Source of the DNA: a virus
Taxonomy: Duplodnaviria; Caudoviricetes
Virus record (IMG/VR): IMGVR_UViG_3300044815_000135
Span: 1-63,072 of that record
Direction: 5' to 3' (one strand)
Length of the DNA stretch: 63,072 nucleotides
Below are positions 1 to 63,072 of this stretch, piece after piece; within the stretch, counting starts at the first letter, position 1; each line of letters begins with the position of its first letter. Below the pieces are notes generated by a model, which saw only the letters and a list, made by a program, of their open reading frames with translations, was not told the DNA's origin and made no database searches. Position numbers and translations under genes: made by a program.

Positions 1-51
1 GTCCAGAAAATTCAACTAAAGACTGAAATCCTTTACTAAAGCCAGTCATTT

Positions 52-264
52 TCATCTTGCGACCCCTAACCATATAGCTGCAATTATAAAACCGAAAGTG
101 GTAATAAGGAAGATGAAGGCAAAAACAACAGCAACCCTGCTGAGTGTATAGTTTTCCTCTGCTTTAGATACCCCAGATATAATTGCTAGAATAATGGCAA
201 AAATAAGAGAAACCCCAGCAGAGAGAAGAGCAGTGAAAATCATATTACACCGCCAACTGTTCAA
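52..264 (-). CDS. small membrane protein (2 TM)
   Basis: Two long hydrophobic segments; tightly packed with neighbours. Confidence 0.6.
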   Translation of the reverse strand: MNSWRCNMIFTALLSAGVSLIFAIILAIISGVSKAEENYTLSRVAVVFAFIFLITTFGFIIAAIWLGVAR

Positions 265-670
265 TCATGGAGCCTTTGATTGGATCGACCATGACATAGC
301 CCCTGCCGAGCATATCCTGAATGGTTTCTGGGTCAGTAATGCCCAAAGATTGAGGAAGAACTACATCCCAAAGGCCTAAGATTGCACCAAGCCCGATAAG
401 TTGAAGAGCTACCCCCTGGTCACCAATCCAGCCCCCAAGCTCTATGTAGCTAGGTCCTTCCATCAGTCGAGCACAAGTAATCTCACCGAACTCTCCCTGT
501 TGTGCTGCTTCAATGTAACGAGCAAGCTGTTCTCCATTGATGGTAGAACCTTCGGCTCTTTTGACTCCAAAGAAACCAACCGAAGTAGCTCCTTCTTCAT
601 CAATCGGTACCTGTACTGCGTGAAGCTGTACCAACTGAGACAGCTCTTGAATCGGTGTTGCCATTGTCAT
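245..670 (-). CDS. hypothetical phage protein
   Basis: 141 aa ORF with AAGGAG RBS. Confidence 0.65.
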   Translation of the reverse strand: MTMATPIQELSQLVQLHAVQVPIDEEGATSVGFFGVKRAEGSTINGEQLARYIEAAQQGEFGEITCARLMEGPSYIELGGWIGDQGVALQLIGLGAILGLWDVVLPQSLGITDPETIQDMLGRGYVMVDPIKGSMIEQLAV

Positions 671-986
671 TCTCCTTAGTTAGTTTTCCTTGATAGTGCA
701 TGATTAACTGAAGTCTTAATTCCTCTGTAAATTGCCATTTCATGGCCTTGAAAATCTTGATAGCCTCGTCAAGAGCCCAGTCCATCATGAGCCAGCGTTG
801 CTGCTCAATGGGAAGATTTGTAGTATGAACAGTCCAGTTAGTTTTGCCTTGAAAGCCTCGATCAATCCACCTATGGACCTCTGGGTGATTGAATATATCG
901 GGAAGGCTGTTAATCTCAGAGTTCCAAGGTAATCCGCACTTAGGACAATGAGTTATGATCGGTTTACTCATTTTTCTCCAACGCAT
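600..986 (-). CDS. hypothetical protein with CxxC
   Basis: CPKC motif; part of minus-strand gene string; start uncertain. Confidence 0.5.
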   Translation of the reverse strand: MRWRKMSKPIITHCPKCGLPWNSEINSLPDIFNHPEVHRWIDRGFQGKTNWTVHTTNLPIEQQRWLMMDWALDEAIKIFKAMKWQFTEELRLQLIMHYQGKLTKENDNGNTDSRAVSVGTASRSTGTD

Positions 987-1188
987 TCAAAGAAGCCCAT
1001 GCCCAGTCGAGCCAATATTGGGACTGAGTTATTATTTTTTGATCCCGAGTAATTCGCTCTTTAGCTCTAAATTCTCGAGTAACCTGAATAGAAATTACTC
1101 GGCGTAGATACCAGCGGATAAGCCATAGTGGAGTACTCATGATATCCAATCCACCCGCAGGGGTTGGGTAGTTATGTTGGTGATCCAT
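964..1188 (-). CDS. hypothetical protein
   Basis: Minus-strand operon packing; start uncertain. Confidence 0.45.
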   Translation of the reverse strand: MDHQHNYPTPAGGLDIMSTPLWLIRWYLRRVISIQVTREFRAKERITRDQKIITQSQYWLDWAWASLNALEKNE

Positions 1189-1349
1189 TCAGGATTACGA
1201 GTACCATGGCTTTCAAGATGGATAAGGCAAAGATACCCCCAAGAACCGGCTGTGGTTTTAGCATCTACGACTGCCTTATCAGGGCATCGATCAATATTGC
1301 AAGAGCGATTGAGAGGAGCATTAGCCCCTGGGTAAAATATTATTGTCAT
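1137..1349 (-). CDS. small Cys/His protein
   Basis: C-x4-C ... DAKT..G.WGYLC..H pattern typical of small phage Zn-binding proteins. Confidence 0.55.
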   Translation of the reverse strand: MTIIFYPGANAPLNRSCNIDRCPDKAVVDAKTTAGSWGYLCLIHLESHGTRNPEWITNITTQPLRVDWIS

Positions 1350-1358
1350 ATAACTATG

Positions 1359-1637
1359 CTATCGACTTTTAGAAACCCAGTCAAGGGCTTTTTTGAGGGC
1401 ATAGGCAAATGCCTCTTCTTGTGTAGCAAACCATCTACTAGTCCGACGTCGACTTGCATTATAAGCTTTCCAAGGTTTATCTTCAACCGACAACATCCGC
1501 CAGAACTTCTCAGGACATCGCCTAACAAACCAACGACCACCCTTAACAATTGACCGTCTCTTATCATGAGGGGGTCGAAATCTAAGGGTATTAGGCCATT
1601 GCTGCCATACAGGAATGTCCTGAGAGTAGGAGGGCAT
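1359..1637 (-). CDS. hypothetical protein
   Basis: Starts 4 nt after the upstream stop. Confidence 0.5.
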   Translation of the reverse strand: MPSYSQDIPVWQQWPNTLRFRPPHDKRRSIVKGGRWFVRRCPEKFWRMLSVEDKPWKAYNASRRRTSRWFATQEEAFAYALKKALDWVSKSR

Positions 1638-1640
1638 GAG

Positions 1641-2090
1641 TTATGAACAGGTCTTAGGTCCACCGAGCATTTCTGCCAGGCGATCAAATTCTTCACAATA
1701 GTTATTCTCTTTTGCGAGAAGTTCAGCATCTGCCCAAAACTGAGCAAGTCGAATGTCAGAACCAGTAATCTGCTCCACACCATTGCGAGTAGCGCGCTGA
1801 AGCCAAGATTTAACCAATAGCCGTTTCCCAGTAGGTCGTTTGTTGCGTTCAACTATGAGGAAAATGGTAATGGCCTTAGTACGTTCTTCATCATAGTAAA
1901 TTGGATTACTCTCCACCTCTCGATAAGAACCATGTATACTACTCCATGCTCTTCTAGTAGGTTTGGAGCCGAGGAGTTCAATTGGTGCATGGTCAGAAAC
2001 TTCACCTGGAGCTTGGTCAAACCACTTGATGAAAGCCTTACTCTCGACAATGTCAAATTGAGCCTGTCGCTGGGGGATTGTTAATGCCAT
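1641..2090 (-). CDS. hypothetical protein
   Basis: 149 aa, AAGGAG RBS. Confidence 0.65.
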   Translation of the reverse strand: MALTIPQRQAQFDIVESKAFIKWFDQAPGEVSDHAPIELLGSKPTRRAWSSIHGSYREVESNPIYYDEERTKAITIFLIVERNKRPTGKRLLVKSWLQRATRNGVEQITGSDIRLAQFWADAELLAKENNYCEEFDRLAEMLGGPKTCS

Positions 2091-2354
2091 TTTATCTCCT
2101 TAGTAGGTAAATTAATTACTGGGCAATGCTATCACCAAAGAATAATGGTGCTAAGGTTCTCTTTCTACACACTCCAAACCCCATACTGCCCGGTGGAACT
2201 CTAAGGAGCGGGAGTATGGGGTTCAGTAGGTTCCGCCTTATTCATTTCCTCCTGGGGGGTAGCCTATTAGTGGCTATGGGAGGGTAACTTCCTCGGCGTG
2301 ATTTCGTTACAATACAAGGCTATCAGCTAAGTTTAATGAGGTCAAGGCTCCCCT

Positions 2355-2692
2355 ACACAGTCATAATGCCCGCTTCACTGGATTACCCATTGCTTCTGAC
2401 CCGTTTATAAGCGGGCGATCACTTTTGGCAGTTCATGACGGGCATTACTAAGGTTCGCAATAGTTCTACCAGGGTTAGCTTTACCTCTAAACCTCAGTCC
2501 TGGCTATAGATACGGCGGAGCAAATCACTCTCCTATGCATCTCATACAAGCGGGGCTTTTTTACCCCTAGGTTTTAATACATAGACCCTAAACTAGGCTC
2601 ACCCGATGAAGTTTACAGACCTTTTCTCACTAGTTGGGCATCTTCAACTCTGTAAGGGGACAATGAGCAACCCCATCGCTTAGCCTCAGCGA
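2355..2692 (-). ncRNA. candidate large structured ncRNA
   Basis: ORF-free interval tiled by consecutive stems (TCGCT/AGCGA, TTACAGA/TCTGTAA, CCTAG/CTAGG, CCAGG/CCTGG, TAATGCCCG/CGGGCATTA). Confidence 0.5.
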
Positions 2693-2944
2693 CTAAATAA
2701 TGCTATCATTTGGGTTTACGGGACCCAAATTGCCTTTTTCAAGTTGTACAACTGGTATATCTACAATGCAGGGACATTTTGGACAGTTATATTGATACCC
2801 GGCAGGTGAAAGATTTTGAATATTCTCGTGATTAGTACTTGTTGTTACTGTCGCCTCAAATTTTAAGTCTTGGGGAATAATAACATAGGGAATACCCTCA
2901 TTCATCAGACTTTCGCATGAGGGGCATTTTAGTCGGATTGTCAT
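2693..2944 (-). CDS. Zn-ribbon-like hypothetical protein
   Basis: CPSC...CPKC. Confidence 0.55.
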   Translation of the reverse strand: MTIRLKCPSCESLMNEGIPYVIIPQDLKFEATVTTSTNHENIQNLSPAGYQYNCPKCPCIVDIPVVQLEKGNLGPVNPNDSII

Positions 2945-3159
2945 CAGAATGTCTCATTAATATCGGAGTACATAGCCTCTTCTTCTAGTTTTGCTTGGCG
3001 CTGGGCATCCGCTTCGTACGCATTCATGAGCGACCAGTAAGCAACAGTCCCATGATGTTTTGACTTTATGTGGTTGTTTAATCTCACCACGCTGGCAAAT
3101 TGCTTCTGGCAGTAAATACAGAAACTATCATCTGGGTCATTAGTGTTATGAATCTGCAT
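2944..3159 (-). CDS. C2H2 zinc-finger protein
   Basis: CIYCQKQFASVVRLNNHIKSKH fits C-x2-C-x3-F-x5-L-x2-H-x4-H. Confidence 0.7.
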   Translation of the reverse strand: MQIHNTNDPDDSFCIYCQKQFASVVRLNNHIKSKHHGTVAYWSLMNAYEADAQRQAKLEEEAMYSDINETF

Positions 3160-3282
3160 GGCTATTTCAACTGCCCAGAAAGAGCTGCTATGGATAGAAA
3201 GGCAAACAAACTAATGGGAAAGCTAGCTATGCAGAGCCAAAAAGCTGTACAAGGGTTCATACCATGTTTGTGAATTACAATC

Positions 3283-3678
3283 TTACTCATTACCCTGGTC
3301 CTCTTTCTCTTGTCGTAGATCTACCTGGCGAGCAACTTGCCATAGAGCTGCAGCCGAGATGTGTGGACCAAAGATACGTCGACCTTTCCACTTAAATGTC
3401 TCGCGGGCTTCATGCTCCCAGTACCCCTTATAGAGACTGAAGATAGTCTGTATCAGTTCAGAATCGCTAGCGTGAGGTGATAAATAGGCTTTGCCTCCAT
3501 AACCAGTACCCCATTCTCCAGTAATGACATCCTGTCGCCAGAATGCTATCTGATAGTAAAAACGGCCGCCTAGCACTTCCTTATCTTGACCGATTTGGAT
3601 GGAGAAGTTATGAGCTAGTTCAATATCTGCTGCAATGTACTCTAATCGAGTTTTAAAACCTATTTGTGTAGTCACCAT
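3283..3678 (-). CDS. conserved hypothetical phage protein
   Basis: GGAG RBS; C-terminal HEARETF..GRRIFGPH motif. Confidence 0.7.
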   Translation of the reverse strand: MVTTQIGFKTRLEYIAADIELAHNFSIQIGQDKEVLGGRFYYQIAFWRQDVITGEWGTGYGGKAYLSPHASDSELIQTIFSLYKGYWEHEARETFKWKGRRIFGPHISAAALWQVARQVDLRQEKEDQGNE

Positions 3679-3684
3679 TTCTCC

Positions 3685-3906
3685 TTAGTATGGCTCATTA
3701 CGAGTCCACCAAACAATAAAATTTATCCTGAGCTTTTGCCAGAACCATAATTTATTCCAATGCCAGCCATGAACCTCTCTCAGAGACTTTCTTACAAGCT
3801 TTATCTCTGAATCAATGATAATATCTGGGGCATCCATCAGGATAAGTTTAGAAAGTCTTTGCTTTCGTTCTTTTAGGAGCTCTTCAGCAGTCATACTTAG
3901 CATCAT
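3685..3906 (-). CDS. hypothetical protein
   Basis: 73 aa, packed against next gene. Confidence 0.5.
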   Translation of the reverse strand: MMLSMTAEELLKERKQRLSKLILMDAPDIIIDSEIKLVRKSLREVHGWHWNKLWFWQKLRINFIVWWTRNEPY

Positions 3907-4169
3907 ATATCAATGGAATATGAGACCCTAGGTACTATTTCTATCATTTTTCTTCCTATTGGCCTCTGGCTCGGATCTTATTGGCAGTGACGTAGTAGTA
4001 AAAAGTTCGCTAAGAGCTCACAGAGGTGCCGTACCATGGTTGGTATTTGCCCCCCCTGTGTTTTTGGGGTTTATTACCCGGGGGGGTTCAGCATATCAGG
4101 ATCCGGGAGCAAAGTCAAGGATATGCAGGAGAATATTTATTCAGGATTGGATGGGCAAAATGAGGATCA

Positions 4170-4660
4170 ATCGCGGATGATTTGATTCGGGAATATATGA
4201 GGATATATCGCGGATATTTTTGAGGGGAATATCGCGGTATTTTTATTGAGGATATATCATGGTATATATGCATGGGGATATATGCATCAATGGGTATATA
4301 TGATGGCGGGGCATATATGGGTTTGTATGGGCATCAGTGGGGGTAAGGGTGCCCGATATATCCCCCCATTGATCCCCCTATATTACCCCCTATCGATATA
4401 CCCCCTCATATGCGCGCCTATGCCCGATACGCCCCATATATACGCCCCCGATATAACCCCCTGATATCGATCCCCCAATGATGATTCCTCATATCCATGC
4501 CCCAACCCCCTGCCCGCGCATAATGAATCCCCCTCATATATACCCCCGCATGATATGGCGCCCCCTCGCCTCAACGCCGATGATGCGACCCCCTTTCGGA
4601 AATCGCGATCATTGGTCAGGGGGCGTTGTCAAGGCAAAAAAAAATATTTTTTTTTGTTCG
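4170..4660. repeat. low-complexity ATAT/G-run and C-run tract with skew flip, ending in an A/T tract
   Basis: G-runs before about 4350, C-runs after, separated by ATAT blocks; poly-A/poly-T at about 4636-4655. Confidence 0.7.
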
Positions 4661-4778
4661 AGTTTTTCCTTGCATTGTTAGTAGGGAGTATGGTAAAATA
4701 TTGTGAAGCGTTTTTTATTTGGGATTGCGCGCAAAAAAGCGCGAAGTCGAGGTTTAGTCGAAGTCGCGCGATTTTGGG

Positions 4779-5081
4779 TTAGGAAATGGAGTTTAGGAAT
4801 TTGCGGTGATTGGCGTAGGCGTTTTTGATGATGGCGCGGAATTCGTCGCGGTAGTGGAATTCGGCATCGGTAATGTGATCGATGTTTGTGTCGGCGTCGA
4901 TGAAAATATCGAAGAGCAATTCATTTTCGTTCAATTCGTCGATGGTAATGTCGGTGAGCGTGTCGTCGTCGTATTCGGCGAAGGCAGCGCGCATATCATT
5001 GGTGGGCGAGGAAAGGATGTAAAAGCAAATCGTCGCAGTGGCGAGTGAATCGAGTGTCAGGGTGGGGAGTGTTTTTGTCAT
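4779..5081 (-). CDS. acidic early protein (leaderless)
   Basis: TTGCGC-17-TATGAT, ATG 6 nt after the -10; Asp-rich. Confidence 0.7.
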   Translation of the reverse strand: MTKTLPTLTLDSLATATICFYILSSPTNDMRAAFAEYDDDTLTDITIDELNENELLFDIFIDADTNIDHITDAEFHYRDEFRAIIKNAYANHRKFLNSIS

Positions 5082-5337
5082 ATCATCATCATATCAGAGT
5101 AGGGAAGGGAGCGCAAGGAATTATTTAGAATCGGCGTCGAGGTCGAATCGGGGATCAATTGCAGCGAGAGGAAGTCGCATATCAGCGGTGGTGAAGCAAT
5201 CAGTGCGGTCGGCATCAGAGAGCAAATCAGCGAGAGCATCAGTCGCGGTCATGTCGTGAGGAAGGCCTCACTTATGAATTGTAGTCATCTTCCTCAACGC
5301 CTCAGAATCGCCTCTCAGCGACCTGAAGTGCTTGACC

Positions 5338-5646
5338 CTAAGATTGGGTGCGACGAAATTTCGGTTTGCCCTTGAGCCTCTTGAGGCCAGTGACCTGGGC
5401 GTTGTCCTTGCCCGAGGTCTTTGTCGGGTCAGAGTGATCTGATCCATGTCGTTCCCAGCCTGCTGGCAAGAGGTATGTCTCCAACTGGGTCAGGCTGCGA
5501 GTACCCTGAATGACTGCGGTGGATTCTGCCCCATAGATTTCCTCAAGGTTTGCTTGAAGAGTTTGCAGTGCCTCGAGTGAACTGAGGTCGCGAGCGTTAA
5601 GCAGTTCTCTCCCCGGTACCTCAAGGCCTTTGTTGTATGTTGTCAT
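5338..5646 (-). CDS. early hypothetical protein (leaderless)
   Basis: TTGACA-17-TAGGAT-6-ATG. Confidence 0.6.
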   Translation of the reverse strand: MTTYNKGLEVPGRELLNARDLSSLEALQTLQANLEEIYGAESTAVIQGTRSLTQLETYLLPAGWERHGSDHSDPTKTSGKDNAQVTGLKRLKGKPKFRRTQS

Positions 5647-5782
5647 GCTAACATCCTACCAAATCCTCTTACTTATGTCAAGGCAAAAGGCAATCCCGAT
5701 AGCCATCTTCCTAGCCATCCGTGAGACCCTCAGTCCAACCCACTACACACTTCAAAGCCCCCATTCCTGAGGGCCTGAAGCA

Positions 5783-6208
5783 TTAGTTGATGGGAAGAAG
5801 CAAAGATCCTAGGTAAGCAAGTTGAACTGTTGAGGGTGTTACTTTCTCTGTAGTAGAAACCACCGGAGCAACCTCAACTGTCGGGGTAACGATGGTGGTG
5901 TCAACCCATTCCTCCTCGACTACTTGCCAGTTGGGGCAGTCACCGGTTTCGGTCCCAGTGGCCTGAGCAACTTCTGAGGAGCGGCTTGCCTCAACCCAGT
6001 CACCGTAAATGGTAACTCCTTCGACCAGTTCAGCCGGAGCAACCCAGTGAATGGTGGTGAAGGTGATCGTTGCAGTGGTGCAGTCGAGGACTGGTTCCAG
6101 GTACTCGTCATAAGTAGCGGGAGCCGGAGTCTCGTCAGCGTGAGCGATTGCAGCAGGAGCAAGAGCAAGCAGGATGCCTGTCGCAATTGCCAGGATGCGG
6201 ATGTTCAT
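5783..6208 (-). CDS. secreted protein
   Basis: Sec signal peptide with AHA cleavage site; own promoter and RBS. Confidence 0.75.
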   Translation of the reverse strand: MNIRILAIATGILLALAPAAIAHADETPAPATYDEYLEPVLDCTTATITFTTIHWVAPAELVEGVTIYGDWVEASRSSEVAQATGTETGDCPNWQVVEEEWVDTTIVTPTVEVAPVVSTTEKVTPSTVQLAYLGSLLLPIN

Positions 6209-6323
6209 TTTAGTTCCTTTGGTTAGTGAAGCAGTGGATGGAGCTTATAAGAAATACTACCACTTCTTCGCTACTAATGTCAAGGCGATTTATTGGCTGT
6301 TTAAGCCCGTAGGTTTTGAAGAA

Positions 6324-6337
6324 GTATGCTAGCATTC
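6324..6337. promoter_or_regulatory. palindromic element GTATGCTAGCATWC (copy 1)
   Basis: Intergenic; recurs at 6894, 7841, 8256, 9346, core at 32285. Confidence 0.75.
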
Positions 6338-6397
6338 CTCCCACACCCAAATGGGCTGAGACACGCTCCTATGCCCCGGAGTGACCCGGGGACTTAG

Positions 6398-6658
6398 TTA
6401 GAGGAGGGCGAGTGCCCGGTCGGAAGGTGTGTAGTTCGGATCCAACTTCTTCATCTCATCGATGCAAAACTGAAGAGCCTTCTTCTTGGTGGCCCCGGTG
6501 AACCCGAGGGACTGAGCGACTGCAATGGCAGAGAAGCGGGATCGCAACTTCATCCCGGTTCCCAGTTCAATCTGCAGGGCTCCGATAAGCGAAACCAACT
6601 GAACCTTGCGGCGAGTGGTGGGATCGGTCATGTCGATGGTGAATCCGGAGTTAGTCAT
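6398..6658 (-). CDS. early hypothetical protein
   Basis: 86 aa, ATGA-coupled to upstream ORF. Confidence 0.7.
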   Translation of the reverse strand: MTNSGFTIDMTDPTTRRKVQLVSLIGALQIELGTGMKLRSRFSAIAVAQSLGFTGATKKKALQFCIDEMKKLDPNYTPSDRALALL

Positions 6659-6816
6659 GAATCAATATCCGTTTCTGTGTTCGAGGTCAGGTTGTCATTG
6701 ACCCAGAGGATGGCCCGCTCGGTGTCTCCCTTAGTAATCAGAAGGAACTTGATATCAGCCATTGCCTGCTGATAACCTTTTGAGTAGTTGCGAGAGTCGC
6801 GGTTATTGTTCGTCAT
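6655..6816 (-). CDS. small early protein (53 aa, leaderless; not in ORF track)
   Basis: TTGACA-18-TAGAAT-6-ATG; MTNNNRDSRNYSKGYQQAM...; stop overlaps next start. Confidence 0.65.
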   Translation of the reverse strand: MTNNNRDSRNYSKGYQQAMADIKFLLITKGDTERAILWVNDNLTSNTETDIDS

Positions 6817-6893
6817 ACCTATATTCTACCACCACGTGGCAAATGTTGTCAAGGTCAATTTTTTAGCTCCCTAAGGAAGTAGTGTGTCAAGGC

Positions 6894-6907
6894 GTATGCT
6901 AGCATAC
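6894..6907. promoter_or_regulatory. perfect palindrome GTATGCTAGCATAC (copy 2)
   Basis: Intergenic, about 42 bp upstream of a -35 box. Confidence 0.75.
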
Positions 6908-6975
6908 AACGGAGTCCACTAAGGCCTTAGGGACGCTCCAGTGCCCCCTATTCCTAGGAGGCCTGGATGTGAGGG

Positions 6976-7227
6976 TTAGTCACTCATTGCGTCGATGTAT
7001 GCATCCTCGTCTGAGTCCTCATCACCTGAGTCTTCATCCTCATCCTCGCCGAAGTCATCGCAAACCCAAATTCCTGAGGCGTGGTCGCAGTATCCGTGAC
7101 CAGTCGACCAGGCCTTCTCAACTGATTCCTTGATCGACTCATCAGAGCCGTAGAGCGAACCATCACAATCACCTGGTTCATGTCCGCAAGCGGGGAAGTC
7201 CTCGCAGCGTTCAGCCATCATGGTCAT
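6976..7227 (-). CDS. small Cys/His-rich acidic protein
   Basis: CEDFPACGH...CDH...C plus acidic tail; GAAAGGA RBS. Confidence 0.65.
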   Translation of the reverse strand: MTMMAERCEDFPACGHEPGDCDGSLYGSDESIKESVEKAWSTGHGYCDHASGIWVCDDFGEDEDEDSGDEDSDEDAYIDAMSD

Positions 7228-7235
7228 TTCCTTTC

Positions 7236-7346
7236 TTAGCGGTTGGAGGAGCGGTGGTCGGAGTCGGACCAAGCGGAGGTCGACTTGTCAGGACAGTTGG
7301 AGTCATGACCTGAGATTGAGAGGCAGATTGAGCAGTTCGTATTCAT
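7236..7346 (-). CDS. 36-aa leaderless peptide (not in ORF track)
   Basis: TTGACT-17-TAAGGT-6-ATG; CxxC...H...C. Confidence 0.5.
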   Translation of the reverse strand: MNTNCSICLSISGHDSNCPDKSTSAWSDSDHRSSNR

Positions 7347-7383
7347 ACCTAAACCTTACCATTGTCAACCCATCAAGTCAAGG

Positions 7384-7598
7384 TTATTCTTCAGTGTCTC
7401 TCATCATTTTGTCCCAGCAAGCGGAATGAGTGCCCGAGATGATTTGCTCCCTCAGGTTGGTGCTTACTGAGACCAGGGCATCCTGAATCAATTCCCCTTG
7501 TTGGTAGGTTTCCCATTCAATGCGAGGCACCTCGACTACCCCACCTCGATGGCAAAGAAACATGAGGGTGTGGCAATTACGATGGTTGTGTTAGGCAT
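7384..7598 (-). pseudogene. frameshifted Zn-binding phage protein
   Basis: MPNTTIVIATPSCFF then -1 frame CHRGG...GELIQDA...REQIISGTH.ACW; break at about 7554-7560. Confidence 0.55.
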
Positions 7599-7762
7599 CA
7601 GAGGATGGTCCTTCTCTTGCGTCGAGCGGGAGTGCCCCGACGATGGTTGAGTGATTTGTCTGCCTTGCGGTCGGGCATCACGAAAGAGAGGCCTTCGCGG
7701 CGGGCGAGGATGCGAGCGCGCATATCCTCAGCCTGGGCAGTGGTGATGGATGAATTCGTCAT
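7598..7762 (-). CDS. 54-aa Arg-rich leaderless protein (not in ORF track)
   Basis: TAGACT-17-TAGCAT-6-ATG. Confidence 0.6.
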   Translation of the reverse strand: MTNSSITTAQAEDMRARILARREGLSFVMPDRKADKSLNHRRGTPARRKRRTIL

Positions 7763-7840
7763 GCCTCAATGCTACCATAGTAAAGGGCAAAAGTCTAAGG
7801 CGTCCTCAGCGGCGATTTTGAGCGTGTCGCAGTCGTCGGC

Positions 7841-7854
7841 GTATGCCAGCATAC
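7841..7854. promoter_or_regulatory. palindromic element GTATGCCAGCATAC (copy 3)
   Basis: One mismatch to consensus; about 43 bp upstream of a -35 box. Confidence 0.7.
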
Positions 7855-7902
7855 CTCAGAATTTCTACACGCCTAAGAGGGCCCCATAGGGGCCCCCCTT
7901 TC

Positions 7903-8091
7903 TTATTTGTAGATAATTCGTTCAAGCAACCAGAGTTCAATTCGAGTGTAATCGGCGAGGCAGGCCTGAGGGTCGCGAGCGGTTTCGAGCAAGAAGTTCA
8001 GGTCGTAATCGTTCGGGTTCTCATCGATCGCAAGGAGTGCCTTGCGCATGTCAATTCCAGTAACTTCGGAAGGGATGATGTTTTTCGTCAT
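7903..8091 (-). CDS. early hypothetical protein (leaderless)
   Basis: Extended -10 TGG-TAAAAT 5 nt before ATG. Confidence 0.65.
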   Translation of the reverse strand: MTKNIIPSEVTGIDMRKALLAIDENPNDYDLNFLLETARDPQACLADYTRIELWLLERIIYK

Positions 8092-8255
8092 ACTTCATTT
8101 TACCATACCCCCTCGCAAATGCCCTAATTCTTTCGAGGCCCCAGGAAGCATCGTAAGGTAACCCTCAAGTTTGCTGTAGTATTGGTCAGCTCATCTCGAC
8201 TCCACCCTTAGGATCGTTCCTGGGCCGGCTGTTTTAGCCCATGGAGTGTTTGGGC

Positions 8256-8269
8256 GTATGCTAGCATAC
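8256..8269. promoter_or_regulatory. perfect palindrome GTATGCTAGCATAC (copy 4)
   Basis: Intergenic. Confidence 0.75.
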
Positions 8270-8347
8270 CAGGAAAACCGCTGCCCCCTCAGAGACGCCT
8301 CTGACGCCTTCTGAGCCTATGGCGTTTTTGATCGCTCAGGCCAAACG

Positions 8348-8388
8348 TTATCAACATGTTAATAAAGATGTGCATAAGTTTTTCAACA
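8348..8388. promoter_or_regulatory. cluster of four DnaA-box-like 9-mers
   Basis: TTATCAACA 8348, TGTTAATAA 8357, TGTGCATAA 8369 (fits TTATNCACA on the reverse strand), TTTTCAACA 8380. Confidence 0.55.
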
Positions 8389-8465
8389 ATGGCCTTGACT
8401 TTCGCGAGCGACTATGGTTTAATTGATGTGAAGCGTGTTTACTTTTGATTAGCAAACGCTAACAA

Positions 8466-8481
8466 TGTTTCACGTGAAACA
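8466..8481. promoter_or_regulatory. parS: parS site (chromosomal consensus)
   Basis: Exact TGTTTCACGTGAAACA palindrome, intergenic. Confidence 0.85.
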
Positions 8482-8529
8482 TCGACACACACCGAATCAC
8501 CCCCCGCGAGGGGGGATCATCGGCGAGGG

Positions 8530-8787
8530 TTACTCGGCGTCGATCTCGTCGAGGTCAGCGTCGGTGGGCTCTTCGCCCTCGGCGCGTGCATCGGCCTTCG
8601 CCTTGGCGGCAGCCTGGAATGCGGTGAACTTCGACTTGAGGGAGCGAACTGCCGACTTCTCGATCGTCCAGCGGCCGCCCTTGCCGGGCTGCTCATCCTT
8701 CGGCGTGATCGAGCGGAGGAACTTGCGGGCGGTGCGCCCATCGGTTCCCAGTTCGGTCGCGAGCTCCGGAACGGTGATCTGTGCCAT
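8530..8787 (-). CDS. HTH DNA-binding protein with acidic tail
   Basis: ITVPELATELGTDGRTARKFLR...GKGGRW (MerR/excisionase-like HTH); AGGAG RBS supports start at 8787. Confidence 0.75.
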   Translation of the reverse strand: MAQITVPELATELGTDGRTARKFLRSITPKDEQPGKGGRWTIEKSAVRSLKSKFTAFQAAAKAKADARAEGEEPTDADLDEIDAE

Positions 8788-8922
8788 TTGAATCAACTCC
8801 TGTAATTCGTCGATCAGCGGCGGTTGCGTTTGATTCGATATGTCAATCATACCATAGTGACCCCCCTCGTCAAGGCAATTCGCAAAGAAAAATACCCCCC
8901 ACTTCTGGGGGGCGATTTTGCC

Positions 8923-8951
8923 TTGACACCATTAGTCCAATGAGATATACT
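8923..8951 (+). promoter_or_regulatory. near-consensus sigma70/SigA promoter
   Basis: TTGACA-17-TATACT. Confidence 0.75.
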
Positions 8952-9049
8952 CGCGTGCGCCTGCGCGTTTAATAATATTGCCTCGCCAACCTTGACATTC
9001 GCTCGAACTAGTGGTAGGGCGAGTTGGCAAGAGATGATATGATTGTAGT

Positions 9050-9289
9050 ATGCTAGGAAAACGAAAGGGCATACCGCCCCGACCCGTAAAAGTCAAGGAA
9101 GTCACGGCAACTCGTGCGATTTTTGTCGCGGGCGCCGATGAACTCCATCGAATCGAACTCGAATTTACCTCAAGTTCTGGTGAGCGAATATCTGCATCCC
9201 TCAACTTGACCGATGCCGCGCGACTCATCACTCAACTCAAGGCGAGTTATAACGCCGCGCTCCCCAAACACCACTCAAACATCCACTAA
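9050..9289 (+). CDS. hypothetical protein (leaderless)
   Basis: TG-n-TATGAT-6-ATG. Confidence 0.6.
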   Translation: MLGKRKGIPPRPVKVKEVTATRAIFVAGADELHRIELEFTSSSGERISASLNLTDAARLITQLKASYNAALPKHHSNIH

Positions 9290-10376
9290 CCCCCTCGAGC
9301 ACCTGACGCCTTCAGAGCGTTCCTGAGGGGGTAGGGGTGTGTCGGGATAGCTAGCATTCCTGAGCGCCCCCAAATCGCATCAGATCGCTCCCTATACACT
9401 GTAGCGTTCAAGTTTAGTCGTGGGTTACGAGCAAAAAAGCTTATTGAGAATGATGTTCAATAGGAAGCCGTTCGGATAAACTTTCGATTGTCACGGCCTA
9501 CAGATGTGTCCAACTTCGGACATACGTTCGACGGAATAAATCTAGAATAAATGGGACTCTCTTGTCCCCTACAGAGCGGAGAGGTGCGCACTAGACACTT
9601 TCTAGACCCAAACCAAACCCAAACTTTTCTAGAACCTCTCCACCTTTGTACCCGGACAGGCCTGATAGTTCTAACTCACAAGTTTGAGCGCTATACTAGC
9701 AGGAAAAAATAAATTGGAGGACCTTGACGAGACTGAACTCCCATGTTGGCCCAACTAATGTGACCTATAGGTTATCTCTTAAACTTCAAACTCCCTGAAC
9801 GTCGTATATGGCATTCTCCCGGACGAAACCAAATATTCACCCTTACCCCATCAAACCTCAACCCGGATTTCCCAATTCACTTCCCTAATTTTCCTTAGAG
9901 ATTCTCATTCAAACTCTCAACTTATCCCTCAGCTTCAACCCTACCGCATAGCGATGTGTTGTGTGACAGGACGAGCCGAAGGCTCAGGACTGGCATGAAA
10001 TGCAACTCTACTTGAGTTTGGGTGAGTCCTCCGTGCAGCCCTCCATATAGCCCATAGTGCTCCATGCAGCCTCATTCCTAACTACCCTTTTCTGTTGAGC
10101 CCTTTTCTTTTGCCACCGTCTGGCATTTGCCCTAAATAATGCTCAAACACGTAATAAAACCCGAAAGATTAAACCTTATGAGTCATCTAACGGGCTAGAA
10201 TTCGCTCGACCTATTTAATTAATGAGTCTTGAAATTGCTCGAACTTTCTTGCACACATAGCTGTTGCACCAATCGATTGCATATATACCCCAAAGGGGTA
10301 TTATGCATCATGGGAAAGACTTTTACCCCGCGCGCAAGCGCATATGCGTACACGCATGAGTGAGCACTCCAGATAG

Positions 10377-10700
10377 CTATGAGTAAACTCTCAATATAGC
10401 TGTTCGGGGATAATTATCTAACTCTTGCACCAAACCTCTTGACCATTCAAGACATTGCATGAGATTACCCCAATTCTCGACCTCAAACTGTTGAAAATAC
10501 TTAGGCTGTCTATTCCATTCTCCACAAATATCACTGAGAACGAGAGCCACATCCCACACAGGCAGGTCATTGAGGTCTTTTAGTTTGATGCCCACCCATT
10601 TATGAGATTGTTTCATAAGGCGATCAATGTTATAGGTGATATTGTTATGACGCAGCTCTCTCAGAGGTAGCTTATGCTCAATGTGTAAGTCATAGCTCAT
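10377..10700 (-). CDS. hypothetical phage protein
   Basis: Likely starts MSYDL...NITYN, a common phage family pattern. Confidence 0.6.
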   Translation of the reverse strand: MSYDLHIEHKLPLRELRHNNITYNIDRLMKQSHKWVGIKLKDLNDLPVWDVALVLSDICGEWNRQPKYFQQFEVENWGNLMQCLEWSRGLVQELDNYPRTAILRVYS

Positions 10701-10893
10701 GGGCAATTCCTCTCCTCTTCTCCATTTCTTTCTTTTCAGCTTCAGCACAGGAGAGGCAGACATCCTCTACTTCCCCCTCAACTGGATTAGCTTCTGAGAG
10801 AAGTTTATACTCGAAACATATACAGCACATGAAAGTGCCTGGCTCAGCCTGATCTGCCCACCATGAGAAGTTAGTCATCTGTTGAATCCTCAA
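10690..10893 (-). CDS. small Zn-binding protein
   Basis: CCIC...CLSC. Confidence 0.55.
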   Translation of the reverse strand: MRIQQMTNFSWWADQAEPGTFMCCICFEYKLLSEANPVEGEVEDVCLSCAEAEKKEMEKRRGIAHEL

Positions 10894-11143
10894 TACCTGG
10901 TATGTTTATTGGACCAAGAATATTAAACTCTTCGATAGCAAATGCTACCAGCCCAGTAAATTCTGGTTTGTGGGCTATGTAAGGATACTTGAAAGCAAAG
11001 TCAGTAAGTAGATCAGTGATACCTTGCTCATATGCTTTTTCTAGAGCTTTAGCTAAATCCTCAATGGTATGTAGTCCTGGACCCTGAATAACTATATATC
11101 CAGGCCTTTGAGTAGCTATCCATTCTTGTGCTTTAGTGGCCAT
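10871..11143 (-). CDS. hypothetical protein
   Basis: GAGG RBS, operon packing. Confidence 0.55.
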   Translation of the reverse strand: MATKAQEWIATQRPGYIVIQGPGLHTIEDLAKALEKAYEQGITDLLTDFAFKYPYIAHKPEFTGLVAFAIEEFNILGPINIPGIEDSTDD

Positions 11144-11373
11144 GTGATGTTTCCTCTTTCTACTTCCCTCATCGCTTCAACAATACTAAGTTGTCGCCCT
11201 GTTCGCCTATAGTATTTATACTGAGCATCTTTAATGGATGATCGAGCAGCTTGCAGGGAGATGCTCAAAGCCCAAGCAATCTGGCCAACCCTGAACCCTG
11301 AACCATAAAGCACAGCTACTCTTGCCTCTTGAGGGCTAAATACCGTTGTTATAGGTCGCTTCTTATTAGGCAT
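11116..11373 (-). CDS. LuxR/sigma-region-4-like HTH protein
   Basis: FSPQEARVAVL...G.RVGQIAWALSIS. Confidence 0.65.
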   Translation of the reverse strand: MPNKKRPITTVFSPQEARVAVLYGSGFRVGQIAWALSISLQAARSSIKDAQYKYYRRTGRQLSIVEAMREVERGNITWPLKHKNG

Positions 11374-11720
11374 TATTTCTTAAACCAACCTACTATATCC
11401 ATTCGACCATGACCTTCATGGTGATACCGTCTATGTTGACCTACATGTTCCGCAAGGCTCTGAGCCCCCGGAAAAAACTTACCGCAAGCGCACTGGAAGG
11501 TGTGGAGATTAGTGCATAGAAATTGCCAGTGATGCCAATGTCTGCTCTTCCATCTCTCATATATTTCATCTCTTGTGCCCGAATATCCCGGTCCTCGTCG
11601 ACCACAAATGATACATTCAACACTTCGGCTTTTAGTCCCATTATCAGGGTAGATAAAAAGAATATCTTCGTTGGGGAACCATAGTTGAATCATCAGATCT
11701 TTGATGCTCAATGATATCAT
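11373..11720 (-). CDS. zinc-finger protein
   Basis: CIIC and CACGKFF....L.EHVGQH. Confidence 0.55.
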   Translation of the reverse strand: MISLSIKDLMIQLWFPNEDILFIYPDNGTKSRSVECIICGRRGPGYSGTRDEIYERWKSRHWHHWQFLCTNLHTFQCACGKFFPGAQSLAEHVGQHRRYHHEGHGRMDIVGWFKK

Positions 11721-12133
11721 GCTAAGAACCTAACTACCCTAATACCGTGAGCCTCAGCATAATTTGCACAATGGGTAGCTCCTGGGCTATTATCTCGGAT
11801 GAAGGCTAAACAGAGATTAGCACCTAAATGAACCATGTGCTCATTTCTCTTCATCCCTCCAGCCTTACCAAACTCTGCCCAATCTTGATTCCACTTATGA
11901 ACCTCAGTACGCCCCCCTCCCGCCATCCAATAAAACCCAGCAGTAAGATCTGCTCCTTTAGCTCCTCCATGTACAAGGATAGGATCTCTATATCCAACAT
12001 CCTGTTGAATTCTGTCAAGTACTCTCATCAGTCGAGCATTGTCTGACCATTCCTGACCCCAAGTACGCGATCCAGTAACTAGCAAGCGAAATGGTCTAAT
12101 CTCCAAATTTGGCTCTCCCCACCACTCCTCCAT
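11717..12133 (-). CDS. SLOG-family protein (DUF2493/YspA-like)
   Basis: LVTGSR, VHGGAKGAD, RNEHM, SPGA..C motifs. Confidence 0.8.
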   Translation of the reverse strand: MEEWWGEPNLEIRPFRLLVTGSRTWGQEWSDNARLMRVLDRIQQDVGYRDPILVHGGAKGADLTAGFYWMAGGGRTEVHKWNQDWAEFGKAGGMKRNEHMVHLGANLCLAFIRDNSPGATHCANYAEAHGIRVVRFLA

Positions 12134-12438
12134 TAATCAGACCCCCTGTTATCATGGAACTTCTTCAGCATAAAGTTTCGGGTATCTCTACATAACTGCC
12201 CTTTGATAGCCCCGCATGTAGGACAGGTAAAATTCTTGGGATTGGGAATCTTCCTGGCTTGAATCTCTTCAAGTTTAATCTTAGAAGGTTGCTTAATTTC
12301 CACACCCGCAGCAACCAAAATTTCAGCGATATGTCTAGCCGGGTCAATCACCATCATCTTACAGCTAGAACACCACCGTCGATCATTACAACGATGTGGC
12401 TCGATCAGCTTAGTGAGAGTATCTTCGCGAGCACTCAT
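12133..12438 (-). CDS. Zn-finger hypothetical protein
   Basis: CPTCGA..G..C...H. Confidence 0.6.
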   Translation of the reverse strand: MSAREDTLTKLIEPHRCNDRRWCSSCKMMVIDPARHIAEILVAAGVEIKQPSKIKLEEIQARKIPNPKNFTCPTCGAIKGQLCRDTRNFMLKKFHDNRGSD

Positions 12439-12605
12439 TTTGGCTCTTTGAATATCATCTGAGTAGTGGCGGGAAGATTTAGTCGACCTCTTAGTCTATT
12501 GATCCTATCCTGTTTATACTCAGTTGGAACTTTGAGTTGAGCGGCTTCAAGGTCTGCTAATTCTTTCTCTAACTCTAGCCTATACTCATCGGGGGTTTGA
12601 TTCAT
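12435..12605 (-). CDS. small hypothetical protein
   Basis: GAAAGGA RBS before MNQTPDEY. Confidence 0.5.
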   Translation of the reverse strand: MNQTPDEYRLELEKELADLEAAQLKVPTEYKQDRINRLRGRLNLPATTQMIFKEPK

Positions 12606-12728
12606 AACTTTTCCTTTCGTGATGATGCATGATTGCGCGAAGAGTTTATCTTTATAATGATTTGGAGTGACCTGCAATCGACCTATATGCATGATTAGGG
12701 TGATTGCTCAACTGATTATTCTGAGCGA

Positions 12729-13052
12729 TTAGTCAGTGCCTAAAGAGTCAAGAGCTGCTGCGATAAGAGCTCCAGCCTTCTCAAGGTCCCGCTTCATGTT
12801 AGTAGGTTTCCAATGCTTTGGAGCCCATGGCCATCCAATTTCATCCAAAGCTTCTCTCCATTCAGGCAAGGTACCACTACCATCATAAGCAATAACCTGA
12901 ACATCAGATCGAGCATTTAGAATATAAGCAACCGCAGCTGCAAGTAATTCTTCAGTTCTTCCTTTATCCTGTTCAGCATCAAAACCCTCCACAGTTATCT
13001 GTCGCTCACGCTCGAGCTCAATTAACTTAACTCCCGTTGACATATTAACCAC
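12729..13052 (-). CDS. conserved phage protein
   Basis: ER.RQ..EG...WPW...WKP...RDL.KAGALI.A motif. Confidence 0.7.
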   Translation of the reverse strand: MVNMSTGVKLIELERERQITVEGFDAEQDKGRTEELLAAAVAYILNARSDVQVIAYDGSGTLPEWREALDEIGWPWAPKHWKPTNMKRDLEKAGALIAAALDSLGTD

Positions 13053-15156
13053 TGTATTCCTTTCCTGAGGGGAGATTCCAGATATTGGAGCCCCCTGTCA
13101 TTACCGTTCGTTGTACTTTACCTAAATCAAGTAGTTTAGTCATACGTTTGTGAATAGTTGATCGATTTACCTTTAATACCTCCGATAACTGAGCGGTACT
13201 TAAACCTGTTGAACCTTCTCGAAGAGCATCAATTATGGGATCGGGTCGATCATTAGCCTTTCTACGCCTGGATGGTGTGGAAGATTGCCCAAATCCTCTG
13301 CCTTCAGTTTCAGCTCCATCGGCAGCTTCATTTTCATCTGTTCTCCATGGTCTAATTTGGGGAGTCCATGCCAGGTTATGGATATCAGTCATTCGATACG
13401 TTTGAGCAGGTACCGTTTTACTCTCCAAGTCAATTCGTATGTCCTTAATACCTGAACGACTGAGGTATATCGAGTCTTCGGCCCAAGCATGGTTTGCGAC
13501 GGCCCCAAGCATTCGTTGACCAGGGCGGCTTTTCTCGGATTTGCCCATGTGATGGATGACAATAACTGCAGCATTGTGCTTCCTTGATAGTACCTTAAGT
13601 GGACGGAATATCTTATTGGTCATTTCTTGACTTCGGTTTTCATCGACTTCACCAGCAGTCATCATGAGCGTATCAATAATTATAAGACGATATGGCTCGC
13701 CGTCCATACCAGCTGCTAACGTTTCATCAAGCCAGAGTTGCCAAGCCTCATTAGATATTACAAAGCCTTGCTGGATGTAAGCATTGATTTCTGGATCGAA
13801 TTGAGCATCTTGTTCGGGGGGTAACCAATAAAGACCGGCTTCATCTGGTGTATGTATAAGCTCGAACTTGTCAGTACTCTTATTTACCCAGACTTTTGCT
13901 GATCTATTCTTTAGGGTAGTAGGAGGATCTTCCTCCTGAATATAAAGAACGGGGCCCGGATTCTGAACGCGAAAGTTACCCAAAAAGTCCGCCCCTGTCG
14001 CGACTGAGAGAGCAAGATCCAAACCGACCCAGGACTTATAGGTTTTAGGCTCACCTGCGATGAAGCCACATGCACCCTCAGTGAGAATACCTTGAACGAG
14101 ATACTTAGGCTTTTTGATGTTCTTGAGTAAGAAACCCAATCTTTGTGGTGAGGGACGCTCAAGCTCTTCATCTTCTAATTCCTCATCTAATTTATTGGTG
14201 GTTTCTTCAGATCGCTTAGCAATGGCCTTAGAAGCTTCAGTAATAAGCCGCCGGAGCTCGTCGTGACGATCACGAAATTTATTCCATACTGTTTCTCGTA
14301 CAACCGCAACAATTTCCGCCGTGGATAATCCAACATCGGCAAGACAGCGAATAAGGTACCAGAGTTGGTCAGATTTGTCGCCGCTAGCCTCTCTCGCAGA
14401 TAAGAGTTCACGGGCTCTATGGTTGAGTTTGAGTTTAATCCGAGCAATTACTGCTAACCTATCTACTGAATCAATATCTGAGGAGAGAGCTTCAGTTAAC
14501 TCATTATCCACACCCATCTGAACTTCAGGTAGGTCAGCGAAATCTCCGGGACTATATCGAGGTCCATCAGTCCAGAGTATTTTGCCTTCTGGATAAGTAC
14601 CATCAGTTTTTCTGTACTCGGGTTTATGATTGGGTAATCCAGGTACTCTTAGAAGTTGAACTGTATCCCATCCTGAGGCATCTGCCCCAATTAGATAGGT
14701 CATTTTCTGGTTTTCCTTACCAGGCCATGATGCTCCTAGAAAATCCCCCATTTGAGCCACCCATAGGGCTTGATATCTGCCTGGACTAGATTCCCATGCG
14801 ATACTGGGAGGATAATCATCAAGAGTACTAGGGTCAACTGCATCTAAGTCTGCCCATAAAGCATGCTCAGTCATAGCAGTATTCTCATCACGCATGGGAT
14901 ATTCAAACAGTGATGTTGTCCAATAAACATCGTGCTCAAATTTCTCATTACTATGATGTATAATATGTTCTACTATCTTATCCCTATCACGAGGCCATAC
15001 AAAAGAGGGACCTTCGTTAAATCCAGTGCGCCGCTTACCAGTTAATCTTTGCTTTTTACGATCAATGTAGGGAAAAAAGACGTAGCCCATTTGCTTACGT
15101 CCCCATGCTTGGCTGATTAGTTGTAGTGACTTTTCAACCTCTAGTTTTGATACCAC
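13045..15156 (-). CDS. DNA primase/helicase (RepB-like primase + RecA-like AAA_25 + wHTH)
   Basis: LWADLD, ESSPGRYQALW, LLRVPG; Walker A GEPKTYKS, Walker B IIIDT, HH.GK. Confidence 0.85.
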   Translation of the reverse strand: MVSKLEVEKSLQLISQAWGRKQMGYVFFPYIDRKKQRLTGKRRTGFNEGPSFVWPRDRDKIVEHIIHHSNEKFEHDVYWTTSLFEYPMRDENTAMTEHALWADLDAVDPSTLDDYPPSIAWESSPGRYQALWVAQMGDFLGASWPGKENQKMTYLIGADASGWDTVQLLRVPGLPNHKPEYRKTDGTYPEGKILWTDGPRYSPGDFADLPEVQMGVDNELTEALSSDIDSVDRLAVIARIKLKLNHRARELLSAREASGDKSDQLWYLIRCLADVGLSTAEIVAVVRETVWNKFRDRHDELRRLITEASKAIAKRSEETTNKLDEELEDEELERPSPQRLGFLLKNIKKPKYLVQGILTEGACGFIAGEPKTYKSWVGLDLALSVATGADFLGNFRVQNPGPVLYIQEEDPPTTLKNRSAKVWVNKSTDKFELIHTPDEAGLYWLPPEQDAQFDPEINAYIQQGFVISNEAWQLWLDETLAAGMDGEPYRLIIIDTLMMTAGEVDENRSQEMTNKIFRPLKVLSRKHNAAVIVIHHMGKSEKSRPGQRMLGAVANHAWAEDSIYLSRSGIKDIRIDLESKTVPAQTYRMTDIHNLAWTPQIRPWRTDENEAADGAETEGRGFGQSSTPSRRRKANDRPDPIIDALREGSTGLSTAQLSEVLKVNRSTIHKRMTKLLDLGKVQRTVMTGGSNIWNLPSGKEYSG

Positions 15157-15170
15157 TGAGGATTACTTTC

Positions 15171-15356
15171 TTAGTTAGAGAATCGAGCGGAGACAACAAA
15201 GCTAATGCCTACTAAAGCTAAAAACAAAATCATTCCCATCCAGATATCAAAATCAGCATTACCATACACAGCATGTACCATAAACCAAAGCATAATGCTA
15301 ACTGTAGAAACTACTAGCAGTAACCAGCCAAAACGGTATTTTTCTAGAGCAGTCAT
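15171..15356 (-). CDS. small membrane protein
   Basis: Two TM segments. Confidence 0.6.
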   Translation of the reverse strand: MTALEKYRFGWLLLVVSTVSIMLWFMVHAVYGNADFDIWMGMILFLALVGISFVVSARFSN

Positions 15357-15595
15357 TGTAATTCCTCACTTAATTCTCTAGCAAGTTGAAGTATTGCCTT
15401 AGCTTCAATACTACCTCGTTCAGGAGCATTTTCACCTAGGTATTTATTTTGAAGAAAGGTAAGAGCCTCTTTCTTCATCTGAGCCCTACCCTCTTTTAGT
15501 CCAATTTCAAAGATGGGGTAGTCAGGGTCAGTCTTCATTGACTGAGCATTCTCCATGAATCGCTTCAGTTTAGTCTGACTTGGGGCAGGGGCCAT
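15353..15595 (-). CDS. hypothetical protein
   Basis: AAGGAG RBS before MAPAP; promoter TTGACA-17-TAGTAT upstream. Confidence 0.6.
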   Translation of the reverse strand: MAPAPSQTKLKRFMENAQSMKTDPDYPIFEIGLKEGRAQMKKEALTFLQNKYLGENAPERGSIEAKAILQLARELSEELQ

Positions 15596-15779
15596 TATTA
15601 CTCCTTGAGTCTTGCATAACGGGGCTGTTGCGTGATGCAGTGATCGCGCAATAAACATACTATGAGGGAAAGAAATTTATGTCAAACGGCAGATTCTCGG
15701 GCTGTTGCGTACATAATAGTTGACATCTTAGGTTCCAGCTGATAGCATTAGCATATGCTTATATGATGAAAGGAAGCAG

Positions 15780-16349
15780 ATGAACCTAGAACTCATCACG
15801 ATCCGTGAATTACTTCGTGATCCAAAATATCGTGAGTTTTTTATTAAGATCCCCGAATTACCCCCCCATTATACCCCTGAAGTAAAACCATGGAAGCTAT
15901 TGGTATTGAAAGAGGGTGAGACTAAATGGCGCGCAAAACGATATGGTACATATCGAGAGGCTTTTGATGGATTTAAAAGGATGTTACCCCTCATTACTAA
16001 CGCGGCAATTAACTCACCTGCCCTCACCTTTATGCCGCCCGTGCGCACTGTGCGCGTAAAGGGAAAATTTGTAGTGGTACGAGGTAAACAAAAACCAGTA
16101 ATTAAATCTCTAGTATGGAAGCCTCAGATTACTAGTGATATGGAGCCTCATATATGGTGTTCTCATTGCCGACGACCTAGTATATTTAAAAATGTAGTGG
16201 TAAAACCGCGAGAAGTGGGGGGTTTTGCCATTCCTACTGTAGCTCCAGTAATGCGTTGCATTATCTGTGGAGCTAGTGAACGCATTGTTGATCTTCGCAA
16301 CCCCACCAATGCCCAGAAATGGGACCCCAATCGTCCTAAAATCTACTGA
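15780..16349 (+). CDS. Zn-ribbon-containing hypothetical protein
   Basis: CSHC...CIIC; divergent promoter TTGACA-17-TAGCAT at 15720. Confidence 0.7.
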   Translation: MNLELITIRELLRDPKYREFFIKIPELPPHYTPEVKPWKLLVLKEGETKWRAKRYGTYREAFDGFKRMLPLITNAAINSPALTFMPPVRTVRVKGKFVVVRGKQKPVIKSLVWKPQITSDMEPHIWCSHCRRPSIFKNVVVKPREVGGFAIPTVAPVMRCIICGASERIVDLRNPTNAQKWDPNRPKIY

Positions 16350-16368
16350 TAACTGAATAGGAAACAAA

Positions 16369-16572
16369 ATGCATCATATGTGGGTAGCCCTTAGTTATGT
16401 ACCAATTGAAGTTGAAATCGAGGATGATGGTAGCTTAAGAACATACACAACTGAGCTTTCAGATGAAATAGCAAAAGAGGAATCGCTATTAGGTTGTTGG
16501 CATTGTTTTGAACCCCTCACCATAGATAATGTCCATGATGAGTGCCCAGGCAAAAGTATTACGGGACCTTGA
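16369..16572 (+). CDS. small Cys/His protein
   Basis: H.W...CWHC...C. Confidence 0.55.
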   Translation: MHHMWVALSYVPIEVEIEDDGSLRTYTTELSDEIAKEESLLGCWHCFEPLTIDNVHDECPGKSITGP

Positions 16573-16652
16573 CAAGCTAGGCAATTAAAGATAGTATCAC
16601 AGTATTACCTATTTTACCGGGTAAACCTTATATCCCATGAAGGAGAAATGTA

Positions 16653-17297
16653 ATGGCGCTGTTTACAAAAGGCGAGTTGGCCAAGAAGGAAATCGTCGAA
16701 CTCAAGAAGTTGGCTAAGGCCAATGCCATCGATCCGGCCGGCTTGTCTAAGGCAGAGCTCATTGAGCTGCTGCTAGAGATCGAGGATGAGCCAGAACTCG
16801 AGGAAGATATCGAGGAGGAACTCGATGATGAAGATGTTGAGCTCGAGGATGAAGAGCTTGATGAAGAGGAAGATGAGGTAGCTCCTCCTAAGAAGGGAGC
16901 CAAGAAGTCTTCCACACCCGCAACTGCTGCAAAGTCAAAAAAGGATGCGTCCGCCGGCGATACCCTCGCGGCAAAGCAGGTTGCAACCCTCCTCGGTACT
17001 GAAGCCAAGACGCTTCGACAGTTCTTGCGAAGTGATGCCAGCACCTTCGAAGCAGTCGGCTCAGGGGGTCGATATGAGTTCACTGAGGGCGACGTTGCCA
17101 AGATTCAAAAAGAATTCGAAGCTTGGCGATCCGCTCATGCTGCTCGAGGTTCTAAGCGAGGCCCCAACGGCAAGAAGGCCGCAGTTGAGGCTGAAGAGCT
17201 CGAGGAAGTTGAAGAAATCGAGGAGCTGGAAGAGCTCGACGATGAAATCGACGAGGAAGAGCTAGAGCTTGAAGATGAGGATGAAGAAGAGGAGTAA
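16653..17297 (+). CDS. acidic DNA-binding protein (HeH/Rho-N-like domain + HTH)
   Basis: ELKKLAK..IDPAGLSKAELI; AKQVATLLGTEAKTLRQFLRS..GSGGRY; promoter TTGACA-17-TAGTAT and AGGAG. Confidence 0.75.
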   Translation: MALFTKGELAKKEIVELKKLAKANAIDPAGLSKAELIELLLEIEDEPELEEDIEEELDDEDVELEDEELDEEEDEVAPPKKGAKKSSTPATAAKSKKDASAGDTLAAKQVATLLGTEAKTLRQFLRSDASTFEAVGSGGRYEFTEGDVAKIQKEFEAWRSAHAARGSKRGPNGKKAAVEAEELEEVEEIEELEELDDEIDEEELELEDEDEEEE

Positions 17298-17379
17298 CGC
17301 CCTTTGGTGCCGGTAGTCCGGGAGGAGTAAGCGCTTACCCTCATAAAATAACGCAGCCTAATTAAGCTAGCAGCCGCTA

Positions 17380-17424
17380 AATACCCCCTCAGTTAATCTC
17401 TTAGGAAGTTATGAGGGGGTATTT
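17380..17424. terminator. hairpin between convergent genes
   Basis: ATACCCCCTCA...TGAGGGGGTAT. Confidence 0.6.
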
Positions 17425-17430
17425 GGTGTG

Positions 17431-17778
17431 TCAATGAACTAACCAGTCAGGCACTGGTACCATATCTATGGTTTGTCCCACAAGAGAGTGGGTACAATCA
17501 TCTAAGTACTGTATATGACCCTCTTTAATAAAGGAATGACATTGTGGTGAGCCCTTATACCCCGGTACACTATCATCAGTTGGCTCATGACCATAGGATA
17601 GATAGCTTCCATTGATGGTGGGCTTATCAGGTAGTCCAATAGGTTCAGGCCAACGGTCATCGATCCTATGAGCGCCATGACCATTAAAATCTGCGCAACC
17701 GGGACACCACCACCAATACGACATGTACTTTTTGCCATGATCGTCTGTAGGGGTAGCAATGATAATGGGATTCGTCAT
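17431..17778 (-). CDS. DUF6527-like metal-binding protein
   Basis: CPGC..H...PT...S...CHSFI..G.IQYL.DCTH.L.GQT. Confidence 0.65.
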   Translation of the reverse strand: MTNPIIIATPTDDHGKKYMSYWWWCPGCADFNGHGAHRIDDRWPEPIGLPDKPTINGSYLSYGHEPTDDSVPGYKGSPQCHSFIKEGHIQYLDDCTHSLVGQTIDMVPVPDWLVH

Positions 17779-17848
17779 GAGCCAATTATATCATCGATCA
17801 ATAATAAGAATGCCAGAAGAGCTACCTGAGATAATTCCTGCGCGACCT

Positions 17849-18109
17849 TTACATGCGGCTTGATCGATTGCTTCGCTTTGATAATCGAGCGCTTAGGGAT
17901 TGCTTGGAGCCTTTTCGTTTAGAATTGCTACTATTGTTATCCAATTCTGCAAAACGACGTTGATATTCCTCAAAAGCATCAGTAGTGCAATCATCGACGT
18001 GCCCCCTAATGTATTCTGACGCAAGCCCACGGACGGCTAACTCATTTAAGCCCCTGGCCCACTCAAGGCGCTGCTGCATATATGAGGGGTCTTGATTAGG
18101 GATTGACAT
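17849..18109 (-). CDS. hypothetical protein
   Basis: Follows VRR-Nuc by a few nt. Confidence 0.45.
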   Translation of the reverse strand: MSIPNQDPSYMQQRLEWARGLNELAVRGLASEYIRGHVDDCTTDAFEEYQRRFAELDNNSSNSKRKGSKQSLSARLSKRSNRSSRM

Positions 18110-18114
18110 AGAGA

Positions 18115-18414
18115 TTAGGCAATTGCAAGGGCTTGTTCAACAACTTCTAAGGCTTCTGCGGGAGAACAAACAACAACTGCTATCCCACCGGCGTTCTGAA
18201 TTTGTGAATGTACATAGGCTTGTCGAGGAGAAACATCACCTCGAGTTGAGGGGAGTTTGGTTTCAAGTCCAATAAATCGCCCCTGTGCACATACAATAAT
18301 ATCTGTTAGCCCGGCCATCATAAATTCACTACCGTGAACTTTAAAACAAAAATGGCCATTTGCCCGAAGTGCATCCATAATCTTTCGACTAAGCTTTGAC
18401 TCTGCTTGACTCAT
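18115..18414 (-). CDS. VRR-Nuc domain nuclease (resolvase-like)
   Basis: ES.L...G..D......F.GLETK...Q...AGG. Confidence 0.85.
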   Translation of the reverse strand: MSQAESKLSRKIMDALRANGHFCFKVHGSEFMMAGLTDIIVCAQGRFIGLETKLPSTRGDVSPRQAYVHSQIQNAGGIAVVVCSPAEALEVVEQALAIA

Positions 18415-18551
18415 GATCCCCTCCTTTCGTATGGTGTGGAATCATTGTTATACTATTCGACTGGACCCCGAAAAGGCAAGGAGCTATAAACACCAATCTG
18501 CTCAGGGACCCATGTAATCCCCGAGCAGACTAGGTTTGTAGCGGCGCTGTG

Positions 18552-19349
18552 CTACAAGTTATCGATGTCGAGTTCTTCTAACTCATCATCCGAGATATCT
18601 GCAGCCTTCTTTGCAGCAGGCTTCTTGGCAGCTGGCTTAGCAGCAACCTTCTTTACCGGAGGAGCAACCTCTTCCTCTTCTTCCTCATCCTCCTCGATAT
18701 CTTCATCCTCCGACCCGGCAGCTGCACGGATAAGATTACGAATATCATCATCGGACATGGAAGTAGTAGTCTTCACTTCAGGGTCTAGCTTCTTGAGAGC
18801 CTTGCGAAGTTCAAGACGATCAATGATGTTATCCCACTCATCACCCGTTTCAACTTCTTCTTCCGGCTCTTCCTCAGCCTCATCAAGATCTTCGAGGTCA
18901 TCATCTGCAGCCTCGTCATCCTCAACATCTTCTACTTCGTCAGAATCATCAGAATCTGCGAGTTCAGCAGCCGGGAATACCCCATCAATCTGACTCTGAG
19001 GCTTGTCGTCATATTCAGTATCACCGATAGTAACACCAATTGTCTTACCAATGATGCTGTTAGGGTCAACCTTCTGCTTACTCTTAGGTACATTCTTGCC
19101 GGCAGCAATAAAGATGTTGCGAAGCTTCCAGAGCTGGTTGTCTTGCAACTTGCAGTAGTAAGGCAATACAGTACTCGGGCGCTTCTTGATCTTGATAGTG
19201 AAGAGGAACTGTGGAGTTTCGTCCTTAGCCTCCGCATCTTCTACCTTAGTGATGATAGCAAGATAATCTCCTGCAGGAATACGGGTCTTGTTAAAGTTGC
19301 CCCCATCCTTTACCCCACTAAAGTCTACATTTCTCGCTGTTGCACTCAT
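18552..19349 (-). CDS. single-stranded DNA-binding protein (DUF669-like) with acidic/Lys-Ala tail
   Basis: IPAGDY.A.I, LWKL, P..IIGK motifs; follows Sak4-like ATPase. Confidence 0.65.
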   Translation of the reverse strand: MSATARNVDFSGVKDGGNFNKTRIPAGDYLAIITKVEDAEAKDETPQFLFTIKIKKRPSTVLPYYCKLQDNQLWKLRNIFIAAGKNVPKSKQKVDPNSIIGKTIGVTIGDTEYDDKPQSQIDGVFPAAELADSDDSDEVEDVEDDEAADDDLEDLDEAEEEPEEEVETGDEWDNIIDRLELRKALKKLDPEVKTTTSMSDDDIRNLIRAAAGSEDEDIEEDEEEEEEVAPPVKKVAAKPAAKKPAAKKAADISDDELEELDIDNL

Positions 19350-19425
19350 TTGTTTCCTTTGCTTTGTTTGAGGCTTCGTTTAACTAGTTTATCAGACCTT
19401 ATTTATGGTTCTAAGGTCTCCTTTC

Positions 19426-20223
19426 TCACTTAGCCGAGGTTTTCACCGCGGAAGTCGTTGCAGGTTTTTCAGACCCAGTTCTCATAAGTCGAACTAACTT
19501 GGGGATTGTGGGATTCCGGATGTAATCGGGTAGAGTGTAATCAGATCTATATCCGGTATCGTACTTAAGTGATTCACCAATCCAAAGTCGGCGTTCAACC
19601 TTACCATCTTCTTTTACAATGTATAGTCGACCAATAACATCAACTATCGAATTGACATACCCTCTTACCCCCTTGGGTAAATCAGCAATGTAAGAAGCAG
19701 CAGGAGTTTCAACATCTGAATCTTCTTCTGAGTCAAATGCCTCATCTTGTCGCTCCTGAGAGGTAAAGATAACCCCCATAGGTAGATTATGAAACCGGGT
19801 AAGCATATCCTTCATAAGCTCCCCAGCCTTACCATAGTCTCGCTGTTGAACCATCCCGGGAATACGATCGAGGCTTTTTTCCTCCTGAAGTCTCATAACA
19901 TATTTCAATGCCATGTTACTCATCTTAGTAAGTCCATCAACCCCAACCCACTTATAGGGGTGTGGACTATAGCGAAGATAGTTTAGAATATCATCGACAT
20001 CCTCCCACTTCTCCATATGCCAAACATATGGGTCAGATTTCTTCATCTCATCTGTACCATGCTCAGGATCGATGATAAGGATGTTCTCCACACCTACCGA
20101 GAGGCAGAAGGTGGATTTACCCTTTTTGTTTCTTGCAACCACCATGATACGGGGAAACTTTTTGATGGTGGAGGGCCTAGAAATTTGTTTCTCAGCCAGG
20201 GCTGCATAGTCAATCTTTGCCAT
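19426..20223 (-). CDS. AAA_24 / Sak4-like ATPase
   Basis: GKST, IDPEHG, VDGLT, DYG, DVIGRL. Confidence 0.8.
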   Translation of the reverse strand: MAKIDYAALAEKQISRPSTIKKFPRIMVVARNKKGKSTFCLSVGVENILIIDPEHGTDEMKKSDPYVWHMEKWEDVDDILNYLRYSPHPYKWVGVDGLTKMSNMALKYVMRLQEEKSLDRIPGMVQQRDYGKAGELMKDMLTRFHNLPMGVIFTSQERQDEAFDSEEDSDVETPAASYIADLPKGVRGYVNSIVDVIGRLYIVKEDGKVERRLWIGESLKYDTGYRSDYTLPDYIRNPTIPKLVRLMRTGSEKPATTSAVKTSAK

Positions 20224-21344
20224 TATTTCTCTTCCTTGTCGAAATCGCCAGCTTTATCTTGATAGTAGTCGTTGGGGTCACCCTGGAGATAATTAGACTT
20301 CATGAGAGGTTTCATATTACCCCCCATAAGCTCAGCATCACAGATGTCAGTATAATTACAAGCATACTCACAACTTCGTTCAACTACCCGTTCAACAGCA
20401 TCTGGATCGCTGAAGTCATATGTATGCATTCGATTTGAGGTGGTGATATTGCTCTTCAGTACTCGTTCAAGCATATCTGGAGATTTCTCAAGTACATCTC
20501 GGCGAAACAATTCCGAAGTTTGCGGCTTACCAAACTCATATCGTTGTTTTTGCAACATCTTGAGTTTATCTCGATCTTTATCCCGTACCTCAAATGTGGG
20601 ATATTCTTCTTTGTATTTGACAATGGTTTTATACATTGTTGGAAAATCAGTATCACAAGCCGCATCACTTAGGCGAGCTACCTTACGAGTAAGATCAACA
20701 ATCTTAGGTTCAGATGGGGCCTTCCATCGGATATAGTTCCAAATAAAGCCTTGCACTTCCAGGCCATTCTCTGCGGCAGCCCATAAGTAAAGGGCAGATT
20801 GAGCATCCTTGAGTCGATAGGAGAGCCCTGGCAGTGTTTTATGCGTCTTGTGGTCTACAAGCCATAACCCAAATTGATTACGAATGAGGGCATCAACTTT
20901 ACCCCGATAAATAGTTCCATCAGGTAAGGTGGCTTCAAGTTGAAATTCTTGGTCAATGTATTCCCATGGGTCATATTTATAATGCCACATGTAAGATTCC
21001 ATAATGATAAGAATCTCAGTTGGCATATCACCATAATAATCCTTTTCTTCATCCATCATCAGCGCGAACTTGGCACTGTACTTTGAATGAAGTTTTCGCC
21101 AGTCTTCACCACTGTGATATGCTTCTAACAACGCATGAACCCAAGTTCCTCGTTTCAATGGAGAACCGAGTCGCTTGGGCTTTAATCTATGTACATATTT
21201 AAACTCAGCTTGTTTGGGGCATCGGCGAAAGGTTTTCAACATTGAATGTGTGCTTATGCGTGCTCCAGCACCATCATTCGCTTCGGGATCCCAATATAGT
21301 CCTTGTGAAGAACTAAGGGGCATACCTAGATTAATTGCGGCCAT
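20223..21344 (-). CDS. Cas4-like PD-(D/E)xK exonuclease
   Basis: CP, G..VH, GKVD, VDHKT, Q..LY, C-terminal CxxxC..C. Confidence 0.85.
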   Translation of the reverse strand: MAAINLGMPLSSSQGLYWDPEANDGAGARISTHSMLKTFRRCPKQAEFKYVHRLKPKRLGSPLKRGTWVHALLEAYHSGEDWRKLHSKYSAKFALMMDEEKDYYGDMPTEILIIMESYMWHYKYDPWEYIDQEFQLEATLPDGTIYRGKVDALIRNQFGLWLVDHKTHKTLPGLSYRLKDAQSALYLWAAAENGLEVQGFIWNYIRWKAPSEPKIVDLTRKVARLSDAACDTDFPTMYKTIVKYKEEYPTFEVRDKDRDKLKMLQKQRYEFGKPQTSELFRRDVLEKSPDMLERVLKSNITTSNRMHTYDFSDPDAVERVVERSCEYACNYTDICDAELMGGNMKPLMKSNYLQGDPNDYYQDKAGDFDKEEK

Positions 21345-21681
21345 AATCAGGACCTCCCAATTCTACCCAACGGGCTCGTTTAATAGAACCCAAATAAGGC
21401 CACAAAGACTGCATTACTTCCTGAGCAGCTGCCCATGAGGTAATGGTAAGATAAATTCCCCACTTAAGGCCATTGGGTTTCAATGTTTTGGGATAACATA
21501 GATTGCCATAACCTACAATCTCTTGGAATTTAAGTAGTACCTCATCATCTTGTTGACCCACGGTCAAACGAATACGGGTACTTTTAGCTCGATGGGGATT
21601 TTGTCGAGAGACACAACCCTCGCCATCAAAAAAGCCAGCGGCCCATGCCAAGCCGACTTCTTTCTGTGTAGTTGAAAGCAA
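21331..21681 (-). mobile_element. single-motif LAGLIDADG homing endonuclease
   Basis: LAWAAGFFDGEGC ... PYL..K. Confidence 0.85.
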
Positions 21682-21739
21682 TTGAGCTCCTTGAAATGAA
21701 AGTTAGTTACCTCCATCATACCATTCTGAGAATGGGGAG

Positions 21740-21970
21740 TCAATTACTTAAGTCTTGCTCCAGCTCTTTTGAGAATTCGGCTACTGCATGGTCGATTCTC
21801 CATTGCTGGGCCTTAGAACTCATATATCCTCGACCAAAGAAGTCTGAGGCAAAAAGTATAAGTGAGGGGGGTATATCGTCAAGATCGCTTCGTTTTTTGA
21901 AAAGCTCTTCAGCTTCTTTTCTCCATTGAACAAAGTCATTAATGGTGGGATGGGGAATTTTATTACTCAT
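21740..21970 (-). CDS. hypothetical protein
   Basis: Operon packing. Confidence 0.5.
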   Translation of the reverse strand: MSNKIPHPTINDFVQWRKEAEELFKKRSDLDDIPPSLILFASDFFGRGYMSSKAQQWRIDHAVAEFSKELEQDLSN

Positions 21971-22136
21971 GCGACCTTCTGCTCCTCACTTGTGAGATGG
22001 TAATGTTTACCAAATTTACAAGGATAATATCGCCTTTCTCCCTTATCCTTCCACACCCTACGAGAAAGGGCAATCTTGGCCTCGATTTCTTCTCGAAAAA
22101 TCACTTTCCCAGTGCGTCTGCACTTCAAGGCGCCCA

Positions 22137-22547
22137 TTAGTGTAACTGCTCAATCAGGTAGGCAGTGAAAGCTGCTCTTTGTGTAAGGTTCATTCCGATC
22201 ATCGAGGTTCGAAGAGTACTCACTGCCCGATCAACAGGCGTTGAATGATCCCTGTTTAATTCCTTTTCTCGACGTCGTTTTGTTGCAAGAACTACATCGG
22301 AATGACTTAAAGCCTCCCATTGAGCAACAGCTACTTTGTCATCAAAATAACCAATAATACGAGGAGCATCCTCACCAGAAACCTTAACCATGCTCCCTTC
22401 AGTTTCGGTAATCTCGATAAGAGCTCCAATTTTGGCTGCTGGTATAAGTACTCGCTTATAACTGAAAGTATTTATTCCATTGGTATAAAAGTGTCGAAGA
22501 GTGGGATTACCTCTACGACCAATGTAAGTGATGGTTTTCTTTGTCAT
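22137..22547 (-). CDS. hypothetical protein
   Basis: AGGAGG RBS. Confidence 0.65.
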   Translation of the reverse strand: MTKKTITYIGRRGNPTLRHFYTNGINTFSYKRVLIPAAKIGALIEITETEGSMVKVSGEDAPRIIGYFDDKVAVAQWEALSHSDVVLATKRRREKELNRDHSTPVDRAVSTLRTSMIGMNLTQRAAFTAYLIEQLH

Positions 22548-22608
22548 TTGTTCGCCTCCTTAGCGATTTGATTGATACCCCCATTTTATCAGCCTAGCAG
22601 GCAAGACC

Positions 22609-25137
22609 CTACTGTCCCTTATACTCAAGTTTGAAGTCATATACCTGTTCGGGGCTTAGCTCAATCTTATCACCCCAATGTTGTCCAACAGATACATCGG
22701 CAACAATTGGAATATCAACCACAGTGCCAAACTTACGAGATACAAGGTCCATATCTTCCATGACATCCTTGATAATGGGTAAGCATCGAAACAACCAGTC
22801 ATCCCTAATCTCATAGTTGATGGCATCATGTACTAATCCAAGACAGTTAGCCGCAGCACCAATTTCTCTGAAACGTCGGTTAATTTCGATCATAGCCAGT
22901 ACAGCCAGGTCAGAAGCAAATCCTTGCACTGGTGAGTTAATGGCCTGACGTTCAGCTTCGGCGCGCACCCCCTGATCGGGTGAATATATATCAGGGAGAT
23001 GACGGATGCGCCCAATCGGACTTTGCACTCGTCCATATTCGTTTACCAGTCGACGCATTTTGGCGTGCCAGGGAAGCAATCTAGGATACAAATCAAAATA
23101 TGCCTTGCGTGCGCCTTGGGCTTCTGACATATTGAAGATAGAACCATAGTTCTCAAATGCGGTAATAATGAACTTACCAGGCCCCATACCATATAGAAAA
23201 CCAAAGTTAACCGGCTTACCTACCTTTTTGCGAATTTCTTTAGTAACTTGAGATTCAGGTAAACCAGTAACGCGCATGGAGGTAGTCATATGAATATCCC
23301 CACCAATAGCATAGATATGCTTCATTGTGGTTTCATTGGCTAGAAGAGCAGCAATCCTTAGCTCAATTTGAGAATAGTCAGATTCTACGAAGGTCCATCC
23401 GGGGGGAGCTCCAAAAAGACCCCTAATGAAAGGGTCCCGGGGGACTTGCTGGAGATTGACACCCCGCATTTTACCCCTAGTACCTGAAATCTTATCTGGG
23501 TCAGATTTGCCTGAACTAAGCCGGCCCGTAACTGTGCCACCGAGCTTGAATGTTGTATGTATCCTATGATCTTCATCGTATAACTCCGCGTATGGTCTAA
23601 AGAAACTGGATAGATGCTTCTGTGCAGTAACTCGCTCAAGCATTCCTTCAACTACCGGGTGCTTATCACGGAGTCCCATGAGAATACCCTCAGCCATGCT
23701 CGGGTCACCAGGCAAACCATCCTGTTTTTGCTTACCTCGTTCAATTATGGGAAGCTCTAGCCAATCAAATAACATCCAACGAGCAAAGATGCTAGCATTG
23801 AAGTTTTCTTTGTAGGGTATACGTTTATCCCCCGACTTCAAATGCTTTACAACTGCAGGCCACCGATCATCTTCGGGTGTGGGAAGTTCTGCAGCATCAC
23901 GGATATTTTGCTCAATACGGGCTAAGTTAGCTTCGGCAATGGGAGTTCGTTCATTGAGTCGTTGTACATCAATCCAAGCTCCTCGGATTTCAGAGTCAAT
24001 TAGGTCTCGTTGAGCAGGCATTGTTAATTTACTAAATACTCTAGCAATTCGAGGTTGAGCCTTTAGTTCTTCAACCAACTGCTGTTTAACCCAGTACATA
24101 TACCAAGTATCAAGAACATTGTAATGTAGGACATCCGCTATGGGGTATGAGTCAAGATTACCAGTATCAATACCCCATGGTTCTACTCCTAGTCGAGACA
24201 TCGCTTGAGGCTTTAGCCCCTTTTGAACATTCTCATTCAATAAGTGGATCGCAAGCATAGTATCAAAGGTAGGATAGAGTTTTACTCCATACCATATTAA
24301 CCACTTACAGTCGAAGCTTGCATTATGAGCAACTACCCTTTTAATCTTGGTACAATGCTTAGCCATGACCTCAAGAATACGTTGCCACATATTACGCCAT
24401 GGTGATTGTACATGAGCGAGGGGAATGGCAAAAACTGCCCGTTTTTTAATACCAAAGCTATCAATGACTACACAAGTGGCAGCAATGGAAATCATTCTAG
24501 AACCTTGCTCAGCCTGATAGTATTCCCCGCCCGCAGTCTCAATATCAACATAGATTTCATCAGTCATATCAAGAATCTTCCAAATCTTCTTGAGTTTTTC
24601 GACTGTGTCACCGACAATGTAATTAGGATCGGGAATACCTTGCTCACGTTCAAGAACCCGATTGGCAAATAGTCTCATATCCGCCATATATCCAGGCTTT
24701 TGCCCAGGATTGCGATTGACTGCTGAAGGAGAAATGGTTGCCATTACTATGGCATCACCATGATCGAAAGGTTTACCTCGATACTTCATAATGCCCGATT
24801 TACCAGCCATTACTTGTAGAGATTCATTACCTAAAGCTAAGATATACTTCGGATTGATTCTTTCAATCTCAGGAAGTAGATACTTAGCAGCATGCTCCTT
24901 GAGTTGCTTAGTGGTTAGAGAAGTATCAAAATCTCGACATTTGATTACTGGAGTAAAGTAAATCTTACTAGGATCAAGACCTAGCTCCTTCAACTCCAGT
25001 TCGAGCGAATCTTGAAATCTGCCAGAAGACTTGCGATTAGTTACTACTACGATTTCTGCATCTTTAGGACCTATAGCATAAGATTCAACATCATGCTCAG
25101 CACAATAGATGCACTGCTCATCAAGTTGAACTACCAT
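22609..25137 (-). CDS. polA: family A DNA polymerase with N-terminal UDG-fold domain and 3'-5' exonuclease
   Basis: DIET, HNASFD, DTM; TVTGRLSS, NLQQVP, DYSQIELR, K.VNFGFLYG, VHD. Confidence 0.95.
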   Translation of the reverse strand: MVVQLDEQCIYCAEHDVESYAIGPKDAEIVVVTNRKSSGRFQDSLELELKELGLDPSKIYFTPVIKCRDFDTSLTTKQLKEHAAKYLLPEIERINPKYILALGNESLQVMAGKSGIMKYRGKPFDHGDAIVMATISPSAVNRNPGQKPGYMADMRLFANRVLEREQGIPDPNYIVGDTVEKLKKIWKILDMTDEIYVDIETAGGEYYQAEQGSRMISIAATCVVIDSFGIKKRAVFAIPLAHVQSPWRNMWQRILEVMAKHCTKIKRVVAHNASFDCKWLIWYGVKLYPTFDTMLAIHLLNENVQKGLKPQAMSRLGVEPWGIDTGNLDSYPIADVLHYNVLDTWYMYWVKQQLVEELKAQPRIARVFSKLTMPAQRDLIDSEIRGAWIDVQRLNERTPIAEANLARIEQNIRDAAELPTPEDDRWPAVVKHLKSGDKRIPYKENFNASIFARWMLFDWLELPIIERGKQKQDGLPGDPSMAEGILMGLRDKHPVVEGMLERVTAQKHLSSFFRPYAELYDEDHRIHTTFKLGGTVTGRLSSGKSDPDKISGTRGKMRGVNLQQVPRDPFIRGLFGAPPGWTFVESDYSQIELRIAALLANETTMKHIYAIGGDIHMTTSMRVTGLPESQVTKEIRKKVGKPVNFGFLYGMGPGKFIITAFENYGSIFNMSEAQGARKAYFDLYPRLLPWHAKMRRLVNEYGRVQSPIGRIRHLPDIYSPDQGVRAEAERQAINSPVQGFASDLAVLAMIEINRRFREIGAAANCLGLVHDAINYEIRDDWLFRCLPIIKDVMEDMDLVSRKFGTVVDIPIVADVSVGQHWGDKIELSPEQVYDFKLEYKGQ

Positions 25138-25149
25138 AAGATAACCCTA

Positions 25150-25584
25150 TCATTTATGAATCGACATCTCAAGAACCTTGATCCCAGCTTTCTCAAGCAG
25201 TTCCACACCCTCAGTGAGTCGATATGGGAAGGTAAAGGTTACTATACTAATACCTGCACTAATTATGGTTCTGGCACAAGCAAGGCAGGGGGCATGAGTT
25301 ACATATAAATCACTACCCTCAAGTGCTGTACCATATCTCGCAGCATAAGCTATTGCGTTTCTCTCAGCATGTTCCGCATTTTCACAACCTCGAGTGCTCT
25401 CAATCATAAGATGATGATGTTCACAATGGGGTAACCCAGTAGGGGCTCCATTATAACCCATGCTAATAATCCGCCCATCTCGGGCAATTACTGCTCCCAC
25501 CTGAAGCCGTTGACAAGTGCCTCGCTTAGCCACAGTGAAAGCCATTTCCATCAGCATCTCACTACGAGAAATTCTTAGTACCAT
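25150..25584 (-). CDS. dCMP deaminase
   Basis: GYNG.P, HAERNA, PCLAC. Confidence 0.92.
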   Translation of the reverse strand: MVLRISRSEMLMEMAFTVAKRGTCQRLQVGAVIARDGRIISMGYNGAPTGLPHCEHHHLMIESTRGCENAEHAERNAIAYAARYGTALEGSDLYVTHAPCLACARTIISAGISIVTFTFPYRLTEGVELLEKAGIKVLEMSIHK

Positions 25585-26489
25585 ATTTTACCCTGCGTTT
25601 TCCAGAAATTGATAAGATCTACATCTTGAGCAAATATGTGCATGTTAGCCGTGTGAAAAATTAAATCGCCAACCTCTAAGCCTGGGTCAGTAAATGGTCC
25701 ATCTATGGCAAGATGATAATCTCTTAATTGTTTTACCATCCACTGCGCCAATCGACCTGCCATATATACATCATCTTGAAAATGACGTAGTAAATCAGTA
25801 GAACGCATGAAGTAAGTGATGTTTAACTTGCCATCACGGATTAAGAAGTGATACCCAAGAGTACAAGGAACTCGCTTACCATGAACAGCTCCAGTATCTT
25901 CAGGGAACCATATAGGTAAATAGGCCTGACGAGTTAATGGTGTTTTATTAAGCTGTTTAATAACATCCTGTAAATCACCAACCTCAAATCGAATACCATG
26001 ATGAGGAAAGGTACGAATCAAATCACCAAGTTTAGGCTCTACTTGATTAGCATATTTCGGCCACATTCGCTCAGGGTAGGTGTGACTAAAGGCCTCACCT
26101 TCACTCTTGTGATCGGCATTGGTAGTTTCACCTTTCTTAGCGAATGGCCACCATGCTTCACTAGGTGAGGGATTTAGTGGTTTACCTCCGACCCTCTCAA
26201 GAAAATGATCCTCAGCCCAAGGCACGCGAGCCCCAGTTTGATTAGCAAGTTCTTCTGCAGTTTCAGGTAATGGCATACTAAAAACTACATTGAGTAGCTC
26301 ATGCATTACCATTTCACCCTTAATGCTTTGCCATTCTCCTACATCTACTGGGTCAGCATCTAAAAGTTCATCTCGCATTTGAACAAACATGCGGTGAAAA
26401 CCATCACCTCGAACTATTTGCTTGGGAATTTCAAAATGGTTAATCAAGTCTATCTCCTTAGGGGCTGGGAAGCGATCTAAAATCGCCAA
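25575..26489 (-). CDS. thymidylate-synthase-fold enzyme, probably dCMP-modifying
   Basis: TRQA, VPC, MRSTDLLRHFQDD, NMHIF. Confidence 0.85.
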   Translation of the reverse strand: MAILDRFPAPKEIDLINHFEIPKQIVRGDGFHRMFVQMRDELLDADPVDVGEWQSIKGEMVMHELLNVVFSMPLPETAEELANQTGARVPWAEDHFLERVGGKPLNPSPSEAWWPFAKKGETTNADHKSEGEAFSHTYPERMWPKYANQVEPKLGDLIRTFPHHGIRFEVGDLQDVIKQLNKTPLTRQAYLPIWFPEDTGAVHGKRVPCTLGYHFLIRDGKLNITYFMRSTDLLRHFQDDVYMAGRLAQWMVKQLRDYHLAIDGPFTDPGLEVGDLIFHTANMHIFAQDVDLINFWKTQGKIWY

Positions 26490-26507
26490 TACGGGTTACG
26501 CGATCAA

Positions 26508-27551
26508 TTACTCATCGTCTTCATCAGAGTCATCAAAATCGCCTCCAACAAATGGTTCACCATAGCTTCTACTTGCTGGCATACCAATTGGTGATAAATC
26601 AAGGGTACCAACCTTTACTGAGGGAAGCAACTTGTAGAGCTTAAAAAATTCCTTCTCTTCACCCTTTTTTCCTTTGGCAGTATCCTGCTTGTAATAACTA
26701 TAACCCTCGAACTGCTCCGCATATTTCTCCCCATAAACTTCGGTGTGGAATCGTCGAACAATACGTCGGAAGGTATTGTAAGTCATATCACCATAACTGC
26801 GACCAGAGTTATCCTCTTTAATTACCTTTTGTAACCACTTACGCGAAAGTCTAATCGCAGGATGATTAAGAATCTCTCGTTTTTCTTCATTTGACAAAGC
26901 AGTTGAAGGATCTATCAGCAAGCTACGGTAGCGATTTTGTTTTTCTTCCTCAGTATGATTAAGCATATATGCCAAAGATTTGAAGTTATGCCATTGGATT
27001 GCCTGATTAACCCAGACAAACTTCATTTTCTCAACTGGGATCCCTAATTCTTTAGCCAGATATTTCCCTACGACCCAGGCCACACATAAGTCGAGAGCTC
27101 CGATATAGCCGAGATAGCTTGTTCGGGAGTAGAGAGTAATTTGCGGTACAGGGAGGGCTTTATAGCTGAGGTTAAGCATGCAACTTCCCCAGGTTCTGGT
27201 CTGTTTATTGGTATGCCCAGTTGAAGCTCCCCCCCTTGGTTTGACAATCTTAGTTCTGAGGACGGCGATTCCACGGTTACTGGTTCCAATCTTACTAGTA
27301 CACTGACCAATCCAAGCTTCTAATTCATCCGGGTCAAGATACTGACGAACCATCATCGACCATCGAGACTTAGTAAGCCAAGCCGATTTGAAATCAAAGT
27401 TCCAAGCCATAGAATCAGCTTCACCGATGATGTCATGGATCTGCACATCTACTGAAGAAATAATGTCTAGGTCTTCCTCAGATCCATGAATCAGACTATC
27501 TGTGAGCTTATCGTAAAGTTCTGTCATGGTTGAAGCTGTATAGTGCCTCAT
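26508..27551 (-). CDS. divergent second thymidylate-synthase-fold protein
   Basis: GSCMLNL...LYSRTSYLGYIGALD...QWH aligns with the TS PC/RS.D...N/H.Y motifs. Confidence 0.6.
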   Translation of the reverse strand: MRHYTASTMTELYDKLTDSLIHGSEEDLDIISSVDVQIHDIIGEADSMAWNFDFKSAWLTKSRWSMMVRQYLDPDELEAWIGQCTSKIGTSNRGIAVLRTKIVKPRGGASTGHTNKQTRTWGSCMLNLSYKALPVPQITLYSRTSYLGYIGALDLCVAWVVGKYLAKELGIPVEKMKFVWVNQAIQWHNFKSLAYMLNHTEEEKQNRYRSLLIDPSTALSNEEKREILNHPAIRLSRKWLQKVIKEDNSGRSYGDMTYNTFRRIVRRFHTEVYGEKYAEQFEGYSYYKQDTAKGKKGEEKEFFKLYKLLPSVKVGTLDLSPIGMPASRSYGEPFVGGDFDDSDEDDE

Positions 27552-27979
27552 ACTGGATATCCATACTTTCGAAGGATAGATGCGCCGTCAGGACCAACCC
27601 AACCCTCAGGTTTAATTACATCAAGAGCACTACCTCGTTTAGAATTAGAGCCGTCAGTAGCTGCTCGTTCCTTACGCATGTTCGCCGCCTGAACATCATC
27701 CCAAAGCTCAGGATGCGGAAAGCCAAGCATATGAGAGGTACCAAGAACCACATATTCGAGGTCAATAAGAGCATCAGCCATCTGGGCGTAATCCCCCTCT
27801 TCCCAGCCCTTGAGAAATTCATCGAGTTCTTCTTGCATGAACTGAAGACGGAACTTGATTAAAGCCGCCATATCAAAACTGCTCTTCGGAAGTTGGTGGT
27901 GACCAGGGTCACTAGTTGCCTCAGGTAAACCAAATTTGGCATGGAAGGCTGCAACATCAGCCCAGTGATTTTCACTCAT
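27548..27979 (-). CDS. MazG-like (all-alpha) NTP pyrophosphohydrolase
   Basis: V..FH.KF, EELDE, DALIDL.YV, NM.K, KPEGW..P. Confidence 0.88.
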   Translation of the reverse strand: MSENHWADVAAFHAKFGLPEATSDPGHHQLPKSSFDMAALIKFRLQFMQEELDEFLKGWEEGDYAQMADALIDLEYVVLGTSHMLGFPHPELWDDVQAANMRKERAATDGSNSKRGSALDVIKPEGWVGPDGASILRKYGYPV

Positions 27980-28524
27980 GAAGCTAGTTTCTCTTTCATC
28001 TCTCGGTGTACATCATTAAACCAGATTGGCAAACCGTCAATTTGGATACTGTTTTGATAATCCCACACATGAACGGTTGTTCGTGCATGGGTATAGTCAA
28101 GGGAAGCTCGGGCAACATATGCGGAGTAAATCTGTTCGATGTGTGCAAATACTGCAGCATTATCATTATCTCCGAAGAGGTTGGCTTTTATCTGGTCAAG
28201 AGAGGGTAAGCAGTAGATGATAATGGGCTCAATCTCATAGAACCGCTTCATTCGAGGGGCTAACCAAGCTATTTCGCCAAATCCGGGCTGAGGTTCAGAC
28301 CTAAGTATCGGACCGTAAATAGTTTCTGAAATCAAACGGTGTCGATCGAAGATGGTATTCTGGAAACCAGCATCAAGATTAGCATCCACCCATATCCTCA
28401 GGTTAACCAAAGCCGTAGTTTCTTTACTAACTACTCTAGACGCAACTGGAATATCGAAAGCTTCTTGAAAAGCCTTAATCAACGTTGTTTTTCCTGCGCC
28501 ATCAGGTCCTTCGAAGACTAGCAC
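27976..28524 (-). CDS. dNMP (thymidylate-like) kinase
   Basis: EGPDGAGKTT, DR..ISE.IYG. Confidence 0.85.
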   Translation of the reverse strand: MLVFEGPDGAGKTTLIKAFQEAFDIPVASRVVSKETTALVNLRIWVDANLDAGFQNTIFDRHRLISETIYGPILRSEPQPGFGEIAWLAPRMKRFYEIEPIIIYCLPSLDQIKANLFGDNDNAAVFAHIEQIYSAYVARASLDYTHARTTVHVWDYQNSIQIDGLPIWFNDVHREMKEKLAS

Positions 28525-28581
28525 CTAGTATCCCTTTCTATGGATGATTACGAGAACTATATCATTATGTGAACGCGGCTG

Positions 28582-30111
28582 TCAATCACCGAGTGATTGC
28601 CCGAGTCTTAGTAATCTTTCTGGACTTTGGATCATTTTTTTACCAATGTCTCCATCCTCCATCAGCGTTTCATACATAAGAAAATCTACAGTACCCGCTG
28701 CGAGGTAGAATTCGTGAAACGTGGGTTTTTCACTAAGGGCAATTCGATCAGAAAATTGGCGGAAATTGACCCAGCTTGATGGGAGACTGTACCATTGCAA
28801 GATGCTCGCTGCACTGAGATCAATAGCCTCACCCGCCGCGGCAGGCTGTCCAATAAAGATAGCGCCGCCTGATACCTTGCTAAACTGCTTAGGTATCGGC
28901 GCACGATCTGTTTGCTTAACTCCACCATGGATAGCAAACGTTGGTACTCCAAGTCGTTTACCGACCTCAATAAGTCGTTGGATATCGGATTTGAATAACG
29001 CACCTATGACCACCTTTTCATCTGCTTCCATAAGATCCTCGAGTCGATCCTCGATTGCTCTTAGCTTTTCTGCACCAATTACTACCAAACGACCACTAGG
29101 ATATTGCAGAGTTGGGGAAGTTTTACTAATACCGGAAGTTATCTGTTGGAGCCTAAGCCTTTGAACAAGTCGTATACTGGCTTCAGTAATCTCCCCAGTA
29201 TGTATCCTAGCAACCATGTCCTCCGCCATTGCGTCATAGAGCTCGGCGGACTCTTCAAGAGGGACGGGAATAATCTGCGGGGTGATGGGCGGTAAGTCAT
29301 AACATTCCTCTCTAGTAATACTGAAGGAGTCAAGGTGAATCTTAGCATGTAAGTTTTTCTCATTACGACTACCTAGCCACTTTGAATACTTATCCATTGG
29401 CAGCCAACGACCATACTTGTGCTTAAACTCATTGAAGTTCATGCCGGCAAATCGACCGGGATTCAAGAATTTCCATTGGCTATAAATATCGAATAGTCTC
29501 TTACTCTTTGTTACTACGGTACCAGTCATGATAATTCGGTAATCCGCAATAGGTCCAAGGGAATGAAGAGCTGTAGCTTTCTTAGCACTAGGAGATTTAA
29601 TACGATGGCTTTCATCAAGAACTATTAACTGAGGTTGCCATTTCTTGATTTTGTTCTTGAGCTCATAACGACCCCCACGGGTGCTCGATCGTAATTTGTT
29701 GCCATGTTGATCAGTAACTACCTTACCACTCTTGCGATCAATACGGTATCGCCCTGGTGTGGAAAAGGCATCATAATTTACTAGAACAATGTCAAGAATA
29801 TCTTTACCATATGTTGGTAGATCTTGTTCTTTTCTTCCCTTACGATCCCAAATTGTAAGTCTATATGGATAAGGCATGTTATCCTTAAGCTGTTCTTTCC
29901 ACACCTCGATTGCCACAACTGGGCCAACTATGACTATCCGGTTAACTCCAAAGAATTGGTGCAGAATGGCACTATAGTCAACTACAACCTTTGTCTTTCC
30001 AGTTCGGGGTTCCATCAGCAAGGCTCCCCCCCAGCCAGTACTGAGAAGTTTCTTGAGAGCTGCTACCTGATGTTTATAGGGACGCTTTTTGAAACGATAC
30101 TTTTGACTCAC
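28582..30111 (-). CDS. SNF2-like SF2 DNA helicase
   Basis: EPRTGKT, DESH, MTGT, QITSG, RQFSDR. Confidence 0.9.
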   Translation of the reverse strand: MSQKYRFKKRPYKHQVAALKKLLSTGWGGALLMEPRTGKTKVVVDYSAILHQFFGVNRIVIVGPVVAIEVWKEQLKDNMPYPYRLTIWDRKGRKEQDLPTYGKDILDIVLVNYDAFSTPGRYRIDRKSGKVVTDQHGNKLRSSTRGGRYELKNKIKKWQPQLIVLDESHRIKSPSAKKATALHSLGPIADYRIIMTGTVVTKSKRLFDIYSQWKFLNPGRFAGMNFNEFKHKYGRWLPMDKYSKWLGSRNEKNLHAKIHLDSFSITREECYDLPPITPQIIPVPLEESAELYDAMAEDMVARIHTGEITEASIRLVQRLRLQQITSGISKTSPTLQYPSGRLVVIGAEKLRAIEDRLEDLMEADEKVVIGALFKSDIQRLIEVGKRLGVPTFAIHGGVKQTDRAPIPKQFSKVSGGAIFIGQPAAAGEAIDLSAASILQWYSLPSSWVNFRQFSDRIALSEKPTFHEFYLAAGTVDFLMYETLMEDGDIGKKMIQSPERLLRLGQSLGD

Positions 30112-30488
30112 ATTGGCCCATCTTTGTGGAAATGAATATGTTCGGTAGTATAATTACCATCTCTATCTTGGTAAGCATAACAACCTGGACGTTTGTTTTC
30201 AATGTTCCATTTATCCACTTTTTCATCATCCCAAGTATGAGGAGTTTCAGGAGTTGAATAAGCCATAAGAGTCCAAGTACAAAGTTCACCAATCTCATGT
30301 TCAACCAGGTCAGGTCGGCAGTCACTAAGCCAATGACGTTTACGATTACCCCTCTCATCAAAATCATGTTCATAACCCTCTCGAACATAAGTTCCGCAAA
30401 AATGACATTGATGGGTTGTATCTTCTTTAACCATGTTTGGGCCAGAAATATCCTTCGGCGGGTTCTTCACTCCATCCAAATTTGCCAT
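30108..30488 (-). CDS. hypothetical Cys/His protein
   Basis: CHFC, operon packing. Confidence 0.55.
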   Translation of the reverse strand: MANLDGVKNPPKDISGPNMVKEDTTHQCHFCGTYVREGYEHDFDERGNRKRHWLSDCRPDLVEHEIGELCTWTLMAYSTPETPHTWDDEKVDKWNIENKRPGCYAYQDRDGNYTTEHIHFHKDGPM

Positions 30489-30891
30489 AATGATCGGGAT
30501 CCTTTCTTAATAAGTTAGCTCGGTGGGGGGAGTGGAATTTCTTTAACCCCAGCCATCGAGGATCATCGATAATTTGAAACCCCGGTTGGGCTAATAACAA
30601 GTCAGCAGTTTTTTCTAAACAAGTGTCATTAAAACCTCGTCTAATCCATTCTCCGCACATTGCTTCTTGGTATCTTAAAAGACTATGTTCAAACCCTTTC
30701 CACATTAGGGTAGCGGGATGATTAGCCCAAGGAATAGCCCCCCCCTTGATGTCATTATGACCTTGTAAACGGATAAGAGCATGCATAATTTGCATGATTT
30801 CCACTCGTTGTTTACCAAGTCTTTTATCATCAAGTACTCTCGCACTTGATTCAAAACTCTTATATGGTAGAAATGTTTGAATTAGTCTCAC
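30427..30891 (-). CDS. pyrimidine-dimer DNA glycosylase-like (MSMEG_6728 family) protein
   Basis: QTFLPY..F..SA..LD.KRLGKQRVE, HPA..MW.G, HRANLLRKDP..Y. Confidence 0.85.
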   Translation of the reverse strand: MRLIQTFLPYKSFESSARVLDDKRLGKQRVEIMQIMHALIRLQGHNDIKGGAIPWANHPATLMWKGFEHSLLRYQEAMCGEWIRRGFNDTCLEKTADLLLAQPGFQIIDDPRWLGLKKFHSPHRANLLRKDPDHYGKFGWSEEPAEGYFWPKHG

Positions 30892-31352
30892 CTCGGGAAA
30901 TTAAGAGAGGCATTATGGCCCCAGTAATAGCTTGCAGCATCATCATATGCCTTAGCGGCATCTTCAGCAAGGACCCATCGCCCTAACTCGATCAACTGTC
31001 CTGCTACGCGAATTCTTGCAACAAATTTGGCAGTTGGATGTCTTTGACTAACCCCCTTATATCCTGAGGTATTGTTTTTGAAGTCATTTCTATTTTGTTG
31101 ATTTTGTGCTCTAGTCGATGGTCTAAGGTTTGATCGTTGATTATTGAGGGGATATCGATCAATGTGGTCCACCTCTTCATCATCGACGAGCCCTAAAACC
31201 ATCCGACCCATTTCTACTCGACCTCTACCGGGAATTGTAGCTCGACATCTATTACCTAAGAAAAGATACCAGCTATAATGTTTTAGATCTTCATAGATAT
31301 CATCATCTACTAAAGTTACTAAATCACTATTTTCCAATCCGATGTGTTGCAT
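30888..31352 (-). mobile_element. HNH homing endonuclease with AP2 domain
   Basis: VDHIDR.PLNN.RSNLR..T..QN; NTSGYKGVS...LG....EDAA.AYD.AA. Confidence 0.9.
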
Positions 31353-31364
31353 CTATTTACCTTA

Positions 31365-31777
31365 TCAGTTGGGTTTCTTCTTAGCAATTCGTTCAGGTAG
31401 AGTTATCAACGACAGTCCTATAGCATGCCTGATATATGATCTTGGTCTTACTTGAGGGATATAGTAATCCACACCCTCAAAGGTGTTGGGATCAATGATT
31501 TGATCTGGGGTTAATATATTGGTTAGTTGGTGATCCCCCAGACGAGGTTTATTACAAGTTGTACAAAGCCACCAACCAAATTTAGATCCTCTGGTGAATC
31601 GGTCTTTTATTTTCTCTCCCCTAGTGGGAGCACATTGACAAGAGGAACCTGGACGAGCAAATAAACCTACCACCCGAAAAAGCTTTCCTGATCGAGTCGC
31701 TTTATTTATTTGCTCGCGCAAGCTAGTTGCAGATGTTTCATCATCAAACTCTATAAGAAGATACCGAGAAACCATCA
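31365..31777 (-). CDS. Zn-binding hypothetical protein
   Basis: CQC...CTTC; start uncertain. Confidence 0.55.
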
Positions 31778-31937
31778 TTACCACTTCCTGGCATATTTGC
31801 AAGAGGCTTTTTGACATGCCCAGATCCCAACGCCATCTGCCGCTTGTATCAAAAGTCTCCCACATTCTGGACATTTGAACATTAGAACTCCTTAAAATGT
31901 CATTTAATCGGTATACTTGAATTCTATCAGAAGATAT

Positions 31938-32186
31938 CTACTGGGCATCCCACTTGTCCTTTAGAAATTCCTTAGCAGTACAATCTGAATTTTCCCATCC
32001 ATCTAACCAAGCATGGGCTCGAGGGCTAGAGGGAGAAAGTTTTTGCTTATGACAATAGGCATCAAAATAAGTATCTACGTCAGGGTCATTAGCTGAAACA
32101 ATGTCATATTCATTAGCCCCAGCATTGAAGGCCTTTTCATAACTACTGGCAGTTAAACCTCGTCGAATATCAGTCATAGTCGGCAT
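31938..32186 (-). CDS. hypothetical protein
   Basis: AAGGAG RBS; promoter TTGACG-17-TAGCAT. Confidence 0.6.
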   Translation of the reverse strand: MPTMTDIRRGLTASSYEKAFNAGANEYDIVSANDPDVDTYFDAYCHKQKLSPSSPRAHAWLDGWENSDCTAKEFLKDKWDAQ

Positions 32187-32327
32187 ATGGAACTCCTTGG
32201 GAATGTGATCAAGTTATATACTTCAATGCTATATGATGAGCAGCACCCCGTCAATAGCCTCCTTCTCAACCTTGACAGCAAGATATGCTAGCATTATAGT
32301 AGTACTTGCTGCTCAACGAGCAAACAT

Positions 32328-32801
32328 ATGAAACCAACTGGAAAGAAGAACACAATGGCAAAGCCTGCCCCAACTAAGAAGGCAGCGGCCAAGCCTGCTG
32401 CTAAGCCGGCGCCTAAGGCTGCTCCTGCTGAGGAGTCTGTCTTCGGTGTTTCTGACATCGTCGAAATCATCAAGGTTCGCACGGGTAAGGAAACTAAGAC
32501 CCGCGATCTGCGTACTCTGCTTCGCAAGATGGCTCGGGATGGTCGACTTGACCGCGAGATCGTTGCGGGTAACCGCGAACGCTGGACCTGGACTGGTCCA
32601 GACGACCCCGAGGTAGAGACGATCATCGAGGCCTTCGAGAATGGTGAGCTCGACGCAGATAAGAAGGAGAAGCTCGACGCTCTCAAGGCTCGAAAGGCCA
32701 AGCAGCGGGCTGACAAGAAGGCTGAAGAGGCCGCCGAAGATGAGGCTGATGAGGACGAAGAGTCTGAGGATGCTGACGACGAGGACCTTGACGAGGAGTA
32801 A
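32328..32801 (+). CDS. DNA-binding protein with Lys/Ala/Pro-rich N-terminus, HTH-like core and acidic tail
   Basis: Promoter TTGACA-17-TATAGT at 32273; GC-rich codons; followed by hairpin. Confidence 0.7.
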   Translation: MKPTGKKNTMAKPAPTKKAAAKPAAKPAPKAAPAEESVFGVSDIVEIIKVRTGKETKTRDLRTLLRKMARDGRLDREIVAGNRERWTWTGPDDPEVETIIEAFENGELDADKKEKLDALKARKAKQRADKKAEEAAEDEADEDEESEDADDEDLDEE

Positions 32802-32990
32802 ATTCCTCTGCAATAACTCTTTGCCCTGCCCCGATTCTTCTAAGCAATTAATCGGTGCGGGGCAGAGTTGTAGATAGTAACACTATAATCGCCCAATAAC
32901 CTGATATGACCAATCATGCGAGTCATATGGTATTGGGCGATTAGAGAAGAGCTCAGAGATTGCTGAATAGCAACTCATTATGACAATCAA

Positions 32991-33167
32991 CTAATTACCA
33001 ATAACAGCTTGAGCTTCTTTTTCTGTAAGGCCTAAAGCCATAAGTTTGGCTTTTCCAGCTTCTTTAGCCTTATGTTGAAAGGCTGGGGGATCAATAGGCT
33101 CAGTGGGAACTGGATTAATAAAAATGGGAACAACTGAATTTTCCGGAGTAACTTCTTCTAGATTCAT
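32991..33167 (-). CDS. small tail-associated protein (58 aa; not in ORF track)
   Basis: ATGA-coupled to tail gene; KLMALGLTEKEAQA motif. Confidence 0.6.
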   Translation of the reverse strand: MNLEEVTPENSVVPIFINPVPTEPIDPPAFQHKAKEAGKAKLMALGLTEKEAQAVIGN

Positions 33168-35509
33168 GATACTTTTACCACTTTCATTGTGCCACTCATT
33201 GTTCCAGCTAAGGCTATAAGAGAAAGCCCATCACAACCCCCAGAACCTTGTCCATATTCAGACCATTTAAAACGATCACTAGCTGCAGATAAAGCCTCAG
33301 TTAGACATTGAGCAATTGAACCAGTTTTCATAGGAGTAAATACTGTAATTCTGGCACTAATGTTTGGAATAGCAGTGGTAAATGGGAATAAGTATGAGAA
33401 TTCAGATGTACCAGTTGCAGTAGATCGAGTAGGTCCAGCCGCAAGTTGAGTTGTTTCACCTACCCGGTTATAACTAGTACCACTAATATTTAGTCCTCCC
33501 TGTCGAAGACGTAGGAATTGATAATTAGCTACTGAACCAACACTATTAATAAAAACATCATAAGTATCTCCACCTAAACCATTAAAGATGTTATTAAGAG
33601 AAACACTAGAGCACCCATTAAACAAGATAAGACCATCTGAAGCTACTGAGGCAGTTCCAGAACCAAGATCAACAGATGAAGGAAGAACACCTTGTAATGA
33701 AGTAATACTAGCAGGAATTCCTAAAATGGTTTGCTTAGGAGATGTCTCGGTAAATCTATCAGCAATTTGAAGGGTTTGACCCCGATTGGCATTTTTAACA
33801 ATACCCCCCAGAGATCCCTTATCTACTCGAGCTAACCATTGAGCTAATCTATCATTAGTATCTTGAAACATGGTATCAAATTCAGCTGTATAAATAACTC
33901 GCCCAGTACTAGCTTCAACCCCAGCAGCTAAACTAACAATTCTTCGAGGTACTAAAGTATCAGTATCATCGGGAGCAAGAACCCAGTCCCCCTCATGGAT
34001 ATCCTTGAATGGTGTGGAACCAGCTATAGGTACGATTTCATAGGTAGCTGAGATTTCTGGAGTATTTTTTTGAGATAAGATAACATCAGCAGTTAATTGA
34101 CTGACTCTTAAGCCATTATTAATACTTAGATACCCCTCAATTCTCCCATAAAGAGCTTGAGAATAAGCCATGTTATCTTCAGCTTCAAACCAACCCTCAT
34201 TACTTTTTACTAAGAGCATATTTTTAATTGCTGAAACATTCTGTTGAGAGGCAGATAGTAAGTTTTTACCTCGTTCAAATGTCTTAGCACTAGGAGATCC
34301 TTTGATAGAGTAATCTTGACCTCTTGAAGGTACAATGTTAAAAGTATATAGATCCGGATCAATCCAAGCTTCAAAGCCTACTTCTTCTATTGATTCAAGA
34401 ATAGCTAGGTAATTAGTGCCTAGTTCCCAACTCCAATCTAGAGAATCAGGCCAGGCATCTCCATTACTATCAGTTGTTGAAGTAAAGGTGGGGATTACCC
34501 AATGGGCAAACCATACCCCTCTATCTTGGGCTTCCGATAGAAGCTTAATCAATATTTCCCCAACACTCCAGCCGGGAGCTTTATCGGGATAAGCATTTAC
34601 TAACCAGGAGATACCATCACCAGTATAGTTTAATAAAGTTCCAGCAGCTTCAGCTGTAGCTCCAGCTTTAAATACTGAAGCAATAAACCCTGCTTTACCA
34701 GCCGTATTTAATACTCTAGCTGCAATAACATGCTTACCAACAGAAAGATGAAAGTCGGATCGCCAAGTCTTTGTATCTGGATTTATACCCTCACTTTGAA
34801 TAAGAATACCACCATCAACAAATACCTGAAATTCATCATTTCCCGAAGCATAAATGGTGTAGTCACCTTCACCCTCAGCTTCTGTAACAATCAGTTCTGA
34901 TCTAAAGTAATTAATACCTTCAGCAGCATAATTAGTATCAGTGTTGTAAGTACCCCATACCCACCAGGCACCAGTTGAAGTGGGCCATTCTGAAGGATAA
35001 GTACTCCAAGTCCCAGTATTGATAGTTGAAGTTTGAGCTTGTATTTTAGTGGGAGCTACCCATTTGGTAGAATCATACCAATCTCCCTTTTCTGAAGCAA
35101 AATTAAAGACCCTATTGGTATTAATACCGGATTGTAAACCTACTGAGGGGTAAAGAATGGCATCTGGTAACCAAGCCCCTTTTAGTCCCACACCCGCAAA
35201 GGTGAAGGTTTCGGCCTTAGTTTCTCCAACTTGAATAAAACTAGGAGCTTTTTGATCTATAACAAAAGCTCCTACAATAGTTCCATCAATTCTACATTTA
35301 GCGATAACTCTGGAGGCAAACCATTCTGGGTTATTGACAAGTTTATTATTGACCCGGTTAACCTTAAAGGAACCTCCTCCATTACCCAGATCAGAAAGAA
35401 ATTGAGGTTCTAAAAATTGGGAGAAGATACCCATCTTATTAGTGGGATCATCAGCAGGATATAATTCAATATCCATGTAATCATTTATTACTTTAGTCAT
35501 TAGAACCAC
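33164..35509 (-). CDS. minor tail protein (Tal/hub with carbohydrate-binding insertion)
   Basis: Follows Dit; beta-rich; galactose-binding-like insert (YFR...ND.F.VFVDG...G.H.IA). Confidence 0.8.
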   Translation of the reverse strand: MVLMTKVINDYMDIELYPADDPTNKMGIFSQFLEPQFLSDLGNGGGSFKVNRVNNKLVNNPEWFASRVIAKCRIDGTIVGAFVIDQKAPSFIQVGETKAETFTFAGVGLKGAWLPDAILYPSVGLQSGINTNRVFNFASEKGDWYDSTKWVAPTKIQAQTSTINTGTWSTYPSEWPTSTGAWWVWGTYNTDTNYAAEGINYFRSELIVTEAEGEGDYTIYASGNDEFQVFVDGGILIQSEGINPDTKTWRSDFHLSVGKHVIAARVLNTAGKAGFIASVFKAGATAEAAGTLLNYTGDGISWLVNAYPDKAPGWSVGEILIKLLSEAQDRGVWFAHWVIPTFTSTTDSNGDAWPDSLDWSWELGTNYLAILESIEEVGFEAWIDPDLYTFNIVPSRGQDYSIKGSPSAKTFERGKNLLSASQQNVSAIKNMLLVKSNEGWFEAEDNMAYSQALYGRIEGYLSINNGLRVSQLTADVILSQKNTPEISATYEIVPIAGSTPFKDIHEGDWVLAPDDTDTLVPRRIVSLAAGVEASTGRVIYTAEFDTMFQDTNDRLAQWLARVDKGSLGGIVKNANRGQTLQIADRFTETSPKQTILGIPASITSLQGVLPSSVDLGSGTASVASDGLILFNGCSSVSLNNIFNGLGGDTYDVFINSVGSVANYQFLRLRQGGLNISGTSYNRVGETTQLAAGPTRSTATGTSEFSYLFPFTTAIPNISARITVFTPMKTGSIAQCLTEALSAASDRFKWSEYGQGSGGCDGLSLIALAGTMSGTMKVVKVS

Positions 35510-38500
35510 CTTGGCTGATAACGCAAGACAGCAGTGCCATTACCCGCATCTACTCTAAATCTTACTAATTGTTCTCCAGGGTCAAGATAAAGCCAATCAG
35601 AACTTCCCTCATGAGTTACTAATCCACTATCATCGGTAGTAACGGCTGAGACTGTTTTAGTAGCTTCGTAGTTAACTACATCAATATCAGCTGAATCTCC
35701 CCCTAGAATTTTGCCCAAGTATTTTACAGAAACCTCGTTGTTGGCATCAGTAATATTCGCTAAGGAAGGAGCCCATAAGACATCCTCAAATTCCGCAGTA
35801 ATAGCATTAGTTCTAGCATCTCCAATAACTGTGAAAGTATTAGTATCACCTACATCATTAGGGTCCGGAAGCTTAATGACTGATCTACTGTCATAAGCAC
35901 TACCCTCCCAAACATAATCCCTATCTGGGTCAGCCCAAGCAGTGGCTCCATCATAGTAATCTTGAAGAAGCACTCCAGCTGTAACCATGGCTCGATCACC
36001 TACAAGAGAATCCCCCGCTCTTAGTGAAACTTTACTAGTAGCATCCCATGAATGGACTAAACCATCCGATGTAGCCCCTGAATTACCCCAGAACCAATCT
36101 AACAGATCAGAACCCTTGTTAATCATAGGAGCACCTATAGCCCAGAAATCGGAGTTAGCGGCTTGGTAAACCCTAGCATCAGATATTTCTATTTGTACTG
36201 CAGCATAAGCGGCGGTCTCTGGAGCAATAGCAGCTAAATTGAGTCGTTGCCAAGCTAGAGAAAAATGAGGTTCAAGATAAGTAACTTCAGTAGAACCTGA
36301 AGATCCAACTGCAACAAATTTAGTACCACTCCAAACAATTCCCATAGCTGGATTATTAGTTAAAGGAGTAACATCTCGGGAAGTCCATGTAATACCATCA
36401 GGTGATGTACTAAAATCAAAGTTTACTCCATTACTTACTGCCACATATACTCCCACACCATACGCGATACCAGTCCATTGCTCAGCAGCGATAGTTCGTT
36501 GTGTCCATGTAATACCATCAGGTGAGGTCATACATCTATTTGTACCTGAGTTACCAATAGCAATGTATAAACCATTTCCATAAGTAATACCTGTCCAAGT
36601 TACTGCTGCAGCTGCAGTTCTACTTGTCCATGTAATACCATCTGGAGAAGTCATAACCCTGTTTGCCCCAGTATTAGATACCGCTACATATAAGCCATTC
36701 CCATAGGTAACTGCCTGCCAGGCATTAGCGGCCGCTGGGGTTCGTGACGTCCATGTAATACCGTCAGGGGAGGTCATCACTCCAGCATCAGATACTACCA
36801 CAAATAATCCAGCTCCGAAAACAATTCCTCTCATTGGATCACTATAAGCGGCATTCCTAATTGTCCATGTAATACCGTCAGGGGAGGTCATCACTCTTTG
36901 AAGACTTGTTCCTACTGTAGTACTAGAAATGGCTACATATAAACCAGCTCCATAAGCTACCCCAGTCCAGTTATTAGCTAAGGCAGCAGTTCGTGACGTC
37001 CATGTAATACCGTCAGGGGAGGTCATCACTCGGCTAGTACCACTGCCAGCCACTGCCACGAATAAACTATTTCCATAGGTGATGGCGTTCCATTGATTTA
37101 ATGCAGCAGCTGTAGCAGCTGTCCAATGAGAAGCTACTTCTGGGTTAAATGTCATGGTACTAAGAGTACTAGGGAAAACATACCCAGATGAAGTAGTAGA
37201 AATCAATACCCCAGCAGAATCATACCATACAACGTTAATTCTAGCTCCAACGGATTGAAGTCGAGAAGAAGCAATATAACATGAGATCATATATGTGGTA
37301 AGCGGAACAACTATAGCACCTAAAGTGCCAGAAGCAGTAATTCCAGAAGCAATTGTACTAGCATTAGGTCTAGTTGTATACTTTACAATGTGACTGCCCG
37401 ATAAGGTAGCAGGATTGCCATTTGTTGCAAAAGTATCAGTAGAAGCTACAGGAATATCAACTATTGCCCCTCCAGTTCCAGCAGTTAATGTAAAAGGTAA
37501 CCCAGAAGTTGGAATGGTAGGATAAGAGGCAAGAGGAATGGCATTTTTTCTAATTCCCCTCCATTGAGTTCCACTGTTAGAAGCTCGAATAATAATCTTA
37601 GCATGAGTAACAGTAGCTGGTATTGTTAGGGGAGATGAAGATAATCTCTCAAATACCCCCCTGCTTACCACTTTATAGCCACTATCAGCTGTAGCAACTA
37701 AGGCATTACTACTATTGTAGAATCGAATTCTTAAACCTAATACCTGAGAACTAAGGTTTAGAATTTTTCCATACATGGAGAAAACATAGGTTAATCCCTC
37801 AGTAACTGGGATATCGCTAGCAGTAGATCGTCCATAGGCAACTCCCACCAATAAGGCATTCTCATTAGTACCAAGCTGTTCTCCAAGAGTAACTACCTCA
37901 CCATACTGTGTTGGGTCAACCCCAGCAAGAGCAGTACGAGTGGCGGTAGAACCAGAGAATACAGATTCAGGGTCGTAACCTGACCATCCTGTATCATTAG
38001 TTTGAGGACTTGGGTTATGGGGTTGACTATAGTCAGAAGCAACTAAAGTGGGAGCAACTCCAGTAAATTGAATCTCTAGTTGATCCCCATACCAGAAAGG
38101 GTCAGTTAACTTTAGATCTACTGATAAATTGGCCTTAGTTTGTCCATTCATCGTTGGATCAAGACCACTAACATATTGAGCATTAGTAGTAGCAGAGATT
38201 AGAACGTAATCTCCATCTTCATCCATTCCCGTAATATCAATGCCTGCATCAGTAAGTTCTACAGTGGGAATATAGAATCTCTTAGTAATAACAATCTGAC
38301 GTCGAGGGGTCCATAGAAGTCGCTGTAATTTTCTCAGATTCTCATCAAAAGTATGACGTTGAATACTTCCCGCACTAGGAATGGTCCCATCTTCATCTGA
38401 TCCCCTAACCCACATATTCAAAGTCATAATACGGGCGTCTTCCACCTTTTCCAGCCACTCCTGACCAACCTGGTGTGGAATAAGCACATCTTCACCTCGA

Positions 38501-38607
38501 AGGGGAGGTACAGATTTTCTACCTCCCCCTGCACTAGAGATATTGAAAGCTAGAGTATTTAAAGGAACTCCATCAATATCCCAGTACTCATCAGTAGTAA
38601 CAGTCAT
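35500..38607 (-). CDS. evolved distal tail (Dit) protein with CBM and Asp-box propeller inserts
   Basis: Directly after tape measure; Dit-like ends; six SPDGITWT repeats. Confidence 0.8.
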   Translation of the reverse strand: MTVTTDEYWDIDGVPLNTLAFNISSAGGGRKSVPPLRGEDVLIPHQVGQEWLEKVEDARIMTLNMWVRGSDEDGTIPSAGSIQRHTFDENLRKLQRLLWTPRRQIVITKRFYIPTVELTDAGIDITGMDEDGDYVLISATTNAQYVSGLDPTMNGQTKANLSVDLKLTDPFWYGDQLEIQFTGVAPTLVASDYSQPHNPSPQTNDTGWSGYDPESVFSGSTATRTALAGVDPTQYGEVVTLGEQLGTNENALLVGVAYGRSTASDIPVTEGLTYVFSMYGKILNLSSQVLGLRIRFYNSSNALVATADSGYKVVSRGVFERLSSSPLTIPATVTHAKIIIRASNSGTQWRGIRKNAIPLASYPTIPTSGLPFTLTAGTGGAIVDIPVASTDTFATNGNPATLSGSHIVKYTTRPNASTIASGITASGTLGAIVVPLTTYMISCYIASSRLQSVGARINVVWYDSAGVLISTTSSGYVFPSTLSTMTFNPEVASHWTAATAAALNQWNAITYGNSLFVAVAGSGTSRVMTSPDGITWTSRTAALANNWTGVAYGAGLYVAISSTTVGTSLQRVMTSPDGITWTIRNAAYSDPMRGIVFGAGLFVVVSDAGVMTSPDGITWTSRTPAAANAWQAVTYGNGLYVAVSNTGANRVMTSPDGITWTSRTAAAAVTWTGITYGNGLYIAIGNSGTNRCMTSPDGITWTQRTIAAEQWTGIAYGVGVYVAVSNGVNFDFSTSPDGITWTSRDVTPLTNNPAMGIVWSGTKFVAVGSSGSTEVTYLEPHFSLAWQRLNLAAIAPETAAYAAVQIEISDARVYQAANSDFWAIGAPMINKGSDLLDWFWGNSGATSDGLVHSWDATSKVSLRAGDSLVGDRAMVTAGVLLQDYYDGATAWADPDRDYVWEGSAYDSRSVIKLPDPNDVGDTNTFTVIGDARTNAITAEFEDVLWAPSLANITDANNEVSVKYLGKILGGDSADIDVVNYEATKTVSAVTTDDSGLVTHEGSSDWLYLDPGEQLVRFRVDAGNGTAVLRYQPRWF

Positions 38608-38610
38608 TTA

Positions 38611-41493
38611 TTATCTCCCTGCTAAGTAAGTCATAGTTCGAACTGTTCTAGGTAAAGACTCTGTAATCTTATCACCCTCAGAAGTATTAACTACCATATT
38701 GTAGATAGTATCTCCTGCATTACTCCCATCGGCTAATGAATCAACAGCTGCAGTAACAGCAAGACTTTGACTAGCTTCCACACCCAACTTGGCTGAGGAG
38801 GCTGCTAATTGAGATTCAAGATCCTTAGTGGCAACTACAGTTCGGTAAAGAGCCTTTAGATCATCGCTCATACCAGTACCAAGAGTAAGACTATTACCCA
38901 CTTCACTGATACCATTACCAAGGTTTTGAAGAACTCTAACCTGATTCTTCATTCTCTTGGTTTCATCCGATACGACATCCGTAATCGCCCACATCGCGCG
39001 TTCGATATATGAGGGGGAATGAATACCCAAGCCGTCTTTAAAGCCCTCCCAGAGACCGCTAGCGAAATCTGTAACTGCTTTTACTGCACCGGCAATTGCA
39101 TCTTGAATAGCTTTAACCACATTGTTAAAGATACCCTTAACAAGATCGGGTAAGCCAAGCAGAGCATTTTTAATACTGTTGAAGATGTTAGTGGCAATTT
39201 TAACTGCATTGTTATAGGCATCAGTAAAGAACTTTACTACGTTTTTTACAATTTGCTGGAATAAGGCAGCAATTGCCGCAGGAAGTCCAACTATCCAAGC
39301 AACAATGCCATTGAAAATGTTCTGAGCAATAATAACGGCATTGTTCCAAAAATCAGTTAACCACTTGACTGCCCCATTGAAAAGGTCAATGAAAAACTGG
39401 ATAATCTTGGCAGGTAATTCTCGGAAGAAAGTTATGATGTTCTCGATAATTAGGGGAACATTAGTAACTATCCATTCCCCAATAGCAACCCACATAGTAA
39501 TGATATTGTTCCAGATATCAGTAAAGAACTGAGCAATTTTCCCGGGGAGTTCTTGGAAGAATTTAACAATGTTACCGATAATAATGGGAACATTGGTTGC
39601 TATCCAAGTTCCAATACTTAGAATAACCCTAACTATTGTACCTAATAGGAAACCGAGAGCATATCCAATCATTCCCGGTAAGGCCTGGAAGAATGCCACA
39701 ATCTTAGCTGGTAAGGCCTGGAAAAAACTAACTACATTAGTAATAAAAGTAGCCACTCCCTTGATGATGTTATTCCAAGTAGTAGTTACAAAGTTGTAGG
39801 CATTAATCCAGGGTTGGATAAAGATATCAAACAGTGTCTTCCCAAACCACTGGAAAAAGCTTACTACATTATTAAATACTTGTACTGCAGTTGAAGAAAT
39901 GGTGTTCCATACATCAACCAAAATTGGCACTGCTGCCTGGAAAGCTGCTACTAACTCATCCCAAAATACTACTATTGCAGTAAGGGGAACAATGAGAGCA
40001 ATCCAAGGGTTACTTTGAATCCAAGCTGCAACTTGGTCCCAATATACTAGTAGGAGGATGATGCCCGCAATAAGAGCAGCAATGGCTACAATGATAATAC
40101 CAATTGGGTTAGCCGTTAGAGCAGCATCTAGTCCAATTTGTGCTGCAGTAGCAAGGGCTGTTAATGCATTCCAAATAGCCTGTTTAGCGGCAACAATTAT
40201 GAGTACATCCTTGAGCTGAATAAACAATGCGATAATGTTTAGTAGAGACCCAGCCATAAATCCGGCAGTACCAATACCAACTAATAAGGCTCCAGTAAAA
40301 CCAATGAAACCAACAATGGCAGTTTGAACACCCTTAGGTAAATCTAAAAAGCCCTGAATAAGATTTGTTAAACCCTGTATAGTACCTCGGGCAAATTCTT
40401 GAAAACCAGAACCACTAGAGACAAACAAAGTATCAAGATTACCTCGAAGAATCTCCAGGTCACCAGATAGGTTGTCAAGTCGTTTATTTGCTACATCAAG
40501 AGCAGTTGTTTTTTCAATAGCAGCAGCCATCTCATTAAAACCATCAGCCCCCTCGCGGGTGAGCGCAATAAGTGAGGGGAGAGCTCGAGTTGCAAAAATC
40601 TGCTGAAGAGTAGCCACCTTTTGCTGGTCAGTCATACCTGCTGTGGCTTCTTGAAGAATTTGAAAGATATCAGCTAGGGATTTAGCAGACCCAGTTTCAT
40701 CATAGAACTTATTAGTACCATCCTCGGTAATGATACCAAGTTCCTTAAGAGCAGCAGTGGCTTTTGGAGTTGTACCACTAAGACCGAGCATAATCTGCCG
40801 TAGAGAAGTACCGGCAGTAGAGCCCTTGATGCCATTTACGCCCAAAATGGCCAAAGCGGCATTGACATCTTCAAATGGGATCTTTAATGCTGCAGCGATT
40901 CCACCTACATACTTCAGTGATAAGCCAAGATCTTGAACATCAACAATGGAAGAGTTAGCTGCGCCAGCAAGTTGGTCAGCAACATGTACTGCCTGATCTG
41001 CTCCCAACTGAAATGTAGCTACTGCACTAGTTATGATATTAGCGGCAGTATCTAGAGGAATATCAGCGGCCGCTCCAAGAGCAGCAACACCTTCACCAAT
41101 TCCATCAATAATATCTCTAGCAGATACACCAGACTTACCTAGTTCAATAAAACTATCAGCAATCTGATTAGCTGAGAAGATGGTATCAGCACCAAGCTGA
41201 AGAGCTTTCTCGCTAATGGCTTCATACTCAGCCTGAGTAGTGTTAGAAACTGCAGCAAAGAAGTCAAGCTTACGTTCAAATTCTGCAGCAGCATTGACTG
41301 CAATGGCAAAACCAGCAACCATTGCCGCTCCCACACCAGCGATGACAGCCCCCGAAGCCTGCATGGCTCCAGCCCCAGTATGAAGAGCAGTTACCGTTGA
41401 AAGATGGGATTGGCGAGCTAAGGTATAGGATGCAAGAGCTTGCTTGACATCCAGGATCATTTGACCCTTGATAGTACCTAATGATTCGCTCAT
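38611..41493 (-). CDS. tape measure protein (TP901-like core)
   Basis: GIKGSTAGTSLR, DNL.GDL; Trp/Phe-spaced 11-aa repeats. Confidence 0.95.
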   Translation of the reverse strand: MSESLGTIKGQMILDVKQALASYTLARQSHLSTVTALHTGAGAMQASGAVIAGVGAAMVAGFAIAVNAAAEFERKLDFFAAVSNTTQAEYEAISEKALQLGADTIFSANQIADSFIELGKSGVSARDIIDGIGEGVAALGAAADIPLDTAANIITSAVATFQLGADQAVHVADQLAGAANSSIVDVQDLGLSLKYVGGIAAALKIPFEDVNAALAILGVNGIKGSTAGTSLRQIMLGLSGTTPKATAALKELGIITEDGTNKFYDETGSAKSLADIFQILQEATAGMTDQQKVATLQQIFATRALPSLIALTREGADGFNEMAAAIEKTTALDVANKRLDNLSGDLEILRGNLDTLFVSSGSGFQEFARGTIQGLTNLIQGFLDLPKGVQTAIVGFIGFTGALLVGIGTAGFMAGSLLNIIALFIQLKDVLIIVAAKQAIWNALTALATAAQIGLDAALTANPIGIIIVAIAALIAGIILLLVYWDQVAAWIQSNPWIALIVPLTAIVVFWDELVAAFQAAVPILVDVWNTISSTAVQVFNNVVSFFQWFGKTLFDIFIQPWINAYNFVTTTWNNIIKGVATFITNVVSFFQALPAKIVAFFQALPGMIGYALGFLLGTIVRVILSIGTWIATNVPIIIGNIVKFFQELPGKIAQFFTDIWNNIITMWVAIGEWIVTNVPLIIENIITFFRELPAKIIQFFIDLFNGAVKWLTDFWNNAVIIAQNIFNGIVAWIVGLPAAIAALFQQIVKNVVKFFTDAYNNAVKIATNIFNSIKNALLGLPDLVKGIFNNVVKAIQDAIAGAVKAVTDFASGLWEGFKDGLGIHSPSYIERAMWAITDVVSDETKRMKNQVRVLQNLGNGISEVGNSLTLGTGMSDDLKALYRTVVATKDLESQLAASSAKLGVEASQSLAVTAAVDSLADGSNAGDTIYNMVVNTSEGDKITESLPRTVRTMTYLAGR

Positions 41494-41503
41494 GGTTTAC
41501 TTT

Positions 41504-41810
41504 CTATAGTCCAAATAGAGCTGCAGGATCGGCATATTGCTGCTTTACTGGATCAGAACCGGTACTAAGATATTTAGCCAGTACCCTCTTGCGTGCGGCT
41601 TCACTTCGACCCTGTCCCTTTGATTTCTTTTGACCAGCTTGCTCAAGTTCTGAGTTTACTGTAGAACCAAAATACCAAACTGCCTGATCTAGACAATAAG
41701 CTTCATAACTACCGGGGGTCAAGCCCAGCAGCTGACTGGGCGGCACGAACATCGCCTGAGCTTGCTGCCACAGCATCCAAACCGATCCGCTGTTGCTGAC
41801 GAAATTTTTC
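41504..41810 (-). CDS. tail assembly chaperone C-terminal (frameshift) extension
   Basis: Overlaps chaperone in +1 frame; PS.LLG...AYCLDQAV..FG. Confidence 0.7.
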
Positions 41811-42254
41811 GAGGTCGCGGGTACCCCCGGAAACCCACTGCAGAAGGAACTGCTTATCATCCTGGGGAAGTTCATCAGCATACAGCTGCTCATCACTTCG
41901 TTCAGCTTCTGTCTTAGGCCGGGGAAGAATAACTGGCTCAACAATAACCTTGACAACTACCGCATCAAGCATTACATCCATTGCCGCGAGCATTTCGGGG
42001 TCAAGGTCGCCCTCAGTGCTCATAAAATCTTTGACGGAGGGGGCTTTACCTTTAGATAGGGCTTCCTTAATAATAACCATTAGGTTGTTAGGAATGATAC
42101 CACCATCCATAAAAGCCTGAAGACCTCCAGGGTTTCTAGCTTTTACAACTAACCCAGATGGCAACTCCATAGTGCCACCCATTCGCTTCTTAAAATCACC
42201 AATTTGTGAGATTTTTAGCTCTTCAGCTTTCTTCTCATCTTTTGTTATGGTCAT
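41709..42254 (-). CDS. tail assembly chaperone
   Basis: Between major tail and tape measure; LPSG...DKQFL.QW. Confidence 0.8.
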   Translation of the reverse strand: MTITKDEKKAEELKISQIGDFKKRMGGTMELPSGLVVKARNPGGLQAFMDGGIIPNNLMVIIKEALSKGKAPSVKDFMSTEGDLDPEMLAAMDVMLDAVVVKVIVEPVILPRPKTEAERSDEQLYADELPQDDKQFLLQWVSGGTRDLEKFRQQQRIGLDAVAASSGDVRAAQSAAGLDPR

Positions 42255-42428
42255 TAGGTCCTCCTGGGGATCTTTTAGTGACTATGTATTTTCTGTTGTT
42301 GTAGCAAGTTATAGCTGGTCTTGCCCGTTTCGTATTTCGTGCAATATCCCAAGGATATATGCACGATACAAATCACGCAACAACCTGCGATACCCATGCC
42401 ATATTCTTGCGGCGAGCTTCTCTTTCTA

Positions 42429-42977
42429 TTAGGTTCCCGCAGTCATTGCAATAGCAGTTTCGTTGTGAACCATATCGTAGAGCTTGCTATCCGACTCATT
42501 TCCATAGCCCTTACCAGAAGCAGCGGTAAGAAGGAAGGAGCCATTGGACATTTCAGCCTCAAGGTCACCATCTGCCTTGCAACGATAAACAACAGTATGG
42601 AAATCACCGCTGTTATCTGAAATAGCCCGGCCTTCAACCTGGAAGTAAGGACGCTGTTCAGTAGTTAACTTGGTATAGGTGTGCTTGATAGCGGGAGTAG
42701 TACCACTGACAACGATAGTACCACCAGAGAGGATCTTCCAAATGGCAAGTGAAATACCGCCACCCTCAAGATCCCAATCGACCGTTGGACCAGAGCCATG
42801 AGAAGCAACCGTGTGATCGTCACCCTCGAGCTGCTCGAAATCTTCTACTTCACTGAAGGAGAAAGTACGAGAAGCAGGAAGCAGTAGCGAATCAGCAGCG
42901 ACCAAAGCACCGGCAACGATAGGCGTAAGTTTTACCTGTCGGAGACCGAAAGGCAAAGCATAAGCTGCAAGAGCCAT
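42429..42977 (-). CDS. major tail protein
   Basis: Position; LPFGLR.VK, L.GDD, PYF..EG, YRCK; GC-rich codons. Confidence 0.85.
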   Translation of the reverse strand: MALAAYALPFGLRQVKLTPIVAGALVAADSLLLPASRTFSFSEVEDFEQLEGDDHTVASHGSGPTVDWDLEGGGISLAIWKILSGGTIVVSGTTPAIKHTYTKLTTEQRPYFQVEGRAISDNSGDFHTVVYRCKADGDLEAEMSNGSFLLTAASGKGYGNESDSKLYDMVHNETAIAMTAGT

Positions 42978-42978
42978 T

Positions 42979-43176
42979 TTATTCCTTTCTTGTGAGAGGT
43001 TCTTTAAACCTCTTAGTTTCTATTACCTGCCCAGTTTCCAGAGACAGGGTGTGGAGAACAACTACCTCAGGAGTTGATCCGCACTTCCGTCGATGACATT
43101 TAACTTCTATGGTACCTTTAGCATCTACTGATGCAATACCATATAAATCACCAGCGCAACGAAGTTCAGTTGTCAT
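42979..43176 (-). CDS. Com-like zinc-ribbon protein
   Basis: ELRC...IEVKC...CG. Confidence 0.55.
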   Translation of the reverse strand: MTTELRCAGDLYGIASVDAKGTIEVKCHRRKCGSTPEVVVLHTLSLETGQVIETKRFKEPLTRKE

Positions 43177-43300
43177 CCCAAGGCTTCCTTATAACTTGTT
43201 TCAAGTCAATGACCAATTTATCATGCAGCGCATGAAAGTCGCTTAGAAGATCATCCTAGCGATTCCCATATGCAACTCATGATGAATTATGAATGATTGA

Positions 43301-43618
43301 CTATTTGGTTGGAGAAGAATTCTTTACTGGGGCTTCTGGGACAATAGTCGGATTTTCAACTTCGAGTTCCTCCTCCTCCTGATCTTCCTCTTCTTGAGTA
43401 GTAGCTTTAGAAGATTCCTTTGGTTCCTTCTTACTAAGACGGAATTCACCGAAGATGTTATCAGGAGCAAGAAGAGCATCTGCCACCTTATCATCTACCT
43501 CTACAGCCTTTTTACGAGGGAAAAGAGTCTTTGTAAATCCTTCCACACCCGCCTTTGCAAGGTCAGCAGTGGTAAGCTCACGGACATCGGCAAACCCAGT
43601 GTAAACTACTTTCTTCAT
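43301..43618 (-). CDS. hypothetical virion-region protein
   Basis: AGGAG RBS, acidic C-terminus. Confidence 0.65.
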   Translation of the reverse strand: MKKVVYTGFADVRELTTADLAKAGVEGFTKTLFPRKKAVEVDDKVADALLAPDNIFGEFRLSKKEPKESSKATTQEEEDQEEEELEVENPTIVPEAPVKNSSPTK

Positions 43619-43619
43619 C

Positions 43620-44054
43620 TTACATCTCCTTCTTTATTAATTGGAACCGTACATAGCGAAATACCGTATTGAGAGTATCGTCATTTAGATCCTGAGAGGT
43701 TTCGAGATATCGAGCAATCCAAACTCCATCGGCTGTTGAACTAGCTAACCTAAAGGCTTTTCTAACCTGAGTTACTACTGCATCAATTTTGTCATAGTCA
43801 GCCACATCACCGTCATGGAAATCATGTACCCAAACCTGGAAATACTGCCTAGAAATTTCCTGATCTTCTGCTAAGTCTTCAGTTGTTTCATTCCCCAGTT
43901 TATAAACGATGTAAGGGCATTCTTCTACTGATGAGGTTAAAGATTTCTTAGCAAAAATTCGAGGTCGTGGTTCTAAATCATCTTCATTAGTGACTAAAGC
44001 AAGAAGGGGGCTGAATGTCGTTAGAGTTCCATAAACAAAAGTACGAGCAGTCAT
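43620..44054 (-). CDS. tail terminator
   Basis: Position; PYIVY...QVWVHD. Confidence 0.7.
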   Translation of the reverse strand: MTARTFVYGTLTTFSPLLALVTNEDDLEPRPRIFAKKSLTSSVEECPYIVYKLGNETTEDLAEDQEISRQYFQVWVHDFHDGDVADYDKIDAVVTQVRKAFRLASSTADGVWIARYLETSQDLNDDTLNTVFRYVRFQLIKKEM

Positions 44055-44431
44055 TAGTTTCTCCCCCGTCTTGCTCGTGAAATTCTTGCAACAGCCTTAC
44101 CCATAACTTGAGGAGCCATGACTTCCAGGGTGGGTAAAATAATGGCAAATCGTCCATTTTGGATAATTTCAAGCCAAAGTCCATATTCCACTGTATGAGC
44201 CAGCTCAAGAAATACAGAACCATCATTCTCATAAACGTCGGTGGTTAAGCCCGCTCGAGCATCGCCAGTTCTATCTTCCCAGGGGGCATGGTTTCTAGCA
44301 TAATTTTCAACTTGACCTCTAGCAGTTTCAAATTCTTCTTTAGCTACATCATCCCACTCAGGACCATCAAACCAAACTACAATGCCATCGAATATATTGC
44401 TAAATAGCCCTGTTTTACGAGTTTTAGCCAC
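44054..44431 (-). CDS. HK97 gp10-like neck protein
   Basis: APW.DRTG.AR, H.VEYG.WLE. Confidence 0.75.
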   Translation of the reverse strand: MAKTRKTGLFSNIFDGIVVWFDGPEWDDVAKEEFETARGQVENYARNHAPWEDRTGDARAGLTTDVYENDGSVFLELAHTVEYGLWLEIIQNGRFAIILPTLEVMAPQVMGKAVARISRARRGRN

Positions 44432-44816
44432 TTCGATTCACCGGACCTAGTAATTCAATAGCAGCAAGAATCGATTCAATCCTTTGCTTATGAATACCTA
44501 CAATCTTGTATTTCTCCCCTTTCCAAAAGAATTGATCTTCCTCTTGGATATCTAAAGAATACTTCCCAATTAATAGGTAGTCAGTGTGGGGAATATCACC
44601 CGCTTCAGCATTTACTATCCCTGGGTTGTATCGTCTTTTATTGAGTACAATGCGAGCCTTTTGAGGATCTAAATCTGAAGGTAATCCTTGAGTATAACCA
44701 CCTGTACCGGTATTTTGTATAGGTACTGCTGCACGTGAGATTACAAGCGAGATCGGGTCAGCGTTGATAAATTCTCTAACGTTGACCCGTCTCATTATAA
44801 GCTCACTGCGGTTCAT
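44424..44816 (-). CDS. head-to-tail stopper
   Basis: Position; DI...D.F.W.G..Y. Confidence 0.7.
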   Translation of the reverse strand: MNRSELIMRRVNVREFINADPISLVISRAAVPIQNTGTGGYTQGLPSDLDPQKARIVLNKRRYNPGIVNAEAGDIPHTDYLLIGKYSLDIQEEDQFFWKGEKYKIVGIHKQRIESILAAIELLGPVNRSG

Positions 44817-45142
44817 GGTGTTCGAACAATCTTTCCTACTCGAGAGCGACCATATCCTGGACCTAGAATTTGTTCTCTATAATGGTTTATCATGTACTTG
44901 GCATGATCCATAAGATCGCTAAATTCCCTAGCAGCTGCTCCATCTACCACATTCACAAGGTTAGCCCAGTGAGCTAGTTTGGCTTCCCAACCCTCGACTA
45001 GAGCATGATTCAGAGTATCTGTATCATCAATCCAAAGGGTAATTTGGTCATTGGTAAACAGAGTATCATCTTCATCCCCATCTGGGGGAATACTCTCACC
45101 GAGTTTCATTCTTACTGAAGTAATTTCAGCCTCGGTTGCCAT
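44813..45142 (-). CDS. head-to-tail adaptor
   Basis: VR..LGE...FT.DQI; position. Confidence 0.7.
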   Translation of the reverse strand: MATEAEITSVRMKLGESIPPDGDEDDTLFTNDQITLWIDDTDTLNHALVEGWEAKLAHWANLVNVVDGAAAREFSDLMDHAKYMINHYREQILGPGYGRSRVGKIVRTP

Positions 45143-45147
45143 GAGTT

Positions 45148-45600
45148 TTATTCCTCAGTAATATCAGCTTCAGCTTCAAGAGCATCAGCCTCAATCAGAG
45201 CAGCACGAACTTCACTAGCCTTCTTCATGCCAGTTGTGTCCACACCCCGCTGGGTGGCAAGAGCCTTAAGTTCTGGACCAGCAAGTTCACTGTAGTCTCT
45301 AACTTCGACCTCTTCAGCCTCTTCATCTTCTTCGACTTCTTCTTCGACCTCTTCATCGGCTTCTGCTTCATCATCGGTCTCGTCGTCGCTTAGTTCCTCT
45401 TCATCAGCAATTGCCTCAGGTTCGGGGGTTGGAGCGACTGCAGGCTTCTTTACGGCCTTCTTAGGCTGAGCCTTTGGGGCATCGTCAGCAAGTCCAGCAG
45501 CAGCGAGAGTTTGTCGTGCCAAGAAGACTGGATCATTACTGATGATGTTTCCACGAGAGTCTTCAAAAACAACGGGTTCGTAATCTTTGGTCTTAGCCAT
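45148..45600 (-). CDS. acidic protein with C-terminal HeH/SAP-like domain
   Basis: YSEL...ELKALA..RGV....K..EVRAAL. Confidence 0.65.
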   Translation of the reverse strand: MAKTKDYEPVVFEDSRGNIISNDPVFLARQTLAAAGLADDAPKAQPKKAVKKPAVAPTPEPEAIADEEELSDDETDDEAEADEEVEEEVEEDEEAEEVEVRDYSELAGPELKALATQRGVDTTGMKKASEVRAALIEADALEAEADITEE

Positions 45601-45682
45601 GATGGCTTCTCCTTAGTTCAAATAAAAGGGAGCTAAAGGGGGGCAGCCCCATTATATGAACTGCCCCACCTCTAGATGATGC

Positions 45683-46864
45683 TTAACCGAGGGCGATGTC
45701 GTATGCAGCAGGCACGGCGTAGTTGCCTGAAGCCTTTACCTGCATAATGGCGATTGCTCCACGGTGGCGAATACCAGTACCTAGGCCTCGACGGTAGAAT
45801 GAGTCGAGCAGTGGGTAATCACTGCGCTGACCCGGAATTACCTTGAGTCCTCGATATGATGGGTTGTTGTGCTCGCGGTAGCCAATGGGGTTCGAGATGT
45901 TATTCTGTCCACCCGTAACTACTGAGACCAAGTAACCTGCTGGGATATAGCCTTCTTCAACGATGTGGAAAGGACCATAGGTACCAATCTCACCCTTGAC
46001 GGTACCAGTAGGACCGCCGACATAAGTTCCGGTATTCGGTACGAATACTGCACCCCCGTAATAAGCAGGGTTGGGAACGAAGTCAAATGCCGCACCGGTA
46101 GCAGTACGGAATACCTTGATGATATCCGCTTCCTGCTTGTTAACCAGAAGAACGTTACGGTAGCCACCCTGCAAGGTATAGCCATGCTCTTCAGTAAGAA
46201 GTGCGAGGGCGGTAAGGTTTGCAGAAGTAACTGCGGTGTTACCCGAAATTACATAGTGGTTGTGGCTGCCAGCAAAGGTAACGTGCTTGTAAGTGGGAGG
46301 CACTTCGCCATCCGCATTGTAAGCAGCGAAAACCGTAACCGGCTCGTTCTTATCGGTGTAACCATTGCTGTTAAGGGGGTTGAACAGTCGCTGCATAACC
46401 TTGCGGAACTGCAGCTTAATGTCCGCCTCTAGAGCGAGGTTGTGGTTCATGCGAAGCTGAGACTGATCAGCCTCTGCAATGAACATCCAGGTGTATCGAA
46501 TGGCCAGGTCGTAGAACTTGAAGTCATACCCTCGGAAGAACCGAGTAGCAGTACCACTGATACCGACCGGCTGACCATACTCAGAAGCCTCTTCGAAGTC
46601 AACTTCACTAGGGACTTGAACTTCACTAGTGATAGTGTTAACTCGAACCGACAGAGAGTCAATTAGACTGGTGCGATCCCGGTTGCGAATTGCGATGGTG
46701 TTCTGAACTTCATTCCAGAAGTCATTCAGATCAGTACCATCAGCAGCTCGGACTACATCAGCTCGCTCGTTGAATCCCTGCTCCTGACCAAACACAGTCA
46801 GAGAATCAGGCGACTCATCCAGGAGCCAATGAATTAGTGCCTCAGCACTGGTGTTAATTTTCAT
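45683..46864 (-). CDS. major capsid protein
   Basis: About 390 aa after scaffold/decoration; FEEASEYG.P; strong codon bias; hairpin downstream. Confidence 0.88.
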   Translation of the reverse strand: MKINTSAEALIHWLLDESPDSLTVFGQEQGFNERADVVRAADGTDLNDFWNEVQNTIAIRNRDRTSLIDSLSVRVNTITSEVQVPSEVDFEEASEYGQPVGISGTATRFFRGYDFKFYDLAIRYTWMFIAEADQSQLRMNHNLALEADIKLQFRKVMQRLFNPLNSNGYTDKNEPVTVFAAYNADGEVPPTYKHVTFAGSHNHYVISGNTAVTSANLTALALLTEEHGYTLQGGYRNVLLVNKQEADIIKVFRTATGAAFDFVPNPAYYGGAVFVPNTGTYVGGPTGTVKGEIGTYGPFHIVEEGYIPAGYLVSVVTGGQNNISNPIGYREHNNPSYRGLKVIPGQRSDYPLLDSFYRRGLGTGIRHRGAIAIMQVKASGNYAVPAAYDIALG

Positions 46865-46874
46865 CTCAGGTTCC

Positions 46875-47465
46875 TTAAGAGAAGTACGGCGAGCTCTTGA
46901 TTTCGCCAATTACCGTGTTAAGGTAAGTGCGAACCGCAGCGAGGTCGGCGAATGATCCGGGTACCGCGGTCAATGCGGTGGCAGCAACAGCATCCGCAGT
47001 TGCATCGCCGGCAGCACCGGTAGCAATACGAACGATGAGACGACCAGCCTCGACCGTGAATCCGATTGGAATGTCCCCTGCAGTTGCATCGGCCTGAGCA
47101 ACAATGTCGCCATCAGCCTGTGCGAAAAACAGAGTACCAGCGGGATAGTCATCTTCATCTAGATCAACGATATCTCCGTTGGTCATGATGTCAACAACAT
47201 CGCCGGCTTGTGCCCCAATTGGGGCGTATGCGTTGGGTGTACCACCGTTAAGCGAGGTAGTCCACGAGCCGATCGGGCCCTTGGCAACATTCTTCACGAG
47301 AATGCCAACCAGGCCAGACTGTCCGGCAGTGCCAACGACTGCTAAACCGGACGCATTGAGTGAAACGGCCTTAGGACCAAATTCACCACTGACGAGAGTC
47401 AACGCGGCATTAAGCCGAGCACGAAACCCACCTGCGAGCGGCTCGTACTTATCGTACTTTGCCAT
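46875..47465 (-). CDS. capsid decoration protein
   Basis: Position; AGDVVDIMT.G.I, IGFTVEA.RLIVR. Confidence 0.7.
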   Translation of the reverse strand: MAKYDKYEPLAGGFRARLNAALTLVSGEFGPKAVSLNASGLAVVGTAGQSGLVGILVKNVAKGPIGSWTTSLNGGTPNAYAPIGAQAGDVVDIMTNGDIVDLDEDDYPAGTLFFAQADGDIVAQADATAGDIPIGFTVEAGRLIVRIATGAAGDATADAVAATALTAVPGSFADLAAVRTYLNTVIGEIKSSPYFS

Positions 47466-47513
47466 TTGCTTTACCTTTCTGGTGTGGAAGTTGATTTAAC
47501 TGGTGGTTATCAT

Positions 47514-48245
47514 TTAAAGCGAGGGATAGAATTCCTTCAAAGCATCATCAGTTGGCTTCTTCTGGCGATTAGAACCACCAAATTGACCACCTGTTTCTTG
47601 CCCATCATCAGTACCCGAGGTAATGAAATGAGGTTTCTTAAGTGAAAGCTCCTTTACCAATTTCTCTACTGACTTGACATCAATAGTAATATCGGATGGA
47701 TCATCCTCATCTTGTGTAAAAATGATTTTGGATCGATTAACCCCATCGATTGCATCAGCAGGATCAATAAACTTTAGCTTTTCAGCTGCAGCCTTAATTT
47801 CTGCGTTCTGGTCACGAATCAAAAGCCCAGAGGCCAACTTGGCAACTTTCTCAGTTGCGAGCTTTTCCTTAGCCTGAGCTCTTTGGATGTCAGTCATCTT
47901 AGCTTGATCGCGCGCATCCTTCTCCTTCTGGAGTTTGGTAGCGAGTTTTTCAGCTGCTTTCCGGTCTTTACGTTCCTTATCCAGGGCCGTTTTTAAACCG
48001 GTGACATCTTCAGGTTTTTCTTCATCCTCTTCATTCTCTTCAGATTCATCTTCAGTTTCTTCGGAATTCTCTTCCTCAGTATTTTCTGATTCAGAACCTT
48101 CTGTCTCAGTTTCCCCATTTTCCTCAGCTCCAGAGATCACCTCGGGAAGTTGGCGGATTAAGCCACCTTTAGTAAGGTGGTCAAGAGGAATCCTCAGCTT
48201 GTTCATGATAACCTTTCTTACGCATCCCGCGTTATTTCGAAGCAT
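47514..48245 (-). CDS. scaffolding protein
   Basis: Acidic N-terminus, GLK.AL.KER coiled coil, KPHF...G. Confidence 0.8.
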   Translation of the reverse strand: MLRNNAGCVRKVIMNKLRIPLDHLTKGGLIRQLPEVISGAEENGETETEGSESENTEEENSEETEDESEENEEDEEKPEDVTGLKTALDKERKDRKAAEKLATKLQKEKDARDQAKMTDIQRAQAKEKLATEKVAKLASGLLIRDQNAEIKAAAEKLKFIDPADAIDGVNRSKIIFTQDEDDPSDITIDVKSVEKLVKELSLKKPHFITSGTDDGQETGGQFGGSNRQKKPTDDALKEFYPSL

Positions 48246-49827
48246 CCCGCTTCTTGTTTATTGCCTCAGTACCTGAACTTTCATTCGGCCGAGACTTGTT
48301 ATTACTACCGTTTTTTGATCCTGGTAGTGTATCTCCGTTAGCGTCCCCGCCTTCAGAATCCTTTGTAGCTAAGAAAGCGGCTCTCGCAGCCTCAGTTGCT
48401 TTCTTGGTCTCTTCGTCGAGCTGGTCCTGAATATTCTCAGGAAACTTGTAACCCAATTTCTCCATCTCAGAGCGGTAATATGCTCCAGGAATTAACTTTC
48501 TATCCAACATATTGTTGAGTTCATTTACTCGAGCAATTCGATCAGTTGGGAGCTTATCCCCAATTACTGGAACAATATCACCTTCTAGTTGTTCTTGCTC
48601 AAAAATAGCATGCCATGTCTTCCAATCAAAGAACAATTGAGTGAGAATGTCAATTCCCGCCTGGTCTCTTGTTTCAATCTTTGCAAGTGTTGGTATGAAC
48701 TTAATAGCAAGTGCTATACCCGACTGAGCTACCTGAGCATCAATTTTACCAAGTGCAACATCTGAAAGACCAGCTGCCTGGTTCGCCTTATCTTCAAGGT
48801 ATTTGATTTGATCTACAGCAGGAGTGATAGATCCCACACCCTCAACTCGGCGGAAATAGGAACCCTGAGGAACTTCCATCACCTTTCCAGGAGATACTTC
48901 CCATTCAGTTTCTGCTCCCTCTGAATCTACTGGACGACCTCCATCAGTTGCATATACTCCAAGGCCTTCCAGAGAAAGGGAAGCAGAAACATCAGTAGCT
49001 GCTTGAGAAACAACTTCAATCAGCCGTTCAATACCTCGAAGCTCTGATGAACCATAATCCTCACCCTGCCAACTACGGTTTTTAAACCAATAGATTGGAA
49101 TAGTTGTAATATCCTCATGCAAATACCCGAGCGGAATGGTGGTTTGAATTAACTTGGCTTTCTCACCAAATCCAAACCCATTAGTACCAAGTTCATAAAT
49201 TGCCTCTTGACGACTAATGCGCTTCTTACCATTAACCTCTTCAATTCTATACGTTAGTCGACGAAGACGAGTCTTCTGTTCAGGATCTTTTTCAATTGGG
49301 AGAGTATATTGAGTTGCAAGACTACAACCCACTAATTTACCTGGTTCATCATCATCCCAAATGGGGAAGACATTCATTGGCTCTACAGCGTTAAGAGAAA
49401 TTCGACTTCCCTTTTTCTTCTTGGGATTGGCCGTTAGATGAAAGAGGAAATCACCTCGAGCAACGCCAGTTTGCTTAGCTGCATGGAATCGGGAGTAAAA
49501 AGTCTCTCTCTTTAGAAAAGCATCTAAAGCTCGCTTAGTAGGATTAGTTTTATCCTCCGGCTTTATTCCATCTACGATGATTTGAAGCCCCTTAAGCAAG
49601 TAGTGAGAGGTAGTATCAACTACCGTACGAGCATTGGGAATGTAAATGGGGGATTCTCCCTCAAGTACACGTAAAGCAAATTGACGAGGATCATTCCAAT
49701 ACATCTCATCATATTTGATGTAAGCGGCAATTCGATCTCTATCATCTGGGGGCATCCAAGTCATCGCCGTAACTAATGACCCTATTAGGGGCTTAACGGT
49801 AGACCACTGGTTATAATCTTCACTCAT
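48232..49827 (-). CDS. portal protein
   Basis: Follows terminase; YGSSEL, SGIAL motifs. Confidence 0.88.
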   Translation of the reverse strand: MSEDYNQWSTVKPLIGSLVTAMTWMPPDDRDRIAAYIKYDEMYWNDPRQFALRVLEGESPIYIPNARTVVDTTSHYLLKGLQIIVDGIKPEDKTNPTKRALDAFLKRETFYSRFHAAKQTGVARGDFLFHLTANPKKKKGSRISLNAVEPMNVFPIWDDDEPGKLVGCSLATQYTLPIEKDPEQKTRLRRLTYRIEEVNGKKRISRQEAIYELGTNGFGFGEKAKLIQTTIPLGYLHEDITTIPIYWFKNRSWQGEDYGSSELRGIERLIEVVSQAATDVSASLSLEGLGVYATDGGRPVDSEGAETEWEVSPGKVMEVPQGSYFRRVEGVGSITPAVDQIKYLEDKANQAAGLSDVALGKIDAQVAQSGIALAIKFIPTLAKIETRDQAGIDILTQLFFDWKTWHAIFEQEQLEGDIVPVIGDKLPTDRIARVNELNNMLDRKLIPGAYYRSEMEKLGYKFPENIQDQLDEETKKATEAARAAFLATKDSEGGDANGDTLPGSKNGSNNKSRPNESSGTEAINKKRDASK

Positions 49828-51245
49828 GCTGCACGTCTCCTAACGCCTATTCTACTTTGTCGACTATGTCGATTACCTGCAGTAGAGAACTGCTCCATAT
49901 GACCCTTGAAGAATCGTCCTAGTGCCTCAGGTCCATGGTTATCAACATCCATCGGAATTTCACTAATATTTCTCATGTCATTATGCGACTCTGGCCATCT
50001 GTAGCCTTCTCGCATTTCCCAGATAAGACGAGTACATGACTTATCTATCCGAAGCTGTGCCACCTTTTCTGGATGGTCGTCTGGAAGATGTTCGGGACGT
50101 CGTTTCAAAGCCGAACGAATCAGCTGAAGACGAAGCTTAATTTCACCACCAGTATTCGCCTTAGTACTAATATTTAAGTGTCGTCTGAGGATTGCTGCAT
50201 CATCTGGGGATGATGGGTCTACATAGATAGCAAGGCATTTGCTCATTAAGGGATGATGCTTTAGCTCATTTCGAGCAATGTCCTCAGTATCACGAAGTCG
50301 GAATCGATGTTCACCAATAACGTAGATATTGTGATTCATAGGATCTTCTTGAATCCAAAGCCAAACCCAGTCATTGGTATAACCGAAGTCTACTGCCCCA
50401 TAGAGAGGCCAATCATAGTTGTAGTTAAATGTGCCAATGTGGTAATCATCATCCCATTCCTTCATTACGCGACCGCGCTTGAGGATGAATTCACCACCAT
50501 ATTGCCGACGGAATTCATCCTCCGTTAGATCATCTTCAGCATCTAAGATTTCAGGATCATTACGTCCACCTGGGAATACTGTGGTATTAGTCCATGAGGG
50601 GAGTTGCCAAGATTTCCACTGAGGATTATTTGCTTTACCTTTTAAGTAACCCCAGTAAAGAAGATTAGTATCATTAGCATCTTCAGGAACTCCTGACATC
50701 ATACTAATACCACGCTTATCCGATAATGCAGGTCGTACATACTCGGTAAAAGTTTTACGTTTATGTCGACCAGCTTCAGATAAAAGCACGAAATCCAGAC
50801 CTTCACCAACCAAGCTTTCTGGATGCCGAGCAGATCGACATTGAAGATCAAAGCCCCAGTTGGTGGCAATGTGCATGTTGCCATTCTCTGTATTATTTAA
50901 GAATTTACTAGAGATGGTATCAATGCCAAGCTTTTTGAATGTATCATAAACAATACGGAACTCTTTCTCCGCATCAGGGTATTCTGGCCCAATAATCCAG
51001 CCTCGCATTGGCTGCCCAAGATAGTTACGCACAAAAGCCATGCATTCCATCTCTTTACCACCAAAAAGAGACTTGCCCCACCGTCGCCCATTGCTAAGAA
51101 CACGATGTCGAGTATTGTCATAATGCACAAGTGACTGCCCCGGGTGTGGAGTGTAATCTGTAGCTTCAAACCACTTGTCTTTACGAAAAAGTTTGCCTTC
51201 TCCCGGCATTACTAGCATGGCAACTCCTTTCGTAATATGAGTCAA
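49824..51245 (-). CDS. terL: terminase large subunit
   Basis: PH.GQ, GRRWGKS, GEGLD, DFG, D.H..EA. Confidence 0.93.
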   Translation of the reverse strand: MTHITKGVAMLVMPGEGKLFRKDKWFEATDYTPHPGQSLVHYDNTRHRVLSNGRRWGKSLFGGKEMECMAFVRNYLGQPMRGWIIGPEYPDAEKEFRIVYDTFKKLGIDTISSKFLNNTENGNMHIATNWGFDLQCRSARHPESLVGEGLDFVLLSEAGRHKRKTFTEYVRPALSDKRGISMMSGVPEDANDTNLLYWGYLKGKANNPQWKSWQLPSWTNTTVFPGGRNDPEILDAEDDLTEDEFRRQYGGEFILKRGRVMKEWDDDYHIGTFNYNYDWPLYGAVDFGYTNDWVWLWIQEDPMNHNIYVIGEHRFRLRDTEDIARNELKHHPLMSKCLAIYVDPSSPDDAAILRRHLNISTKANTGGEIKLRLQLIRSALKRRPEHLPDDHPEKVAQLRIDKSCTRLIWEMREGYRWPESHNDMRNISEIPMDVDNHGPEALGRFFKGHMEQFSTAGNRHSRQSRIGVRRRAA

Positions 51246-51350
51246 ATACCCGTCACCTGATTGCGGGGCGATTAGAAGTCAACTGGATGACTCCTAAGGG
51301 CATGCTATATGATCGTCGATCGTTCGCCCAACATGATAAGTCCCTAAAAC

Positions 51351-51629
51351 TTAGATCTTGGTTTCCTTGTAGCGATTAGCATTATCTCTAATGATACGTT
51401 GAGCTCGTTCAACTTGCTCGGGAGTTGGTTTAGGTACTTCATTGGGATCAAAGCGAACTACTCCTTGCCAATATCCAGGATCAACTGGCATATGACTATC
51501 CTCAGTTTGCCCTGTAGTTGAAAGTAGTCGAAGCTTGTCCGAAGCAGATAAGGCATCATTACCCTTGGGAAATACCCCGTTGGGCATAGGTCCTGCTCCA
51601 CCATATTCTGATTGTTCCACACCAGCCAT
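51351..51629 (-). CDS. hypothetical protein
   Basis: GAAAGGA RBS. Confidence 0.6.
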   Translation of the reverse strand: MAGVEQSEYGGAGPMPNGVFPKGNDALSASDKLRLLSTTGQTEDSHMPVDPGYWQGVVRFDPNEVPKPTPEQVERAQRIIRDNANRYKETKI

Positions 51630-51787
51630 TGTAAATCCTTTCTTGTTTAACGAGCCAAAGGGCCCCGGAAGGGGAGTAGAATCCCTCCGGAGCCCCTCAG
51701 TAGATTGGGATCACCCCCTACTGGCAGCTATCACACTGCAATAGATCCATTGGGTCGACGGGGACGGAATAACCACCCACATTGTCA

Positions 51788-52183
51788 TCATTGTCCACCT
51801 GGGATATCTTCTTTCTTCATTGTGACCCCACCGGCAGTAACTTTACTGTCGTTTTCTTCTTCAGCAGCTTTGGCAACCAATGTGGTTTGGATGGCCTCAG
51901 CGTATTTCTTACTAACTCCATTAGCCAATACATTGAAATAAGCATCTGCCCCTGAAACGATAGCAGTAAGGAGAATGGAAGCAGCGGCAAAACCTAATAC
52001 TACCCAATCTACTGTTGCTATTTCAGTAACTGTAACCCCAGCTCCTAGTAAACTACCAATGAGAGCAGAACCACGAATGGTTTGCCCAAAGGTACGAAAA
52101 AAGGCCACTGCAGCAACTAATCGATTCTCTTTAGGAGCAAGAGCCTCCATCAACTTAGTCCAAAAACCTGGTTCTTTATCCAT
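51788..52183 (-). CDS. holin
   Basis: RTF.Q...DW motif, TM helices, next to endolysin. Confidence 0.75.
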   Translation of the reverse strand: MDKEPGFWTKLMEALAPKENRLVAAVAFFRTFGQTIRGSALIGSLLGAGVTVTEIATVDWVVLGFAAASILLTAIVSGADAYFNVLANGVSKKYAEAIQTTLVAKAAEEENDSKVTAGGVTMKKEDIPGGQ

Positions 52184-52194
52184 ATTGTTCCTTT

Positions 52195-53070
52195 CTAATT
52201 GGCAATCTGTTTGATGACTTCGGTAGCAATTGAGACCTCAGTTGGAGGCTTTGGAATGGCAGCAATCGCATCGAGGATTTTTTTCTCAGTTGCGAGTAGA
52301 TCGGCCTTGGTAACTGAGGATGAAGAGGATGGAGGAATTACTGGATCGAGGCTAGTGATTCCATTGACAGAGGGATCGGTGAATGTGCTTGAGTGAGACC
52401 ACAATACATTACCTCCATCTTCGGCATCATCGACCAAAAACCATTTATTACTCCCAGGAGCAGGACAAGTTTCTGAAATAATGAAATGTGTCGGATCAAG
52501 ATCGGTGCGATAGCCAGTCACTAACATTGGAGTGTTAAAGGTGAGCAAATCGGGATAGAGATTGTCGGGCTCGCCGGTTTTAGGAATGGTTGGACCTGTG
52601 CGGCGCTTTGAGTTGGTTGCTCCAACGGTGCGAGTGTTCGGTGCCACGGTATAGTTCTCCTTCTGATAGGGCTGCTCGTCGACACGGACGCCGTCAAGCC
52701 ATAGTTCTGAATGCAGATGCTTCGACTTCACCCCATTGATTACTGGGATGAGAGAGCCGGTGTTGCCCATAACGCCGATCTGCTGGCCTCGCTTCACTCT
52801 AGTGGGCTTCAATGCAGTTCCTACTGCCACGTCCTGTCGAGACAGATGGCAGTATCGAGTCTGGGTGACACCCTTGATGATAGGGCCATGGTCGATGATG
52901 ATGATCTTTCCATAATCGGTAAGCGTGCGAACGTCGACAACGACACCGTCTGCCATTGCATATACAGCATCACCTTGACCCCAGCCCCAGTCAGTACCAT
53001 GGTGACCACCAACACCGAACGCTTTATTTGCCTCGGTATCATTAGAGGGTCGAGCAAGTCTTCCAGGCAT
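52195..53070 (-). CDS. endolysin, M23 peptidase
   Basis: HHGTD, Y.HL, GQ.IG.MGNTG, HLH.E. Confidence 0.9.
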   Translation of the reverse strand: MPGRLARPSNDTEANKAFGVGGHHGTDWGWGQGDAVYAMADGVVVDVRTLTDYGKIIIIDHGPIIKGVTQTRYCHLSRQDVAVGTALKPTRVKRGQQIGVMGNTGSLIPVINGVKSKHLHSELWLDGVRVDEQPYQKENYTVAPNTRTVGATNSKRRTGPTIPKTGEPDNLYPDLLTFNTPMLVTGYRTDLDPTHFIISETCPAPGSNKWFLVDDAEDGGNVLWSHSSTFTDPSVNGITSLDPVIPPSSSSSVTKADLLATEKKILDAIAAIPKPPTEVSIATEVIKQIAN

Positions 53071-53084
53071 TATATTTCCTTAGT

Positions 53085-53525
53085 TTATGAGGCTTTAGGT
53101 TGTGTAGTCTCAAGTTCAGCCAATTGCTCTTCAGTAAGAATAATGTTATTCTGTTTTACTATAGACCTTAATAGTCTAATCAATCGTCGTTGATTGGCAT
53201 TAACAGTAGATAATTCCCTCTTATACTTGGCTACTTCTGACTTATGATCTTTTTCCATTTGTTCCATTTTATCAATGGCTTCATCTCGGTCATGATTAGA
53301 TCGATCCAATAGATCTTTATAAGCAGGCAGGGCGGCATTAAATTGATCTACAGTAAGAGCACCTTCTTGAACTTTAACAGTAGATTCTGCAGTAATTTCG
53401 TCTACTTTCAATCTTCTATTAGCCCCCTTTTGTTGAAGAAATGCCCATACAAACCCTGATGGCCCTAAGACAAAAGCAGCGAGAGTTAAAACATCTCCAA
53501 CCCAGCCTGGCAAAAAGCCAAACAT
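53085..53525 (-). CDS. membrane protein with coiled coil (lysis-associated)
   Basis: N-terminal TM plus coiled coil. Confidence 0.65.
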   Translation of the reverse strand: MFGFLPGWVGDVLTLAAFVLGPSGFVWAFLQQKGANRRLKVDEITAESTVKVQEGALTVDQFNAALPAYKDLLDRSNHDRDEAIDKMEQMEKDHKSEVAKYKRELSTVNANQRRLIRLLRSIVKQNNIILTEEQLAELETTQPKAS

Positions 53526-54058
53526 TAGATACCTTCGATCAAGGGGGGTAAGTTCTTAGCCTTGCGTTCTCTTTCTTGTCTTACTAGTAAAACGATGACA
53601 ACAATAGTTCGACAGGTGGGAAGTACCATAATAGACCAAATCAAAAACCATCCGGCAAATGATCCATCACCTTCAATTACATTTTTCAGTATAAAATATA
53701 GATACAGAGCAATCAGTCCACCAAAACTTGCTCCAAAGAATAACTCTATCCGGGCAAGATGAGGCCAGAAAGTAGCTCCTAAACAAGAAGGCGCAGCGGT
53801 AATTAAAACTAAAACTGAAAACCAAAATTGGAAATGGTCACCCTCAGCTTTTACTATAGTTGGTAAACCATCAAATACAGAAATAACAGCCCAGAGGCTA
53901 TAAAAAGCATAGACTGTAGCACTAAAACGATGAAAAATAGTAGCAAGAACATCATTCATTGCTGTATTATCAGGGATAGATTTAAATACTGATGTGGTTA
54001 TAATGATCTTAAGCTTATTTAAGATGGTCATATCATAACTCCTGTAATGGCCTTTCAC
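53525..54058 (-). CDS. 4-TM membrane protein (lysis-associated)
   Basis: Four hydrophobic helices. Confidence 0.65.
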   Translation of the reverse strand: MKGHYRSYDMTILNKLKIIITTSVFKSIPDNTAMNDVLATIFHRFSATVYAFYSLWAVISVFDGLPTIVKAEGDHFQFWFSVLVLITAAPSCLGATFWPHLARIELFFGASFGGLIALYLYFILKNVIEGDGSFAGWFLIWSIMVLPTCRTIVVIVLLVRQERERKAKNLPPLIEGI

Positions 54059-54119
54059 TCGATGGTGTGGGAATATAACCCAAAGTATGAGCTCATCATA
54101 TCATTGACCAGAGAATTAC

Positions 54120-54452
54120 CTAATACCAAGTGGGAATAATTTCACCCTCAACAAGAGATAATACTAGATGATAGGGAAAGGCAGTCTTCTGTCTAAGATC
54201 AATCCTACTAGGTCCAATTCCCCCTGAGGGATGTGAGTGCCAAAGAATTAGATTTGAAGTGTCAGTTTCTTTTTCTATAGCAGAAGTAATATCTGCTAAG
54301 TTTAATTCAAAAGTATTATGTGGACTGTTAGAATGATTTGACATTTCAACTACAGTACCATCGGTTAAAATTATTCCAGCAGCTTCATTAGGCGCCTGTT
54401 GGAGGATTATTCTCTTCAGATCGTCGTGGAGTCTGCCCTCGATCAGTCTCAT
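54120..54452 (-). CDS. JAB/MPN+ metalloisopeptidase
   Basis: PNEAAG...HSHPSG...PS..D JAMM motif. Confidence 0.88.
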   Translation of the reverse strand: MRLIEGRLHDDLKRIILQQAPNEAAGIILTDGTVVEMSNHSNSPHNTFELNLADITSAIEKETDTSNLILWHSHPSGGIGPSRIDLRQKTAFPYHLVLSLVEGEIIPTWY

Positions 54453-54720
54453 TACCACCACCAAAAATATACTTAAGGTCATCTTCTTGTAAGACATTGG
54501 CACTAATTAAGCGTTCTACTAAACGCATAAGGGGACCAAGTAAAGGATCACGAACCACTTGCTGAACCATCGGATTAGGGGCTTGATTACGTGGATCTGG
54601 CCCAGGCTTTAGAGGAATTAATTCTCCCTCTATTGAGAACTTATGATTCTTATCTCCATGGTTCTCACGGATTTCATCACATACTCCACACCTATCATCC
54701 GGGGAAAGCGGCTCAGTCAT
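54388..54720 (-). CDS. hypothetical protein
   Basis: CxxC..H...H N-terminus. Confidence 0.55.
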   Translation of the reverse strand: MTEPLSPDDRCGVCDEIRENHGDKNHKFSIEGELIPLKPGPDPRNQAPNPMVQQVVRDPLLGPLMRLVERLISANVLQEDDLKYIFGGGNETDRGQTPRRSEENNPPTGA

Positions 54721-55409
54721 TAAACTTCATCTTCCTCTTCATATTCAGCTTCTTCCATTTCATCACCAGTTGATAGAGCCATTGTGATACCGGGGAAATG
54801 GGCAGGCATATAATGCCCAGTAGCCATATCGGCAGGGTTAACCATAACTTGACCGAGAATACCTTGAAGCTTAACTGAAACATCGCTCTCAATACGTTGA
54901 GTCGGTTTTCCAACTACATGTTCAAGTAGGAACTTAGCAGCATCTAGTTTAGTAGACCAAGCAACTATTGGTTTACCTCGCTCATCAACATCATCATTGC
55001 CTATTAGTTCTTTAAGCAAATCTAGAGCATCGACTGTGGTAGCACGCATACTTGATTTAACAGCTGCTGTATATTTTTCCATAGCGGCTTCATGAACTGT
55101 ACGATCAATCCAGTCAGGAGTAGGTCCTGTAAAATGACCTTTAATATTACGGGGTCGACCATGAGCAAGTTCTTCAAGATCCCATTCCTCAATGGGTTTC
55201 TTGTATAGATACTCTAACTCCTGTGAACTAAGGTGCACATTTCGTTTTCGCTTACGACGAGCTCTAGCTCGAATTTGCTTAGCGGTTAGGAGTTTACCAT
55301 CAGCATCAATAGGCTTACCCGCCATATCTTCTTGGCTTTTTCCTGAGGCATGTTGAACAATATCTCTAGTTTTACTAAAGTCAAATGTTCGGGGTTGTAC
55401 CGCCACCAC
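54720..55409 (-). CDS. terS: probable terminase small subunit
   Basis: WD.EELAHGRPR...G.F.G; helical; upstream of packaging genes. Confidence 0.65.
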   Translation of the reverse strand: MVAVQPRTFDFSKTRDIVQHASGKSQEDMAGKPIDADGKLLTAKQIRARARRKRKRNVHLSSQELEYLYKKPIEEWDLEELAHGRPRNIKGHFTGPTPDWIDRTVHEAAMEKYTAAVKSSMRATTVDALDLLKELIGNDDVDERGKPIVAWSTKLDAAKFLLEHVVGKPTQRIESDVSVKLQGILGQVMVNPADMATGHYMPAHFPGITMALSTGDEMEEAEYEEEDEV

Positions 55410-55674
55410 TCTTCTCCCTGTGAACGGCAGTACTCATACGAGCACCCCTAGTTGGAATATCTCTAGAATCCCGCTGAGTTGTTCTAGCCTTAGCATCAAC
55501 AATCGGGATAGGATCACTAGCGTAAGCCCGTTTGATTCGACCTTGTCGAACACGAAACTGATCGAGTCCCAATGCAATAGTACGCAACCGAGATTCGATC
55601 GAAGTAAGACGTCGTAGAATAAGAACCAATACGACAAAAATTGCTAGCGATGTAATCCATACCAGCCAGTCCAT
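55381..55674 (-). CDS. membrane-anchored protein
   Basis: N-terminal TM; AGGAGG RBS. Confidence 0.6.
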   Translation of the reverse strand: MDWLVWITSLAIFVVLVLILRRLTSIESRLRTIALGLDQFRVRQGRIKRAYASDPIPIVDAKARTTQRDSRDIPTRGARMSTAVHREKSGGGTTPNI

Positions 55675-55843
55675 TGCGGCCTCCTTTATGTTAGGATGAC
55701 CGTATCATAGTCCGAGCTTTGATTGCAAGGAGCAACCTAATCGCTTGAACTAATTAGCTAAGCAATGACTCGATAAATGGCTATTGGCAATTTATAGGCT
55801 ACTTGAGGATGCACCCAAAGGCATCTCCTCGCATAATCAACGA

Positions 55844-56344
55844 TTATATGCGAGCGCCTAATTCATATAGTTCTGTAAGATCATCAGGGATGATGATATC
55901 TAGGGGTTCAGTTAGAGGCATCATTGCCATCTCGAACTCTAGCATATCAAGAGGGTTGTCATATGAGACAATTACTCCCTCAGTAACTGGCTTACTAAGC
56001 CAATCAATTGGCTCATCTTGCCATCGTACCTGCATTTCATGAACCTTGCAGATCACAATGGTGGTAGAGCCTTCGAACTTCTTAGCGAATCGCCCACAAG
56101 AGGGGCAATGAATGTTGTGTCGGTAATTGGGTTTAGGTGGTTCAACATCAGGGCAGAATACTTCTACCATGGTTTGATCTAAAGCAAGGTTGAGGGTTTC
56201 CTCAACAGCTTCTTGCTTGGATTGTAGGTGGCGTATTCTCAGATAAGTAACAGCTTGGATAGTTCCTAGTGTTCCACTATAAGCAAAGGCAAGTAGCGCT
56301 AATACTAGTAATACCATTCCAATCTGTAATTCTTGCTCAGTCAT
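55844..56344 (-). CDS. membrane-anchored Zn-ribbon protein
   Basis: TM; CPSCGRF...CKVH. Confidence 0.65.
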   Translation of the reverse strand: MTEQELQIGMVLLVLALLAFAYSGTLGTIQAVTYLRIRHLQSKQEAVEETLNLALDQTMVEVFCPDVEPPKPNYRHNIHCPSCGRFAKKFEGSTTIVICKVHEMQVRWQDEPIDWLSKPVTEGVIVSYDNPLDMLEFEMAMMPLTEPLDIIIPDDLTELYELGARI

Positions 56345-56357
56345 TTTAGCTCCTAAG

Positions 56358-56815
56358 TCAGTTTGGCGGGTATCGCGGAATCTGTACCATCATCGATTTC
56401 CCATACCCACTACCAGAGGTACATAACCTAGTAGGTTCTAATCGCCTAAACATCGCCGTGACAGGGCGTGAATGACTTGTTCCTATTCCTCTTTCGGGAG
56501 GCGGGCTTAATCCGGTGGAACCACTACCTTTGAGCTGAGTCCTGCGCTTTGTTTCCTCACGCTTCCTTCGAGAAGTCTCACCTCGGTATCGGCCATAGGT
56601 ACGAATCCATTTAAGGATCAATCTCAAATACCCTTAGTACCTTATTCGTTTCACGGAGAATCAGGCCGCTGGGTGACTATAGAGGATGAATTGCGTCATT
56701 TATCAGTGTCATTCTGAGAGCACTGCACCAGATCTTTAATTAGATGCCCCAAGCCTAGCCGACAATTTGGCAGTCATAACCGCGTTGGGGCGACCCATCA
56801 TCGAATGATGTGGAT
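56358..56815 (-). ncRNA. candidate large structured ncRNA downstream of tRNAs
   Basis: Dense stems incl. CCTC-CCGAAA-GAGG, CTACTAG/CTGGTAG, GGGTAT/ATACCC, CAGTG/CACTG. Confidence 0.45.
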
Positions 56816-56818
56816 CAG

Positions 56819-56891
56819 TGGAAATGGCAGGATTCGAACCGACTACCTCTTTGACTGAGTCAAAGCGCTCTACCAACTGAGCTACATTCCC
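56819..56891 (-). tRNA. atypical tRNA, nominal anticodon TCA
   Basis: Acceptor GGGAATG/CATTTCC, D arm GCTC-AGTTGGTA-GAGC, GGTTCGAATCC; anticodon arm CTTTG-ACTCAGT-CAAAG. Confidence 0.7.
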
Positions 56892-56895
56892 AGAG

Positions 56896-56969
56896 TCGGA
56901 TAAACGGGACTTGAACCCGTACTAAGTTGATTTTAAGTCAACTGCCTCTACCAATTGGGCTATTATCCG
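56896..56969 (-). tRNA. tRNA-Leu(TAA), short variable loop
   Basis: CGGATAA/TTATCCG; GTTGA-CTTAAAA-TCAAC; ACGGG-TTCAAGT-CCCGT. Confidence 0.9.
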
Positions 56970-57062
56970 AGGTGCCAGTCGCGGTCAGAACCTAGTTCTT
57001 ACGGGTTAGGAAAGCATCTGAATAGCCCCACTGGCTGTTGGCCTGCAATGTATCCAACTGCG

Positions 57063-57156
57063 TGGGAGGGAAAGACTCGAACTTCCTCGGAGCCCCGAAT
57101 TGCTCCTACCCTAATGCTTATTTGTCATCCCCGAAATACAAATAAACATTCCTCCC
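57063..57156 (-). ncRNA. tRNA-like RNA with non-canonical arms
   Basis: GGGAGG/CCTCCC-A acceptor, T arm GGAAG-TTCGAGT-CTTTC, two other hairpins. Confidence 0.55.
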
Positions 57157-57168
57157 GGTACTGCGAAG

Positions 57169-57375
57169 TTATGACGACTTCCGAATTGCAGTACCCGTTT
57201 TTGGTTTCTTATCAGGAAGAAAGATCAAATCATCTCGAGCAACTTCTCGTTGTGTATCATCACTATCTACGATATGAAATGGTTTCTTTTCACCGGACTC
57301 ATACCATGCAATGCGTACCCTGCGTTTGCGATAGATAGCATAACGTGGGATTGTCCCAAGCGAATCAGTCGTCAT
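57169..57375 (-). CDS. small leaderless protein
   Basis: TTGACA-17-TAGCAT-6-ATG. Confidence 0.65.
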   Translation of the reverse strand: MTTDSLGTIPRYAIYRKRRVRIAWYESGEKKPFHIVDSDDTQREVARDDLIFLPDKKPKTGTAIRKSS

Positions 57376-57424
57376 ATATCTATGCTAATTGATGAGCGCC
57401 ATAGTGTCAAGGCAACTTGAACAT

Positions 57425-58087
57425 TTATTTTACTATGTATATCTCTAGCTTATGAAGCTCTAGCCATGCCTCGTGAGTACCTCCAGAATCGGGATGACAA
57501 GCTCGTTGAGCTCGCCGCCACAATTGCTTTAGAGTTAATTGCTTAGCATTCTCAGGGGTTAACTTAGCAAACTTGGTAAGCTGATTGATTAATACATCAG
57601 TTGACATGGAAGGTTTAGCAGGATTTGATTGGATACCATCATCTCGGCCCGCATATCGACTACTACCCGGGCCATAATCATAACCATAACCCCCATTAAC
57701 AAAAGGGTTTTGATGTTCCCAGTGTCGTTTTGCATCATACTCTTGCTGCCTACGCCGTTGCTGATAATCTTGTTCTCTACGTCGAGCTTCTTCGGCCTCT
57801 TGGCGACGTTTATGCTCTTCTCGCCGACGTTCTTCTTCTTGACGACGCCGGTACTCTTTACTTCTATCAATAAAGTCGTCTACTTCGGCATTCTTAAGAG
57901 GAACTTCCATTTTCACCCCATTAGGCAAGATTATGGTTACAACCTCAATTTTGGGACGGGGAGGAGTATTAAATATTCCGTTAAAAAGATCTGATAGATT
58001 AGAAGCGGCATCTGCAGTAAAGAAAAAAGTTCCGTTCCAAGCATTACTACCAGAGGTAAATTGGAAGGAATTGTCATCATGTTCCAC
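57425..58087 (-). CDS. J-domain (DnaJ-like) protein
   Basis: C-terminal WRRAQRACHPDSGG. Confidence 0.75.
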   Translation of the reverse strand: MEHDDNSFQFTSGSNAWNGTFFFTADAASNLSDLFNGIFNTPPRPKIEVVTIILPNGVKMEVPLKNAEVDDFIDRSKEYRRRQEEERRREEHKRRQEAEEARRREQDYQQRRRQQEYDAKRHWEHQNPFVNGGYGYDYGPGSSRYAGRDDGIQSNPAKPSMSTDVLINQLTKFAKLTPENAKQLTLKQLWRRAQRACHPDSGGTHEAWLELHKLEIYIVK

Positions 58088-58848
58088 TAGGGGGCTATCC
58101 TTCCATGCTCATTGAACTTGGTTAATGAAATGGGAAATAGCTGAGTCAGAATTTCTTCTACCTTCTTAGCAGCTAGTACAATTTCATACTGAGGTCGACC
58201 TTTATTGGTGGCATTTTCTTCAGCAGTACGAAGACCTAAGAAATGCAACCATGCTCGAAGATTAGCAGTAGCATACATAGTTGAGTTAATTGCTACTGGG
58301 AGATGAAGTCGAGCCATCTCATTAGCAATACCCATATTTAAAGCCTTTTGATACAAAGCCCATGACTGCTCATACCCCCAGATAAGATCCTCAACAAATT
58401 GGGTGTGGAGAATTATATCAGCAGGACCCATTACTGGTCTAGCACTAGTACCAATGTTAATAAGAGGCCTATTAGCTTCAGGGATATAAAAATTGGGAGT
58501 GAACTGGGTATATCGTCCAGATTGCTCATTGTAAGACTGAACTCGGTGACGATGCCACTCACGGAAAACCATAATGGGCGCAGTTACTCGAAATGTAATG
58601 GAGTTATGCTCAAAAGGGGTACCATGGCGTTCACTCATAAGATAGTTGATAAGGCCAGCACTTTCACCTTCTCCAAACTGAGTAGCATCAACTACTTCAC
58701 CAGTACTTACTCGAGCAGCATGAACAACCCCTGCATCATTACCCATATGTTGAATGAGTTCTACCCTTACACCTTCATGAAGTGTAATGTCATTGTGCTG
58801 ACGAATCACTTGATTGCCTCCTTGGCAGTATAGGTCTTGTACATCCAT
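58087..58848 (-). CDS. thyX: flavin-dependent thymidylate synthase
   Basis: H.TPFEH, RHR..SYNE.S.RY, NLR.W.HF..LR, Q.EI. Confidence 0.95.
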   Translation of the reverse strand: MDVQDLYCQGGNQVIRQHNDITLHEGVRVELIQHMGNDAGVVHAARVSTGEVVDATQFGEGESAGLINYLMSERHGTPFEHNSITFRVTAPIMVFREWHRHRVQSYNEQSGRYTQFTPNFYIPEANRPLINIGTSARPVMGPADIILHTQFVEDLIWGYEQSWALYQKALNMGIANEMARLHLPVAINSTMYATANLRAWLHFLGLRTAEENATNKGRPQYEIVLAAKKVEEILTQLFPISLTKFNEHGRIAP

Positions 58849-59285
58849 GCTTTATGCTTCCACACCCATCGACGAAATTTGCCTCGCGGGATTCTTTTTA
58901 ATAGGGGATATAGCTTGGTATGCTTACTAAGGATATAGAATGTAAGACCCCAATCTTCACTAAAAGCTTGAGGATTACGAAGATTTTGCCATAGCCTTAA
59001 GTCGCCGGCAAATTTAGGATCTACTCTACTCCATTCAATGGGGTCGTTAGTTAGAGGAGAAAGGGGCTTATACTGAAGAAGTTGAGAAACCATATTTAGT
59101 GTTTGATTGGCTGATTCTCCAGAATGGCCCTGTTTACTAAATACAGTAACTAGTTCCATAACTCGCTTACGAAGTTCAGCATCCCAATGAGCTGATGGAT
59201 CTTTACTTCTAAGTTGGTCTCTGGTAAGCTGGGGAAAACCTATCAAATCTAGTTCTCTGTTAGCATGGTCGATCAAATTTGACAT
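58806..59285 (-). CDS. conserved hypothetical phage protein
   Basis: HA.REL, FS.QGHSG.SA, PL.PLT..P.EW. Confidence 0.7.
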   Translation of the reverse strand: MSNLIDHANRELDLIGFPQLTRDQLRSKDPSAHWDAELRKRVMELVTVFSKQGHSGESANQTLNMVSQLLQYKPLSPLTNDPIEWSRVDPKFAGDLRLWQNLRNPQAFSEDWGLTFYILSKHTKLYPLLKRIPRGKFRRWVWKHKAWMYKTYTAKEAIK

Positions 59286-59886
59286 CTTAATCCTTAATCA
59301 CTAAGTATTCTTCAATTTCTTGCTTACGTTTCTCATCCCAGTCAATTTGGTCTTCACCGGGAGAAAGTTGAGGATGCCAGTTTTCATCAGAACTGGCAAA
59401 TTGTACATGGACAGTTTTGTGTTCAGGATACTTTTTCCCAGTTGCAATCAATAGCCTTGTCATCACATAGTTTGTTTTACTATAAGAGGTATCTGATAGT
59501 CCTCTGAAAGGGCTTTTGCCTTAGTAATTGCTTCATCTCGAGTCAAATAGTCATGGTCCTTGAGAGGCGTACCATCAGTCTCTTGGATTTGCCAATTCTC
59601 AATGGTAGGTGTATGCCCGCTATAATCAGTAACCATTGGGCATTCTCATTCTGTTATCTCTTGGGCGTACATGCTCAATGTTCATTGTATCCATTACTGG
59701 AGAGTTAAAGTAATGCATATCACTTAGTAACAAAAGCTACAACTTTCTGAATTTCTTCAGCTGTAAGTTCTTCTCCCCGTTCCACCTTATGAATGATAGC
59801 CCATAACTCATCAAAGGTATCGGGGTTTTCTTTTTTAGCTTTACGAAGATTATCGGCTGCGTCAGCTATCTCATCAAAGTCTCTCA

Positions 59887-60114
59887 TCACATGTTCGCAA
59901 TCTTACGATCAAGGGCGCGGATATCTCGTTCAAGAGCTACCCGTTCTACTTCTTGAGCAGCTGAACGAAGTCGACGCATCGGGATTTTATCACGCTTTGT
60001 CTGTAGTTCCTTGCGCCGAGCAACAAAGAATGCCCTATCTTCAATCGGAGTATGCTGCTCGATACCTTTACGTTTATGCGGGGGGTTACCGGGGCGAGGA
60101 GGAGCATATGCCAT
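59887..60114 (-). CDS. basic hypothetical protein
   Basis: GAAAGGA RBS. Confidence 0.55.
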   Translation of the reverse strand: MAYAPPRPGNPPHKRKGIEQHTPIEDRAFFVARRKELQTKRDKIPMRRLRSAAQEVERVALERDIRALDRKIANM

Positions 60115-60189
60115 GGGGATGGTCCTTTCATACGGGGTAAATTAGTGATATTGCTATGCTATTTGCTCGGTTTTTTGTTGTCAACTAAG

Positions 60190-60239
60190 TACCTGCTCGG
60201 GGGTTGAACCCGATTAACCTCCCCAGTGGAGGACAGGCA
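60190..60239 (-). ncRNA. D-armless mini tRNA-like element
   Basis: GCCTGT/GCAGGT stem, CCTCC/GGAGG hairpin, T arm TCGGG-TTCAACC-CCCGA. Confidence 0.45.
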
Positions 60240-60248
60240 TCTTACTTC

Positions 60249-61466
60249 TTAGACGAAAATTCGCTTACGAAGGAAGAGGGCTGCAAGACCAAGGAACAGA
60301 ATTCCTGAGCCCGTAAGGCCATTGCGAATGTATACTACTAGCTCATCACCTGTACAGGCAAGGGTTGTAGCAGTTCCGCACTTATCGCTAGGCGGCGGAG
60401 GCGGTAGCTTGCAATCCTCTTCCGCATCCTTAGCAGCGATTTCTTCTGGTGTCAGGATTCGAGGTTCACCAATTTCAGGCTCACTCTCAGTAGTTTCCTC
60501 ATTGACTGACCCATCCTCATTGTTTGAGTAATGGGTGTGCCAAACCTGACGGGTTTGTGAAACGGTGGTGTCATCGCAACCATATTCGCCATCTGTCCAT
60601 TCACCATAGGTGTCATAGTCTTCAGGCAAGTCGCAATTAACTGCTGTCCAAGTGACCGAGGTGAATGGGAACGTTGCTGTTCCATTACCATTGTCAACCC
60701 ATCCAGTAGGCAGAACTCCCCATCCATCGCCACCGATTCGGGTGGCAATAATGTCAAGTTCATCACGTGCATAGGTAACATTCTCAGTATTGACTGGCAG
60801 ACCAAAGTGGTCGTCAGCTACAGCGCACTTATCCTTCTGACCGGGGTCAGTGGGAATCACCAGAATGGGATCGACGCAATCTGGACCAGTAAGTAGGACC
60901 AGCTTGTATGCTTCCCCCCAGCCGCCACCCCAAAGAGCTTCGGCAGGATTGCCTGGGCCATAGAGTGAACCACCCGCGATTGCATCACGGACAGGCTGGG
61001 TATCGAAGTTGCCATCCACCTGGAACTGAACTGAGGTTTCACAAGTTAAGTTAGCCTCAATCTCGGCAAGAGCCGCATCAAGCGCACTAAGGTTCTTAGT
61101 AGCACTGTCAGCTGTCAATGGAGGCATGAGCCCCGCAGCAACACCTTGCGGCCAGGTTGGAGTTGTTGGTCCGGCCCAGCTGGGCATTGGCCATCCAATT
61201 ACCACAAAGGGCATTGGATCAACTGGAGGTTCCTCGACTACATTCTTCGCGAGACATTCCGCCTCGGTTAGTCCGAATACATCGGCATCATGATGCTTAT
61301 GACCGTTATAGCCATTCGCATCAGGTGTGATATATGTCCAGTGATTCCCATCTCCACTGTGACAAGCGGGCAACTCGGCTTCTGATGCCATGGCTGGTGA
61401 GACATTAAATCCTACCAACCCCAGCACAAGAATACCAGCAGCAACACCTGCAGGATATCGCTTCAT
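60249..61466 (-). CDS. secreted, sortase-anchored (LAxTG) surface protein
   Basis: Signal peptide (AMA), Pro linker, LACTG, TM helix, RKR tail; own promoter TTGACA-17-TAGCAT. Confidence 0.8.
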   Translation of the reverse strand: MKRYPAGVAAGILVLGLVGFNVSPAMASEAELPACHSGDGNHWTYITPDANGYNGHKHHDADVFGLTEAECLAKNVVEEPPVDPMPFVVIGWPMPSWAGPTTPTWPQGVAAGLMPPLTADSATKNLSALDAALAEIEANLTCETSVQFQVDGNFDTQPVRDAIAGGSLYGPGNPAEALWGGGWGEAYKLVLLTGPDCVDPILVIPTDPGQKDKCAVADDHFGLPVNTENVTYARDELDIIATRIGGDGWGVLPTGWVDNGNGTATFPFTSVTWTAVNCDLPEDYDTYGEWTDGEYGCDDTTVSQTRQVWHTHYSNNEDGSVNEETTESEPEIGEPRILTPEEIAAKDAEEDCKLPPPPPSDKCGTATTLACTGDELVVYIRNGLTGSGILFLGLAALFLRKRIFV

Positions 61467-61559
61467 ATTCTTCTCCCTGTAGAGTTATCAACACCAGCTC
61501 AATTGCTGATGCATAAGCATGCTATCGACATAGGCAATAGTTGTCAAGGCAATTATACT

Positions 61560-61784
61560 CTACAGTTCCCACCAAGGCTTAGCTTCTTTAGGTGTGGAAA
61601 AATCAAAATTATGCTTGGCTTCTCGCCAAGTCCCATCTGGGTTCATATGCCGACGGATAAAATGGGATACATACTTTACTCGAGTTTTCAAGGCTAATCC
61701 GCAGTAAGTACATTTGACTTTATTCCCTCGAATTATATACTCTGGAGCTGGTACTTTAATCATCCCCAATCTCCAGTATACCAA
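61560..61784 (-). CDS. C2H2 zinc-finger protein
   Basis: CTYC...H....H. Confidence 0.55.
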   Translation of the reverse strand: MVYWRLGMIKVPAPEYIIRGNKVKCTYCGLALKTRVKYVSHFIRRHMNPDGTWREAKHNFDFSTPKEAKPWWEL

Positions 61785-61924
61785 TAAGCTACCTCAATTG
61801 AATCTGGAAATTGGTTATATCGTTCCAACATCTGACTTGCTACATCTGCCTCATGAGGCGCGGAAGCAATACGACGCGTCCCATCAGGTAGAGTAGCAAT
61901 GAACAACATTCCACACCAATCAGG

Positions 61925-62164
61925 TTAGCTAAACGGTTTTAATTCCCATTCCCCAGTATAATTTCGCTTCCAAAGTTCATCTTGGCCATCTTCTAAACTC
62001 GTAAGGAGAATTTTGCCAATATTCTTACGACGTTTTCCTGCAGCAACTTCTATTTGAGCGCTATGGATGCCTACATGAACAATCTCTATGGCTAATTCTC
62101 CCAAGATTTGGGGAAACTTAGCCTCTTTACCATAGTAAAGAGTAACTGAATGAGTATATCTCAT
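61925..62164 (-). CDS. hypothetical protein
   Basis: ATGA coupling. Confidence 0.55.
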   Translation of the reverse strand: MRYTHSVTLYYGKEAKFPQILGELAIEIVHVGIHSAQIEVAAGKRRKNIGKILLTSLEDGQDELWKRNYTGEWELKPFS

Positions 62165-62418
62165 AGCAATTCCTGCAATGCATCGATCGTGCGAATTGAT
62201 CGGATAACTTTCAAGCGTCCTAATCGGTCTTCTACCGACATCGCACGCAATGATTGGCCCAATATGAGGCGATGATTTGCGAGAATCGCACGGACGCTCC
62301 TGCGATCATCAGCTCTACCAGCAGCGCTAGCCTGACGTAAAAGTACCAAGACTTCTTTACGATTAGCTCCGCCATACCTGGTTATTAAACCATTGGCAAT
62401 AGCTTTATCACTTGCCAT
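62161..62418 (-). CDS. hypothetical protein
   Basis: Operon packing. Confidence 0.55.
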   Translation of the reverse strand: MASDKAIANGLITRYGGANRKEVLVLLRQASAAGRADDRRSVRAILANHRLILGQSLRAMSVEDRLGRLKVIRSIRTIDALQELL

Positions 62419-62647
62419 TGGGCTTTAGTTTCCATTTGAAGAGTTTAGGCATTTCCTTCGATGGTTCACTGGGCTTTGGCCACCAACACCAGTTAATGAG
62501 AATATCAAACTCATTATTCGGAGTAAGCCGATGAACGTAGGTAAAGGGGTGGTAGAACTCTCGAGTAAAGGCATTATGAGGTTCTGCTTTATCAGCTTGG
62601 TATGATCGAGGAAATAGCTCTCCTGGACCGGGTAAAAAGAGAGTCAT
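62408..62647 (-). CDS. hypothetical protein
   Basis: Operon packing. Confidence 0.5.
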   Translation of the reverse strand: MTLFLPGPGELFPRSYQADKAEPHNAFTREFYHPFTYVHRLTPNNEFDILINWCWWPKPSEPSKEMPKLFKWKLKPNGK

Positions 62648-62964
62648 TTTTTATCCCAGTCTGGATGATAAAGCAATCGAGCGGGTAACCAAGATTCTCT
62701 GACTGTGGTGTAGGGTGTTTCAACTCCAGGCCAAAACCATCCCTGATCTGTTAGTTTCTCAAGAGTTTTAGGTTCACCATTCTCAGAGATAAGTTGGATT
62801 ACACTTAGTGAAGGTAAAGCTTCTATTTCTTTTACTGAGTTCAGCATTCTAAATGGAGTTATGATTACTCCATCCATAATAGCTTGATGAAATTGAGATA
62901 AGTTCTCAATTATGACAGTTACTCCAGATTTAGTCTTACCCATTATTGAACCCCAGTGATGCAC
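62644..62964 (-). CDS. hypothetical protein
   Basis: I.ALP..SVI...W...G...LPARLLY.P motif common in actinophage small proteins. Confidence 0.55.
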   Translation of the reverse strand: MHHWGSIMGKTKSGVTVIIENLSQFHQAIMDGVIITPFRMLNSVKEIEALPSLSVIQLISENGEPKTLEKLTDQGWFWPGVETPYTTVRESWLPARLLYHPDWDKK

Positions 62965-63072
62965 TTAGCACCGAAAAGGGTGGTATACAGTTTCATGCCA
63001 TCCTGCTGAACCATGTAATTGTGAGGATGGGAGCATTGCTGAAGAGAAATAACCATAGCGTTGAGTTCGCTG

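What the first reader, a model, noticed from the sequence alone, without database searches (positions are those of the whole stretch)
26508..27551. Degenerate second TS-fold protein: possible heterodimer partner or second-step enzyme
It retains a Cys at the apparent catalytic position (GSC) and the Arg and specificity Asp, but replaces the conserved RSxD Asp with Tyr and adds a roughly 150-aa C-terminal extension with an acidic tail. TS-family enzymes are normally homodimers with active sites shared across subunits, so an adjacent divergent paralogue suggests a heterodimer or sequential chemistry. The fold assignment is by eye.
Basis: inference. Interest (0 to 1): 0.78.

Follow-up and report, generated by a model that had tools for sequence, protein, structure and literature searches.

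The report
Hidden second thymidylate-synthase-fold enzyme in phages
This unannotated phage gene encodes a very divergent relative of thymidylate synthase that keeps its key catalytic residues and always sits beside a cytosine-type thymidylate synthase homologue, which suggests an undescribed step in making unusual DNA building blocks.

Summary
The ORF at 26508-27551 (-), 347 aa, is real and conserved. It lies in 85 isolated actinophage genomes, including Muddy gp47, and matches 191 cluster representatives. Pfam and NCBIfam find nothing; PHROG 13667 is "unknown function".

A high-confidence AlphaFold2 model (pLDDT 92.5) settles the fold. Of 48,161 PDB representatives, only 7 reach Z>=5, and all are thymidylate synthase (TS) superfamily: dCMP hydroxylase 15.2, MilA 12.8, ThyA about 11, T4 dCMP hydroxymethylase 10.2. 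The next best is 4.0.

The protein is not degenerate. Cys124 and Arg143 are invariant in 115/115 relatives, and Asp154 is kept in 111/115. These align with E. coli ThyA Cys146, Arg166 and Asn177. Tyr146 replaces Asp169. A 130-aa helical domain of no recognisable fold follows the core. The acidic tail is sporadic (21/115).

The gene is tied to its neighbour. In 78 of 79 IMG/VR loci, a TS homologue lies downstream; the exception is truncated. That homologue has Asp at position 177 in 76/76. The cassette is kinase, NTP pyrophosphatase, X, TS, dCMP deaminase, PolA, and proteobacterial phages carry it too.

Most likely this is an active, folate-independent enzyme acting on a cytosine nucleotide in the neighbour's pathway. 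Whether it forms a heterodimer or performs a sequential step remains open.

The parts
26508..27551 (-). X: 347-aa divergent TS-fold protein (PHROG 13667; orthologue of Muddy gp47 and Shrew gp74)
   Evidence: ORF. 85 phage records. 191 cluster representatives. AF2 pLDDT 92.5. TS superfamily is the only fold with Z>=5.
26952..27551 (-). TS-like catalytic core, residues 1-200
   Evidence: VIA-align Z 15.5, rmsd 3.6, 185 residues aligned, model range 1..200 against dCMP hydroxylase 9iqu. Z 15.2 against 9iqc in the unbiased search.
27180..27182 (-). Codon of Cys124, the presumed nucleophile (aligned with E. coli ThyA Cys146)
   Evidence: Invariant in 115/115. Aligned to the catalytic Cys. Also kept in the proteobacterial orthologues.
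27114..27125 (-). R143-T144-S145-Y146, the counterpart of the TS 'RSxD' motif, with Tyr in place of Asp169
   Evidence: R143 115/115, S142 112/115, Y146 83/115. Register.
27090..27092 (-). Codon of Asp154, aligned with the pyrimidine-specificity position (E. coli Asn177)
   Evidence: D in 111/115 and E in 4/115. Register.
26586..26978 (-). Helical C-terminal domain (residues 192-322) with a conserved basic helix (R263 107/115, R267) and a terminal P-L-P-S...L-x-L strand
   Evidence: Modelled alone at pLDDT 93.8. No structural match: best Z 3.6, and 0 of 48,161 chains at Z>=5. Foldseek finds none at E<=0.001. Conservation.
26511..26540 (-). Acidic tail DFDDSDEDDE
   Evidence: Read directly from the sequence. 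Only 21 of 115 relatives have >=6 D/E in their last 15 residues. pLDDT is about 51-60 here.
25575..26489 (-). Neighbouring TS homologue, Asp-177 type (predicted dCMP-specific)
   Evidence: PF00303 at E 4.5e-9. hhalign against E. coli ThyA gives probability 96.5. D240=Asn177 is Asp in 76/76, R206=Leu143 is Arg in 76/76, and C209 is kept in 76/76.
27548..27979 (-). MazG-like NTP pyrophosphohydrolase
   Evidence: PF01503 at E 7.2e-10. phrog_671.
27976..28524 (-). P-loop dNMP/thymidylate-kinase-like protein
   Evidence: phrog_761 'thymidylate kinase' at E 1.7e-14. Pfam and NCBIfam hits are below their cut-offs.
25150..25584 (-). dCMP/cytidine deaminase family protein
   Evidence: PF00383 at E 1.1e-23 and PF14437 at E 8.9e-15.
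22609..25137 (-). DNA polymerase I, the downstream end of the cassette
   Evidence: Annotated as DNA polymerase I in syntenic phages. Present in 74/79 loci.

Best explanation
X is a working member of the thymidylate synthase / dCMP hydroxymethylase superfamily, but from a previously unrecognised clade. It is the obligatory companion of an Asp-177-type TS homologue in a phage nucleotide cassette: dNMP kinase, NTP pyrophosphatase, X, TS(Asp177), dCMP-family deaminase, PolA.

Shown:
- the fold;
- strict conservation of Cys124, Arg143 and Asp154 at the positions of the TS nucleophile, phosphate-binding Arg and base-specificity residue;
- loss of the Asp169 equivalent;
- a family-specific helical domain;
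- near-absolute synteny with the neighbour.

Inferred:
- X binds a cytosine-type (deoxy)nucleoside monophosphate.
- Cys124 adds to C6, as in all TS-fold enzymes.
- Because the folate-contacting Asp is gone, the chemistry at C5 uses no methylene-tetrahydrofolate.
- The most economical role is a second step on the product, or the exocyclic-methylene-type intermediate, of the neighbouring TS homologue. That step would come before the kinase sends the modified dCMP towards DNA.
- X may do this as a separate enzyme or in a complex with the neighbour.
For: Fold.
- AF2 model pLDDT 92.5.
- Only TS-superfamily chains reach Z>=5 among 48,161, with scores 15.2 to 10.2 and the next at 4.0.
- The best matches are the cytosine-nucleotide enzymes AfhB-type dCMP hydroxylase and MilA.
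- In BFVD the PMBT14 positional orthologue matches at E 4e-8.
- In the ESM Atlas feature search, 20 of 30 hits fall in clusters carrying PF00303.

Active-site conservation.
- Across 115 relatives at 21-49% identity: C124 115/115, R143 115/115, G122 115/115, Y71 115/115, S142 112/115, R63 111/115, D154 111/115 plus 4 Glu, W180 114/115, H188 82/115.
- G-x-C, Y-R-S/T and A-D-L persist in proteobacterial-phage orthologues at 17-19% identity.
- The register to TS is the same in three profile comparisons.

Linkage.
- TS lies downstream of X in 78/79 IMG/VR loci; deaminase 74/79, kinase 73/79, PolA 74/79.
- The 85 actinophage records with X match by organism count the 85 with this TS subfamily.
- The gene order is the same in Shrew, Muddy, KimJongPhill, Azira, Serbin, PMBT14 and Strzyga.
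- The annotated X and TS genes overlap or abut within 2 nt in 7 of the 8 annotated pairs I read. Shrew has a small ORF between them.

Pathway context.
- The neighbour has Asp at position 177 in 76/76.
- Passages of 10.1101/2024.12.05.627091 and PMC8670742 report that deaminase + TS(Asp177) + PRA-PH + PolA neighbourhoods mark phage contigs with modified cytosine.
- Two uncultured phages carry ThyX in the same cassette, so X and TS are not needed there for dTMP.
Against: - No sequence method reaches significance for the X-TS relationship. Pfam finds 0 families even at E<=10. 0 of 115 relatives hit PF00303. The family profile finds no TS in the PDB. hhalign probabilities are 0.7-4.9%. The residue equivalences therefore rest on consistent but weak alignments plus the fold. 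I could not inspect model coordinates.
- No substrate, cofactor or product is shown.
- The equivalents of Glu58, Tyr94 and the folate-binding Trp residues could not be mapped.
- The loop that supplies Arg126/Arg127 across the TS dimer is poorly kept (R93 in 61/115), so phosphate binding may differ.
- No phage with this cassette has published evidence of modified DNA in the papers I searched.
- The Xp12/AXL1-type 5mC cassette works without X, so X is not a general requirement for cytosine replacement.
Confidence: 0.45

Rival explanations
1. X is one subunit of a heterodimer (or hetero-oligomer) with the neighbouring TS homologue. TS-fold enzymes build each active site from both subunits, so X would complete or regulate the neighbour's site, and the neighbour would complete X's site. 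Under this reading X is not a free-standing enzyme.
For: - Obligate pairing of the two paralogues.
- Start/stop overlap or abutment in 7 of 8 annotated pairs. This is typical of genes made in fixed ratio.
- The neighbour keeps one Arg of the cross-subunit pair (R187 in 76/76, with Gln at the second position). X keeps the equivalent Arg in only 61/115.
- Established knowledge: TS is an obligate dimer with shared sites and half-of-the-sites reactivity.
Against: - X keeps its own invariant Cys, Arg and Asp, which a purely structural or regulatory partner need not do.
- In many IMG/VR loci, 300-1100 nt separate X from the TS match, for example L030 and L031. In Shrew a small ORF intervenes.
- No fused X-TS protein was found among longer proteins, which is weak evidence.
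- The large C-terminal domain packs onto the core with pTM 0.90 as a monomer model. I could not check whether it occupies the dimer face.
Confidence: 0.25
2. X is an independent enzyme acting in parallel on a different nucleotide from its neighbour, as phage T4 carries both td (dUMP to dTMP) and gp42 (dCMP to hm-dCMP). For example, X might modify or salvage dUMP, CMP or dCMP for a separate purpose.
For: - Precedent: two TS-fold paralogues with different substrates in one phage (T4 td and gp42, recalled knowledge; 1b49/6l18 appear among the fold matches).
- A dCMP-family deaminase that could supply dUMP is in 74/79 cassettes.
Against: - The specificity position is Asp or Glu in 115/115, not Asn, which points to cytosine as for the neighbour.
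- The Asp169 equivalent is lost, so a normal folate-dependent methyl or hydroxymethyl transfer is unlikely.
- Two related cassettes add ThyX for dTMP while keeping both X and TS.
Confidence: 0.12
3. X is a non-catalytic nucleotide-binding protein. It could be a sensor or regulator of the pathway, an inhibitor that poisons the host's TS by mixed dimer formation, or an adaptor that ties the nucleotide enzymes to the replisome through its basic helical domain and acidic tail.
For: - A family-specific 130-aa domain with a very basic conserved helix (R263 in 107/115, R267 in 80/115 plus 12 Lys) and pI 9.3.
- An acidic tail in this protein and in 21/115 relatives.
- The cassette sits among replication genes: SNF2 helicase and PolA.
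Against: - An invariant Cys at the nucleophile position over such divergence is hard to explain without chemistry.
- The acidic tail is not conserved.
- The helical domain matches no DNA-binding or other fold: best Z 3.6, and earlier winged-helix-like rows at Z 2.4-2.9 are below any meaningful level.
Confidence: 0.1

Closest known systems
Flavin-dependent dCMP 5-hydroxylase (phage HY126 AfhB, PDB 9iqu/9iqc; RB69 gp48-type 5hodCMP synthases)
   Same: It is the best structural match: Z 15.2-15.5, rmsd 3.5-3.6, 185 residues. Both are compact TS-like cores that use a Cys, act on a cytosine nucleotide and do not transfer a folate one-carbon unit (passages of PMC13326640).
   Different: Sequence identity is 11% and no sequence method links them. 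The diagnostic Asp169-to-Asn signature of 5hodCMP synthases (PMC13326640 section 28) is absent: X has Tyr in 83/115 and Asn in only 4/115. X carries an extra 130-aa helical domain. Whether X binds flavin is unknown.
MilA, CMP 5-hydroxymethylase of mildiomycin biosynthesis (PDB 5jnh, 5b6d/e)
   Same: It is the second-best structural match: Z 12.8-14.9. It has Asp at the specificity position.
   Different: MilA is a folate-dependent PF00303 member. X fails PF00303 and lacks the Asp169 equivalent. At the position aligned with Leu143, X has a bulky Trp (W121 in 91/115), whereas hydroxymethylases have an acidic residue there (passage).
Canonical ThyA and T4 dCMP hydroxymethylase gp42
   Same: Same fold: Z 10.2-11.9. 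The same positions hold Cys146, Arg166, His207 and Trp201 in the alignment to real E. coli ThyA. T4 also carries two TS-fold paralogues.
   Different: There is no significant sequence similarity. Asp169 is replaced. The C-terminal folate-closing segment is replaced by a new domain. X is always paired with a second TS homologue and is not found as a lone gene.
Xp12 / PaMx74 / AXL1-type 5-methylcytosine replacement cassette: TS(Asp177) + 5mC-selective deaminase + PRA-PH pyrophosphatase + PolA
   Same: The surrounding cassette in the window has the same components. They match the neighbourhood described for modified-cytosine contigs (passages of 10.1101/2024.12.05.627091; PMC8670742).
   Different: AXL1 lists DHFR, deaminase, TS and pyrophosphohydrolase as consecutive genes with no X (passages of PMC9206674). 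The window's TS subfamily has Arg at the Leu143 position in 76/76, which is neither the hydrophobic nor the acidic residue discussed for methyl or hydroxymethyl products. It did not match Xanthomonas or Stenotrophomonas phages at E<=1e-20.

Membership tests
Thymidylate synthase / dCMP hydroxymethylase superfamily (fold level) | TS-like alpha/beta fold | tested here: met
   AF2 pLDDT 92.5. 7 of 48,161 chains reach Z>=5, all are TS superfamily at Z 15.2-10.2, and the next is 4.0. Foldseek top match E 1.9e-7.
Thymidylate synthase / dCMP hydroxymethylase superfamily (fold level) | Catalytic Cys (E. coli Cys146) preceding the central strand | tested here: met
   C124 is invariant in 115/115. It aligns to the catalytic Cys. 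Each alignment is individually weak.
Thymidylate synthase / dCMP hydroxymethylase superfamily (fold level) | Phosphate-binding Arg166 in the R-S-x-D motif | tested here: met
   R143 is kept in 115/115. Register.
Pfam Thymidylat_synt (PF00303), the folate-dependent TS / hydroxymethylase family | Match to the family profile above the gathering score | tested here: not met
   0 families at E<=10 for X. 0 of 115 relatives match PF00303 at E<=1. NCBIfam finds none.
Pfam Thymidylat_synt (PF00303), the folate-dependent TS / hydroxymethylase family | Asp169 of the R-S-x-D motif (contacts the folate cofactor; recalled knowledge) | tested here: not met
   Y146 in the window. Across the family: Y 83, F 10, N 4, R 4 of 115. 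The proteobacterial orthologues have Glu.
Pfam Thymidylat_synt (PF00303), the folate-dependent TS / hydroxymethylase family | Arg126/Arg127 loop donated to the partner subunit's active site | tested here: inconclusive
   The candidate R93 is kept in 61/115 and G94 in 93/115. The alignment is unreliable in this region.
Pfam Thymidylat_synt (PF00303), the folate-dependent TS / hydroxymethylase family | Glu58, Tyr94, Trp80/Trp83 and the C-terminal segment that closes over folate | not testable with these tools
Cytosine-specific TS homologues (T4 gp42, MilA, Xp12 TS) | Asp at the position of E. coli Asn177 | tested here: met
   D154 in 111/115 plus Glu in 4/115. Register. The rule itself comes from passages.
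5hodCMP synthases (RB69 gp48 / AfhB type) | Asn at the position of Asp169 (D169N signature) | tested here: not met
   Tyr in the window; Asn in only 4 of 115 relatives. The signature comes from PMC13326640 section 28.
5hodCMP synthases (RB69 gp48 / AfhB type) | Bound flavin cofactor | not testable with these tools
   No ligand modelling was possible. This needs UV-vis or HPLC of the purified protein.

The most novel reading that the evidence does not exclude
The X + TS(Asp177, Arg143) pair is a two-component system that makes a not-yet-described C5-modified cytosine nucleotide for the DNA of Muddy-, Emalyn-, Zuko- and Triscuit-like actinophages and of Serbin/PMBT14-like proteobacterial siphophages. 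In this system X would catalyse a new, folate-independent reaction for the TS fold: Cys-C6 covalent catalysis that re-forms an exocyclic methylene on the neighbour's product and captures it with a hydride or a nucleophile.
Probability: 0.3. Interest if true: 0.85.

Novelty: new variant of a known kind. Interest (0 to 1): 0.62.

Why it matters
TS-fold enzymes are the entry point for nearly all known pyrimidine replacements in phage DNA: 5mC, 5hmC, 5hmU and, recently, 5-hydroxy-C.

This clade is invisible to Pfam and NCBIfam and is labelled 'hypothetical protein' in all the isolated-phage records listed. These include Muddy, a phage used therapeutically against Mycobacterium abscessus (title and abstract of PMC8461822 in the listing).

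If the clade is active, these phages would have an extra, uncharacterised step in nucleotide modification. That would bear on three things: how their DNA escapes restriction, how they can be engineered or rebooted, and which new chemistries the TS scaffold supports.

It also turns an open question into a direct test. Whether these actinophages carry modified cytosine can be settled by nucleoside LC-MS and a two-gene co-expression assay.

Tried and rejected
Sequence routes to TS
- BLASTP of X against the neighbour found nothing; best E was 1.6.
- Pfam at E<=10 and NCBIfam at E<=1 found nothing.
- phmmer and the family profile against PDB sequences gave only noise: SEC62 at E 1.6 and A20 at E 0.036.
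- hhalign gave consistent but non-significant alignments. A global hhalign was meaningless.

Heterodimer prediction
- The X + neighbour job returned 'no answer', with score 0.00 against a mark of 0.32, and the controls were not run. This is neither for nor against binding.

Fused forms
- None were found among proteins of 609-2000 aa, which is weak evidence.

C-terminal domain
- Winged-helix-like rows at Z 2.4-2.9 in the whole-model search prompted a separate model of residues 192-322, with pLDDT 93.8.
- That model matched nothing: best Z 3.6 and no Foldseek match at E<=0.001. I therefore dropped the DNA-binding-domain idea.

Nucleotide similarity
- Megablast of the 4-kb region against the phage records found no match.

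Searches that failed
It worked with a smaller alignment on viral contigs.
Occurrence in cellular genomes and prophages is therefore untested.

Literature
- Seven searches and the passages I read turned up no description of this protein family. They also turned up no DNA-modification data for any phage carrying it.
- The epigenetic-modification paper on Muddy and BPs concerns restriction of BPs, not Muddy, so it says nothing here.
The gene-neighbourhood figures of 10.1101/2024.12.05.627091 may show this ORF.

A flaw to note
- The proteobacterial-type profile accidentally included two out-of-frame PMBT14 ORFs.
Full report
WHAT IS THERE

The window is a complete 63,072-bp virus record. The ORF at 26508-27551 on the minus strand encodes 347 aa. 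Its ATG overlaps the stop codon of the upstream MazG-like gene (ATGA). It lies in a minus-strand operon with this order:
- SNF2-type helicase (28582-30111)
- P-loop dNMP-kinase-like protein (27976-28524)
- MazG/PRA-PH pyrophosphohydrolase (27548-27979)
- X (26508-27551)
- TS homologue (25575-26489)
- dCMP-family deaminase (25150-25584)
- DNA polymerase I (22609-25137)

X has no Pfam match even at E<=10 and no NCBIfam match. It matches PHROG 13667, 'unknown function', at E 1e-111.

IS IT REAL?

Yes.
- tblastn finds it in 85 phage records: Gordonia 68, Mycobacterium 9, Streptomyces 4, Microbacterium 2, Curtobacterium 1, Mycobacteroides 1.
- The closest is Curtobacterium phage Shrew gp74 at 79.5% identity, and Muddy gp47 is a member. 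It is annotated 'hypothetical protein' in all 40 rows listed.
- phmmer against 1.84 billion representatives gives 191 proteins at E<=1e-3 and 52 at E<=1e-30.

FOLD

Sequence methods do not connect X to TS.
- BLASTP against the neighbour: best E 1.6.
- 0 of 115 relatives hit PF00303.
- The family profile finds no TS among PDB sequences.

Structure prediction does connect them.
- With a 115-sequence alignment, AlphaFold2 gives pLDDT 92.5 and pTM 0.90.
- Foldseek against the PDB returns 117 matches at E<=0.001. The listed rows to rank 49 are all TS, dCMP hydroxymethylase, MilA or dCMP hydroxylase.
- VIA-align gives Z 15.5, rmsd 3.6 and 185 aligned residues over model residues 1-200 against the phage HY126 dCMP hydroxylase. 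MilA scores 12.8-14.9 and classical TS about 11-12.
- In a search that does not depend on Foldseek, exactly 7 of 48,161 representative chains reach Z>=5. All seven are TS superfamily, and the eighth scores 4.0.
- BFVD and the ESM Atlas agree.

ACTIVE-SITE RESIDUES

Three profile comparisons align the same segment in the same register:
- X family against the neighbour's family: E 0.081.
- X family against a more diverse set of 78 neighbour-type TS: E 0.008, 67 columns.
- X family against E. coli ThyA taken from the MG1655 record: E 0.071.

None of these is significant on its own. The shared register gives:

| X residue | E. coli ThyA position |
|---|---|
| W121 | Leu143 |
| C124 | Cys146 |
| M125 | His147 |
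| R143 | Arg166 |
| T144 | Ser167 |
| Y146 | Asp169 |
| D154 | Asn177 |
| W180 | Trp201 |
| H188 | His207 |

Across 115 relatives that are only 21-49% identical to the window protein:
- C124, R143, G122 and Y71 are invariant.
- S142 is kept in 112, R63 in 111 and W180 in 114.
- D154 is Asp in 111 and Glu in 4.

So the nucleophile, the phosphate Arg and an acidic residue at the base-specificity position are under strong selection. 'Degenerate' is the wrong word.

What is lost is Asp169, which is Tyr in 83/115. The loop that in TS donates Arg126/127 to the partner subunit also appears to be weakened (R93 in 61/115).

THE EXTENSION

- Residues from about 192 to 322 form a helical domain. It packs confidently on the core and folds confidently alone (pLDDT 93.8).
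- It matches nothing: best Z 3.6 among 48,161 chains and no Foldseek match at E<=0.001.
- It carries a conserved basic helix (R263 in 107/115; R267 in 80 plus 12 Lys) and a conserved terminal P-L-P-S...L-x-L strand.
- By eye, that strand resembles the P-x-P...L-x-I strand near the C-terminus of classical TS. If so, the 'extension' is partly an insertion. This is inference only.
- The acidic tail is present here but in only 21 of 115 relatives. The proteobacterial orthologues are about 260-280 aa.

LINKAGE TO THE NEIGHBOUR

- In 79 IMG/VR loci that encode X, tblastn finds the neighbour-type TS downstream in 78. The exception, L027, ends where X ends.
- In the same loci the deaminase is found in 74, the kinase in 73, the SNF2 helicase in 76 and PolA in 74.
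- Among isolated phages the TS subfamily occurs in 103 records. The actinophage counts are identical to those for X, totalling 85. The other 18 are Serratia, Pseudomonas, Brevundimonas, Stutzerimonas, Desulfofustis and uncultured phages.
- In all 7 such loci that I opened, an ORF immediately upstream of the TS is an X orthologue:
  - Serbin, Strzyga, MW202455, MW202777 and the Desulfofustis phage by profile, E 7e-4 to 5e-7.
  - PMBT14 by structure, E 4e-8, and by alignment.
  - The Stutzerimonas phage by a clade-specific profile (with the flaw noted under Tried and rejected).
- These distant orthologues keep G-x-C, Y-R-S/T-T-E and A-D-L. They still have an acidic residue, Glu, at the Asp169 position.
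- In 7 of 8 annotated pairs, X and TS overlap or abut within 2 nt. The window has an 18-nt spacer.
- One record, MW202455.1, labels the orthologue 'pyrimidine hmase synthase'. An automatic pipeline has therefore glimpsed the relationship once.

WHAT THE NEIGHBOUR IS

It is a true PF00303 member (hhalign probability 96.5 against E. coli ThyA), with four distinctive features:
- Asp at position 177 in 76/76.
- Arg at position 143 in 76/76.
- Thr or Ser at position 147.
- A chain that ends about 20 residues after the His207 equivalent.

Passages in PMC13326640, PMC8670742 and 10.1101/2024.12.05.627091 state three relevant points. Asp177 switches the substrate to dCMP. Deaminase + TS(Asp177) + PRA-PH + PolA neighbourhoods mark phage contigs with modified cytosine. 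In Xp12-like phages the deaminase converts 5-methyl-dCTP to dTTP. The window's cassette has these components plus a kinase and X.

AXL1, a presumed 5mC phage, lists DHFR, deaminase, TS and pyrophosphohydrolase as consecutive genes without X. X is therefore specific to this TS subfamily.

Two uncultured phages add ThyX to the cassette while keeping both X and TS. That argues against the pair existing for dTMP synthesis.

MOST LIKELY MECHANISM

Shown: fold, conserved residues, synteny.

Inferred: X binds a cytosine-type mononucleotide through Arg143 and other arginines and through Asp154. Cys124 adds to C6. Because the Asp169 equivalent is gone and the C-terminal folate lid is replaced, the chemistry at C5 does not use methylene-tetrahydrofolate. 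The simplest role is a second step on the neighbour's product, before the kinase and the polymerase. I give this 0.45.

A heterodimer with the neighbour is the main rival at 0.25, and it is not exclusive of catalysis. The structure-prediction test of that pairing gave no answer, so it counts neither way. A parallel enzyme on another substrate (0.12) and a non-catalytic binder or adaptor (0.10) remain possible.

KNOWN OR NEW?

At fold level X belongs to the TS / dCMP hydroxymethylase superfamily. It fails the sequence definition of PF00303, lacks the Asp169 feature and does not carry the D169N signature of 5-hydroxy-dCMP synthases. I file it as a new variant of a known kind.

My seven literature searches and the passages read found no description of the family. 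They also found no DNA-modification data for a phage that carries it.

LIMITS

- No coordinates of the models could be inspected.
- Cellular genomes could not be scanned.
- The notes of earlier sessions were closed.
- No experiment bears on substrate, product or oligomeric state.

Noticed in passing
window 25575-26489 (-): The neighbouring TS homologue belongs to a distinct subfamily. It has Asp at E. coli position 177 (76/76), Arg at position 143 (76/76, neither the hydrophobic nor the acidic residue discussed for methyl or hydroxymethyl products) and Thr/Ser at position 147. It has unusual invariant motifs (PWAEDHFxERV, FSHTYPER) and ends about 20 residues after the His207 equivalent. Its product is unknown.
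   Followed up: partly
window 27548-27979 (-), and the slot between kinase and X in L011-L089: The pyrophosphatase slot is variable. The window's PRA-PH/MazG type is found by tblastn in only 8 of 79 related loci. The others have a different gene of about 600 bp there, annotated dUTPase or NTP-PPase in isolated phages.
   Followed up: partly
L090 (MW202777.1) 5672-6304 and L093 (MW202455.1) 1839-2495: Two uncultured phage genomes carry a FAD-dependent thymidylate synthase (ThyX) inside the same cassette, in addition to X and the TS homologue.
   Followed up: no
L090 (MW202777.1) 3007-4020: The X orthologue in this GenBank record is not annotated at all: the annotation has a gap between 3221 and 4010. 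The family profile hits the open frame at E 9.6e-6. In MW202455.1 the orthologue is labelled 'pyrimidine hmase synthase'.
   Followed up: partly
window 30427-30891 (-): A T4 denV-like pyrimidine-dimer DNA glycosylase (PF03013, E 2.7e-21) lies just upstream of the cassette.
   Followed up: no
whole window: G+C is 40-52% in 2-kb windows. The nearest isolated relatives infect Curtobacterium and Microbacterium, which I recall as high-G+C hosts. Such a mismatch would raise the phage's demand for dTTP relative to the host pool.
   Followed up: no
L001 (Shrew) 6022-6177; L030, L031: Small extra ORFs or gaps of up to 1.1 kb are inserted between X and the TS homologue in some relatives. I did not examine what is inserted.
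   Followed up: no
window 26508-27551 (-), residue 9: The ESM Atlas holds this protein starting at Met9. The first eight residues, MRHYTA.T, are conserved in Shrew and partly in Muddy, which favours the upstream ATG at 27551.
   Followed up: partly
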